From Cyanophora paradoxa CCMP329 (taxonomy: Eukaryota; Plantae; Glaucophyta): a stretch of 64,000 bases of DNA. Where the stretch lies: NCBI GenBank assembly GCA_004431415.1, contig QPMI01000599.1, forward strand, positions 186,001 to 250,000, written 5' to 3'. This document shows positions 1 to 64,000 of this stretch, piece by piece; positions within the stretch are counted from its first letter, which is position 1, and each line of letters starts with the position of its first letter. Under the pieces are notes generated by a model. That model had not been told where the DNA came from. It ran no database searches and was given only the letters and a program-made list of their open reading frames with translations. The translations under genes and the position numbers were made by a program.

Positions 1-3000
1 GAGGAGCCGCTGACGCTGCCCTGGTACCGCTGGCGCATCGTTTGAATGTTCTGCAGACGAGTCAGCGAGAGATACAGACGCGCTCCTGCGGGGTACAGAG
101 AAGCGCGCCTGGAACTCGCTCCGCGTGTCCATGTAGTCAATCACGAGCTTTTCGAGGCGCGTGCGGCTCTCCTCCGCGCGCCGCCGCGCCGACACGTTCG
201 CCTGCGCGCCCGCCCGCCTCGGAAACGGGGAGGGGCGGGCGCAGGACCGAGTCGTCGCTCACCTGAACCCGCCACGAGGTGAATATCTCGCGCAGGTCGG
301 CGGCCGGCGTGGCGGGGCCGGCCCCGGGCCGCCCGGCCGAGGCGGGGCGCGGGGCCTGGAGGCCTCGCGGGCCGCCCGCCGCGCCCGCACGCCGGCGCGC
401 CAGCCCTCGAAGGCCGCCCGCGCCCTCCGCCGCTCGCTCCTCGCCGCCATCGCCTCCACCCGCTGCCTGCGCCCCCGACTCAGGCCCCAGCCCGCCAGCC
501 CTAGAAGCGGGCCCGCTCGGATCGAACCGGATCCTCCGGAGCGCGTCCAGCGGGCGGGTCCGGCGCGGGAGCGGGGAGGTGGAGGGGCGGGGGGCGGGGG
601 CCGCCTCTCCCGGGAGCGGGCGCGGCAAGAACCCAGCGCGCCGTCACCGGCCCGGCGGGGCTCGCGGCGGGCGACTTCCGCCGCCCCGCCGTCCCTGCGC
701 GCCGCGCGCCGCACACTCAGCCTGGGCCCCGTGCTTTCAAGCGCGAAGTTCGCGTACCCGGTGCCGGGCGCGTGATGACGACATCCCCGTCATCGTCGTC
801 GTCCCCTTGTACTCCGTCGTCGCTTTCGGGGTCTGAAAGGACGGGTACAGGCGTCATCAGGAACGAGCGGCGAGGGGGCGGAAGGGGCGCGGGCGGACCG
901 GTGAGGGCGGCGTACGGGTCGGCCCTCGCCCGGGCGTTCCCCTCGGCGCCCTCCTCGTCGGTGGAGTCCAGCGCGGGGCGGCGGGCGGGGGCCGGGAGGG
1001 GGGCGCCGGGGCGGGGGAGCGGGCCTCGCGGGCCACGAGGGCGACGTTCGCCCACGCGAAGAACGCCTGCGCGAGCGGCGCGGTCGGGGCCGGAGCGCGG
1101 GGCGGGGGCCGGGAGAGGCGGGGCCGGGGCGGACGCGTGCGAGGACGCGGCGCTGGATCTTGAGGACGGCGATCGCGAGGCGCCGCCGCTCCCGCACCCA
1201 CCCCCGCCACTGCCGGCCCCGTCAGGCCGCCCCGGGGCCTTGGGTGCGGCTTCCACGGGGCGCGCGCCTGCTTGAAGAGGGTCTGCCGGCGGAAGGCGTC
1301 CGCCTCCTCCGCCGCCCCCCGCGCCTGCCGGGGGCGGATGAGCGGGGGCGCGGGGAGGGCGGGGGCGGGGAAGGGGGGGTACCTGCTGGACGACGGCGAG
1401 CCACGCGACGAAGCAGCGCGCCGTGCTCCGCCGCGCCCCCTGCGCCCCCCCGTCAGGCGCGGCGGGGGAGGGGAGGCGGGCGGGCCGCGGGCGGGCCTTG
1501 TCGACGATGGAGAGGAAGCCGCGCTGCCGGCGGCGCGCCTCGCGCGCCGCCAGCCGCCACGCTCCCAGCGCCAGCCGAAGGCGGGGCCCCCGCCCCGCCC
1601 GGTCCGCCGCCATCTGAGGTCAGAGGTCGGAGGAGGAAGGGAAGGGGAGGGGCGGGGTTCGCTCTTCGGCGCGCGCGCACGTCGACGGCCGCCTCGCGCG
1701 TCGACTGGTGCCGGCCCCACTGCGCCCCCTTGCGCGCCTCTGCGAACTCCGCGCTGAGCTTCTTGCTTGGGGGGAAGGGGGCGAAAGGAAGGGGGTACCG
1801 GCGGCGAGCCGCTCGTACTCGAGCTGCGCCCTCGCGCGGATCGCCTCCTGCTCCGCGTCCCCTGCGCCGAAAGACGGGAGGGGGTACACGTTAGGAAGGG
1901 GCTCCCCGTCCCCCTTCCCCCCGGCGGGGTACGACGCACTCCGGAGGGCGCGCAGGCGCTCGACGGTCGAGTGGAGGGCGGCCGCCCGCCTCCCGCACGC
2001 CTCCTCCGCCGCCGCCAGCCTGCACCCCGGGAACATTTCAATGGCGGGAGAGGGTAGGGGGGTACCGGGTACGCGCCTGGCTTCGAGGGGGGCCCCCACC
2101 CCCAGCTCGGCGACGGCGTCCCTCGCGTCGCCCCCGTCGTCGTACCCCCCCTGCGGGCGCGCCCCTCGGGACGGGCGGGCGGGCCCCGCACCCGCAGGGA
2201 GGGGGGGTACCGGGTGGTCGGGGGGCGGCTCGGGGCGGGGGAGGGCGGCGAGGGCCGCGCACATGCGCTCCAGCACCGCGTCGGCGTCCCTGGGCGGGCG
2301 CCTTCAGCCGGCGGAGGGGAGGCGCGCCCGCCCGCCGGGAGCGCACTGGGCGTGGGCGGCGGCGCGGCGCTCGGCCTCCTCGGCCTTGTCCTCCAGCTCC
2401 CGCATCTGCGGGGCGGTCAGAGCAGGGCCCGCGTGGGCGGGGCGGGCGGGCGGGCCTGCTCCTGGGCGTCCCGGAGGAGGGCCTCCGTGTCCCGCGCCAG
2501 GCTGTCCGCCTCCTCCCGGCCCCTGCGGGAAGGCCTCGCCGGGGCCGCGGTGGGGCGCGGGGCCGGGGCCGGGGCCGGGGCCGGGGCGGACCGCTCGACG
2601 GCGGCCTCGAGATCGGCGGCGCGGGCGGCCGCCTCCTCCAGGCCCCGCCGCGCCTCCGCCAGCTCCCCCTCCGCCCCTCCAGCTGCCCGCCGGGGTGAGC
2701 AGCAGGCGGGGAAGAGGCGGGGCGGGGCGGGGCGGGGCGGACGCGGGCGGCGAGGTCGGCGCCCTCCTGCAGGCGCGCCGCCGCCTCCTCCAGCCGCCCC
2801 TCCTGCTCCCAGCCTGCCCCGGGGCGCCGTGTCGGCGGGGGCGGCGCCCCGGAGGAGAGGGGTGCAGAGGGGCGCTCACGTTCGCGGCGGCCTCGGCGAG
2901 CCGCTCCTCGAGGTCCGCCGCCCTGCCCCCGCCCAGGCCCGAGCTCAGGCTTCGTTCGGCGGCGGGGCTCTGCTCGGGGGGCGGGCGGACCGGCGCTCCT

Positions 3001-6000
3001 CCTCGGCGGCCTGGGCGCGGGCGCGCGCCGCCTCCGCCTCGGCCAGCTCCGCCCGCCGCTCCGCCTCCGCGTGCGCCGCCTCGAGCTCCCGCGCCCGCGC
3101 CTTCGCCTGCCGCCGGCGGAGGAGGCGCTCGAAGAGGTCGGGGAGGAGGAGGGAGAGGGGGGGAGGGGGGGGGGGGGGGGGAGGGGGGAGGGGGAGGGAG
3201 GGAGGGCCGGGGCGCACGCGCTCGCCCTCGCGGAGGCCGCGCTGCGCCTCCGCCTCCGCAGCCTCCAGCTCCTCCAGCCGCCGCTGCCAGCGCCCGGCGT
3301 CACGCGCGGGGAGGAGCGGGGCGGGGCGGGGCAGGGCGGACGCGGGCGGCGGCGAGCTGGCTCTCGGCGCGCCCCGCGGCCGCCCGCTCCGCCTCCACGC
3401 GCGCCTCCCACGCCTCCCCCGCACGCTGCGCCTGGCCCCCCGCGGCGTGAGCAGAGGGCCGGGCGGGTCAAGGGGGCGGATGCTGGAGTGGGCCGGGGTG
3501 GACCTCGGCGAGGGCGCGCTGGAGGGCGGCGGCGCGGGCGGCCGCCTCGCTGAGGCCCGCCCCCTCCGCCTCCGCCTCCGCCAGCCGCTCCTGCCCCCCA
3601 GCGCCCGTCAGAGGGGAGGGGAGGGGGAGGGGGGGAGGGGCGGGGGCGGGCCCTGGCGTCGCGGGCCTCGCGGAGGGCGCGCGCGGCCTCCACCTCCGCC
3701 CCTTCCAGCGCCCGCACACGCTCCTGCCGGGCCGCAGTCAGGAGGTGGCGGAGGTCAGTCCGTCCGCTGTCAGTCCGCTGCCGGCCCAGCCGCTAGCTAG
3801 GCAGAGGAGGCGGGGCGGGGCGGGGCGGGGGGCGGACGAGGGCGGCGGCGAGCTCCTGGCGGAGGCGGGCGAGGGCGGCGCGGTCGGCGGCGGTGCGGGC
3901 GTCCCCCGCCGCCTCCGCCTCCATCAGCCGCCGCTCCAGCTGCCCGCGCCTGAGAGGGGGGAAGGGGGGGAGGGGGGAGGGGGGGAGGACCTCGTCGCAG
4001 CGCGCGCGCGCGCCCCGCTCGGCCGCCGCCCGCTCCGACGCGAGCCTCTGCAGGAGGGAGGAGCGTGGGCGGAGGCGGTGAGGGGAGGGAGGGGACGAGG
4101 GCGGTGGGGTAGGGGCACCTCGGCGTCGGCGGCGCGGCGCTCGGCGTCGTCGGCGCGGGCGCGGCCCTCGGCGCGCTCGCGCTCGCGGGCCGCCCGCTCC
4201 GCCCGCAGGCGCTCCTCCAGCTCCCTCGCCGTCTCCTCCGCCGCCTCCAGCGACCGCAGCCGGCCCTGCGCGAGCCAAGGTGAGGAACGTGAAAGGAGGT
4301 GGGGGGGGGGGGGGGGGGGGGGAAGGGGGAGATGGGTACCAGCGCGGAGGCGAGCTCGGCCTTGAGGCGGGCGTTGGCCTCCTGCTCGGCGGCCGCCCGC
4401 GCCTCGAGCTCCGCCGCCGCGGCTGCCTCCGTCAGCTGCGCACGCATCGAGGCGGCTCAGGCGATCGTCGCGCGGGGGAACAGGTCAGGAGGGAAGGGGG
4501 CGCGCACGCTCCGGGAGGATGCGGCGCGCGCCTCGGCCAGCGCGGCCTGCCGGCGGCACGGGTTAGAGCGGGGCGAGGGTACGAGGGTCAGGGGGGTAGG
4601 GGGGCGCGGGGCGCCTCGGCGTCGCGGAGGCGCCCCTCGAGCTCCTCCTCGCGCTCGCGCGCCTCCCGCGCCTCCCGCTCCCGCCCGCTCCGCTCCGCCG
4701 CCAGCCGGTCTGCCGCGAGGGGGGCGGGGGTGGGCGGGTGCGGCTGGCTTCAGAGAGGGGAGACTGAGAGGGGGGCGTACACTCCCAGGCGGCCTCGACC
4801 TGGGCGAGGCGCTCGCCGGCCTCGCGGGCCTCGCGCTCGCGCGCCACGCGCTCCGCCGAGAGCCGCCCCTCCAGCACCGCCGCCCGCGCCGCCGCCTCCA
4901 CCCCGTCCCGCCGGTCCGCCTCCGCCGCGCTCCGGTCCCGCGACGCCGCCGCCGAGCGCGCCTCCGCCGCCGCCGCCCGCTCCTGCGCCGCCTGCCGCCG
5001 CCCCCGCTCCCCTCCGACCCGACCCGAGGCGACCCGGTGGACTGGGGCGCGCACCTCGAGCTCGCGCTCGGCGGCGGCGGCGCGGGCCTCGCTCATCGCG
5101 GCCCGGCGCTCGGCCGCCGCGGCGCGCTCGGCGGCCGCTTCGACCTCGTCCGCCGCCGCCATCGCCCGCGCCTCCGACGCCGCCAGCGACTCCCGCCGCC
5201 CGTGCAGCTGCGCGCGCGAGGCCGTCGGCGGGGAGCCTCGGCTGGCCCCCGGGCCTCGGCGGCCGCTCCGACCTGGGACTCGAGGACGGCGGCGCGGCGG
5301 TCGGCGCTCGCGCGGGCCGCCTCGGCGCGGAGGGCCCGAAGGCCGCCCGCAGCGCCAGCTCGGAGCGGAGTCGCGCCGCCCGCCGGCCCCGCGCCTCCGC
5401 CGCCACGTGGCCCCGCCACGCCCCGAAGCAGAGCCGCGCCGCCCCGACGAGGCCCTGCGCGGCGCCGGCGGGGTAAGTGAGCCCTCGCGGCGCCCCCTCC
5501 CAGCCTCAGGCCGGCCCCGGGGAGAGCTCTGCGCGGCGCACCGGCCGAGGACGCAGGAGAGGAGCGCCTCGAGCCGCTCGGGGCTCCACCGGCCCCCGCC
5601 CCCGCCCGCGGGACCGCCGCCGCCGCCGCCGCCGCCCGCTGCTCCGCCGCCTCCTGCAGCAGCGCGGCTTGCCTGCGCGAGGCGCGTCGTCGGCAGGTGA
5701 CGGGGAGGAACGCGCCGCTCGGCCAGCAGCGCGCGCCCCGGCGGCCCGGGGCGGTCGGGGGCGGCGCACCGGGCGAGGGCGGCGCGGGCGGCGCCGCCCT
5801 CCTCGGCCATGGCCCGGGCGGACTCGGCGAGGCGGGCGGCGAGGGCGACCTGCCGCCGCAGCTCCCCGCGCTCCCGCGACAGCTGCTCCATCTGCCGCCG
5901 GGCGGCCCTGAGCGCCCGCCCGGGAGCGCGGGGCGCAGCCGGGCCGGCGCGAGGCCGGACGAAGCCGGGGGCGGCGGGGCGCGCGCGGGCCGGACCTGGA

Positions 6001-7146
6001 GGCGGATGTCGTGCACCCGCGAGGCGAAGACCGCCTGTTCCAGCCTCAGCTGCTGCTCCGAGCCCTGCGCGGAGGCGGCCGCCTCAGGCGGGGCGGCGGG
6101 GGGCGGGCGGGGCGGGCGGGGCGGGGGCGCCTGGAGCTGGGCGACGGCGGCGTCGCGCTGCTCGAGGGCATCGTGGAGGGCGGCCCAGCGCTCCAGGATC
6201 TCGTTCAGGTCCGCCGACTGGTCCTCCCTCAGGTCCAGCAGCTGCGGGGAGGGCGTCTGGAGGCGCCGCCGCGGGGACGGGCGGGAGACCGGCACCTGCT
6301 GGCGCAGCGCCGACTCGTCTGTACCCGTGCTCGCCGCGGTCCCGGGGGCCGCCCCCGCCCCCGCCCCCGGACCCGGCCGGCGGGCCGAGTTCTGGGGGGT
6401 GTGGAGGGCGGCGGAGGCGCCGGGGGAGCCCGCGTGGCCCTCCACGATGGCCGTCCCGTCCGAGGCGATGCCCAGGATGCGCTCACGGAAGCTGTGCTTC
6501 GCCCTCAGCCCGCTCCCCTGCAGCCGCTGCGCCGATCTCCTCAGCCGGCGAGAGGGGAGCAGGCCGGCCGCGCGCGGGGCGGGCGAGCGGACCGCGGCGC
6601 GGTCGGGAGACATGTCGGCCCCCCCGCGGGACGGCGTCGCGTCTTCCCACTCGTCGTCACCCGGAAACCTGCGCGCCGGCATCGCTCCGCGGGGCCCCGC
6701 GCGGCGGGCGGGGCCCGGAGCGGCCGCACTGCATTCCGCGGACGCCCGGCGAGTTGTCGCGGGCATCCACGCGCGCGGAGAGCTCCGCTAGAGTCCGCTC
6801 GATCGAAACGATGAGCTTCTCCTTCGTGAGGACCTTCAGGAGCAGCATTACGATGTCGCCGAAGAGCGCTTTCTCCTCCTCGGTCCGCAGCGCAAGCACG
6901 AGGCCCGGAAAGTCCATGTCGCCTGAGCAAAGGCTCGAATCAGCGAGCGAGCCCGCCACGAGCCACCTGCCGTCCTCGGCTTCGAGTTAGCTAGCGCGGG
7001 AAGCCGGCTCACCATAGCGAGTCCTGCGCGCGCCGGGAAACGTTTAGGGCAACGCGGCAGAGAAGCAGCGTCTGCGGTACGCACGGAGGCGTCTCGCGCT
7101 GCGGGCTTGCCGCGATGTCCAGCTCCGCGTCGATGCTGTTCTCCAT
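1..7146 (-). CDS. Large multi-exon coiled-coil protein with C-terminal Trp-containing Sfi1-like repeats (3' end runs off the window; may be more than one gene)
   Basis: Likely ATG at 7146 (MENSIDAELDIAASPQRETP). Exons include DFPGLVLALRTEEEKALFGDIVMLLLKVLTKEKLIVSIERTLAEL and LLDLREDQSADLNEILERWAALHDALEQRD, then many E/A/R heptad exons (2300-5900). Motifs near the 3' end: LRLALGAWRLAARE, RCFVAWLAVV, LAQAFFAWANVA, RAAFEGWRAGV, LREIFTSWRVQV. Confidence 0.7.
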
Positions 7147-7245
7147 CGGTCGCACGCGTTCTAGAGTAGCTAGCAGCTTAGACTAGCTTGTAGCGCCGAA
7201 GTCGGGCCTGCAGCTGGCCGCTTCGGGCGGCATGCGCGTTGAATT

Positions 7246-7372
7246 GTGTACCCTGTCCGACGGTCTTCGGGCGTCGACGTTGCCTGCAGTGCTAGCTATA
7301 GTGAGCAGAGGCCGCGCGCCGCGTGCTAGTGTACCCTGTCCGACGGTCTTCGGAGCGTCGACGTACGCGTTG
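7246..7372 (+). repeat. Short direct repeat, 2 copies of ~36 bp (GTGTACCCTGTCCGACGGTCTTCGG(A)GCGTCGACGT)
   Basis: Copies start at ~7246 and ~7329. The second carries an extra ACGCGT (CGT-ACG-CGT). Confidence 0.85.
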
Positions 7373-8149
7373 TCTTCTTAGCGGCCGTGCGCGGCCGCGG
7401 GGCCTAGCCGCCGGGGCTGTCCCTAGCTATAGACGCTGGCGAACTTCGTCGAGGTCGAGCCTGGGCCTGCCAGGCTGTCGATCTTGAGCCCGCGGCCAGT
7501 CTGAGCTCGAGTCAGCTGCAGGCTGCTCCGATCTCGAAGCGCCGCCCCGGCGCCGGCCGCCGGGCCGCGGGCGCCGGCGCCGCGACGCGAGCTCGCGACG
7601 ACGATCGCGAGGGCCCCCCGGGGGCCGAGGGACCCGAATTCGAATTAATATTCCGAATTTCACGAATTCGAATTGATTTAATTATAAAGCGATTGCGGTA
7701 CGTCGATCGACATCTTGAATTAAATCTAGAGATGCGCATCATGATCTCTCAACAAGTCATGATTTTCACAGTAACGTATGCGCGTAAAATTTCAAGATAT
7801 CTAATCTGTATACGTAAAGATTAAAAAACTAGTTACAGTCTGCTATATATATATATACCATGATGAAACTACCAATTGCATCGCCATTTCTCAATCACCT
7901 TGATGAACTGCTTAAAGAACGCCTGCCCGAAAGGACGACAGAAATACAGAATTTATTTACAGAAAATAGCCAGGCCTAGGGGGCCACCGCGGCATGCACA
8001 ATCGACTCGGCGAAAATCTTCATAAAATGATGTCCTGAACACCAAAGCCCAATGGGAAGGAGGTTATTTAAAAGCCGAAAAATATGGATACAAGCAAGCC
8101 TCGGACGAAAAGGGCCCGGAGGTCCGGTGGCGCATACTACTGCGATGAG

Positions 8150-9438
8150 CCTCGCGATCGATATCGATGTCCGCACTCGAGTGCGCCGCGGCGGAAGGGG
8201 TATCGTGAGAGCCCCCGCGCGACTCGGCGAGGCAACTGCAAGGCGCTGGGCGCCTGCCACTAAGCCCTTGCTTTCCGGGGGATGGGTACGGGGAGGGACG
8301 ACGCGCTGGGGCTCCGCGCCGTGAAGAAGAGCGGCGCCGGCCGCGGGCTCTGGGGCTCCTCCCCCTCCCCCTCTCCCTCGGCCTCGGCCCCCGAGCTCCG
8401 CGACCGCTCCGGCGCGCCCTTCCTCCCCCCACCGGTCGCGGCCTTCGCGATGCGGAGGCGGGCGGCGGCGGCGAGGAGGGCGGAATCCTCCTTGAGGGGC
8501 CTGTGGTCCGCGGAGGCCGGCTGCGCCTCGCGATCCTCCAGGTCCAGCGAGAAGACGGCTGCCGGCGAGGCTGCCGTCAGCTTCCAGCATTCAACTATTT
8601 AAATTCGATCGAGGGGCGGGGAGCGCACCGATGGGGGAGGGGCAGGAGGCGGCCGCGGCCCAGGGCGGGAGCCCCTGGACGCTCGGTGGCATAGCGAGCC
8701 CGGGGAGGGAGCGCCGCCGCTGCCGCGGCTCCGAGCACCGCAGGCGCCTTATAGTCGTCTTCTTATTTCCCTCCTGCGGAGAAGGCCTTTCAGGGGGAGG
8801 GGTACGGAAGATTCGAATACGGGGCGGGGGCGTCACGCATGCGCACAGGCTGGACCCCAGAGGTCGATCCCCCGCAGAGGCAGTTCAGAGCGCAGTGCGC
8901 CCGGCAGAACGGGTACCTGCGGCGGCGCCGACGATGAGCGCGGGGCGCAGCGCGGCGAGCGCAGTCGTGAGGCGGGCGGGCGGGCGGGCGGGACGGACCG
9001 CCTGAAAGGCAGGAGGAGGGCCTCGAGGTCCGCCTGCTCGTCCTGGAACATCGCCCGCCGCTCCTCGCAGTACCTGCACGGCGCGCGCCCCCGCCGTCAC
9101 GGTCACACCCCGAAACTCGATCGAACATTTCGCCGGCCCGCACCTCTCGAGGGTGGCGATGAGGGCCAGCGAGGCGCGGCATTCGACAGGAGAGGCCGGC
9201 TCCGCGCCGGCGGTGGCGGCGGCCGGTGCGAGGAAGATGCGCCGCAGGAGCGACGGCGGCACGAGGGAGAAGCTCTCGCCCGCTACGGCGAGCCGGACGA
9301 TCTCTTCTGCGCGTCGCGTGTCAGGCCGAGTTCGTGCGCGTGCTTTCGAGCGCGATTTTCCCGCGCACCTGCGAGCGCAGCGAGCTCGTCGCTCGTCGAA
9401 GTTGCCACACGCGCGTCGGCCAGAATTCGCCTTGCCAT
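8150..9438 (-). CDS. Hypothetical protein, multi-exon (3' end uncertain)
   Basis: ATG 9438 MARRILADARVATSTSDELAALA, GT-AG intron, then EEIVRLAVAGESFSLVPPSLLRRIFLAP...; later exons RYCEERRAMFQDEQADLEALLLPF and HRPLKEDSALLAAAARLRIAK. Confidence 0.55.
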
Positions 9439-10109
9439 CGGTGGTTGCAGCAGCAGCGCTTCGGTTCGGATGCGTGCGCTCCCGATGCGCTTGTTAACCA
9501 GCTGCGGATGAGAGACTGACCGCGGCCGCTACCTAGGCCTGGCCTAGCTTAGAGTGTAGGCGATGGGATCGATATCGTCACTAGGCGACGCTAAACGTCG
9601 CTTGCGCATGGTAGCGAGTTCGGACCCCAATGTGCTCCAAGCTAGCTTCAACCGACGGGCCACCCTGTCATTGCTGGCGCGCTAGCCCCCCAGAGCCATT
9701 GTACGCTGACTACAGCGAGCACTTGTTGCTCGAGAACATTGTTCGAACAAGTTAACAACTTGTCATTGCAATTGTACGTTGGCAGCTGCAGAGCTCGCGA
9801 ACTAGACTCGCTCTGTTGGAGTTGTGCTCGAGTGCTCTTCGTCATCCGACTGATCGCTAGCTTAGTACGCTGAGCGCTTGAAGTAGCTATAGCTAGACGC
9901 ACGGGCTCTCGCGGGCGGTGGCGTCCGACAGCGTTCCTGGGCTGAGGTCTCCGTACCCCAGATTAGACAAACGTACCCCCCGGGCGGCTCACAAATACCG
10001 CGGCCCCGGCGCATTCGCGGCATCCGACACTCACAATCGCGACTCCAGCATTCCTGCATTCCCGCGCTCAGCTCCTCGCTTCCCTCGTTGTCTCGAGCCC
10101 AGCAGCACG

Positions 10110-13073
10110 ATGCGGGCAGCCGTGGCCGCGCTCGCCTTCGTGGCGGTGGTGGCGTCGGTGATAATCTCCAGCCTGGCGCAACCTCAGCTGGTGTTTCCGG
10201 AGGCGTGCGCCGGTAAGCTCCCCGGCCGGTAACTGCCCGCGCGAGTCGCTGGCGCTAGCTATAGCTCCCGGCCGCGCCGCGCGGCCGGACGAAAGCAAGC
10301 CACGTGCCCAAGCTGTGCATTCCTGACATTCCCCTGCCCGCGCGCAGCATTCTCGAAGACGAGCTGCAAGGTCCGGCCGGCCCGGCCCGCGACGCTCGTT
10401 CGTCTTGAGCCGCGAGCCCCTCTGATCGCCCGGCTCGATCACCTACTTTTTATCGCAGTCTTGCCTGTTCGCGCAGCAGGCGCGTGCTCCGCGCCCGCGC
10501 GCTGCCCCTGCGCTCTTCGCGCTCGCCCCGTCCGCTTTCTCCTCGAGCTCCGATTCCGGCCCGTCATCCCGTCGCGTGCGCAGGAGTACATGGCATGCAA
10601 GTGGTGCGGGGGCGCTGCGCCCAGCTGTATCGGGTGCGCAGCGCCCCCCCTGTCTTCAGACCGCGCGAGGCGCGCCGACGGACACGAATTTGATCCCGGG
10701 GCGGCGCGGCTCGCAGGCACTACAAGAACTCGGTGGACCTCGGCCTGACGTGCCCGGGGGACGCCAACGGGACGTTCCCGATGGACGCGTGCCCCTCGGA
10801 CCGGTACGAGGTCGTCTTCAACGCCCCCAAGTACGACCTCTACTGGGCCGACCTCGGCGCCGGCTCCATCTACGTCGCGTGCGAACGAAGCCTCCCCATC
10901 GCCGCGTCGCTCGTACCCCGGCTCACCGCTCGCCGCGCAGGTGGCAGAAGCCCGTCGACTTCTTCACCCCGGGCCCCTCGCAGAACCCGGGACCCCTTGA
11001 GGTGCCCCCGGCCGCCGCTGCCGCTGCCGCGCCGGCGGGATCGAATTCGGGGCCGCGCCGCTTCGCTCGCAGGACGGGAATGTCGAGCTCGTGCTGATGC
11101 GGGACGAGCCGCGCTGGGGTCCCGCCCGCCCCTACGCCGGCATCGCCAGCTCGGTGGCCCCCCCCCCCCCCCCCTTCCCCGAGGGACCCGAGTTCGAATC
11201 CGGGCGCGCAGGTCCCGAACGGGCAGGGGGCCCTGGACCGCCCCGGCATCCCGGTCCGCCCCCGCCTCTCGAGCCTCGCAGAGCCTTTTTCATGACCCCA
11301 GGTTGACCGCTTTCGCCGCAGAGGTGGCTCCTCGTCGGGGAGGGGTACTACGGCACGCCCCAGCCCCGCCCCGCCCCGCCCCGCGTCGACTCGTATCTGC
11401 CAGGCTGACCCGAGGCTCGCGCCGGCGCCCAGTGCGGTACCGCCTGGTGGACGCCTCGGGGGCCTCCCACACGTACCGCTCCCCCTCCTTCAGCGTCCGC
11501 CGTGCGCGCCCCTGAAGGAAGGGAGGAGAGGGCAGCCGAGGAGCCCCGCGCCTCGACCGTCGTCCGCAGAGACGAACAGCGGGAACTCGAACTCGAACTG
11601 GGACGAGAAGGCCGTCCTGCTGACCCAGAGCGCCCCCGCCTCCTCCCCTGACTGCGGGCGCGTGCCGCCGTACCCCCGAGCCATCCATTCCTTTTCTGTG
11701 TACCCCGCGGGCTTACCGCTTCGCCCCCGAGCGCAGCGCCTACGCCGTGCCCGCCTACTGCACCCTCACCTGCAAGCCCGCAAACGATACCTTCACGCTC
11801 AACTGCAACGTACCCCCTTCTCCCCTTCCCGCCTCCAAAACTGTTGAGAGCTGAACGGCGTACCCCTCCGCAGGTTCCCGCCGACTTGCGGCTTCCCGAC
11901 GAGCCGCCGGAGTCCGGTCGCCTGATTCTGAAGAATCGGTACCCCCTGCTCTCCGTTTCCACGTACCCCCCTCTCACCGCGATACCCCCCTCGCAGCTTT
12001 ACCTCGTTCAACGCGCGCACCCTCTTTATTTTCCTTTGCGCGCCCCCGCTCCGTTCCTGAAAACGTACCCCTCCCGCCTGGCGCAGTTTACGGTCACCTA
12101 CGGGAAGGACGGCGAACCGGTGCGAGCCTTTTCTCTCTTGTGTGTGGAACTCGCTGCATCTCAGTCGAGCTCACCGGCTTTTCAGACCATGAGCGCCACC
12201 TTCCTCGGCCCCGCGTTCGGACCGAGCGGAGTCACGGCGACCCTCGTCGAGTCCCGTACGCCACCGGAGCTTTCTCCCCCCGTCCTCGTCTCCTTCGTCC
12301 CGATCGGTAGCCCCAGAGGACGGCAAGTCCGCGGGGGCGTCTCTCGGGGGACCCTACTCCGTCCTCCTGCGCGAGCCGTACCCTGGAGAGACCCCCGCGG
12401 GCGGCCCCTCCCCCTCCCCCTCGCCCGGCGCCGGGCCCACGCCCCTCGACCTCTACCTGGTTCGAATCTTCGCAGCGCCTCTTAAGTTGGATGTCGTCTC
12501 TCTTACGCTCGGGCCCGCGTCAGGTGGCGGAGGACAGGAGCGCGGCGGGGGCGCAGGTGCCCTACACCGCCCAGGTCCCCTTCGAGCTCGCCCTGGGGCT
12601 CCTCCTCCCCACCTTCGGTTCGTCCGCGGCTTCCCCTCGGCTCGCTTCGAATTCGAGTTCGACGCGCTGCGGCAGGCACGAAGGCGGCGCCCACGCCGAC
12701 GCCCCTCGCCGCCGCGCCCTCGCCCTCGCCCTCGCCGAGCGCCGGCCCGACGCCCACGCCGGCCGCCGGGGGCGCCGACAAGGAGACCCCCACGCCCGCC
12801 CCTCCGACGACGGCCGCCTCGGCGCCGGCAACGCCGGTGCCCGCGCGGCCCTCAGCGCGCCCTGCCCCCTGCCCCCGCCTGACGGGTGCGGCAGGGGCCT
12901 CTAGCGCCGGGGTGAGCACGGGCACGATCATCGGCAGCGCCGTCGGGGGCGGTGTCGGGGCCCTCGCCATTGCCGGAGCCATTGCCGGCTTCGCCATCCG
13001 ACGCCGCCGCCTCGCCGCCAGCTCCGGCGGCCCCGCCCCGGCCGCCGCCCCCGCGGGGCCGGCCGCCGCCTGA
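10110..13073 (+). CDS. Type I membrane/cell-surface protein: signal peptide, Cys-containing ectodomain, Pro/Thr/Ser stalk, single TM helix, short tail
   Basis: MRAAVAALAFVAVVASVIISSLAQPQ signal. Exons CKWCGGAAPSCIG and DLGLTCPGDANGTFPMDACPSDRYEVVFNAPKYDLYW. Stalk PTPTPLAAAPSPSPSPSAGPTPTP. TM TIIGSAVGGGVGALAIAGAIAGFAI followed by RRRR stop-transfer. TGA 13071-13073. Confidence 0.75.
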
Positions 13074-13703
13074 GCGGGAGTGGGCGGGTCGGTGCCATCG
13101 CCTTGAGGCTCCAGCATGCGAGCTGCGTGCCTGTTTCCCCCCGGGTCAACGTTTGATCTAGATTCCTGGCTCGATGTAATTTCGTTTCGGTCTTCTGCTT
13201 TGCTAGCGCTAGCGCTTGAGCTTGGCCTTGAGCTATAGAAAACGTTAGGTCTCTGGACCTGTACAGAAATCTGAATCCGATCATGATCGTCAATTGCAAT
13301 ATGATCATGAATTGGCCATAGAAGGCGCTTCGAGCTCGAGCCAGAGCAATTGCAAGCGCCAGCGCTAGCTTTAGCGAGATCTACTTTCGGCCGCGGCCTC
13401 GGCGCCGGCCGCGCCGGGCCGCGGGCGGCGATGATCAATAAGAGTAGCTATAGCGCGGCGCCGGCCGCTGGCGAACTGGCGAACCGCAGCGGACTGCGCT
13501 GGCGAACTGGGGTACACCGTTGCCAAACGCCTCTCTTTTCGAAAGCCCCATCTCTCCCGGCCCGTCGATATCCCAGCAGACACGCAGAGAACGATATTGA
13601 GCCTCAGCCGAGCCTGAGCGACGCGCTGCCGGCAGCTAGCCACGCATCCAGCTCTACAGCACTCCGGCCCCAATTGTGTAGCATCGTCAGGGATATCAAG
13701 CAC

Positions 13704-14865
13704 ATGCCGAGGATGCGCTCAAAGTCGCCGCGGATCCTGCGTCAGGATGATCCGCTACGCGCCCTGCACGACGCCCTGGCCTCGCTGGATACACGCCTCG
13801 CCGGGCAGCGGCCTAGCACGGCGCGCCTCCACGAGCCCGCGGCGAGCTCCAGCAGCGCGCCCACTATGCGCTCCATCCAGCATCAGATCGTGGCGCTCAA
13901 GAACGCGTTCGGCGTCTTGAGCGACGTGGTGACGAACGAGCTTGTGAGCCTAGAAGATGAGAGAGAGCGGATGAAGAGGGTGCGCATGCGCCGTAGAGTC
14001 CGCTTCGTTCCGCGGGCGCGCGGTTCCTGAAGCTTAAGCCGGCACGCCGCAGAAGAGCGAGCGGCTGCAAGATGAGGTGGAGGGGCTGCGGCGGGAGCTC
14101 GAGTCCGTTCGGAGGACGTCGAACGCGAACGTACGCGGTGTGGTCCTTCCCGCCCCTGCGCCCGCAACCGACCGCGCGCCGCCCCGCAGGCGCAGCAGGC
14201 CGCGCAGTCGATCGAGGACCTCGAGGCGAGCGTCGCGAGGCTCCAACTCGCGTGCGCCGTCCCGCCACACCGCGACCCCGCAGAGCCCGAAGCGAGCCCG
14301 CGCAGCTCGCAGCGGGTGCGGGTCCAGGACGAGACGATCGCCGCCCTCGAGGCGCGGCTGAAGGCGCTCGAGAGCGGCCAGGCGGACGCCCTCCGCGTGC
14401 GTCCGCCCGCCCCGCGCCGTCGGAAAGGAAAGAGACGAAGGGGCCGGGCGCAGACGGCGGGAGACGCGCAGCGGATGGCGCGGGCGGCGGCGGAGCGCGT
14501 GGAGGCGGGCCGCGGGGACGCCGAGCGATCCGTCGTCGAGACGCGCGCCCTCGCCGCCAGCGTGCGCCCGCGCCGCTCGCTCGGCGCTCGGCCTCGCCCC
14601 GAAGTCGACGCGGGGGCAGGTGCGGGCGCTGGAGGAGGCGCAGGGGGCGGCGAAGGTGCAGGTCGCCGTGGCCCTCGCCGAGCACCGCTCCGACCTCCTC
14701 AAGGTCCGCACCTCAAATCCGAGCCCCCTCCGCTCGCCGCCGATCTGATCCCAACCGGCCGGCGCCGGCGCCGCGGTCGAGCAGGTGAGCCGGAACCTGC
14801 AGCACGTGAGCGAGGTCTTCGCCATCCGCCTCGGCGTGCCCCCCTCCTCCCTCGGCATCGCCTGA
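13704..14865 (+). CDS. Coiled-coil protein, multi-exon
   Basis: MPRMRSKSPRILRQDDPLRALHDALASLDTRL...IQHQIVALKNAFGVLSDVVTNELVSLEDERERMK; VQDETIAALEARLKALESGQ; ends VSRNLQHVSEVFAIRLGVPPSSLGIA* (TGA 14863-14865). Confidence 0.7.
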
Positions 14866-15464
14866 CGCCCCTCCCGAGCGCGCTCTGCATCGATTTGTTT
14901 CATAAATTTAAACACGCACACTTTACGGAGCGGGGGAGATTCAAATCACAGCATCTAGATCTGCATCCTGCATTATACCTACATAGAAGCCGAAATCGAA
15001 TGGATTGGGACGTCGACGCGAACCTCGACCGGCACCGGCAAAATCGATCTTGGCTACAGCCGCTGAGCTACAGATCTAACCGTCGAGCTGGCAAAGATAT
15101 ACATATATATATACTCGGATCCTACCCTGCATGCTACGCGTAAACATGTACAAATCGCCATCTGCACCCTTCATAGCCAAAGCTCTACAACAGGATCCGG
15201 ACTCCGGATCCGAGGCCCCGGGACCGGGCACGAATTCGAAAGCCCGAACTACACACTACTGAGATACTTCTAGATACTGAGAAAGCCCCGGGCCCGAACT
15301 ATGCAGAAGTACAGACCCTGAGATACTTCTAGAAAATGTATAGATGTACTCACACTGCGAAGCTCCAACCTGAATCGAAAAGAGCTAACACATAAGCGAT
15401 TCAAAAAACACATCCACGATGCCCATGGCCATGGCTGTATACGTAAAGCGGACGAAAACTAGAC

Positions 15465-17449
15465 CTATGGTACAATGTCCGATCTAAATAAACAGAGGGC
15501 GTTGGAGCCGCTCTGGCAAAATTGGAAGAGAATCCTTTGATCGAAAGCTGCGAAAAATGCGACAACATTAACGATGGACCAATGCTTCGAATTCGAAAGA
15601 AGAAAGTCTTCGAAAGAGGAAATGTCTGCGGGACCAGGCGGCGCGATGCAGATGCGCGGGGGCGGGCCGGGGGCCCTACGGGGCGAGCCGGAGGGCGAGG
15701 AGGCTGCGGATCTGCTCGAGGGGATCCGGGCCCGCGCTCGGGCGCTGGGAGCCGAGCTCGAGGGGCGGGAGGGGCGGGCAGTGGGCGGGGCCGCCCGCCC
15801 CCGCCGCGGGGAGGGGCGCGGCGGCGGCCGTGGGGGGGGCCCTCTCCGCGAGGAGCTGGCTGAGCCGCTGCTGCAGCGCCGCCCGCCGGAGGCCCATCGA
15901 GGCGCCCAAGGCCTCGCAGCTCGCCTCGTCCGCCTCGGGTACCCCGGCCGCGCAGGCCCCGCGCCCCGCGGCAGCGCTGCGGCGCGGCGGCGCGGCCCCG
16001 CGGGACGCGGCCGGCCCGCGGCGGGGGAGCGCTGCCGTGGCATCTCGTGGGCCGCCAAGGACCGGAAGAGGGCCTGGGGAGTCGCGCAGCCCAGGGGCAC
16101 GTCTGCCACTCGAGATCAGGGGGGGGGGAGTCCGGCTGGGAAAAGCGACGTACCCTCCCAATGCCGCATGTGGGGTACGCTGGCGCCCGAGCCTCGCGGA
16201 GACGCCGGGCTCGAATCTGAAGAGGTGCGGTTGGAGGGCCAGGGGGCCGGGCCCGTCGTGATCGCGTCCAGCAGGTTCAGGAGGAAGGCGAGGGGTACGT
16301 CGTCGCCGAGGCCGGCGTCGACGGCGAGCAGGCGGACCGCCACCCCGGCCTCGCACCCCGCGATGTGCTGCGCGTACTGCGGTGCGCGTTACGATCAGGG
16401 TCGCGGTTCGGCCGGATCAAATCTCGCGGGCGGGGATCGAATTAAGATTCACTGAGTCAGGTCGCGCGCACGTGGTTCGAGAGGCTCTCTATGGAGCGCT
16501 CGAAGCTCTCGCGGCTCATGGTCGCGCACTGCCCGGGACCGGCGTCCACGCGCCAGTTCGCCTGCGGGATCGAATTCGAATCAGTCGAATGTTGAGCGGC
16601 GGAGCGGCGGCGGGGCGCACTCGGCAGAGTGTGTTGGCCTCCTCGAGGCTCCACTCGGCGGCGGTGCACGTGGCGCGGGAGAGCGCGTGGTGGAAGCCCT
16701 GCGCGGACGGCGACGTCAGATTTTTCGGTGTCTTCACTTCGTTTCCGATTCGGGCCGTTCGCACCTGGTAGTGGGAGAAACTGATGCGACGCGAGGAAAT
16801 CGAGGATGCGGCGCGGGATCCCGCTCGCGAGGGCGCGCTCGCGGCCGAGACCGACGCGAAGGTCAAATTGCCGCGAGCGACGGCGCTCCACAGCTGTCAA
16901 GCGCATTCAGCGGGTGGAAAAAAGCCTTACACCCACAGCGAACGGGCAACGAACCAGGCGAATAACGACCGGGCGGCTGAGATGCTCGAGCTCAATGGGC
17001 TGCTCATCGACTGCAATTGCGATTGGTGCCGACAGCGCCGACAGTTGCGGCGAAGCCGGGCAGCTCGACGACGTAGACGAGCTTGACGATCGCTCTGATG
17101 CCGAATTGGAGGAGCCGTCGGACAGGCAAGGAGGACCCCCGTGGACGGAGTCCAACTCGCTGAGGTCGGCTGCGGAAGCTGACTTCCGAGCGAGGGCCGC
17201 GGGAGAGAGTTTGTACATGTTTCGGGCGCGCCGTTCGACCGGCAGCTCGCACGCAGCCCCAGGCAACGCGAAAATCAGTTTCGTTTCTGTAGAGCTGACG
17301 GTGGTCGCGTCGACATCGAGGCTCCCAGCCGGCGGCGGCGTCGCGGCTGCGGCCGCGGCCGGCGCGGCGGCTGCTGTGGCCGGCGCGGCGGCGGCGGCGG
17401 GTGCGAGAGTCGCCGTACGCAAGAGCTTCTTCAGGAAGTCTATCGCCAT
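15465..17449 (-). CDS. Uncharacterised protein, paralogue 1 of the gene at 44329-46478 (degenerate EF-hand-like core)
   Basis: Starts MAIDFLKKLL. Conserved exons RISFSHYQ / GFHHALSRATCTAAEWSLEEANTLCR / ANWRVDAGPGQCATMSRESFERSIESLSNH / YAQHIAGCEAGVAVRLLAVDAGLGDDVPLAFLLNL / ADVPLGCATPQALFRSLAAHEMPR. 3' end uncertain. Confidence 0.75.
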
Positions 17450-17940
17450 GGCGTTCTCCAAGGCAGCGTCGGACGGCGCTCTTCACTCGCTGATCGAACT
17501 CTTCGGTGACATGTACACGGCTAGCGCGATGCTGGCATCATGCTGCTGCTCCGCCGCGGCAGCTGCGCCGCCTGCGCGATATTGACGTACATTTTGATGA
17601 TCAGCTGTCGGCTACCGCTTAAGGCCCGCGGCGGCCGCGCCGCGGCCAGCATCAAGGATATCGATCAAACTGACGTCAACTGCGGCTTGCGAACGCTTGT
17701 ACCCCGGGTTCCGAACAGCCTGAGGCCTGTAGAGCCTCTGAATTCGTTTTCGAATTCTTCGTCTGTAGAAAAAACCTCTGTTCGTTTGCAGAGCCCGAAA
17801 AACCCTCAGTTAGTTTGTAGAGCCTCTGTCGAAACTTGGATTTCGAAAACCCGGATTCGAAGCTGAAGGAGAAGGAAGACCGTCCTTCACCTCATTATGA
17901 ATTCGAAACCGCAGCCTGGCAGCCCTAAATGCTTCGAGCT

Positions 17941-19570
17941 TCAGCCCGCGGGGGACTCCCCCCCGCTGCTGCCGCTGCCGCTGTTCCGCCTGCCCCGCAG
18001 CGTTGTGTCCAGCCTGAGGACGTTGACCTCGCCGGGATCGCCGCGCCGCACCGACCGGGGCGCCGCCGGTGGCCGCCCCGCCCTCAGCGACGCCCCGAGC
18101 GACGTCGGCGCGGCCGGGCCCTCCGAGGGCGGAGCGACGGGGGCGGGGGAGGCCTCGGGCGCGAGGGGATCGGCGGCGGACGGGGGCGGCGGGTGCGCCT
18201 CGGAGGGGGCCACGGAGGACTGGGAGGAGCGCATGCGGGCGCGCTCCTCGATGCGGGCCTCGTCCCTCCGCGCCTCGCTCAGCAGCCGCTGCAGCTCCTC
18301 CGGGGCCAGCTGCGCCGGCCGCGGCGTCTCGTAGAGCTCCTGCCGACCCGGGGTAAGGGGTGAGGGTGGGGCCGGGCGGGGGGTGCGGCGGACGCGTATG
18401 CGGTCGTGGATGGCGCGGAGGCGCTCCTTCCCTTCGCGCTCCTCGCGCTGCGGCCGGAGGAAGTCGTCCTTCCCCGACTCCGTCTTCACCGTCGCCGTCG
18501 TCCCTGCGCCCCCGCCCCCGCTCTCGGGCGGCCTCGCCGAGCTCCGAAGCGGCCGGAGAGGGCGCACCGGTGGAGGCCGTGGTGCGGGAGCTGCCGGCCG
18601 TCCTCGCTGTGCGCGCGGTCGCCCACCCCACCGACCCGCACTCGCTCAGCTCCGCCCACATCTCGTCCGGCACGATCGCCTTCGGCCCGAGCCGGTGAGC
18701 GAGTGTACCCCCGGCCCGCGAGGGGGGTACGGGGGTGCGCCACCTGCAGCCTCGCGTCGATCTCGTCCATGCGGCTCGCGTCCTCCTCCGTGGGAACGAA
18801 GCCGTCCCCGGGCCCGCCCGGCCCCGCCTCGTCCTGCGGCGCGGTACCCCGTGAGCCGGACCCGTCATCCCCTTCAGGAAGGGTACGCGGATCGCACCCT
18901 GTTCAGGATCTCGTCTACCCGGGCCTGGGCCTCCGGGTCCAGAATGAAGAACTTGGCCAGGGGGCCCAGCTCCGCGTTCCTGCCGGGTGTACCCCGCTCG
19001 GCCCGGGCCGCGGGGCCGGGAGCGGGGCGAGCGAGGCGTGCGCTCGCCTCTGGCCGAAGTCCGTCCCGTTCGAGCGGCCCGACGCCCACCTGGGCCACGC
19101 GCGCGCGCCTCAGAGGGGGCGGCGGTGGGAGGCGGCGGGGAGGGCACGTCGCGGCGCTGCCGGCGTGGCTGGGGGCGACGCTGGAGGCCGACGAGCGCAG
19201 CGCGTTGCGGATCGCCCGGTGCGAGGAGCGCGGCGGCGGGCCTGCCGCCGCTCGCTCGCCCGGGGGGGAGGGGGCCCGGCGGGGGGCGCACCCTCCGTGA
19301 GGAACGTTCGCCCGCCCGTGGACGACGAAGGGAGCGAGTCCGACATGGACGACCGCGCGCTGGCGGGAGGCGGCCCCTGCGCCTCCGCCTGGGCCTGGGC
19401 CTGGGCCTGGGCCTGGGCCTGGGCAGTGGCGGCTGCTGCGGCGGCTGCTGCGGCGGCGGCGGCGGAGAGCTGGCGGGCCTCCCGCGCGCGCCTCGTCACT
19501 GCCGCCAGCTGCGCGGGGCGCGCGAGGGCGCCTCAGCGAGGCGGGGGCCGGGGAAGGAAAGCAGGGGTCG

Positions 19571-19605
<35 letters not shown>

Positions 19606-21056
19606 TGGGCGTCGAGCTCCCGCATCCGCGCCATCTCCTTCTGGAACCTCGCCTCCTCTTCGGGCTGCCCGGGGCCCCTCAGGGGAGCACGGGGGGAGGG
19701 CGCGAGAGGCGCTCCTCGCACCTTCCGCGCCCCCTCCTCCTCCCCCTCCTCGGGCTTCGGCGGCAGCCGGTCCCGCTGCGCTCCGGGCGTCGGTACCCCC
19801 GCCCCTTGGGAAACGCGGTACCCCCACCTCCAAGAAGAGCCTCCGGGCCTCGCCGAAGCCTCCCTCGAGGGCCTCCGCCTCGGCGGCCTCCGCTTCCGTC
19901 ATCTTCGCGCGGGGTAAGGAGCGGGCGAGGTTTCTTTATGGGGGGGTTGGGGGGTTGGGGGGGTTGGGGGGGGGGGGGGGGGTAACGCCGCGCGCCATTC
20001 CGTCCACGACCGATTCGAACTCGCCGAAGTCGACGAGCGGCTGGCCCTCGTCGTCCACGCGCCTGCAGCGCGGCGGGGATGAGAGAACGGGCGCCAGCCG
20101 GACTCGAGCCGGGGCAGCGCACTTCCTGACGTTCTCGACGAAGGCTCCGAGGTAGTCCCGGATGGACGCCTGCGCCGAGGGCTCAGAAGCCCGCTGCGGA
20201 TCCCTCCGGATTCGAACCCGGGCCCGCTCGCCTGGCTCATGGCGACTTCCATCATCCGCCGCTCGAAAGCCTCCGCCTCGTCCCGCGCGCTCTCGAGCTC
20301 CAAGTCGCCCTGCCTCGCGTCTAAAAAAATGGGGCGGAGGGGGAGGGGGGTGATTCCAGGGGTGTGACCTCGTCGAGGCCGGCGGCGTCCGCCCCGCGCT
20401 CCGGCGGGGCGATGGGGGGTACAGCCGGCGGCTCCCCCCGCTCCGCCCGCTCCGCCTGCTCCAGGTCCCTCGCTATCTCCTCCTCCAGCGCACGCATCCG
20501 GCTCCTGCGCCGGCGCCGGGGATGGGATCCCGTCCGCGCGGCCGACGGGACCCCACCCGGCGCACCGCTTGACGAAGTCAGGTACCATGCGCCTCTCCTC
20601 CTCGTCCTCTTCGTCTTCCGGCTCCGGCGGACGCTCTTCGTCCTCGTACCCGTCGCGCTCGAGCTCTTCCGCCCACGCGGGCGCCGCGGGCGGCGGTTGC
20701 GGGCCGTCCGCCGACGCCGGAGGCGCCGCGGCTTCCGGCATGGGCGGAACGGGCAGCTCGGGATCGTCCGGCGAGGCCGCGCGCTGCGGGTCGCTTCCGT
20801 CGTCGTTCTGCGCGGCGATCGGTCGACTGGCTTTGTGAGTGGGGCTGCGCTCGGCCGCCCGCACCGCCGCAGACGAGAAGGACGTGCTCGTCAGGAACGT
20901 GCGACGGGGACGGAAGGGATCTGCAAGCAAGCGGCCTGAGCTGCTGCGGGGACGGCCGCTGCTGCGGGAGGTACCGGCGGATGAGAGCTTTTCCTGCGGC
21001 GGCGGGGCGGAGGATGCGGGGGACAGGCGAGCGGCGCCGGGCCGCTCGGAGCTCAT
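17941..21056 (-). CDS. FSIP1-like (fibrous sheath-interacting protein 1 family) coiled-coil protein, probably flagellar
   Basis: Blocks in FSIP1-like order: FQKEMARMRELDAQLAAVTRRAREARQ, TFLT, RNAELG...EAQARVDEILN, GDGFVPTEEDASRMDEIDARLQ, KDDFLRPQREEREGKERLRAIHDRIR, LAPEELQRLLSEAR. Stop at 17941. Family call is from recalled motifs, not a search. Confidence 0.6.
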
Positions 21057-21567
21057 TGGCGCGGCGCTCTGCTTCACGGGCACCTGCAGCTAGCGTGAGC
21101 GAGCGCCAGGGACCGGCGGGCGGCGTGGGCGATGGGCGCCCACCGTGCGGACAACCACAGGACGCGCGGCCCCTGCAGAGCTGGAGCGTGCTGCGCCCAC
21201 CTTATCCGACTTAGTCGATGTGGAGGACGACGGCCTCGCGCTCGGCGTTTGCCTGCGAGCGCTGGTTTGAGCCGGCGCATACGCGAGGCCGCGGCGCCTC
21301 AGCAGCGGCAGTCTAACGCATCAAAGCGCTGGGGCGTTCTGGCGCACCAGCTGGGCTCCGGTGGCAGGACCTCCAGCGAGGAGGACGTCGCCAGCTCGGA
21401 TGACCCCGAGCCGGGGCGGGAGCGGACCCGCCGTAGCGAGCCTCCCGGGGCTGACATCGTTGCGACGTCCGAGGGAGCACGGGGCCTTGCCGCCAAGTTT
21501 CCGGTTGTTGAGCGTTCCTTGTACCCCCGTACGAGTTCGCCCCTGCTGCGCGCTGGTCACTTTGCCG

Positions 21568-24025
21568 ATGTACTACCCTACGCTCGATCCGGACGATGCG
21601 AGAACCAAGGCGGAGCTCCCGACGCACTGGAACTGCGCGAATTGCAGCCAGTTCCTCGAAGGTCTCCTGAGAGCGCCTCTGCGCGGCGACGACCCCGCCT
21701 GACGCTTGGCGGACTGCAGTAAGCAAGGACAAGCGCACGGTGAAGTACACGGGCAAAGGCAACCACGCGAACGGTGACTGCCCAGGCCTCCCACTTCGCT
21801 GCCTTGCCTGGCCGCCGCACAGGGACCTCCTTCTCGCTGCTGACGCACATTCCTTCTCTTTGTTCGGGCTTTCGCGCGCAGATGTCGGCGCGGTAAGCGC
21901 TGCCCCGGGAATTTATCCGCCAGCGGCTCATACGTACACTATGCTTGCAGATCCAGGCAAACAAGCCAGTTCCATCCCGCATGCTACTATACTACTATGA
22001 GATCACTGTCTTGGACGCGGGCACCCGCGGAGCGATCGCAGTCGGCCTGTCGGACCGGTCTTTCCAGGTCACCCGGCAGCCTGGTACGGGCGCCTCGCGC
22101 CGTCCGCGCCATGCGCCGCGCGGAGTCTGAAGTGCCCATGCTACAGGTTGGGAGCCCTACAGCTTCGGTGCCCGCGCCCTCCCCATCCCACGCTCGCTGT
22201 CTGCGCTTATGCGTACGCGGTTAGGGTACCACGGAGACGACGGGAAGAAGTTCCACACCTCAGGTCGCGGAGAGGCGTTCGGGTACGGCGTTTGTTCAAC
22301 GCCTTTGGGATGCCGCCCTGCTCTGAGTGCGGGCGGCCCCGCAGGCCGGTTTTCACGACGGGGGACACAGTGGGCTGCGGTCTGAACTTTGCGTCGCAGG
22401 AGGTCTTCTATGTGAGCCGGGTCTCTCTCTTTGAGGGCGACCAGATTCGCGCCGCCCTCATGCGCGCCCACAGACGAAGAACGGGAAGATGGTGGGTATC
22501 GCCTTCAGGGGCGTCACGGGCGAGCTCTTCCCCACGGTGCGCCTCCTGTACCCCCCACCCCCGAACCGACGTTCTTGTGTGCTCCTTACGCGGAAGAAGG
22601 TCGGGCTCCACTCTCCCGGAGAATCGCTGTCCGTGAACTTCGGGCAGCTCCCCTTCAAATTCGATCTGTGCGCAAATCTCGAGGCCGATCGAGCGGCAGC
22701 TCTTCAGAGGCCGGCGCGCCGATGCGCCGGAGCGCAGGGATGCAATGGCGTCCGACATACGCGAGCGGAGGCAGCGCGCGGTCGAGGAGGCGAGCGAGCG
22801 CCTCCGCCGCCCCCGCCTCTGCCGCCCCCCTCCCCGCCCGCCCGCGGCTGACGTCGGCGCAGGTTCCCCTCCCCGTACCCGTGCCCAACGCGCTCGTTCG
22901 GGCCTATCTCCGGCACTACGGGTACGCCGAAACGCTGGCTGCGTTCGAGGCGGCGACGAGCTCCGAGGGGTGCGCCCTGCCGCCCCCTCGACCCGGGGCA
23001 CCGGCCTTGGATCGCCCACGCCGCGGCACCGCAGGCAGAGCTCCGCGCCGGAAGACCGCCTGCACGACAGGCGCCGCCTGCGGGGCCTGCTCATGGAGGG
23101 GTACGCCGTCCTCAGGGGTACGGAGGGGCACGCTGAGGCCGCGCAGGGACGTGGACGGGGCGATACGGGAGCTGGAAGCTCTGTTCCCCGGGCTCCTTAG
23201 GGGCAGGCGAGACGTGCAGAGGGTGCTGGAATGCCAGAGGGTTATCGAGGCGGTCCGGAGAGGGGACACGCAGGTACCGACGGGGGCGAGCCGGGGTTGC
23301 GGTGGGCGGCCCCAGCTGACCGCGCGGCTGCGCAGACGGCGCTGCAGCTGGCGACGGGCCCGCTGGCGGCTCTGCGGGAGCCGCCGCTGGACCAGCAGGA
23401 GGCGGCGATGCAGGGGGACGGCGTGGCGCGCGAGGAGGGCAACGGCGAGGCGGACGGCTCGCCGGCGGGGCTCCCGGCGCCCCCGCCGCGGCCGTGGGGC
23501 GGGCACTCGGAGGACGGCTCCGGGGAGGGCGACGGCGACGGGTCGGCCAGCGGCAGCAGCGACGACGAGGACGGGTTCGAGTACGGCCGGGGGCCCCGCG
23601 GCCGGGGCCGCCGGAACGGGCGGGTGCCCCCCGCGCGGCGGGCCGTCTCGGAGGACGAGGAGGCGGCGGCGGCGGCGGCGGCGGAGGCGGAGGCGAGGGC
23701 GCGGGAGGAGGAGGAGGCGGCGATGTGGGGCGTCGAGGCGGCGGTGGGCCTCCTGGCGTACGAGGAGCCCGAGCGGAGCCCGCTGCGGCACCTCCTCGGG
23801 CCCCAGCGCCGCGAGGCCGTCGCCGACGCCGTCAACTCGGCCCTCCTCGCCTTTCTCGGCCTCCCGGTACCCCCTGTTCACAAGGCAACCGATCCGCCGC
23901 CCCTGAGCCTCGCCCCGCAGGGGGAATCGCCGCTGGAGCGGGACCTGGTGCAGCTGACGGCGGTGCAGGCGGAGTTGCGGGAGGCGAACGGCGGGCGCGG
24001 CGAGGTCTTTGCGGTCAGCAGCTGA
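21568..24025 (+). CDS. RANBP9: RanBPM/RanBP9-10 (GID1) CTLH E3 ligase subunit: SPRY, LisH, CTLH, CRA
   Basis: LPTHWN, VKYTGKGNH, IQANKPVP..YYYEITV, YHGDDGKKF, FTTGDTVGCGLNF, TKNG, VGLHSPGESLSVNFGQLPFKFD (SPRY). LVRAYLRHYGYAETLAAF (LisH). GLLAYEEPERSPLRHLLGPQRREAVADAVNSALL (CRA). Start may lie further upstream. Confidence 0.9.
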
Positions 24026-24392
24026 GGGCCGCCGTCCTGGGCCCGCCGGCCCTCTCCTTGTTCCGCCGGCCCTCTTCTTGTTCTGTGTACATAGCTCGCG
24101 CCTAGCGTAGGGGCAGCGCTCAAGAATTTCACCCAACCTCGCCTGGAGCTGCAAGCTCGAGCTCGTCGGCGCGGCAAGGCTAAACTGGCTCACTCGAGCC
24201 AAACTAGTGAATCGTCATAATTCGATCCGTCACGACTCTGCACGCTCTGTCGGCGTCGTGGATCCGCTAGCTTGAAGCCGCGGCCCAATCCGTGATGCCC
24301 TCGGAGCTGACGGTGCTCGCTGGTCGCGGGGAGGCGGGTGGCGGGAAGGAAGCGGAATGCAGGTTATATTCACAGCGCGTGACAAATCGGGG

Positions 24393-24935
24393 CTAAGATT
24401 TCTCCTCCTCCTCGTCCTTTTTAGGTGGCAATCCGCATGGCTGGAACATTCGCTGCGCAGGAGGGCGGGGGAATCAGCCGAGGCGGATGTCATGGTGTCG
24501 CAAGCTAGACGGCTCGAAAGCTAGCGCCCGTAGTCCACGAGCGAGCCGCGGCCAAGAAGCGTGCTCCGAGGGCTGGGGAGGCGCACTTGCATGAACTGGC
24601 TGCGGATGCGGCCGTTCGATTCGTTTTCTGCGATAGCTGTGTACGCGAGCACGCCGTAGTGCCCGATGTGCGAAGCGATAGTGTCGCGGTGCATGTTTAC
24701 CGCCCACTCACTGCGAGGAGATCGGAAGTGAGCCGGGGGCCACTCTGCGAGAGCTGCGAGCTGAGAATCATGCGGAGGCCGGCGAGGCGCACAATTTGGT
24801 CGTGTCAGGATGGCCCGTGCCGACATGCTTCGCCTGCAAGTTCTCGAGCTGTGCGTTGACGTTGAACCGCTCCCAAGCCGTCTGCGGCCCGCGTTATTCG
24901 CTTGCGAGGGGCGCGGAAGCCGGGCATAGCACCAT
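24393..24935 (-). CDS. SF3B5: Splicing factor 3B subunit 5 (SF3b10)
   Basis: Spliced product M|TAWERFNVNAQLENLQAKHVGTGHPDTTKF|EWAVNMHRDTIASHIGHYGVLAYTAIAENESNGRIRSQFMQ|RMFQPCGLPPKKDEEEEKS*, 3 GT-AG introns. Confidence 0.95.
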
Positions 24936-25075
24936 CTTGACGGGGGGACTGACACGAGCCGGGTACGGACAATTCGGATGAACAACCGCTCGCTTCACAC
25001 ACACGCCCGCGCCAGCGTTTCCCGTTTCATTTTTTCGTCTAGCGCAAGATATTGCATCCCTAGCGCGCAGCTGTG

Positions 25076-27341
25076 ATGCAGGCGCCGCAGCTCAGTTTGA
25101 TGGAGGACGACACGGAGACGACGCAGAGTGATGCAGGCGCCGCAGTCGGCGACGGCGAACACGCCGCCGAGCTTCCCGACGATCTGTGGAGCATTGCGCT
25201 CGCTGTGCTTCCCGGTGTGCAGTTTGTTAGCTAGTGTTCTGTTTGCGTATGTCGCCTGCTAGGCCCCGCGCGCTCGTCACCAGTTCACAACACACTCGCC
25301 GTAACGTTTATCGCGCGCTCCGCAGTGCGCTGGAAGTTGAGAGCTGGGCGAGTCAGCAAAAGGTACCGGTTCCCGGCATGGGAGCCGGCTCCGGCCTCTG
25401 CCCCAGCCGCTGGCAGCCGGGCCCGCCGATCTGACGCCCCAGCAGCTGGCGGCGTATGTGCACGCATTCAGATTTCTTTCGCAAGGTTTCCCTCCGCGTG
25501 CTGGCTGATGTTTCGGATCCGGAAATGCTCGACGCCCATCCCGCCGACGACGATGGCGCGCTCACAGTCCGCTTGAGCGTGCGCCGGGCCGCTGCGCCTT
25601 GCTCGCGCCTTCCTCGCTGATCGCGATCGCTGCAGGAGCTCTCCGCGTGCCTCAAATCAGCGGTCATGGCGCACGTCCGAAGCCTGCGACTAAACATCCT
25701 CGTGCCCTCGGTGATCTATGCCGGGCCTCGCCCGCGGCTCTCCGCCCGCGCCGCCAACGCCGCGCACCCGCAGCCGCCGGAGGTCACGGTCGCCCTGAAG
25801 CAGATCCTCGCCGCGCTGGGGCCACGCCTCGAGGAGCTGGAGTACCCCGCTGGCGGTGAGGAGCCACATCGAAGCGCTGGGGCTCGATTCTGGCTGAACG
25901 CGCGGGGATCAGATTTCCTGCCCGACGAGTGGGACCCGATCACGACGGCCTCCATGGAAGCGCTCCACACGATCGGCGGCCAGTGCCCGTCGCTCCGCCG
26001 CCTCCGCACTCGCGTCGTCCACGCCTCCGAGTTCGGCGCCCTGCGCGGTACCCCCTGCGGTCGCTCCATCCGCGATCTGCACGTCACCTTCCCCGGTGCG
26101 GCGTACCCCCCGCGAACTCTGGCCCGGCCGCCGACCCCTCCTCTCCCGCAGAGAAGCTGGTCTTTGGTCCCCGCGGTCCGCTCCCGTCCCGCACCTGTCA
26201 GCCTAGTATCTGATTGCCGTGCCCTGCAGACTCGCGCCTCGTGCTGCTGGAAGCAGCCACGTCCTCCTGCCCCGCCCTGGTCCGCCTCACCAACGCCGGG
26301 GTACGCCATTTCGGAGACGCGCTGCCCTGCCCTCTCCCCAACCGCGGCGCCGCAGTACGGGGGACCTGAGGAGCAGTACCTCCGGGTCGATTCCGCAGCG
26401 GAGCTTTACATCCTGGCCGCCACGCTGCCCGGCTCCGACCGCCGCCTCCTCGCCCCCCGCATCGAGGTGCCATGTACCCCCCAAAAGTGCAGTCCGAGCG
26501 AGACGGTGCCCCGCAGGTCGCCGCGCCGAAGGAGCTGGACCCCTCCTGGTGCAGCGCTCTTGCCGCGTGCCTCGCCTCCGGTGCCCCCAAGCACCGAGCC
26601 GTGCGGGTACGGGTGCTTCCCCTTCTCACGGCGGCGGGCGCGCAGGGGCGGGTCGGGAGGAGGTGGCGGTCGACTGCCGCGCCTTCGGGAGCCTGGGCTG
26701 GGCGGCCGACAGGGCGCTTCTCGGGGCGCTCGGCGCCGCGCGACCCGCCTCTCTCGTCATCCGCCTCGGCTCCCACGTGCGCGCCGAAGTTAAACTCTGC
26801 GCCCGCGCGGCTGCTGCGTCCGCGCCCGACTGCCGGGACGCAGGTGCGGGACGGGTCGGCTCTGCCCGCGGCGCTCCTGGCGTGCGGCCCGGGCCTCCTC
26901 CGCCTCACCGTCCAGGGCCGGCGCTCCCCGCCCCGCCAGGCCCGCGGCCCCGCCGACGGCGCCATCGACGCTGCGGCCCGCGCACCCCCTACCGCGCGCC
27001 GCGTACCGCCCTGAACTGCCGGGGGGCAGGTGATCGAGGCGGCGTCGGACGCGGCGGTGACGCCGCTGCTGCGGTCGGTGCGGCTGGACGGCCCGCCCCG
27101 CTCCTCGACGGCGTGGGCGCCGCTCCTGAGGGCCGCCGTCGGCGCCGTCCGCGCCCGCCCCGCGCTCGCCGTCCACATCGGGGGCCAGCGCGTGCTGGAG
27201 AGCACCCCCGTGGAGGGGGCCGGGCGCGAGGGCGAGGAGCCCGGGGGCGAGCGCCCCCTCCGGCCCTGGCTCCTCTCCGCCTCCGCCGCCCGCGGGCCCC
27301 ACGCCGGCCGCGCCAGCTCGCCCCCCGCCCCGGAGCCCTGA
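25076..27341 (+). CDS. F-box protein with LRR-like C-terminal region
   Basis: First exon ends ...AAELPDDLWSIALAVLP (F-box start). LRR-like segments LGPRLEELEY, QCPSLRRLRTR, RSIRDLHVTF, SCPALVRL, CGPGLLRLTV, LLRSVRLD. TGA 27339-27341. Confidence 0.65.
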
Positions 27342-27665
27342 GCCCCTCCCGTAGTCTCCTGTCGCGAACTTCAATTCGTGCTCTAGTTCTTTTTTGAAGG
27401 CTTCGTTGTTTATTGCGTTTCTCGCGCATGCGAAACAGGACGGCAGCTGCGCATGCAGTGTTAGGGAAAGGCTCATGCGTAGGCGTGCTGGCCCAGTGGG
27501 GCTCGGCCGCAGCTGCGGCGCGATATCGATACAAACTAGTACTTGAAACAGCTGCATACACTGTGACAATGCAAGATTCAAGGCTTCAGTCGACGCCCGA
27601 ATTTCGCATCCGGAATTCACTGCAGCTGCCAGAATAAATATTCGAATTCAATTCGACTCGCGAAG

Positions 27666-28037
27666 CTACGCTGGCGCCTCCCGCGCCAGCTCGGTCGGAG
27701 CCGTCGAGCCCCCCGTGGACCCCATGCCGCCCGCGAGGCCGGCGCCCATCACATCGACGCCGGCCCGCCGGGCGAGCGACTCTTCCTCCGCCGAGACGCG
27801 CGTCTCCTCCTTTCGCGGGCCAGCGGAAAGGCTCGCGAAAATGTCGCCCGTGCCTTCCGGCTCCTCCTCGTTCGAGGGCCCGCGAGCGAGTGCGCCGATG
27901 CTCTCCCCAAACGTCTCTGGCTCCTCCCCGGGGAGCGGCCCGCGGGCGAGGTCCGAAATCGAATCGCGGACGTTGATGGGATCCGGGGCCGAGAGAGCGG
28001 AGAACGCGTCCGAGAGGGTGAGGCCCTGCGCAAGCAT
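27666..28037 (-). CDS. Small intronless acidic hypothetical protein with internal repeats
   Basis: MLAQGLTLSDAFSALSAPDPINVRDSISDLARGPLPGEEPETFGESIGALARGPSNEEEPEGTGDIFASLSAGPRKEE...; coding-like composition between two intergenic blocks. Confidence 0.5.
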   Translation of the reverse strand: MLAQGLTLSDAFSALSAPDPINVRDSISDLARGPLPGEEPETFGESIGALARGPSNEEEPEGTGDIFASLSAGPRKEETRVSAEEESLARRAGVDVMGAGLAGGMGSTGGSTAPTELAREAPA

Positions 28038-28315
28038 GCGGGAGTTCAACGAAATTAGGCGAGTAAACGCGCACGAGAGCTAGCTATAGTGCCCCGAGCG
28101 CGTGCGTCGACGCGTACGTCGGCCCCGGGAATTATATTTGTTCCAATATTAATCGCATGCATTCGAATTCGCGAAATTACTCGCCTCAGGCGCGTCGGGA
28201 TCGCCTGCCGTCAGGGCGCGCGCCATGCGGTCGAGCAGACCCTCCTTGTGCTCGCGTTGCTCGGCCATTTTTGTTGTGTTGCTGATGCGTGCGCGTATGG
28301 GTACGCATTCAAACT

Positions 28316-29215
28316 ATGGGCATCCAGCGGCGGGAGCTCGAAATAGGCGGGTCGGCGTTCGTCCTGCGGTCTCTGGAGGTGGGGGACTTCCACAAGGGTG
28401 CGCCGACGGGCGCGCGCGTCTCGGCCCGGCCGGGCGTGAGCGACTGACCGCTCCCCGCGCGCAAGGCTTTTTGCAGCTCCTGGGCCAGCTCACGACGGTC
28501 GGGGATGTGACGGAAGAGATGTTTATCCGTGCGCACGTGGCCCGCTCGCGCAGCTAGTCCCGGCTGGCCGTCGCGCGAAGACCACTTAGCTGCGGCCGCC
28601 CAGCGCGCCCCGAAGCGGGCCCGACCGCCTCGCGCGGCTCCCAGGCATTAGAATGACTCGTTTTCGCCGCAGAGAGGGTCCGAGAGATCGAGGCGGCGCG
28701 GGACCACTACCACACCGTTGTCCTCGAGGACGCCGCCAAGGGCCGGGTCGTCGCGTCGGCACGCCTGCTCGTCGAGCGCAAGTTCACGCGCGGCTGCAGC
28801 CTCGTGCGCCCCCGCCTCCGGCGCCGGCCGGCCGCATCGTCTCCGAACGCGCGCCGCCGGCCGCAGTGCGGGCACATCGAGGACGTCGTCGTCGATGAGA
28901 CGTACCGGGGGAAGAACCTCGGGAAGTGGTGCGCGAGCGCGCTGCGCCGTGCCGCGGATCCGGAGCGGCCTCTCACGCTTCTCCGCGTCTCGCGCAGCGT
29001 CATCGACGAGCTCGTTTCCGTGGCAAAGGCCGCCGGCTGCTACAAGGTCCGCCCGCCATCCGGCCATCCGGCGCCAGCGCTGCCTCAGCGAGCCTGGGCC
29101 CGGGCCCCGGGGCGGCGCCTCGCAGGTGATCCTGGACTGCGCCGACAAGAACGTCCCCTTCTACGAGAAGTGCGGCTTCAAGCTTCACGAGGTGCACATG
29201 TCTCAGTACCTGTAG
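28316..29215 (+). CDS. GNA1: Glucosamine-6-phosphate N-acetyltransferase (GNAT)
   Basis: FVLRSLEVGDFHKG|FLQLLGQLTTVGDV, LLVERKFTRGCSL|CGHIEDVVVDETYRGKNLGK, GCYK|VILDCADKNVPFYEKCGF; TAG 29213-29215. Confidence 0.95.
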
Positions 29216-29363
29216 GCTGCAGGCAGGCTTGGCTAGAGGCAGTTAGATCTCCTTGCATTCCAGCTTTGTGTACTAGAGGCATCCGCGGCGGCCGGAGCGG
29301 CCGGCGCCAAGAGCACGGGGCGTGCGGCGTTTCATTCATTGCAGAGATGCGCCGCAGCGCCGC

Positions 29364-29639
29364 TCACTCCCACATGGGCTTGCTCTTCTTGACGACCTCG
29401 AGGTACTTCTTGGAAGCGCCGCCCACGACGACGCGCTCCTCTCCCAGCGTGTCCAGCTTCCCCACCTTGTCCTGGGAGTACGCGCTCAGACGGGTCCTGC
29501 GTCACAGAGGCGGGAGGGCCCGCGCACGTTTGCTGGGGCCGGCTCGGCCGCGCTCGAGCCGTACATCGCTTGCAGCGCCTTCATGCGCGCGACGGCCGCG
29601 GCGCTGGGGACACCGGGTCAGAAGCGCGTGGGAGGGCTC

Positions 29640-29671
<32 letters not shown>

Positions 29672-31243
29672 CTCGGCGCCTTCTTCTCCTCCGGAGGGGG
29701 CGCGGACGACGAGGAGCCGCCGCGCGGGGAGCTGCGAGGCGGGGCGTGAACGGAAGCGGATCAGATGGAGGGCGGGGGCCTCACGGGCTGCGCCGCCGCT
29801 TGGGGCTCCGCGAGCGGTCGCGGCTGCGGCTCCGCTTGCGGTCATCCCTGTCGCGCGACCGGCTCCTGCTGCTACGCCTCCGCCCTGCGGCCCGGTGAGG
29901 CCCGCCGGCGTGCCCTGGGGTACGCCGCTCACCGCGGTCGCGGCTCCTGCTCCTGCTGCGACTTCTCCGCCTGTCGCGGCTCCGGTCTGCGAGAGCGAGC
30001 GGGGAGTGAGCGGCAAGCCGGGTGCATTCAAGAGCGGAGCGGCGGCCGCACCGCGATCCCTGTCCCTGTCCCTGTCCCTGTCGTCCCGCCGGTCCCTGTC
30101 TCCGCCATCCCGCTCCCGCTCGCGCTCCTTGTAGCGCTCCCTTTGCTCCCTATCCATCTTCCTCAGCTCCTTCGGATCCCTGTCCGGCGGCTTGTTTCCC
30201 ACGCCGCCCGTCGCTTCCTGCGAACACTTATCATCCGCGGCGGGGGGCATGGCACCGCGCGTCCACGCAATAGCGCGCCTTCGCGAACACGCTCTCCTTG
30301 TCGCGGGCCTTTGCTTCCTGTGCGGCCCTCTCGATCGGCTCCATCTTGCGTTCTATGTCCCGCAGGATCGGAACAGGGATGCGCGGGAATCGTGTCTCGA
30401 AGAACTTGTCCTGTCTGAGAAGCTCACGGCAGAACTTGCCGATCGTGCTGCGGGCGGATCAGAAGCGCGCAGGGAATGCGAGCGCATCTTGCGCACATGG
30501 GTTTGCCCTTACCCTCGCCGCGAACGGCGATGGGCTCGTCGTCCTCGACGTAGTACTGGAACCAGTCGTTCCAGAGCTTCGCCGGCGGGTATGTGTACCG
30601 AAGATAGAGGAAGCCGATAGCACGGATGTACCTGCGACGCAGAGGAAGGGACGGGCGCGGCGAGCGGTACGCATAAGAAAGGAATGGTAAGGTTCGCTTT
30701 GAGGGGTTTTGGGGCGCACGGAGAGTCTGTGTGGTCCGTAAGGTTTCGCATCTGCTTGTAAGTGAGCTTCAAGGTGTAGAGCTTGTACAGAAGGCAGAAG
30801 GCTGTGGTCGGGTTCCGCGTCACTCCGATGAACGGCTCTGCAAGGGCGAGGGCGGTCAGCGGCGGGGCCCGGAGCGCGGGAGGGAAGCACCACCGCGGGT
30901 GCATGCGCACACCCAGTGTGTCAACTTTGTAGTAGATCTCGTCGATGACCTCGTGGAAAGTCTTCAGCTCGCTGCCGGCACGGCCTCAGCGGCGCCGGCG
31001 CAGGCCGCACCCACGCGAACGCACTAGCATTGGTATTTAAAGTACGCTGACTGCTGGATGTTGAGCCAGAGGACCGGCTCCATGTTCATCTTCGCCGTCT
31101 CCTCGCCCTGGCCGCCCGTGAGAACACGCATCGCTCGAAGGATTCGAATGGCGACCAAAGCGTGCTCAAGCGGAGCGTCGGCGTGGCAGGGCGCGCACAT
31201 AGATCGGCAATTTTCCCACCGTGCTCCCCTCCTCTTCCGCCAT
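29364..31243 (-). CDS. PRPF38B: Pre-mRNA splicing factor PRP38B with RS/RD-rich tail
   Basis: MNMEPVLWLNIQQSAYFK, ELKTFHEVIDEIYYKV, PTTAFCLLYKLYTLKLT..Q...L.DHTDSP|YIRAIGFLYLRY, FFETRFPRIPVPI, followed by RD/RS repeats; stop 29364-29366. Confidence 0.93.
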
Positions 31244-31729
31244 GTTGCCGTGCTGCAGCAAACTACCACTGCGCTGCAATCCCGCACCTCGAGCTCGCGC
31301 CTGCGGCTAGCTCGAGCTCGACAAAGCTCGTTCAAGGAGGGGTACTATGCTAACGCTGAGCTTTTGATCCCGTTCATGGAGCATCGAAAGTAGCTGAAGC
31401 TATAGCTTTACGGACAAGGTTAGTTGAGCGGTTCCGTCAAGCTGACAAGGCCACGCTTCTAAGCGGCGTGACCAAGGCACACTGTGACAAGCGTGCGAAC
31501 AATTGAGAGACGAAATATGTCGATGGCCGCGGCCTTCTCGAGCTCGAAGCTACTGTACTGTTCTTATACATCACTGAGGACGTAACAGAAATCATCTCAA
31601 TGGAGGTTGAAATCGCTATTAACCCGCCTGTACAACCATCCTTTGGAGAGAAAGGAGAGGAAAAACTACGGCGTCGGCGCCGCGTGGACGTCGGAGACAG
31701 CCCGACGTGAAATGGGGGGAACGCATCGC

Positions 31730-32874
31730 TTAGGCGCGCTCGGGCTCGATGAGGCCGTAGCCGCCCTCGTGGCGCTCGTAGACGACGTTGATCTCGTTGG
31801 TCGCCTTGTTGCGGAACCTGGCAGAGAGCCGGTAAGGGCTTTTCAAGGACAGCAAATGCATAAAATTTAGAAGTCGCTCACACGTAGAAGTCGTGGTCGA
31901 GGTAGCCAAGGCACTCCAGGGCGTCCTGCGGCGCGGCCGTCAGGCGGATTGCGGGCAAGCGGCGGAGGATGACAGCTACGCACATCGACGGTCATAGCGG
32001 GCATGGGGAACTGCTTCTTCTTGACGACAACCGGGGCGGGCGCGGCGAAGACCTCGGCCTCATCGACGCCCGGCGCCGGGGAAGGCGAGTCCTTGGCGCG
32101 GGGGTGCTTGTCCTGGCGCTTCTCCTTGTACTTCCGCAGATTCCGGCCGATCTAGTGATACAAAGCGTCAGGATGAGAGGAACACGCGGGGAGGCTCCGC
32201 CGCGAACCTTCTCCGAAACCAGATCAATCGAGGCGTAGAGGTTCTCAGTGCGCTCCGAGGCGCGAAGGACCTGACGGCACGAAACCATGTTGACAAAGGC
32301 CTGCAAAGACGAGACAAGCGGAGATGGACCTGGCCTTGCGCGTAGACGGTCACCTCGGCGCTCTGGGTGAAGTGCACGCGGGGGTTCTTGGAGACCTGGA
32401 GGTGGACGTCCACGCCGGTAACGAAGTTCTTGAAGGTCTCGACGGAGTGCCCGATCTTCTCCTCGACGTACGCGCGGATGGCCTCGGTCAGTTCGATGCC
32501 ATCTGAGTGATTTTGTCAGCGGTTGCGGCAAGTTCCGCCGCCGAAGCGCCCTTACCGCCGGTGATCTGCATGGAATACACGCTGGATCGCGGATCGGGCC
32601 ACGTCAGCGACGCCAGCAGCGCGGCGGCCGAGGTACGTACGCACCCACGGCCAGAGCCGGTCGACATGGTCATCGCGTGGCAGTTGCGAGCGAAGGTGAA
32701 AGTGCGTGCCGGGCGGACGCCATGGAAGGAGAAGAAGGAGGAGCGGGACGCCGGAGCGATGTCCGAGAATGTCGGGATGGCCCGGGGAGCGGCGGACGCG
32801 CAGATAGACGCCGATGAGGCGACAGCCTGCGTGGCCGAGACGCCGCGAGTCGGGACGTTGAGGACGAAGGCCAT
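31730..32874 (-). CDS. PSRP1: Plastid-targeted long hibernation promoting factor (PSRP1/LrtA, S30AE family) with transit peptide
   Basis: Transit peptide MAFVLNVPTRGVSATQAVASSAS...; IELTEAIRAYVEEKI, VDVHLQVSKNPRV...AEVTV, VLRASERTENLYASIDLVSEK|IGRNLRKYKEKR; C-terminal domain KKKQFPMPAMTVD..ALECLGYLDHDFYV|FRNKATNEINVVYERHEGGYGLIEP. Confidence 0.92.
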
Positions 32875-34364
32875 TGTGACGATGAGCAAGACTCGATCTA
32901 AATGATCACGTACCCCAAGGGCAGTCAGTGGCAAAAACGCGCAGTGCTGCGGCTACCCGGAATTCGAAGCGTGCGCGTGCGCCGCTCGCGCCGTTCTAGA
33001 GAGCGCGAATGTCGCCTATTTCGGCTCGCCACCGCGCTGCATGCGCTGCGCCGCGGCGGTCGCTGCAGCGCAAGCTGCAGCTGGCACCGCGCGCCGCAGT
33101 ACCGGCACCGTACGCGTAGTAGTAGTACTAGTGCATCGATATCTGCGCATATGCATGCCGTCTGATCATGACCGACTACGCGGCCCTCTCGATCTGCACA
33201 TGCATATGCACATGCACATGTACATGTACGTGCACACGTGCATGTGACGTCGACATTAATATTTGCCCGCGCCACGTATACGTACGCGTATAGCTAGTGC
33301 GCATGCGTGCGCGCACGTACCGTGCACGGTAATCAATCATGATCAGCTGGAGCTGCAGAGCGTGAAATAAATTGATTGACCTTGCCAAGTTGCGATCGAA
33401 TTCGAAACATGGCTCATGATCATGATCAGTCACTGAGTGGCCCATATGCATGCAGTACTAGTGGCCCAGTTATGAGCTCAAATTTTAACACCGTGGCATT
33501 CAATGATTCTAGTTGAAGATTGAAGTCAAATGGGATCGAAATTCGAACGCTAGCCGCTTATATTAGCATCACTCGTACCGGAATCGATCTAGATCTGGCG
33601 CGAAAGCAGAGTATATACGTAATTAGAAAACATGCACACAACACTGCCGGCTGTGACAAAATACACTGTGACACTGAGACACGTGTACGTGCACTGTGCA
33701 CCATCTCATCGCAATCTGGGAAAGCCGATAAGCCGATCATGACTTAGTAACCTATATAGCTAGGCCTCATCGTGTAACTAATTAATGGAAATCGGCGCAG
33801 ACTCTGTGACTGCCACGTACAATCATTCAAAGGCAAGCTCTATCTACAAACACTGCGACATGCAGATCTAGATAAGCGTCTCAAGTGCACTGCGGCTGTG
33901 AGTCCTTTGAAATTCTCAGAGGCTCTCTAAATCTTAGCTACATGCACACTGTATACGTATATGATACGATTACGTACTCCCAGAGCAAAAAACAATTCGA
34001 AATCTGAAATATGCTACATGCACCAAAAATTTTAATCTAGACAACTTTGTGGCCTGTTCAAGCACAACCGTCTTTACAATTGTCTGTCGGCGAAAATCAA
34101 AGACTGTATCGCGTATACGTACTATGCACGGAAAACCTTTTCGTTCGCGGGCTGTCTGTTTATCGATCGATCTCGCGAGCGAATGAAGAAAACACTGCTA
34201 TCGGTGCGCTGCGAGGGTGGGGACAGGACCTGGAGGAAGCGGAGGGGGCCCAGGGTGCGGCGCCGGCCTGGCGCGCCACACGCTTCGGGGGCGGGGCGGG
34301 TGTGGGGGGAGACACTGCGGGCGGCGCCGTGGACGGAGGAGGGTGCGGGGCGGGGCGGGCGCCG

Positions 34365-36491
34365 TCAGCCCGAAGACTTGGAGCGGGCGGCGCGGCCGGG
34401 CCCCGGCTGGCTCCCCGGGCTCACGGCCGCGGGGGACGTCGGCATGGGGGAGGCGGGGCCCAGAAAGGCGCCGGGCACGCGCTCCCCGGCGATCGCGAGG
34501 GGCGCGGGGAGGCGGGCGGCGCCGAAGGGGGGCAGAAGCATCGGGATCGAGCCCAGGCCGCCCGGGCCCGCCGCCAACACGGGCGCCGGCACGCCCGGCG
34601 GGAGCCGCGCCGCTGCCTGCGGAGGCGTGGAGCCGTGAGCCTCGAATGCAGCGCTGGCCGGGGCGAAGCAGAGGGGAAGTACCCCCGCGGAGGCGAGCAG
34701 GGGCCCCGCCGGCGCCAAGGCGAGCCCGCCGAGGGCCCCGGGGGGCGTTGCGAGGAAGGCCGGCCGCAGCATGACGCCGTGCACGGGGCTCAGGCCGGGA
34801 GCAGCGGCGGCGGCCGGCGGGAGGGAGGCCGGGTCGGGGCCCCAGCCGACGGGGAGGTAGACGAGGGGGACGCTGGCGAGGGAGGGGGCGGAGTCGGAGC
34901 GGGGCCGGAGGCGGCTGGGGCTGGGCACCCCCAGCTGCAGCATCGCCTGCGCGTCCAGCTCCTCCGACTTGCGCTTCTTCGGCCTCCGCATCTTGTTCTT
35001 GACTGCGCGCGCCAGTTCAACCCCCGCGGCCGGATGGTGTCAAGAGGGTGGCGCGAACGCACATCTCAGGCCGGGGTACATCTTTTCGAACTCTTCCTTG
35101 GCCTCCTGAGCCAGGGCGGCGTACCTTTGGGGTTACGGCGCGTCAGGGATGCGTGCGCGGCCGCAGGGGGTTCGCTCACCGATCCTTTTCCTCCTTTGGA
35201 AGCGCCTTCCACGTCTGCCCGTCGCGGGTTCGATTCCCGGCGAGAGAGAATCGAATCGTGGCCGCGGACCTTGCCGAGCATGGCGGAGATTTCAGTGTTG
35301 GCAAGGTCCGGGTACTCGGCCGCGAAGCGCTTGCGGAACTGCGCAGGTGTGAGGCGTGCCTCGCGATCGAAGTCTAGGGCCTCCGGGATCTGATCGAGAT
35401 CGAGGGCGGGGATCGCAGAGCGTATGCACATGCGCACCGTGTTCGAATATATCATGAAGCCGTTGCACTGCGGTAATGAATGTCAGGGCGCCGCGCGATA
35501 CCGCCAACGGGGTACCGGTGCGCCCGGGCGCCCGGGCCGGGGGGGTGCGGACCGGGCGCCTGGGCAGCTCTCCGGACGCGGAGTCGCGTCGGAGGGGCGG
35601 GGCGCTGGGGCCGGCGCCGGCGGGGGCGCGGCTGGGGTCCACGGGGGCGGGGGAGACGTTGCTCGTGAGCTCCTCGAGCTCGCTGGCCCCGTCGCCGTCG
35701 CTCTCCTGCTCGCGATCGGTTCGTTCGGCTTCGGAGTGGAGTGGCGGGGCGGTGCGGGGGCGGGGCGGGGGCGCGGACCAGCTTGACGTCGAGGGAGGAG
35801 GCGCTGGGGACGGAGGCGACGGAGCCGAGGGAGGCGGTGCGGCTGAAGCGGTGGCCCTCCGCCTCGCTCCAGCTCCCCGGCGCCGAGAGCGAGAGCGAGG
35901 CCGCCGAGGCCGGCCCCGCCTGCGAGGAGGCCCCCGAGCGGCGCCCCGCCGAGAGCCGCGCCGCGAGCCGCTCCGCCGCCGCCGCGATCGCGTTCCCGTC
36001 GGCGCTCTCCCACGGCGGGGCTGAGAGCTCGGCAGCGATGGCCGATGGCGAGCGGAGCGCCGGCACCGGGGGCCTCGCGAAGGGCCGGGCCGCCGACTCG
36101 GAGGCGGCCCCGGAGCTGGAGCTCGAGGTCGACGCGCCCAGGCCCACGAGCGGATCGGCATCGAGGGCGCCGACGCCGGCGCCGGAACAGGTTGCAAGGA
36201 AGGACGGTTCGGGCGGGCCGGCGATCGCCGAGTCGATCGAAGCCCAAGGGATGGGGAAGCCAGGGAGGCCGGCAAAGGGCGACGCGGCGTTGAAGAACTG
36301 GGACGCGTGCACTTGGGCGACGAGGTCCGCCCAGTCGGGGAAAGAGGATCCAGGCTGGCATGGCATGCCCCCGGGGACTGCGACGGCGGCGGCCGCGAGA
36401 GAGCGAGTCACGCGGGCGCCGGGCAGGGCTTGCGCAGCGCGGAGCGCTAGCGGAAGCCGGGCGGGGGACGCTCACAACTCGTTGTGTCCAT
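34365..36491 (-). CDS. Single HMG-box transcription factor (SOX/TCF/MATA-like) in a low-complexity protein
   Basis: Spliced box LPRRP|CNGFMIYSNT|FRKRFAAEYPDLANTEISAMLGK|TWKALPKEEKDR|YAALAQEAKEEFEKMYPGLR|FKNKMRRPKKRK. Probable ATG 36491 (MDTTS|...). Confidence 0.88.
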
Positions 36492-37073
36492 GAAATAAGA
36501 CTTCAGAAGAGCTCGGGGGACACCGGAGGGACGACGCCCGAGGGCGGGGGGCGGCCGAGCAGCCGGCGGTCGGTCTGGAACTGAAGGTGCCGCAGCGTCA
36601 GCGCGTGCGGCGCATTCCGCACTGGGGGAAGCACGAGCGTGCGATGAGAAAGGCGGACCGTAGCGCGGAGCATGGGGCGGGTTGTCGGCTCCAATGGTCG
36701 CTTCACGCGGGCTGAAAGCTGGCGGGACTCGGGGCTCGCCGAGTCGCGTCTCGTACGCGAGCGGAGTCGACTGCCGGTGGCTGCTGCTGCTGGTTTACGC
36801 GCGCGTCTACGGCCGGCCGATCGATCCGCCGCTTTCTGCAAGCCAGCTGCCCAGCAGATCGCACGCGGTACCCGGGGCGGCAAGGCCGAACATCCACTTT
36901 TTTCGCGCGCCTGAGTGAGCACGGGACTCCATGACCGGCCAAAAAAACAGTTGAGTTTCGACCAATCGCGCTCGGTTGCGAGCGTGCATGAATGCGAAAA
37001 GCACAACCCGCGTGACGCGGTCGGGCCACGCGATCGCGGAGAATCGCCGGTGAATGGGCCCCGGGAGCCTCCG

Positions 37074-37103
37074 ATATATATATATATATATATTATATAA
37101 TAT
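37074..37103. repeat. (TA)n microsatellite / AT tract upstream of the HMG gene
   Basis: ATATATATATATATATATATTATATAATATA. Confidence 0.8.
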
Positions 37104-37479
37104 AAACGCGGCGATTGAAGCCGCGATTCCCGACGAATTTCCCGTTCCTGAATCTGGACGTGTCCCTTCAACGCTACTAGCGCCGTCTAGCGGATCTAGA
37201 ACTTACTAGAAGTCGACAACCGCGCGCGAGCGGCGGGTACGTATACGTACCAGTGTACCACGTACGCGTAGATACTTACGCGGCGCGGCGCGCCGCGCGC
37301 GGCCGGGCGCGCGCCGCGCGGCGGCTGTTGCGGCCCCACTTGCGGGTACGCGCGGCATTATGCCGGCAATGGCCCGGCATACGCCGTGACGTACCGCCGC
37401 TTACGCCGTGATGGTTGCGTTCGATTCGAGGCATACATGTACACGAGAGACGCGTGCGGATTTCGAGGCGGGCCTGGGC

Positions 37480-40400
37480 CTAGGAGGGGGCGGCGAGCTG
37501 GGCGTGGAGGAGGTTGTAGAGGGCGGCGGTGACGAGCTGGTGGCCCGTCTTCACCGTCAGGCGGAACGCGAGGGCCCCCGCGTTCGTCTCCACCCGCGCC
37601 ATCACCGGGATCTGCACCGGCTGCGATGGGGGGGGAGGGTGAGACGGGAGGAGAGGGCCCCGCGGGCTGCGGAGGCGGAAAGAAGGGGGAGGGGGGGGGG
37701 GGGGGGGGGGGGTGCACCTGCTGCGGGTTCTGCGCGTTGTGCGCGAAGAAGAGGGCCACCCCGTGCAGGGCCGCCGCGCCGGCCTCGACGCCCTTCACCA
37801 CTGCCCCCGCCCCGCCTGTCAGCCGCAGGCAGCGCCGCGGCGGCCGCCGCCCGCGCTCACCGCCGAGCTTGAGGCCGCCGAAGACGCGCTCGATCGCGGC
37901 CATGTCGACGGTCCGCGCCCGCGCCGCCCCGCTGAGAGGGAGGCGCCCCGGTCAGAGGCGGGGGGCGCGGCGAGGGGGCGGGGCGCGGGGCGCGGGCGCC
38001 TGTGCTCGCGGTGCGCCTCGGAGAAGACGGGGGAGGACCACCTGCGCGGGGGTACGCCAGCGCGATCAGAAGGCGCCGGCGAGCGGATGCTGCCGCCTCG
38101 CAGCCGCGACACGCTCCACGGGCTCGAGGGACGCTAGCAGACAGACGGAACCCCGGCAAGGGATGGGCTGGAGGGGGCGCGGGGGTGCGAGCGGGGGGCG
38201 CGGGGGGGGCACCGCTTGAGGAACTCCTCGGGGGGCATGGCGAGGGGCTCGTTGAACTTGGAGAGCACGATCGGCAGCCGCAGCGACACCTGCCCAAGGG
38301 GCCGTACATGAGTTGGACCGGGGGGGAGGAAAGGGGGAGGGGGGGGGACCTGGCGCTGCTGGGCGCCCGTCGGGGCCTCGACCCTGCGGGGGCACGCGGG
38401 GGCTCAGGGGGCGGAGGGGTACGATGGCACGGGGCGCCGCCCTCCTCGCGGCTCGTTCTACGAGAGGCGCGACGGTAAGAGAGCGCACTGGAACATGATG
38501 TCGATCTTGGGGGACTCGGGGAAGGGCTCCAGGCACTGGCACATGATCCCCTGCTGCGCCTGCGGGCGCGAGCGCGGCGGCGAAGCGAGGCGCGCAGGCT
38601 CAGGCCCAGAGGGGAAGGCGGCCGGAAGCGGGGGGGGGGGGGGGGGGGGGGGGGGCAGCGTGCCTGGAAGCGGGGCGCGATGGATGGCGGCGCGGGCCCG
38701 CAGTTGATCTCGACGGCTGCGGCGAGAATCGCATCGATCACGCGGGGAGGGGACGGGGGGCGCGCGGGCGGCGCACTGGCGAAGTGGGGTACTTGGGTGC
38801 GGAAGCTGCTGAGGGGGACGGGGGCCTTGTTGCCGTAGAAGAGCAGGATGCGCCCCTGGTGGCAGTGGAACTCCATCTTGAGCGCGACCTGCGGGGCGGC
38901 CCCGTGAGGATTCGAGGGCGGTGCGGGTCGCGGGGGCGCGGGGGCGCGGGGGCGCGCCTGGAAGACGTCGTCCTCGTAGAGTATGCCGTCGTTGGCGGTG
39001 CAGAGGGCGCGGAAGAGCTCCGGGTGCGCCTCCATGCCCGACGGCGCTGCCGCCGCGGCGGGCTGGGCCGGCTGGGCGGGCTGGGCGGGGCGGCGGGGCG
39101 GCGGGGCTGGGGCGGGGGCGGGAGGGCCGAGGAGGTCGACGAGGGCGGACTGGGGCTGGGCGGGGCGGGGCGGGGCGGGGGCGGGGGCGGAATGGGCGGA
39201 GGGGGCGGGGGCCATCGGGTGCATCGACTGCATGGCCGGCTGCATGGGGTGCATCATGGAAGGCGGCGCCTGCTGCTGCTGCTGCTGCATCGCCATCGGC
39301 TGCATGCCCTGCATGCTATGCATCATCGAGGGCGGCACCTGCTGCTGCTGCTGCATCGGCTGGATCGGCTGCATGCTCTGCATCGCGGAGGGCGGCTGCT
39401 GCTGCGGGGCCTGCTGCTGCGCCGGCGTGCGCAGGGCGTCGGCGAGGGACATCGACTGGGCCTGCTGCACGGGCTGGCCCATGCCGAGGCCCATGGGCGG
39501 CGGCGGCGCCGGCGGCTGCGCCGGGGCCTGCGAGGGCGACGCGAACGGGTTGTCTTCCTCGGGGGGTGCCAGCGCGGGGGGCGGCCCGACCGGGCCGCCC
39601 ATCAGCAGGTCCAGGGCCCCTGTACCGGAGGCCCTCGTGAGGGCCGAGAAGAGGGGCGGTGAGGAGGAGGGAGGGGGACCTTGCTGGGAGGGGGCGGCGG
39701 CAGCGGCGGCGGCACCGGTCGGCGTGGCCGGCGCCGGGCGGGCGCGCGTGCGGACGGAGGGGGCCTGCGGGGGGCGGTGAGCGGGGCGGGAGCGGGCGCC
39801 TCGCAGGCGTCCACCTGGGAGAGCTCGGGGGCGCCGGCGGGGGCGGGCGGGGGCGTCGGGTCGGCGAAGGGGTTGTCGGGCTCCACGGCGGCCGGGCCCG
39901 ACACGTCCAGCAGGTTGGCCTCCCTGCCGGCACCTCGGCGCGACGCCTCGGAGCGCCTGAGGGGGCGGGGCCGCACGCGGGGGGCGCCTTGGGGGTCTCC
40001 GGGGCCTTGGGGGCCTCGCCCTGCGGCGCGCGAGGAGCGTCAACAGCGCGCTGCGCCCGCTCTCGGCTCCCAGCTCTCAGCCATCGGCATCGGGGGGCGC
40101 CCGGGGCTGGCCGGCCGGCCGAGTCGCCGGGGGCAGGCAGGCGGGCACCTTCTTCTTCTGCTCGTCCTCGAAGGAGGCGGTCCACGTCTGCGCCCCCGCG
40201 TGCTTCTCCGCCAGGCGCTGCCCCCGGCGGCCCCGCCCGCTCAGCGCCGCTGCTCCGGGGGAGGCCTGGGCGCGGGGCGGGGGCACCTTGAGGAGGGCGG
40301 ACTCGCGGTCCGGGAAGGCCGGCATCATCTCCCACACCGTGTGCTGGCCCCCGCCACGCGGTGAGCCGTGCGGGCGCAAGGCCGCACGGGCCGGCGCGGA

Positions 40401-43400
40401 GGGCGCCGCGGGACGAATGGGACGGCCGCTGGGCTCTAGCAGGGTGCCCCGTACACGGGGGGCGGCGGGGCGGGCGCACGACGACGTTGTCGGAGACGGC
40501 GCGGCCGAAGGCGGCGTACTCGCACGCCCGCTGCTGGATCTCCACGTCGAAGAACGCCTTGTGCGACTCGAACACTGCGGGAGCGGCGAGGAGGAGGAGG
40601 GCCGGCGGTGAGTGGGCGGTCGGCCGGGCGGTCGGCCGGGCGGCGGGGCGGCGCACCGGGCAGGATGGTCTCCTTCAGCTCGGGGTACACGTTCATGAAC
40701 TGCGAGGGGAAGAGTGGGCGGGGACGAGGAGGCGGGCGGGGCGGGGGCGGGGCCCGGGGGCCACCTTGACGTAGGTGGAGAGGAGCATGGCGCGCGTCTG
40801 GCCCGTGCACGAGGGGAAGCGCCGGTGCAGCAGCCCGAACTGGTTCGCCGGCCTGCCGTCCCCCCGCCCGCCGTCAGCGGAGGCGGCTCGGAGGGGCCCG
40901 GGGTGGGGCTGGCCCCTCCCCCTCCCGGGGACGGCTGGAGGGGGCTCTGGAGGGGCCCGCGGGGCGCACGAGCACTGGGGCTGGTCCGAGATGAGGTGCC
41001 CGAACTCGCCGAGGAGGTACGAGCCGACCGTCAGCATCTTCTCGTGCACGTTCTCCGCCTCCAGGTTCTGCCCCCGCCGTCAGCGGCGCCCCGGCCCGCG
41101 GCGGCTGCGAGGGGCCTAGGGCGGGCGCAGCGGGGCGGCGGCCCGCGAGGCGCTTCCACGTCTGGGAGAGACCGGAAGCGGCCTGGCAGGCCTCTCCTCC
41201 AGGCTCTCGGTAGGCCTCGGGGCGGGGCGGGGCGGGGCGGGGCGGGGCGGGGCGGGGCGGGCCTTGAAGACGGTGGCGGCGGCGTACTGCTGGAGGGCCT
41301 CGTTGTTCGTGACGATCCTGCGCGGGCACGCGCGGCGAGGCGGCCCGCTCACCGAGGCCACGCCGGCGGGCGGGAGCGCCGCGCGGGGCGCGGGCGCACA
41401 TGACGACGCGGTGCCACACGACGTCGGACACGAAGTCCCTGCGCGCCAGTCAGGGCCGGCAGGTCCCGGGGCGGGCCGGCGGGGGGGCGGGGGGGCGGAC
41501 CCGGCGAGGCTGATGAGCTGGAGGATGACATCGACGTACCTGCGCGCGCGCCCCGCCGTCGCCTCCCGCGCTCACCCGAAGCCCGGGGCGGCGCAGGACG
41601 GGCCCCTAGCGGCGCGCACCAGGCGAGGCGCGGTGCGAACTTCTCGGCGAGGATGGCGATCTTGAGGACCTGCGGGGCGGGCTGGGCCCTCGGGGCGGGG
41701 CGGCGGGGCGGCGGGGCGCACGAGCTCCTCGCGGATGGCGAAGTCGGCGGTGACGAGGAAGTCGAGCAGCTCGCCCACGATCTCCTGCGCCGCCCCGCGC
41801 GTCAGCGAGGGGCGGGGCGAGCGGGAGGCAGCGCTGCGGGGCGGGGCGGGGCGGGGCGGGGCGGGCCTGGCCGTTGCTCGCGTCGCAGATGGCGTAGAGG
41901 AGGTCGAGGGCGCGGCGGCGGATGGAGATGTCCGCGTCCCTAAGCGACTCCACGATCCGCTGCTGGTGCTTCCGCACCTGCCGCGGGACCCGCGTCAGGG
42001 GGGCCAGGGGGGAGGGGGAAAAGGCGGGGCGCGCGTGGTCGGCGGCGTCGGGGATGACGGCGACGCGGCCCATCGTCTCCAGCCCCAGGTACTTGATGTT
42101 CGGCTCCCGCACCTGCCCGGGCCCCCCGCCGACGCCCCGCCCCGTGAGGCCCCGCCGGGCGCGGCGAGGGCGCTACGCCGAGCGCGGCTGCCGGGCTGCG
42201 GGGCCGGGGGAGGGGTACGGGCGCACGGCGATGAAGCGGCCCAGGAGGTTGATGCCCTGCGAGACCAGGTCCCCCTCCTTCCTGCCGGCGACGAACGGTG
42301 AGGGGGGTACGGGTTCAGGGCCACCGGGGGGGGGGAGGGGGGGAGGGGAAGGAAGGGTACGAGTCCATCTGAACGACGAGGTTGATCGCCTCGAAGAGAA
42401 CGGCGTGGCTCGCGTTGTTCTTGTTCACATTCTGCACCCGGGCGGGGGAGAGCGGGGCGGGGTGAGCGTGCGGGGTACCCGATCCGGGACGAGGGGTACG
42501 CCGCGCACCTTAGTGACGTCCGTCGTGGCGATGATCTGCTTCAGGACCTGCGCGGCGCTTCAGCGCTGATCGCGGGGGTACGGCGATGGCGGCGCGAAAG
42601 GGGAGGGCACCTCGATGAGGTTGCGCTTGAAGCTGCCGCGCTCGCGCTCCGAGCGGCGCTTCTCCTTGTCCCGCTCCTTTTCGCGCTCCTTCTCGTCCTC
42701 CGGCCGGCTCGTCGGGGGGTAGTACTGCAGGAGCCGCAGCGCCTTCACCTGCCCGGTACCCCCGCTCGCTGCGGGTCCGGGGTGCGCGGGTGCGAGGGCG
42801 CGGCGCGCCTGGATCCACGGGGAGGGTATGCCATAGTACGTGTAGTCGGGGCCGTACTCGCGGTCGACGAGCAGCTGAGGGGGTACGCGATTGGGGGCGC
42901 CGGCACGAGGAGCGCGGGGGCTGCGCGCGCACGCGGGAGAGGATCTTGCAGGCGGCGGGGGCGAGCGCGTCCCAGCCGCGCGGGTTGATGGACACGATCC
43001 CGTTGGCCATGGAGAGAGCGGACGTGACGACACCGAGGTCCCGGTCGCCCATCAGCTCGATGAGCCGCTCGGTCCACGTCTCGGGCGAGAGCACCTGCGG
43101 GACGCAGCGCGGCGCCACGCTCAGCTTTGCGCACCGGCGCTCACTCGCGTGCGAAGCGCACCTCCGGCTGCTTCCTGTAGAGGCGGAGCATGCAGAGGAT
43201 CGCCTTCTTCCGGATGGAGGGGCGGTAGGTGCTGCGGGGCGCGGGGGCTCGGGGAGGGCGGGGCGGCCGGCACGAGCGGGCGCCGGCGGTCGCACTTGTT
43301 CATCACGATCTTCTCGACCTCGGGGGCGAGGGCCTCTGCGAAGTCGCGGCCGCCCATGTTTGCGACGGACGTCAGCGCGAGGGCCATGAAGTTCTCGTTC

Positions 43401-43888
43401 TTCGACACGATGTCGTTCCGGATTGCGTTGATAATGAGCCGCAGCAGCTCGCTCTCCTCGTTCAGCAGCAGCGACGTCGCCAGGTAGCCCTGCAGCGCCG
43501 CCTCGGGCGGCGAAGCGGGGCGCGGGCGGCGGGCGCGAGGCGCACGACTTGCTTCTCTGAGTACTTGCTGGACCCGATGAGGTTGATCGCTTCCATATGG
43601 CCAAAGTCGACCTCGTAGCCCAGCATGTAGATGTAGAGCAGCTTCCATGTGTACTTCTTCTTATCGTACGAGCTGAGCGCCGTGTCCGACTTGAACTTCT
43701 TCCGAATGTGCGCCATCTCTTTGTCCACGCGCTTCTTCTCCGCCTCCTTGCTCTGGCCTGCGGCGAGCCTCGGGGGGTCACAGAGGGAAGCATTTCGCGC
43801 CCAGGCGTGCGCGGAGGCGCTCACAGTTGCGAATGTCCGATATGAACACCGTCAGCCCGCGCATGTTGGACTGCGCGCCGAGGGTCAT
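37480..43888 (-). CDS. AP2A1: AP-2 complex subunit alpha (alpha-adaptin), many introns
   Basis: [140 protein letters not shown]; appendage [11 protein letters not shown]|[17 protein letters not shown]; stop 37480-37482. Confidence 0.96.
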
Positions 43889-44328
43889 TCGAAAACCAGG
43901 TGCCCGGCCGGCGGGCGGGCTCGGCCCGCCCGCGCCTCTCTGGCGCTGCGTACGGGCCACGCGGCTGCGAACCTGCGCCATACTGAGCCGCGCCCGGTTG
44001 GCTTGGCGTTTTTGGTGTACCCGGTTGACCGGCCAAATTGCAACGTTCCTTGACACTCCTCTACCCTGGCGCGAATTGCCCCCTGAGCCTCGGAGGCGGC
44101 CCCGTGAGATCTTCGTCTATCGCTTATTCACCTGTACATGTGTGTTACAGTCACTGTGTACTAGTGTGTAGGCCTAGGCCTAGGGGCGGGGCGAGCCCCG
44201 GGCGACGCGACGGACGCGTACGTAACGGCGGTGACGCGTGCGCTCCCTTCGAGCAGGCCGTCGAGATCGCCCCCTGCCGGCGCCCTGCTGACCGCCCCGA
44301 GGTTCTCGACCGGAGGGCCGCGGTGGCC

Positions 44329-46478
44329 ATGGCGATGGACTTCGTCAGGAGGCACTTCCCCCGCCTCGTGCCGATCTCGTCGACGTCTTCCCAGCAGCTG
44401 CCGGCGGCCTCCGCCAGCGCGGGAGCGCCCCCGGCCCCACCCCGCCCCGCGAACGTGGCCATGGCGATCGGGGCGGCCGCCTCCGGGTCCGGCTCCGGGT
44501 CCTCGGCTCGCGATCGCGATCTGGGGCACGGGCAGTGCCGGCTCGCGCACCGGAGAGGATCCGGCCCGCTCCCGGCTGCGGCCCAGGCGCGCGTGCCCGT
44601 GCACGTCGTCGGGCGCGCCGGGCCGGCGCTGCCCTCCGTAGAGGGGCAAATTGCAAGCCGCGCGAGCCGCGGCCGCCCGCTCATGATCAGGCGGGCCTCG
44701 CAGTCGGCGTCGGCGTCGCCCCCGCCGACGTCGCCGACGGTCTCCGACGACGACGGCGAGGATCTCGAGGAGGGCGGGGGCGAGCTCGAGCCGCCACCGC
44801 TCCTCCCCGACTCCTCGCCCTCCTCGAGTTCCCTCTCGCCGGCCGCCTCCTCGTGCCCCTCCTTGGGTGGATCCCCGCGCAACTCCCGCCCCCCCTCCAT
44901 CCTCGACCTCTCCGCCCCGGGCCCGGGCCTCTCCGCCCCGGCGCCGGCCCCGCGGGCCCCGGAGCCCCCCACCCGCGCGCGGCTCATCAAACTGGTGCGG
45001 CCCCGGTCCCCGATCATGAACCGCGCCCGAGTCGACGTCGCTGACGCCCCGGGCCAGATGTGGCTCGCGTCCATCTCGAGGGGCCAGCACCCCTCCGGAT
45101 CCGACCGCAGCCTCGCCGGCCCCCGCCCCCTCGGCCTCCCACTGCGCATCGATTTCTCCCAATACGAGGTCCCTGTTCCCCCCCGCCCGCGGCCTTGGAG
45201 ATCGGCCGCCCTCGCCCCCGCCCCCGCCCTGACGCCCCTGGCCGCGCCCCGTGGAGCAGGCGTTCCACCACGCGCTGAGCCGGGCCACGTGGTCCTCGGG
45301 CGAGTGGACCCTCGACGCCGCCGCCGCCCTCTGCCGCGTGCGCCCCCGCGGCCGCAGGCAGCCACGCGCACCCCCGCCATCGAGCGCGAACGCTGATGCG
45401 ACTCGGCGGTGCGGCGTGGCGCGCTCGCTCGCAGGGGAACTGGAGGGTGGACTCGCGCGGCTTCGCCACGATGAGCCGCGAGGCCTTCGAGGCCGCTCTC
45501 GAGCTCCTCTCCCTCAACGTGCGCCCCCAATTGCAAAGCCTACGCTTCTGCGCGGCTCTAATTATAAATGCCTAAATGGCTCTGAAAGAGAAGAACGTAT
45601 AAGCCCTAGGCCTGGACATGGGCCTAGGACTATGGTCATGATCATGAGCCTAGGACTAACCTCTGCCGAATATTTTCACAAGCTTTTTAAGCCCCTCGTT
45701 TCGTCCACGTCATTAATATTCAAGATTCTTTTAGTGCACTTATACATTCTTCTTATGTTGCTCCCGATTTTTCGTGCAATCTTCGTATGTTGCCCTCAAT
45801 TAACGGGGTGCGTTCGGGGGCGCCGCGCCGCAGTACGCGCAGCACATCGCGGGGTGCGAGGCCGGGGTGGCGCTCCGCCTGCTCGCCCTCGACGCCGGCC
45901 TCGGCGACGACGTACCCCTCGCCTTCCTCATGTGCCTCGCCGAGGCCATCGTCCGGGGGGGCGCCCCCTGGCCCTCCGCGTCCGCCACCCCCGCCCCCGC
46001 GTCCGCATCCGCCTCGTCGCAATCGGGACCCCCGCGCCTGCTGGCCTTGAAGCCCTGGGAAGGTCCGCCCGCCCTTTAATTTCTTTCAAGCGGCGCCGCG
46101 CTGCAGCGGGCTGAGGGGGCCGGCGGGGCAGAGGTGCCGCTGGGCAGCGCGACGCCGCAGGCGCTCCTGAGGCTGCTGGCCGCGCACCAGCTGCCGCGGC
46201 CCCCCAGGCGCGCCCCGGGCTCGAGCTCCTCCGAGAACCCGGGCCAGCCCCGGGCCCGGGGGCAGCCGCGGGCGGGGCGGGGCGGGGCACCGCAGCCGGC
46301 GCTCCGGCTGCGGCCGCGGGCGCCGCGCCGGGGACGAGGGCGGGGGCGGGGGCGGTGGAGGAGGTGGAGACGGCGTGCGGGGCGGGCGGGGGCGCCGGGG
46401 CGCCGGGGACGGCGGTGGGCCTGCGGCGGGCAGCCCTCCAGCAGCGCCTTCACCGCCTCCTCGCCCAGAGGCTCTTAG
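44329..46478 (+). CDS. Uncharacterised protein, paralogue 2 of the gene at 15465-17449
   Basis: Starts MAMDFVRRHF; RIDFSQYE / AFHHALSRATWSSGEWTLDAAAALCR / GNWRVDSRGFATMSREAFEAALELLSLN / YAQHIAGCEAGVALRLLALDAGLGDDVPLAFLMCL / AEVPLGSATPQALLRLLAAHQLPR. Intron positions in the core match paralogue 1. Confidence 0.78.
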
Positions 46479-47093
46479 CCCCCGGGCCCTGAATCCCCGC
46501 CCGCCCGCCCCCGGCCCGCTCCAGCCCGGTACCCACGGATCCGGAGTCCACCCGCGGGGCCGCATCCAGCGCACCCTCGGGCTCTAGACCTGGCGGAGGC
46601 CGTACGCGTGCCACGGTGCGTACACGTACGGGACAGCTCTGCAGCTGGAGCAGCTGCAGACTGATTCGAGCGGCCCGGCTATCAATACTATATTAATATC
46701 AATCTATAATATCTGTATAAAGCTCGAGAAACGTACACTTCCTTCCACAAGCCTTGAAGAGTATTTTATATCGATGTCGCGCGCGTAGTATTTGTATTTT
46801 CTGTGGTTATTGTTTTTGAATTTGTACTTGTATGTATTATAATTATAGGTCTATAGTTATATAGCTAAGCTAGCTAGTACACGTAGATCATGTAGTATTT
46901 AGTCTAGTCGTAGTATTTTCGCAGATCTAGAGCTTCGGGCTCGAGGGTGTGGGGGATCTTTTTGCATGCGCAGATTTTGCAGTATTTTAATTTTTTGTAC
47001 GTTTACATGTACATGTGGGTATATAGGCTGAAATTAAGGGTACTACGGTACCGGTCATTTCACGTACGTTCTTTCTGCTCGCTTTAAGGGCTA

Positions 47094-49301
47094 CCGTGTA
47101 ACACTTAAGTAATGCGCGCACTTAAGTAATGCGGTACCAAATTAATGCGTTTTTCGCTGGCAAAACGCATTAATTTGGGACCGCATTAATATCGAAACGC
47201 TAAGAAACTGCTGTACATGTATGTCCCCCCCTACTGCAGCCAAAAAGCTTCAAAACGCATTAATTCGGTGCCGCATTATTATCAACAAGATCCGTGCTCC
47301 TGCGGAGCACTAAGTACGGCGAAGCCTCGCGGACGCCCTCGCCGCTGTTACAGTAGGCCTATATATATAGGGCACTCAGCGACTGGCCAGCGGCCTGGCC
47401 GATCGCGAACAGCTTTCTGCAGCTGGCTGGAAGCTGGCTGGCTGACGGCCAGTCCAGCTAGCGCTGGCCGGCTAGAGGAATATTAATTTACTGAGGAACT
47501 AAAGGGTGGAGCAGATTGAGAAGAGATTAATTATAATATTGTTGGGAAGGAGGCCCGGGAGGGGCGAGGTTCTCGCGGCCAGGCGCATGCACAGAGCTTG
47601 CGAATCGCTTAAACAGAATCTCGCGATCGAATGTATATAGCATCGATGTGCGGGGCTGCGGAGGCGAGGGCGCGCGGAAAGACGTGCAGGTCCATGCAGG
47701 ATCGAATTTTCGGGGTCGGCTGGATTCTCGCGCCCTGTCGCGTCCTCGGAGCTCGCGAAAAGCTTAACAAAGATCTCAAATTACTATTGTAGCGATGCGC
47801 ACGCGCGAGGATGCGAGGGCGCGCGGAAAGCTGTGCAGGTCCGTATACGTACAGGATCGAATTTTCGGGGTCGGCTGGGTCCTCGCGGCCCGGCGCATAC
47901 GCAAAGCGTGCGGAAGTCTTTGCCTACATCTCAAATGCTTATGCTATTGTTCCGCGCATGCGCCGCGGCGTGGGCGCGCGGAAAGATGTCCGGGTCCGTG
48001 CAGGATCGAATTTTTGCCGTCGGCTGGGTTCTCGTGCTCTTTCGCGTCTTCGAAGCTTGTGGAAGGCTTTGATAAAATCTCAAATGAATATTGTAGCGAT
48101 GCGCATGCGCGAGAATGCGAGGGCGTGCGGAAAGATGTTCAGGTCCGTACAGGATCGAATTTTCGGGTCGGCTGGGTCCTCGCGGCCTGGTGCATTTAGA
48201 GACCGTGCGGAAGTCTTCTTCTACATCTAAAATGCATATGCTATCGTTCCGCGCATGCGCCGCGGCGTGGGCGCGCGGAAAGATCTCCGGGCCTGTCTAG
48301 GATCGAATTCTTGCCGTCGGGTATGTCCAGGATCGAATTTTTGCGTCGGCTGGGTTCTCGTGCCCTGTCGCGCCTGCAGAGCTTGCGAAAAGCTTTAAAA
48401 AGGAGTCAACTGAAAATTGTAGCGATGCGCTCGCGTGAGGATGCGAGGGCGCGCGGAAAGTTGTGCAGGTCCGTCCAGGATCGAATTTCCGGGGTCGGCT
48501 GGGTCCTCGCGGCCCGGCGCATTTAGAGACCGTGCGGAAGGCTTCTTCTACATCTCAAATGCTTATGCTATCGTTCCGCGCATGCGCCGCGGCGCGGGCG
48601 CGCGGAAAGATCTCCGGGCCTGTCTAGGATCGAATTTTTGCCGTCGGGTACCTTCCTGCGCTCTTCCGGCTCCGAAAAGCGGATTTCGGGGTGCGGAGGC
48701 GCTGCTATGTCTATGCGCGCCCGTACGCATCGATTGCGCGCGTCGCGGGACCGGCCGGAACCGGCCGGATCAAATTTTCGGCCGACTCTTCGCACTGGAG
48801 CGTCGACGGCGCGCGAAATCGGGTTTGCGGCGATGCGCTCGCCCTCGCGCGTCATTCTGTATCGTTCTGGGGCGTTCCTGGCGCGATTTTGTCGCGGGAC
48901 CGGGCGGACCGGGTCCCACCTTCTGACTCGGACTGGATTTGTCGGAGGTTAAGAACCGGAATTGATCCAGAGGAATATTCGATATTCGCGCGACGCCCAC
49001 GGGAGAGCGGTCGTCTTAGGGGAGCCAGGACGCTAAAATTGGCTCTAGAGAGGTCTGTGGGGGTTCGGGTGGCTGTGTGACTAGCAGCAATCGCGTCTGT
49101 GTCGAGGCAAAATTAATAATTCTGCCTCGAGGGAGTGCGACACGGAAATTATTTAGCAGGGGGGATCTCGAGTGGAAAAAAAGGTTAAAAAAGGAATTTA
49201 GATCGTCGGTTTTTGGGTTTGAGAAAGAGGCTTCGCCTGATACTAGGGGTCCGGGTCCAAAAACGCATTAATTTCTGGCGCATTAATTAAGTGTTACACG
49301 G
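47094..49301. mobile_element. Non-autonomous Tc1/mariner (pogo/Tc2-like) TIR element, 2208 bp, TA target-site duplication
   Basis: Left TA|CCGTGTAACACTTAAGTAATGCGC (47094-47117); right GCGCATTAATTAAGTGTTACACGG|TA (49278-49301), i.e. a 24-bp TIR with 1 mismatch. The empty-site paralogue at ~60408 reads AAGGGCTA-CATC..GCGATCGGT. No transposase ORF seen. Confidence 0.88.
47570..48700 (+). repeat. Tandem satellite, ~149-bp monomers alternating A/B (~298-bp dimer), inside the TIR element
   Basis: Anchor AGGATCGAAT at 47698, 47853, 48002, 48151, 48299, 48329, 48477, 48626 (spacings 155, 149, 149, 148, 30, 148, 149). Confidence 0.9.
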
Positions 49302-50835
49302 TAGATCATCGGATGCGCGATCGGTGCCAGTTTTCAGTGTGCGATCGGCGAATTCGAAGCGCGCACGCGCACCCAGCGGTCCCAGCCGCGGCTGGCCATG
49401 AGAGAGACCTCGACCCGCTGCCTCACTCTCCAGTTCCACGCGCATGCGCAACAGCTGCAAATGCAGATCTAGACCCGGCCCCACGTGCACGTGCACCGGC
49501 ACTAGCTCTGCACTGCCAGCTGCAGGCTGCGGCAGATTCTGCCCCGCGCGCGCGCGGTGCACGTGCGCATGCGCGACCGGCCCCCGAGATCTAGAGCTCA
49601 TCCGAAACTCGATCAAGCCGAGCGCGGCCGCGGCGCGCGCATGCGCACGTGCACCCGGGCCGGCACCAGGAGCTCCGGGGATCCGGCTGGCGCTCGGCTA
49701 CCGCCGAATATTAATGCGCCGACCTCGGCATATGCATTGTGACGGACGAGGCCTAGCTATAGGCCTAGGGGGAGGAGAGCCCGCTCGCCTCGCCCCATGG
49801 CCACAGCACCCAAAGCCCGGGCCCGGCCCCGGCCGGGCCGGCCCCCCGGCCCCGGCTGCGCGCGCCGCCTGCTCACAAGAAGTTGCATGCGCAGCATGCA
49901 ACAGTCCGACGCCGGACGCCGCCGGACGCCGCCGAAGCTTTTAAGTCGCCGGCGCGGCCGGACCGTTGGCCATGGTCTCAAGAATATATCGGTGACGCGA
50001 GTCCGTCATGGCGTCACCGTGGCCCGTCATGGACGTCCGACCAGGCGCCGGCTAGCGCTCACCTGAGTTTCAAAGTTTGAACCGGTGGAAGCCTGGGACG
50101 GCGCGCCGCGCGCGCCGGCGCTGCCCGCTGCAGGATCACATGAAGCACATGTACAGCCGGAGCTGGGAGCCTTGCAATTGGACCCGCGGCACTGGCACCG
50201 CGGCTTGAAAGTACTAGTGCGAGCAGCGACAATAAGCGCCGCTGGATTTCAAGACAATGGCCACGCGATACTTCCTCTTCCGGCCAGCGAAGCGAAAGAG
50301 GCTGGAGGCGTTGGATACATAGCCTAGTAGGATGCACACGCATCAGCAATTGCAAATTAAAGATTCATCGGCGCGAATTCAAAATTTTTAAAGCGCACCC
50401 AGCCGGGGGAGACCTCGGCACGCCTTCTCAGCTTCAACTGGCCCCACGTGCACCAGCTAAACTTGAAATATTAATGAGCTCGGGGCACCCGCGGCCGCTT
50501 CGCTGGCCGCAGCCTCGTCCAAACCACGTGCACCTTCTGCCGCCGCCGCCGCCCACGTGCACCGAAACTAATCGACGAATATATATTGCAATGTATGTAT
50601 CCTAATCCGGCGCTCGGCGGCACAAGCGGACGGGCGCTACGTGTGCAGTCACATCGCTACGTATGCAGGCTAGAGGCCGGCGGCGAGCAGGCTGCGCTTG
50701 ATGGCCTCCCGCCGCGCGATGAGCTCGTCCAGCGTATCCTCCACCGAGCGCCCGCTCAGAGGCGCCGGCCCCGCCCCCGCCCCCGCCACGGCCGGCGGCG
50801 GCGGCGGCGCCGGCGGCGCGGCCAGCGGGGCGTGG

Positions 50836-50995
50836 GAAATATTAATGAGCTCGGGGCACCCGCTTCGCTGGCCGCAGCCGCGTCCAAACCACCTTCTGCA
50901 TCCGCCGCCCATGCGCATGCCACCGAAACTCATGATCAACTTGGCAAGCTTATAAAATTATCGACGAATATTGCAATGTGTGTAATATTAATTGC
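50836..50995 (+). repeat. Partial third copy of the 3' end of the dispersed repeat
   Basis: AATATTAATGAGCTCGGGGCACCCGCTTCGCTGGCCGCAGCC...TCGACGAATATTGCAATGTGTGTA matches 50467-50600 and 62146-62246. Confidence 0.85.
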
Positions 50996-52391
50996 AAAGG
51001 CCGCGCGCGGCGCCGCGGGTGCTTGGGGCGGCAGGCCTAGGCATGCGCAGGCCCTGAGGACGCCGCAGGCCTAGGTCACCCGCGGCCGGTTGCTCGCGGC
51101 GGCGGGCGCCGGCGTCGACGCCGGGCGCCGGCGGCCGGCGACGTCGTCGCCGATCGCCAGTCGCGTCGCGACGTCGGACGTCGCGCGGCGCGGCCCGCCG
51201 CGGCCCGCGTGGGACGTCGACTCTGAGCTCGCGATCGAGAGGCGGGCCGAATCCGGCCGCGGACTCCGGAGACTCGGGGAGAGCAGCTGATCATGATTCA
51301 TGATCGCATGATCCGATGATCATGATCATGATCATGATTCATGATCTCATGATCATGAGCGGCGGCCGGCGGCCGCGGTAGCCAGAGCGGCTGAGAGCGC
51401 GCGCTAGCGCGCCGGCGCCGATCTGGCCTGGGGGGGGAGGCCCGGGAGGGGGGTTAACGTTGCTCGATACCGCCAGCTCGAAAGCTGCCCGGAGAACCTC
51501 CTTGTAGGCTCTAGGAGGCGGAATTTTGCCAGGTCTTTAATTCTAATTGCCGTGAATTGCCGATCGAAACGCCGAATTTAATATTAACAACTCTGCAATA
51601 TGTTGCTGGGGTATATATATACGTAGAATTTTCCTTCTAGCTATAGTCCTCCATATTTCACGCCTTCGAATCCCGCCCGTTCCACATAATTCCGATCGAT
51701 CATGCCCCACCTTGCCTGTATACGCCCCCACAGTGCTGGAGTAGACTAGAGGCTGTGGCCGGTAATTCACCAAAAAAAAAAAATTTAAAAAAATGTTAAA
51801 AAATTTGCTTTTTTTTTTAAAGATCTACGGTGGGCGTGCCCACTCGTAGTACACAACGAGGATACAAGTCACGGTATCGGGAATCACAAGGATTCGAAGT
51901 ACAACGTAGCGGAAACAGCAGGAACCGAACTTGCTTTCGAATTCGGCAATTTATCGATATCGATACTAGGATATCGATATATATCGACTCCGAGCGGAGG
52001 CTCGGTCAGCCTCGGTGTCGACGACGACGGTGTGGCGCGGACTCCGGGTCCGGTGAGTCCGGGACTCCGGGGATCCGGGAGCTCGAGAACGTCGAACTTG
52101 ACTCAGTGAGCTTGAGAAGCTCGAGCTGCCCGGCGGCCGAGCACAGCGGCTGTGGCCGCCGGGCTAGCGCTGCGGCCGCAGTGCGGCGTGGCAGCGGCGT
52201 GGCTCTTGTTCCTGCTCGGCGCGCCCGCGCGACGAGCAGCAGCAGCAGCAGCAGGCCTGAGGCAGCCAGCAGCAGCACACGCTCCGCCGGGCCGGGCGCG
52301 TTCAGCCGCTAGCGCTCCCAGGCCGCAGCTTGGTGGCGCTCTCCGTCGACGTCTGTCTGCAGCTAAGCCGCTGCTTCAGCGGTCGCGGACA

Positions 52392-55300
52392 ATGTATACG
52401 TATACGCCTCGCCCATGCGCCCGGCTGCGGTTAGCCGCTACCTTCAGTGCGCTGTTCGCCCTGGCATTGCTTGCTCTGCTGCCGGGCATCGACGCCAGTC
52501 ACGGGCCGACTGGCCGGCCGGACCTGCCCGCCGGAGCGGAGACCGCCAAGGGCCTGTGGGCCACCGTGCAGGTGACCCGCTCCTCGTTAGCTATAGCTAT
52601 GGCCGCGCGCTTCCGAGTCGGAGCTATCGCCTTCGATTCGACTGGCCCAGTGGCATGGAGGACATACATATATATCCAATTGCAAGCGGAGCCGTACTCG
52701 GCGTGCGCCGCGGTGCTTATATATGCGCAGCTAACTCGGCCGCGACCGCAGCGCGTGTATGCGGCCTCGACTGCGTCCACGTCGCAGTTCGTCTTCGGCC
52801 GGAGGAGCACCCTGTGGCTGGTCGTCGAGTTTAATAACCCGCCCGGCATCACTGAGACCATGTTCTCCTGCCTGACTTCCGGCTATCACTCCTGCGCCAT
52901 CGACGAGAGTGCGATCTCTGAACCGCTTTAATTTCGAGCTAGGCCGCGGCTTACCGCGCGCGCCGTCACATGTGCAGTCTCCATGCTGGCCCAACCCACC
53001 TGCAACCCGTATCTAATCTTGTCGAATGAGGGACGCAACGCTTCCATCCGCGTGCCTCACGTGCCACGGTGACCGCGCTGCAGTTGGTCTTAAGGATGGC
53101 TGACCCCCTGACTGGTCCCCATGGCCGAAAGGCACCTCACGCCATTCGCCACCGCGGGAGGGACCGCCTCGGTGCAGTCGCGCCTCTACTTCCGCCACCT
53201 GGTCTCGGACGAGGACCCCGTCCTGGAGCGCCTTCGGGTCCCGTTCCTGTGCGCTCTCTGCATATCTAAACATACATGGATTCAGTTCTTGAATTTTTAA
53301 TATCGAGGATAAAAAAAACCGCGCCGACGTCCGCTGCGGTTCGCTCCACCGAAACGCCGACGTCGCGCACAGGAACCTCGCCGGCTGCGACTATCTTAGC
53401 TCCAACAAGCAGGAGGTGCGCTGGCTCGCTCAGCTCGCATCTTCAGCTTGCTTCCAGGCTTCGCTCACAGCCCCGCGCGTCTCGGCAGCTGCAGTACGTC
53501 GCGATCGACAACACGACTCTCACGACGAAAGGGGTCTTCTGGGTGGAGACCGACCCGTCGAACCCGTTCAACAGGGACACCATGATCGACGCGGTGCTCC
53601 TCCCTTCGGCGCAGGCCTTCGATTCGAGCCCACTCCGCTCACACACGAAAATTCCAGAGGATCGAGATTGATCTGGACCCTAGGCTGGCCCCAGAGTCTC
53701 TGCAGCTGGTCCGCTTGGCTGACTATAACGTCATACCCCCCGCGAGTTTCCTGATGTTTCGGCAGATCGGACCGTCGCCGGGCTCGACCGTCTCTGTAAA
53801 TGACTTCCTCCTGATCGCAGTCGTCTTCAACGGGGTCCTCGTGCGCCCCAACACGGCGACGCCGGTCTTCCGCGACTGCGCTCAAGTCCTAGCCCCTGAC
53901 GCTCGCACCGCAGGACGAGCCTCTCCCTGCGAACTGCACCGTATCGCTCAACCTGTGCATGCTTTTACCTGCTCGCTTCTACATTCCTGACTGAGCTGCC
54001 GCCCCCGCAGCAACTTCAAGACCATTACCGTCGAGGAGAAGCTGCCGCGAGCGGACGTGGACGCGCTGGTGGGGCTCTCGGCGGCCATCGGCGGCGCGGG
54101 CCTCAGCACCTCCACCGACCAGATGCTCGTCTATCGCCACCAGTGCGCGCGGCTCCCCTGAGCGTCTGCGTCTGTGTCGCGGGCTCGAGCGCCCGCGGCC
54201 GCCGCAGGATCGAGAAGGAGGAGAACGCAAACGCGATCGCGGTGCGGAGTCCCACGTCGCAGGCCCTCGTCGTCTCTGCCGAGTGCTCCTCCACGTGCGC
54301 CCCGCGCCCGAGTTCAAGTTCATGCACTTCTGTGACGCAGTCTGACTCGCGACGATCGCCAGGGGGATGCGCTTCGCGTCTGTGACGGGAAGCGGCACCA
54401 GCAGTTTCTTGAGCTTGTCAGGCGCGCAAAGCTTTTTTGGAGGGCGCCGCTATAGTACTGAACGCGGCGAAATTTCGTTTCGCAGCGCCCGGCTTCGTTT
54501 TCTCGCCGTGCAAGAAATCCTCGACCTCTCCCACGGGTTGCGAGGCCGGAGTGACCTCGGTCGCCCTCGACACGCAGCGTCCGTGACCCCGGCCCCTCAT
54601 CCTCGTGCACGTGCAAGTGAGTAACCTCATGCGCAGCCCCGCGGATGGTTGCCTTCGGCACCCGCAAGGCCAAGAACTCCGTTTTCTTCAGCGGCGATGC
54701 GATCGACATCTGTCCGCGCCGCACCCTTATACATGTACAATTACCCTCGCGAAGCTGTCGCTGACCGAGCTCCCTCGCCTTGCAGCGGTCGTCTTCTCCA
54801 AGCCCGTGATCTACGTCACGAGCGCCGACAACGGGAATCCTTTCGGTTCGCGCGCACGCCAATGCAAACGTTGAAGTTTTGATCTGAGAGAGGCCGCGCA
54901 GCCGTGGGTCGCCCCTACCTGGACCTCAACTCGGGCGGCGAGGCCGCCTTCGTCGGCTACTTCCCCAACGATAACACGACGCTGCTGTTCCGCTACCAAG
55001 TTGGGGTGCCCGGCCGCGGCCCGGTCTGCTCGCGTCGCGAACGACCTAACCGTCGGACGCTCGCGCAGTCTGGACAGTCCACCAATCAGAAGCCGCTCGA
55101 AGTCACCCAGTTCGTCGCGAACGGGGCCGTCATCACTTCCCCCAACGGCTTGGACAGTGCGTTAACGTTTTACGAGAGCCGAACTCGAAATTCTCCGTCG
55201 GCTAATCCCGTTCTCGCAGTCGTCGCGAACGACGAGGCTCTGAAGGCGGTTTTACATGCCAGGAGCGGTTTGACGGCGGCTGGCCTCATCATCCAGCGTT

Positions 55301-58300
55301 CCAGCTCCCCGAGAAAGGTGCGGACTCGTTGTCGAATTTTGTATTGGCCCAGTACGCAGCGGTTTGCGAGCGGATGTACGCAGCTTGAGGTTTTCGGGGC
55401 TGTCGGCAAGGGGCAGGACGTTTACTCGCTCAACGCAATCATTTACATCATTCTTTCCTTCGATGACGTGGTGAGCGCGCGCACGATTTGGTGACTTTCG
55501 CGGCGGTGCACTTCTAAATAATCCCTGCAGGTCTTCCCACCGACCGCAAGCCCCGCTGCCCTGACCGCCTGCCGGCCGACGCTACGAACGAACGTCGGCG
55601 TCTTCCAGTTCATTCCGCGCGACGAGTTCAACACGATCGTGCAGGCGCGCCACCCCATCTTGTGCCTGCATTGCTGATGCTTCGAATTCCACTGACAATG
55701 CTTGCATTAATATTGCGCAGGGCAACGTGGCCAGCCAGAAGCAGATCGTGTTCCAGCGCACCGTTCAGGTGCTTACACAGCTTTTCCAGGAGCTTTTCGG
55801 GTGACCGCTAACGATCGCGATCTGCGCGCAGCGTGAAGACGGCCTGTACGACCGTATCGAGATCGAGAAGCCTTACAACAGCGCGGTCAACGCCACTGGC
55901 TGCAGCCTCGTTGAGAGTGAGCGTTGCCGCGCTCCGCGCCTTCCGTCGAGTTCGACTCGATGCGCGTGCAGCGGGCATGGTCATCCCGGTTCAGTTGCAC
56001 AAGATTTCGGGCTTCTATCCGGCGGACAGCACGAGCAGCCCGTTCCAGGCGGCCGTAAAGGTGCGCGCAATGCAATGCAAGACTCGCTGCGCATGCGCGC
56101 TTGCGCCTCGAGCTCTCATAAATGTCTTCCAATCAGATCGATACTTTCCCAGCGTCGATTATCGCTCTGTCCACGAAGGTGCCACGAATCTGGGGACGTC
56201 ACCGTGGCGGGGGGACTGAGCCTCGCGCATCCTGCAGATCACGAACGTCACGATGGGCCTCGCCCCAGGACGGCTCGGCGTGCGCCACGGCTTCTCTAGA
56301 TCGTCTAATGCGAGATCGCTAGCTGATTTCGCCGCCAGGAAATCGACATCCTCGTCACATTCTCAAAGCCCATCGAGTACCAGCTGATGGTCTGCTAGGA
56401 TCAGCTGCAGACCCCGGCCATCAACGCCGCTTCTGAGAGAAAGCTCGCAGACCGACCCGATCACCTCTCTGGACGCGACCAAGTCGCGGGAGGTCCGCCT
56501 GTACGGCACGCCGCGCATCGCCCTCAACATCCCGGCCTACGCGTACCTGATGGGCTACGCCAACCCGACCTCGAAGGTGCTCGCTCGACGGCGCGCCGCC
56601 GCCGTGCCGCGCCGCGGCTCATTTACGGCCTCAGACGACGCTGGTGTTCCGGTACTCGGTGCAGCTCGGCGAGGGCACGCCCGCCGGCAAGTTCCTCGAC
56701 GTCCTCAGCGTCAACGGCTTCGACTCGTACGGCGGCGTCCTGCGCACCTCTGGCAACGCCCTCAACGTGCGCGGATGCAGGTTTGCTGTAAGAATTCGCT
56801 GACGGCGGCTCGCGTGCAGGTTCAACTGCTCCTGCCCCCGCCCGGGTCAGCGCACGGCCTCTCCAGCTCGCGGGTCACTGTGGAGAAAGTCGGGGCGCCG
56901 CCGATGCCGTTCGGATACGACCAGAGCCAGCCGCCGACGTCGGGGCCCGTCGCTCTCGTCGCGAACTCGACGGCGGGGAAGGGCACGCGGCACGTGCTCG
57001 CAGCCGTGCTGGAGCAGAAGAAGGAGCCACTGAAGATTGAGGTCATCGTTCAGATCAACTCGGTCATCGACGTCTCGGTTCGAATTCGCGGGGCGACTCC
57101 GGGGTCCGTGCTGTACTATTAAGCGTTGATCGCTGTACGCAGACAAAGGACAGGAACATGAAGGTCGATTTGACGCTGATGCAGGACTGGTCCGCCGCGA
57201 CCGCTTTTGCGACCAGTTTGTAGACAACAAACTGCTGCTCTTTTTGCGACAGGGTGGACTCGCGCTTCAACAACCCCCAACTGGCCGCCATGGCCGAGAA
57301 CGAGACGAGCATCCTCAACACGATCTGGTGCGGCGCCACTTCGCTTGTCTGATCCAGTTAACGTTATCGCAACAATCTAACGACTTCCAGGTTCCCGAGA
57401 CTGTCTTTTGTGAACACGCTTGTGCGCAAACTTTCGCGTACCATCCTGGTTCTTGCGTTCTGATCTCGAACATCGATATCAGGGCAAGCCCGATGCGTTC
57501 GACGGAAAGACCATCCGCTACAACGTGCGCAACTGCTCCGTGAAGCTGAACAATATATGAGTTTATCTTTTGCGCAGAACGGCACTGTCAGGCTGTACCA
57601 GCGCTACATCCAGACGTTCTTCGGTGCGGCGTTTCGGCCGCGCAGCCAACCCCGGCAATCCGCGCTCACGCGCGCGTGCCTCGCGCAGCGGACATCAACG
57701 TCAGGGACTTCCCGTTCGACCAGCAGGTGCGCAGCACTCTGCTAGCTGCTAGCTGTGAAACACGTCCTAACCACGGGGCACGCCGACCTGCAGACCCTGA
57801 CGATTCAGGTTCGCGACACCAGCATGAGGCTTTCCACCTGTGAGCTGCAGCTGACTCGCGACCGCCCCGCAGCTGCGAAGCAACAGCTACGACGCGACGC
57901 AGCTGACGTTCACTCCGATCTCCGGAGCGAGGCTCCAGGAGCAGGAGGCGTTCATCCGCGCTCTTGGAGACCCCGCCTTCTACTTTGACAGCTACACGCA
58001 AGAGGTCACGAATACTGACCTCGGAATCCACGCCAACTACAATATCCTCACGACAAGCTGGAAGGCTCGGGTCCGTTTAATATTTAATGCAGCGCCGCGC
58101 GGCTGCAGCTGCGGCGTCTGGCTGAACCGCGCCGCGGCACGCAGCGCATCCGGACTTACAATGTCGTCAACCTGCTCATTCCCCTCCTGCTCATTTGCCT
58201 CTCGGTTATCTTCACGTTCTTCCAGTGCGTCGTCGTGATCATGACTCGTCGAACTCGCTCGACCTTGGACGCCTGACCGCCGCCCGCCAGGCCCGTTGAG

Positions 58301-59597
58301 AGCGACAACCGCGTGGTCGCCTGCGAAACCGCGCTGCTCGGCACGCTGGCTTTCTCCTTCGTCTTGGCGGACATGAGCCCGCCCGTATCCTACATGACCA
58401 AGATGGGCGGGTTCACGTTCCAGGTGAAGCGACGCCTCCCGCACGCCGCGGCGCCCCGGCGTTGCTCGCAGCCTCCGCGCCTGACGCCCGGCAGGCCTAC
58501 GCGTTCAGCATCGTGGGGATGGCCGTCAACATTGCCTTCAACCACGTCGTGTGCGCGGCTCCGCGGCGGGCCCCGCCCGGCTCTGGATCTGACGGCGGCG
58601 CAGGTGGGTCGTGGGAGAGCTGCGGCGGATGGACGACGCGAGCTCCTCCGACGACCGCACGCGCATCAACGAGCACCTCTACGAGGCCCTTCTCAAGGTG
58701 TGAATAGGGCAATGCCGCGGCCGCCCGTCCGCGCGCCGACGGCAACGCAGTACAAGAACACGCCGAGTCCGAACCCCATGTCCAGCGCCGTCGTACACCC
58801 GAAGCCGATCGGCGACTCGCCGCGCGTGGACGTCCGCGTGCAGATGCTGCAGCCGAGCGGCCGCGTGCCCGTCGAGCCCGGCAGCGCGGGGGCCTTCCCC
58901 GTGCCGGCGGCGGCGGTCGGGACGTCGGCGACGGCGCTCGAGCTGCCGACGGCGCAGAAGCTGCCGCAGCTGGGCGAGAACGCGAACCCGCTCGTCCGCT
59001 TCATCGACCGCCGCAGCTCCCTCCGCCTCCCCAAGATCTCCGACGATACCGAGGTGAGGAAACCGCCCACGGCGAGCCCAGTCCTTTGCGAACGAAACCT
59101 GCGGCAGGTCGACCTGGGAGACATCGTCTTCAAGGAGGGGCGCCTCACCACCCGCGCCACTCCGGTGCGCAAGCGCGGAGGTTCCCATGAGATCCGGTTT
59201 CAGGCCTCATCCTGGGCGCAGGAGCAAGCCCGGATGCAGCCGCCGCCGCAGCCCGACCCGAAGCGCCTCGCGGGCCTCTTCGTGCCCTCGGTAGCGCTAT
59301 CCCCGCTCCGACTTGCACTGCTTCCAGCCGCCCGCGCTCAGCGGCGGTGCCGCGCAGGTGCTGCCCCGCAAGTACTTCGCGTTCGACCTGTTCGGCCTCC
59401 AGCTCGGCGAGCTCCGCGTCGCGAACCGCGAGGTGAGACGCGCGCGCCGACGCCGGCTTCGAGTGTTGAACGACGGCTCACGATCACGCCGGCAGGTCTA
59501 CATCGTCCGACTGCGGGTGGTCAACATGTGGGTCCGCGCGATCTTCATCACCGCGTTCATCATCAGCACCGCCTGCTTGTTCACCATCAGCCCGTAG
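52392..59597 (+). CDS. Cys-less (Pro-loop) pentameric ligand-gated ion channel with a very large N-terminal region of repeated beta-rich (Ig-like) modules; dozens of short introns
   Basis: Signal ATFSALFALALLALLPGIDA. ECD: EPLKIEVIVQINSVIDVS, MKVDLTLMQDW|VDSRF, IW|VPETVF, NGTVRLYQRY, DINVRDFPFDQQ|TLTIQ. M1 YNVVNLLIPLLLICLSVIFTFF; M2 ESDNRVVACETALLGTLAFSFVLADMSPPVSYMT; M3 AYAFSIVGMAVNIAFNHVV; M4 NMWVRAIFITAFIISTACLFTISP*. Confidence 0.88.
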
Positions 59598-59860
59598 TCT
59601 AGTTCGCGCAATCGTTGGGAACATGTCATGAATGCAGGCTTAGGATGGGGGGTTCGCATTCTGTAGCAAGGCAAGCATGTTGCAAGGGGGGAAAGAAGAC
59701 CGCAGGTCTTCCCCCCTTGCTTCCCGTTCCCTCGCTTCAGCCAAAAGTTTTCTATGAGGCCGTTTTCGAGGTCCAGTTTGCAACAAAAATGTGCCGAAAT
59801 TCGGTTGCAGCGACACGTGTTTGTCGCTGCGGCCGTCCATGCAAAAAAAGGTTTTCGAGG

Positions 59861-60023
59861 GCGAAGACCAGTTTTCCTTGACTTGAAGCCTGGAAACCAA
59901 CTTCTCTCTCATTCCGATCTTCGAATTCCTTCCGCGGATCTAGCGAAGACCAGTTTTCCTCGACTTGAAGCCTGGAAACCAACTTCTCTCTAATTCCGGT
60001 CTTCGAATTCCTTCCGCGGTTCT
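59861..60023 (+). repeat. Tandem duplication, 2 x 82 bp
   Basis: GCGAAGACCAGTTTTCCT(T/C)GACTTGAAGCCTGGAAACCAACTTCTCTCT..TTCCG.TCTTCGAATTCCTTCCGCGG at 59861 and 59943. Confidence 0.9.
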
Positions 60024-60304
60024 GCATGGAACCAGTTCTCCCTATAGCTAGCTGTCTCCTGTAGATTTCGGCTTCCTCGCTTATCAGCTGTCTCCTGTAG
60101 ATCGCAGCGTCTGCTTATCAGCCCTTTTCTACTCTTTACAATCACATATAATCTGTCTCTATCTTTACTACTTCAACCTGCCGCGCGCGCTGGGCCGGGG
60201 TCGATCTACATCTGCCCCGTGCATGTTCGTGCCACTACTACTCTTTCATTCGATCCAGATTCCCCCCTTGCACCCCCGGCGCGAGAATCGCGGCCGGGCC
60301 CCTA

Positions 60305-62263
60305 GTATATACAGGCTGAAGTATAAGTAGGTTAGTTCGCGTTTGTTCTTTTCGGCTATAACTTTTATTTGAAAGCTCTGCGCATGCTCGCTTTGATTTG
60401 CTCTACAAGGGCTACATCTTGCGATCGGTACCGGTTTTCAGTGTGCGATCGGCGAATTCGAAGCTGAAGCCGCCGAGCTAAAATATAATCAAGTATACGT
60501 ACTCAGTGACTAGTACGTGTACAGCTGCGCATGCAGCTGCAGCTGCAGGTCCCCGGCCCACGTGCACGTGCACCGGCACTAGCTCTGCTGCCAGGCTGCG
60601 GCATGCGCAGCTTCTGCCCCGCGCGCGGTGCGCGGCCGGCCGCGCGCGGCCTCGAGCCCCGAGAGCTCATCCGAAACTCGATCTACTATACTATAGCTAT
60701 AGCTAGGCTAGCCGAACGCGGCGCACCCGGCCCGGCCGCGGGCCGGCCGGGCACAAGGAGCGCCGACGCCGGCTGGCGCTCGGCCACCGCCGAGCACGCC
60801 GAGCTCGGCATTCTGGAGGACGAGGGGGAGGACTCCCCTGGAGAGCGCTAGCCGGCGCCCGCTCGCCTCGAGTCCCGCAGCATCCAAAGCCCGGCCCGGC
60901 CCGGCGGGCCCGGCCGGGCCGGCCCCGGGCCCCGGCTGCGCGCGCCGCCTCATGCTCTGCTGCCAGGCTGCGGCATGCGCAGCTTCTGCCCGCGCGCGGT
61001 GCGCGGCCGCGCGCGCGGCCTCGAGCCCGAGAGCTCATCCGAAACTCGATCTACTATACTATAGCTATAGCTAGGCTAGCCGAACGCGGCGCACCCGGCC
61101 GGCCGCGGGCCGGCCGGGCACAAGGAGCGCCGACGCCGGCTGGCGCTCGGCCACCGCCGAGCACGCCGAGCTCGGCATTCTGGAGGACGAGGGGGAGGAC
61201 TCCCCTGGAGAGCGCTAGCCGGCGCCCGCTCGCCTCGAGTCCCGCAGCATCCAAAGCCCGCGGCCCGGCCCGGCGGGCCCGGCCGGGCCGGCCCCGGGCC
61301 CCGGCTGCGCGCGCCGCCTCATGAGGCGGCGCGCGCAGCCGGGGCCCGGGGGCCTGCAACTGGAGCTGCTCACAAGAAGTTGCAGGCTTGCACTAGTACT
61401 GCGGCAGCATGCAACAGTCCGGGATCATGATCATATCCGATGATCCGACGCCGGAGTCCGGACGCCGCCGGCCCGGCGGGACGCGGCCGGACTCCCGGGA
61501 CTCCGGAGTCCGGACTCCGGACTCCGGAGTCCGGATCCGGAGTCCGGGTCCAGACTCCAGAGTCCGGGAGTCGCGAGCCTCGCCGCCCTCGCGAGCCTCG
61601 CGATCGGAGTCGCGGCGCCGGCGCCCGGCCGGACTCCCGGGACTCCGGACTCCGGATCCGGAGTCCGGAGCCGCCGCCGCGGCCGGGCCGGCGCCGCCGG
61701 GCCGGCCCGCCGCCGGGCCGCCGGACCGATGGCCAATGGCCATGGTTTCAAGAAAACAAAGGTGACGCGAGTCCGTCATGGCGTCCATGCGGCCCGTCAT
61801 GGATCAGGCGCCAGCTCACCTGAGTTTGAACCGATGGAAGCCTAGGCCTGGGACGGCGCGCGCCGGCGCTGCCCGCTGCAGGATCACATGAAGCGCGGCC
61901 GGAGCTGGGACCCGCAGCACTGGCACCGCGGCTTGAAAGTGCGAGCAGCGACAAAAATCGCCGGTTTGGATTTCAAGACAATGGCCACGCGATACTTCCT
62001 CTTCCGGCCAGCGAAGCGAAAGAGGCTGGAGGCGTTGGATACATCGGATGCACTCGCATCACAGCAAAGATTCATCGGCGCGAAAGCGCACTCAGCCGGG
62101 GGAGACCTCGGCACGCCTTCTCAGCTTCAACTGGCCCCACCAGCTAAATGAGCTCGGGGCACCCGCTTCGCTGGCCGCAGCCTCGTCCAAACCACCTTCT
62201 GCCGCCGCCCACCGAAACTTATCGACGAATTTTGCAATGTGTGTATCCTAATCCGGCGCTCGG
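60305..62263 (+). repeat. Dispersed repeat family, copy 2, with an internal ~370-bp tandem duplication and a 60-bp perfect palindrome
   Basis: Homologous to 47019-50618. Near-identical units at 60582-60953 and 60954-61322; palindrome at 61292-61351. Confidence 0.88.
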
Positions 62264-62714
62264 CTAGCCGACCCGGCCTCCTCCGAGTCTGCCCCCCCGG
62301 GCCCTAGGCCTGTCCTGCTCGTGACCAACTTGCACCACTCGCATGGGCATCGCGATCCGGGGACTTGTATGGCCGCGCGCGGAGCACGTGCGGATCCGCG
62401 GATCAGATCCGCCCCTCAGGGCCTCCCGAGTATCGACCTCAGACTTGCCGAATATACTCAATCGCAAGCAGGGGAAGCTCCAAGTCTAAATTTAAAGATC
62501 CCATTGGAAATGCCAGCTATATAGCGATATATGACTAAGCACTGCAGCAACTTCTTGTGACTATCGCTACTCTGTTCTAGATCTGCCCTGTCTTCATCGT
62601 GAAGTTCGGCTCTGTTCTGTTCTGACCCTCGAGCTCAGTGACTCTGTCCCGGAGTCCTGCTCTAGATTTGTCCTGACGAGCCGAATCTAAGCCATCGAGC
62701 TCACCATCAGTACT

Positions 62715-64000
62715 CTAGGCGAAAGATATGGAGGCGCCTCCCGAGAGCTCCAGCGAGGACCCCTCCAGCACGGCGCAGGCGTCTGTGCACATTAGGTTCA
62801 GGTGGATCCCCCTGCGCGGCGGTCAGCGAATGAGTAACTAGGGCGCAGTGGGCGAGAGGGCGAGCTATTTTCGGATGCCGGCGCACCAGACTTTCCCCGC
62901 GTTCTCCTCCAGGGGAACGTACGCCCGGCTCCTGCCCGCAAGTCAGCGAGAGAACTCCCTTAATCATCGAGCCGGGGCCCAGGAGGGCCGGGCCGCGGCC
63001 GCGCCTGTTGGCGTCAAGGACAAGGGTGCCGTAGCTCTCGAGACGGTCGTAGAACGAGTTGTGCGCCAGCCGCGCCTGCACCGTGTCGATGATGCCTGCG
63101 CGGGGCCCCTCAGGGGAGATCGAGGGAGGGTAGATGGGGGGTAGAGGCGCCGAGCCTCGGAGCCAGTCGCTACGGCACACGAGCCGAGCCGAGCTCAGCC
63201 GGGCTCAGACGAGCTGAGTAGGGAATCGAAGATAGCCGCGGAGATAGAGGCGCCGGCGCTAAGCTTCTTCGATCGCTACTCTGAGACGAGCCGAGCCGGC
63301 CGCAGGGCACCTCTTGAGACGCGTAAGCGCCTCACTGGCGCGCTCCTCGAGTCCGCCACATACATCTGGAGGGCGCGCGGGGGGGGAGGGGGGGGGGGGA
63401 AGGCTCAAGGGGGAGGGGATGGGGATGGGGGTACTGCGTGCGGCACCTCGGTGAAGTAGAGCGTGTCCGTGGGGGCGTAGTAGCCCTGCGAGTGCACGAT
63501 CGGGTAATAGACCGTCGCTGCGGGGGTACGGGGCGTCAGGGTGGGGGGTGGGGGGGTACGGCGCGTCAGGCAAGGGGGAGGCTCGCCCGCGGTCCCCACG
63601 CCTGCGCCATCGAGAGGCGTAGTGAGGGGAGGGAAAGGGGAAGGGGGAGAAGGAGGGGGGGCGAAGCCTGGGCACCGTCCCTGCCGGTCTTTGCGGTGCC
63701 CAGCGGCCCCGTCACCGTCCGTATCTGCGGCGCCCGCTCAGCCCCTCCGCGGCCTGGAAGGGGAGAGGGGTGGGGTGGGGGTGGGGGGTGGGGGGGGCGC
63801 ACCGAGCGGGCGCCCAGCTTGACGACGCGGAGGTGGTGCGTCCACTGCAGCGGGCCGGGCGTGGGTGGGAGCGGGGGGGGGGGGGGGGGGGGGGGGAGGG
63901 GGGGGGCGCGGGCACGGGTGGGGCGGAGGGAAGGGGGGAGGAAGGGGGCGGGGAGGGAGGGGGGTGGGGCGTACCCACTGGGCGTAGACGAGTGTGTCGT
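62715..64000 (-). CDS. 3' part of an unidentified multi-exon gene (5' end outside the window)
   Basis: Exon-like blocks DTLVYAQW, ATVYYPIVHSQGYYAPTDTLYFTE, GIIDTVQARLAHNSFYDRLESYGTLVLDANR and GIHLNLMCTDACAVLEGSSLELSGGASISFA*, separated by C-rich introns. Frame of the final exon is uncertain. Confidence 0.55.

What the first reader, a model, noticed from the sequence alone, without database searches (positions are those of the whole stretch)
52392..59597. Cys-less pentameric ligand-gated ion channel fused to a giant ectodomain of repeated adhesin-like beta modules in an alga
Seen: the C-terminal part has pLGIC hallmarks (W-x-D-x-R, IW-x-P, FPFD Pro-loop without flanking cysteines, four TM helices, long M3-M4 loop). 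About 4.6 kb of upstream exons encode at least four similar modules ending in an L-x-F-x-Y/H/R-x-V motif (RLYFRHLV; TTLLFRYQV..GQ; QIVFQRTVQ; TTLVFRYSVQLGE), preceded by I-x-I-x-V-x-F-S-K-P and P-x-L-x-L-N strands. Established: Cys-less GLIC/ELIC-type channels occur in bacteria and some protists, a few with extra N-terminal domains. As I recall, this strand pattern resembles Ig-like repeats of large bacterial surface proteins. Inference: a receptor-channel gated or tethered through a long extracellular stalk (contact, mechanical or polymer sensing), an architecture I do not recognise as described.
Basis: partly seen in the sequence, partly recalled or inferred. Interest (0 to 1): 0.8.

Follow-up and report, generated by a model that had tools for sequence, protein, structure and literature searches.

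The report
Algal ion channel with Ig-domain arm
The alga Cyanophora paradoxa has a spliced, transcribed gene that joins bacterial-adhesin-type Ig-like domains to a complete nicotinic/GABA-family (pentameric) ion channel, a layout that the channel papers read here say is absent from eukaryotes.

Summary
Window 52392-59597 (+) is one nuclear gene of Cyanophora paradoxa with about 46 short exons. Its database model is P0001 (EukProt tig00021312_g20089.t1, 1238 aa).

- **Channel half.** It is a real Cys-less (Pro-loop) pentameric ligand-gated channel: Pfam Neur_chan_LBD 70 bits, TIGR00860 99 bits, ELIC/GLIC E 1e-21 to 1e-14. It has no Cys in the ligand-binding domain, four TM helices and a ~200-aa M3-M4 loop.
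- **Upstream half.** Three ~115-130-aa modules are homologous to the tandem repeats of giant bacterial surface proteins that carry Big_5. One module folds as an Ig-like beta-sandwich. Two further N-terminal modules have only motif-level resemblance, which is not significant.
- **Fusion.** A spliced RNA contig joins the last module to the first channel exons in frame. Two paralogues on another contig have the same layout.
- **Gene start.** The database model starts too late. A paralogue supports upstream exons, and a signal-peptide exon at 52392 is inferred.
- **Function.** The role of the arm (binding, tethering or modulation) is inferred, not shown.
- **Novelty.** This is a new variant of a known kind. 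The channel papers read here say eukaryotic members lack N-terminal domains.
- **Earlier notes.** The scan noted similar genes on three other pieces of this genome.

The parts
52392..52616 (+). Proposed first coding exon: first in-frame ATG, then a signal-peptide-like segment (basic N-region, hydrophobic core at residues 16-30, IDA|SH). The 3' end is uncertain.
   Evidence: Translation and hydropathy. It joins in frame to the next exon without stops. No RNA contig covers it and no paralogue matches it, so it is inferred.
52731..53068 (+). Two upstream exons (52731-52908 and 52978-53068) that are missing from database model P0001. This is the divergent 'module A' region.
   Evidence: Paralogue P0003 residues 5-115 align here by tblastn, E 3e-29. 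The frame is continuous into 53132-53248.
53132..54577 (+). N-terminal ectodomain exons (P0001 residues ~5-265): the end of module A (RLYFRHLV), region B (QMLVYRH) and a Cys-containing linker. The fold is unresolved.
   Evidence: Exon map of P0001. Only weak profile hits. AlphaFold2 pLDDT below 50. No Pfam or PDB match.
54630..55236 (+). Ig-like module C (P0001 265-380), with IDISVVFSKPV, RPYLDLNSGG and TTLLFRYQV.
   Evidence: Family profile domain E 2.6e-26. Bacteria-only profile 25.0 bits. BLASTP alignment to P0004 repeats.
55384..55997 (+). Ig-like module D (P0001 408-528), the most divergent of the three, with QIVFQRTVQ.
   Evidence: Family profile domain E 9e-16; only fragments match the bacteria-only profile. 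RNA contig with joints 55470/55531 and 55644/55721, the second a GC-AG intron. The RNA and paralogue P0002 disagree with P0001's exon choice here.
56049..56846 (+). Ig-like module E (P0001 546-675), with IDILVTFSKPI, TPRIALNIPAYAY and TTLVFRYSVQLGE.
   Evidence: Family profile domain E 3.9e-23. Bacteria-only profile 18.8 bits. AlphaFold2 pLDDT 76, pTM 0.74, all-beta. Atlas TM 0.63-0.66 to Big_12/Big_5 clusters. SbsC Ig domain Z 6.1.
56641..57190 (+). The stretch covered by the spliced RNA contig that bridges module E to the channel: 56641-56766 | 56820-57076 | 57142-57190.
   Evidence: Run X2 record 3 (434 nt) and run X1 record 1, GT..AG joints, frame preserved.
56847..57011 (+). Linker of about 55 aa between module E and the ligand-binding domain. 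It is Pro/Gly/Ser-rich yet conserved among the paralogues.
   Evidence: tblastn of P0002 and P0003 at 59-63% identity; alignment A4.
57012..58070 (+). pLGIC ligand-binding domain (P0001 731-916) in nine short exons. Pro-loop FPFD without flanking cysteines.
   Evidence: Pfam PF02931 70.2 bits, E 2e-19. ELIC/GLIC alignment. No Cys. RNA joint 58070/58145.
58145..58551 (+). Transmembrane helices M1 (58145-58224), M2 with the M2-M3 loop (58291-58423) and M3 (58495-58551).
   Evidence: RNA joints 58070/58145 and 58224/58291. Alignment to the GLIC transmembrane domain. TIGR00860 covers residues 733-1028. Hydropathy.
58605..59435 (+). Intracellular M3-M4 domain of about 200 aa; its C-terminal third is conserved among the paralogues.
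   Evidence: Exon map; alignment A4.
59499..59597 (+). M4 helix and stop codon.

Best explanation
Shown: this is a nuclear, intron-rich, transcribed gene of Cyanophora paradoxa. Its subunit has an extracellular region with three bacterial-type Ig-like (Big_5/Big_12-like) domains in tandem, a conserved ~55-aa linker, a Cys-less (Pro-loop) pLGIC ligand-binding domain, four TM helices and a ~200-aa cytoplasmic loop. Inferred: the full subunit is about 1,400 aa, starts with a signal peptide at 52392, and has about 430 further N-terminal residues of unresolved fold. Inferred from family knowledge: five subunits form a pore. The pore is probably cation-selective, because M2 aligned to GLIC has Asp at -2', Arg at 0' and Leu at 9'. 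Because the N-terminus of a pLGIC ligand-binding domain lies at its membrane-distal top, five Ig-domain arms would project from the apex of the pentamer. My best guess for function: the channel is still opened at the canonical ligand-binding domain. The arms act as an accessory binding or tethering module for an extracellular macromolecule (a surface coat, glycan or other cell) and bias gating or position the channel, as the N-terminal domain of bacterial DeCLIC modulates its gating.
For: - Gene and splicing: seven intron-skipping joints in RNA-run contigs from two studies. One contig joins module E to the first ligand-binding-domain exons in frame.
- Database model: P0001 from EukProt maps to 42 exons here.
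- Channel: PF02931 70 bits. TIGR00860 98.6 bits, E 3e-28, over residues 733-1028. ELIC-GLIC chimera E 3e-21, ELIC 1e-18 and GLIC 1e-14 through M3. No Cys in the ligand-binding domain and four TM helices.
- Modules: bacterial giants P0004-P0007, which carry PF13205, match P0001:1-700 at E 1e-13 to 5e-6. A colinear three-module BLASTP alignment to P0004 exists. A bacteria-only profile scores 25 and 18.8 bits.
- Fold of module E: AlphaFold2 pLDDT 76, with Ig-like matches.
- Conserved layout: paralogues P0002 and P0003 are 68% identical in the arm and 71% in the channel.
- Upstream exons: supported by P0003 and by an open frame.
- DeCLIC analogy: PMC9897478.
Against: - No experiment or computation here bears on what the arm binds or whether it affects gating.
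- The first ~430 aa have no recognised fold.
- Pfam's transmembrane model PF02932 is below threshold (14.6 vs 28.1 bits).
- RNA evidence is from short contigs only. None covers 52350-55424, 55769-56640 or 57191-57943, so a single full-length transcript from 52392 is inferred, not shown.
- The acidic GDxDxDG stretch conserved in the bacterial repeats (consensus) is not kept in the algal modules. Whatever that stretch does in bacteria may therefore not carry over.
- Ion selectivity is read from three aligned residues only.
Confidence: 0.65

Rival explanations
1. The arm is a passive spacer or coat element. The channel is an ordinary small-ligand- or pH-gated Pro-loop receptor, and the Ig-like domains only lift, shield or cluster it at the cell surface, with no effect on gating.
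For: Tandem Ig-like domains act as spacers in many bacterial surface proteins (general knowledge). The ligand-binding domain is complete and aligns over its whole length to ELIC/GLIC. The module-channel linker is Pro/Gly/Ser-rich.
Against: The arm is as conserved between paralogues as the channel (68% vs 71%), and the linker is also conserved. This argues for a constrained function but does not discriminate between the two roles.
Confidence: 0.25
2. The arm is the primary sensor. Force or contact on the five tethered arms (adhesion to a surface, prey, mate or polymer) opens the pore, making this a contact- or mechano-gated pLGIC.
For: Only architecture: adhesin-type domains sit directly N-terminal to the gating domain. 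The N-terminus of the ligand-binding domain lies at the apex of the pentamer (family knowledge).
Against: No pLGIC is known to gate this way. The canonical ligand-binding domain is intact. The flexible-looking linker would transmit force poorly. Nothing was tested.
Confidence: 0.07
3. The modules and the channel are separate genes, or the locus is a pseudogene or an assembly or annotation artefact.
For: RNA coverage is patchy and low. Database model P0001 has at least one wrong exon choice and a late start.
Against: A spliced contig crosses the module E / channel boundary in frame. The frame stays open across about 46 exons. Two paralogues on another contig keep the same order. The introns are of one type throughout: 53-78 nt where RNA-confirmed, donors of GTGCGC type, acceptors CAG.
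Confidence: 0.03

Closest known systems
ELIC and GLIC (bacterial Pro-loop pLGICs, solved structures)
   Same: These are the best sequence matches among solved structures (E 1e-21 to 1e-14 over the ligand-binding domain plus M1-M3). Shared features: a Cys-less Pro-loop, the FPFD-x-Q-T-L motif, the M1 proline and 9' Leu.
   Different: ELIC and GLIC are about 320 aa, with no N-terminal domain and only a few residues between M3 and M4. The algal protein has about 900 extra extracellular residues and a ~200-aa intracellular domain.
DeCLIC (Desulfofustis) and other prokaryotic pLGICs with N-terminal domains (PBP-I, MCP-N plus Cache)
   Same: An accessory extracellular domain sits between the signal peptide and the ligand-binding domain. 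In DeCLIC it modulates gating (PMC9897478; PMC549065).
   Different: The DeCLIC N-terminal domain is two jelly-roll lobes packed on the extracellular domain; the other known ones are small-molecule sensor domains. Here the domain is a chain of Ig-like adhesin-type repeats, in a eukaryote. P0001:1-700 matches no solved chain by sequence.
Cys-less pLGICs of protists (Jaiteh et al. 2016, PMC4795631)
   Same: A eukaryotic, unicellular, Cys-less Pro-loop receptor. The nearest Atlas cluster by features is chlorophyte, which is a lead only.
   Different: That survey lists stramenopiles, chlorophytes, opisthokonts and alveolates, not glaucophytes. It discarded N- and C-terminal segments that did not align to the pLGIC domains, so extra domains were not examined.
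Giant bacterial surface proteins with tandem Big_5/Big_12-like repeats (P0004-P0007; ELWxxDGT-repeat proteins; Gemmatales, Verrucomicrobiota, Bdellovibrionales, cyanobacteria and others)
   Same: The ~112-aa repeat shares the strand pattern D-F-x-V-x-F-S-E-P-V, P-R-L-x-L-x-I-G and T-L-x-F-R-Y-T-V-Q with the algal modules. Identity is 25-36%.
   Different: The bacterial proteins have 10-13 repeats with a 118-aa period, an ELWxxDGT-repeat N-terminal region (TIGR04534; P0004 and P0006), and no channel. None of the 21 fetched bacterial loci (20 from the genome scan plus the P0006 contig) has a pLGIC in the stretch fetched, up to 10 kb either side. The algal modules are longer (115-130 aa) and lack the acidic GDxDxDG stretch.
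AMPA/NMDA glutamate receptors (a functional analogy only)
   Same: A ligand-gated channel with a large distal N-terminal domain that modulates gating and mediates extracellular contacts (cited in PMC9897478).
   Different: An unrelated tetrameric channel family, with a PBP-type N-terminal domain rather than Ig-like repeats.

Membership tests
Pentameric ligand-gated ion channels (Pro-loop / Cys-loop superfamily, TC 1.A.9) | Ligand-binding domain homologous to Neur_chan_LBD (PF02931) above the curated cut-off | tested here: met
   P0001 residues 731-870 score 70.2 bits against a cut-off of 26, E 2e-19. The paralogues score 69 and 60 bits.
Pentameric ligand-gated ion channels (Pro-loop / Cys-loop superfamily, TC 1.A.9) | Conserved Pro-loop proline (F/Y-P-x-D) between beta6 and beta7 | tested here: met
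   D-F-P-F-D-Q-Q at 57689-57726 aligns to the ELIC F-P-F-D-R-Q.
Pentameric ligand-gated ion channels (Pro-loop / Cys-loop superfamily, TC 1.A.9) | Four-helix transmembrane domain homologous to Neur_chan_memb (PF02932) | tested here: inconclusive
   PF02932 scores only 14.6 bits against a cut-off of 28.1. However, TIGR00860 aligns through residue 1028 at 98.6 bits, below its own subfamily cut-off of 280. phmmer aligns M1-M3 to the GLIC transmembrane domain. Four hydrophobic helices sit in the expected places, including the M1 proline.
Pentameric ligand-gated ion channels (Pro-loop / Cys-loop superfamily, TC 1.A.9) | M2 pore signature (basic 0', hydrophobic 9' Leu) | tested here: met
   Reading the GLIC alignment gives Asp -2', Arg 0', Thr 6' and Leu 9'. 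The position numbering is from my knowledge of GLIC.
Pentameric ligand-gated ion channels (Pro-loop / Cys-loop superfamily, TC 1.A.9) | Pentameric assembly and ligand-gated ion conduction | not testable with these tools
   This needs expression and electrophysiology. A pentamer exceeds the size limit of the complex predictor.
Cys-loop receptors in the strict sense (the metazoan-type clade) | A disulphide-forming cysteine pair flanking the loop (C-x13-C) | tested here: not met
   There is no cysteine in P0001 731-916. The two Cys-loop positions, by my reading of the motif against nAChR, hold Ala and Leu.
Bacterial Ig-like domains Big_5 (PF13205) / Big_12 (PF19078) | A Pfam match above the cut-off on the algal protein itself | tested here: not met
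   P0001 and P0002 have no Pfam family in their N-terminal halves at E <= 1. The exon pieces also gave none.
Bacterial Ig-like domains Big_5 (PF13205) / Big_12 (PF19078) | Sequence homology to repeats of proteins that do carry the family | tested here: met
   P0004-P0007 (PF13205 at 45-60 bits summed over their repeats; Big_12 weakly in P0007) match P0001:1-700 at E 1e-13 to 5e-6. A bacteria-only repeat profile scores 25 and 18.8 bits on modules C and E.
Bacterial Ig-like domains Big_5 (PF13205) / Big_12 (PF19078) | Ig-like beta-sandwich fold | tested here: met
   Module E model: pLDDT 76, nine strands. Atlas TM 0.63-0.66, about 100 aa at 2.3 A, to Big_12/Big_5/SWM_repeat clusters. SbsC S-layer Ig domain Z 6.1. 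Foldseek against PDB gave nothing below E 0.1, so the support is moderate.
NTD-bearing prokaryotic pLGICs of the DeCLIC type | An N-terminal domain related to the DeCLIC jelly-roll lobes | tested here: not met
   P0001:1-700 matches no solved chain by sequence at E <= 0.1. The top structural matches of the module are Ig-like domains, and DeCLIC is not among them.

The most novel reading that the evidence does not exclude
The five Ig-domain arms are the real input of the channel. Binding of, or pulling by, an extracellular macromolecule or another cell's surface gates the pore. This would make it a contact-gated member of the nicotinic-receptor superfamily, built in a protist from a bacterial adhesin repeat and a Pro-loop channel.
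Probability: 0.1. Interest if true: 0.9.

Novelty: new variant of a known kind. Interest (0 to 1): 0.7.

Why it matters
Recent structural papers on pLGICs state that N-terminal accessory domains occur only in prokaryotic members (PMC9897478). DeCLIC is the only such channel with a solved N-terminal domain. This gene, its two paralogues, and more divergent relatives noted elsewhere in the same genome by this scan show that a eukaryote has such channels. Their accessory domain is of a different kind: adhesin-type Ig repeats rather than small-molecule sensor domains.

This opens a testable question about what these channels sense in unicellular eukaryotes, where their biology is undocumented. It also offers a eukaryotic system, with a long intracellular domain, for studying how a distal domain is coupled to gating. 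Finally, it is a probable case of a eukaryotic receptor assembled from a bacterial surface-protein repeat.

Tried and rejected
- **Pfam on 20 stop-to-stop ORF pieces:** nothing, because the exons are too short.
- **phmmer against PDB with single exons:** nothing.
- **Atlas features on one 66-aa exon:** uninformative PilN-like rows at 0.87.
- **Word search with the 441-aa open frame 58277-59599:** nothing in the 243-772 aa length band. The same query in the exhaustive search then found P0001 and P0002.
- **tblastn of exon translations against the window:** no second pLGIC gene in this window.
- **The look-up of encoding contigs for P0002:** not on record, so the paralogues' DNA could not be read.
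- **Foldseek against PDB for module E:** no hit below E 0.1.
- **AlphaFold2 of the whole ectodomain P0001:1-735:** mean pLDDT 43, residues 1-263 below 50. This is no evidence for or against beta-sandwiches there.
- **hhalign of regions A and B against the module family:** probability 3-9%.
- **Search for a bacterial precursor of the fusion:** the 21 fetched bacterial module loci (20 from the genome scan plus the P0006 contig) hold no pLGIC in the stretch fetched, up to 10 kb either side. The sample is small, so this is weak.
- **Two metagenome scans with channel patterns:** no relative found.
- **Word search of the channel region among proteins of 681-2166 aa:** only the paralogues and two weak animal 5-HT3-like hits.
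- **Whole-protein Atlas search:** only ordinary-length pLGIC clusters at 0.75-0.77.
- **Not done, by rule:** All searches used single exons or ORFs by reference, or the database proteins. The ~165 aa of the upstream exons (52392-53068) were never searched or folded as one sequence. In one script I joined four exons only to count stops and print junction contexts.
Full report
**What is there.** The window is GC-rich eukaryotic DNA. Notes of this scan name the genome as Cyanophora paradoxa. I confirmed this when the exhaustive protein search returned EukProt entry EP00741_Cyanophora_paradoxa_P020810, gene tig00021312_g20089.t1, as the product of this locus (P0001, 1238 aa). P0001 maps exactly onto 42 short exons between 53121 and 59597 on the + strand.

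The introns confirmed by RNA are 53-78 nt. Donors are of GTGCGC type with G at +5, acceptors are CAG, and one intron is GC-AG.

**Transcription and the fusion.** Contigs of four public runs were laid on 52350-58349. The runs come from two studies. They are listed as 'RNA?', but the contigs lack introns, so they derive from spliced RNA.

- They give six joints: 55470/55531, 55644/55721, 56766/56820, 57077/57143, 58070/58145 and 58224/58291.
- A loose end places a seventh joint at 57189/57253.
- The decisive record is a 434-nt contig (run X2; also a 323-nt contig in X1, same sample). It runs 56641-56766 | 56820-57076 | 57142-57190.
- That path goes from the last module exon (TTLVFRYSVQLGEG...), through the linker and first ligand-binding-domain exon, into the exon ending ...MQDW, with the reading frame kept.
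- So at least the last module and the channel are on one mRNA.
- No contig covers 52350-55424, 55769-56640 or 57191-57943. For those stretches continuity rests on the open frame and on the paralogues.

**The channel half.** Single exons were too short for Pfam or PDB searches. The database protein gives clear results.

- Neur_chan_LBD (PF02931) scores 70.2 bits, E 2e-19, at residues 731-870.
- TIGR00860 (LIC) scores 98.6 bits, E 3e-28, over residues 733-1028.
- 306 solved chains match at E <= 0.01. The best are an ELIC-GLIC chimera (3e-21), ELIC (1e-18) and GLIC (1e-14), aligned from beta1 through M3.
- PF02932 alone is below its cut-off (14.6 bits).
- The ligand-binding domain has no cysteine. 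Hydropathy finds M1-M4 at residues 923-941, 951-969, 991-1009 and 1213-1236, which leaves a ~200-aa M3-M4 loop.
- Reading the GLIC alignment, M2 has Asp at -2', Arg at 0', Thr at 6' and Leu at 9'. From knowledge of the family this suggests a cation channel with the usual hydrophobic gate. This is inference.

**The upstream half.** A word search with P0001:1-700 found two things.

- Two paralogues: P0002 and P0003, genes g17907 and g17905 on contig tig00021070. Their adjacent gene numbers suggest a tandem pair.
- Four proteins of 1532-1714 aa from metagenomes, at E 1e-13 to 5e-6, all carrying Big_5 (PF13205). One of them lies on a contig with BrxL and an amino-acid permease, so it is bacterial.

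BLASTP aligns three consecutive algal modules colinearly with three consecutive bacterial repeats. An iterated profile finds 10-13 repeats of ~112 aa in each bacterial protein. In P0001 it finds three modules at residues 265-380, 408-528 and 546-675, with domain E-values of 2.6e-26, 9e-16 and 4e-23.

That profile contained the algal modules, so I rebuilt it from the 42 bacterial repeats alone. Modules C and E still score 25.0 and 18.8 bits. Module D and the two N-terminal regions give only fragments. hhalign of those N-terminal regions against the family is not significant.

The bacterial repeat occurs in Gemmatales, Verrucomicrobiota, Bdellovibrionales, Nitratireductor, several cyanobacteria, Pedobacter and Dehalococcoidia. 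None of the fetched bacterial loci holds a pLGIC in the stretch fetched, up to 10 kb either side.

**Fold.**

- Module E was folded with a 50-row alignment of algal and bacterial repeats. The model has pLDDT 76 and pTM 0.74, with nine strands.
- Foldseek against PDB found nothing convincing.
- The exhaustive aligner gave Ig-like beta-sandwiches: sialic acid esterase C-terminal domain Z 7.0, S-layer SbsC Ig domain Z 6.1, alpha-2-macroglobulin MG domains, CopC and invasin. The tool itself calls these scores middling.
- The ESM Atlas gave TM 0.63-0.66 over about 100 residues at 2.2-2.4 A to clusters annotated Big_12, Big_5/SbsA-Ig, SWM_repeat and cadherin.
- Together with the sequence link to Big_5 proteins, this supports a bacterial-type Ig-like domain.
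- The whole ectodomain (residues 1-735) folded poorly, with mean pLDDT 43 and residues 1-263 below 50. The fold of the first ~430 residues stays open.

**True gene start.** P0001 begins at an internal Met (53121) without a signal peptide.

- Paralogue P0003 aligns to window 52749-53225 upstream of that point (E 3e-29).
- Exons 52731-52908 and 52978-53068 join in frame to 53132-53248 through GT-AG introns of 69 and 63 nt.
- A further exon from the first in-frame ATG at 52392 encodes a typical signal-peptide-like start, with a hydrophobic core at residues 16-30. It can join at 52616/52731 in phase.
This first exon has no RNA or paralogue support.
- P0001 also mis-chooses one exon pair: RNA and P0002 read ...NTIVQ|GNVASQKQIVF.

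**Comparison with the literature.**

- Tasneem et al. (PMC549065) described bacterial and archaeal pLGICs fused to PBP-I or to MCP-N plus Cache domains.
- DeCLIC has two jelly-roll lobes that influence gating. [quoted passage not shown]
- Jaiteh et al. (PMC4795631) found Cys-less pLGICs in stramenopiles, chlorophytes, opisthokonts and alveolates. They trimmed non-aligning termini and do not mention glaucophytes.
- A full-text search for Cyanophora together with 'ligand-gated ion channel' gave only one paper, on vacuolar calcium signalling (not read).
- I therefore rate this as a new variant of a known kind: a pLGIC with a new class of accessory domain, in a eukaryote.

**Earlier notes of this scan.** Notes s1-569542, s1-512702 and s1-528624 report similar Ig-repeat pLGIC genes on three other pieces of this genome. 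One of them says that a few other protists share the layout. I did not test those claims. My own searches found only the two close paralogues and no relative outside Cyanophora.

**How it most likely works.**

- Shown: the domain order, the splicing across the junction, homology of both halves, and conservation of the arm (68%) and the channel (71%) between paralogues.
- Inferred: pentamer formation, cation selectivity, arms projecting from the top of the ligand-binding domain, and a binding or tethering and modulatory role for the arm.
- The algal modules have lost the acidic GDxDxDG stretch of the bacterial repeat and carry insertions between the first strands. They are therefore not simply copies of the bacterial function.
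- A passive-spacer role and a contact-gated role remain open.

**Limits.** Database model P0001 stood in for it. The residues encoded upstream of 53121 were examined only exon by exon.

Noticed in passing
window 60551-61323: A tandem duplication of about 368 bp just downstream of the gene. The copies are 99-100% identical over most of their length (families D1, D2, D5 and D6). Beside it, at 61445-61737, is GC-rich palindromic mosaic sequence. Other notes of the scan discuss fold-back insertions here.
   Followed up: partly
window 59861-60023: Two adjacent copies of an 81-nt unit (95% identical, spacing 82 nt), starting about 260 nt after the channel's stop codon.
   Followed up: no
window 55641-55720: A GC-AG intron confirmed by an RNA contig. 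Database gene model P0001 instead used a different GT-AG pair, which changes about 10 residues in module D.
   Followed up: yes
window 57794-57808: A 15-nt microexon (TLTIQ) inside the Pro-loop region of the ligand-binding domain. It is present in P0001 and P0002 but missing from the database model of paralogue P0003, probably an annotation miss.
   Followed up: partly
window 51500-52000: A 500-bp stretch with a marked GC drop (0.43, against 0.6-0.7 around it) just upstream of the proposed start. It is a candidate promoter or intergenic region.
   Followed up: no
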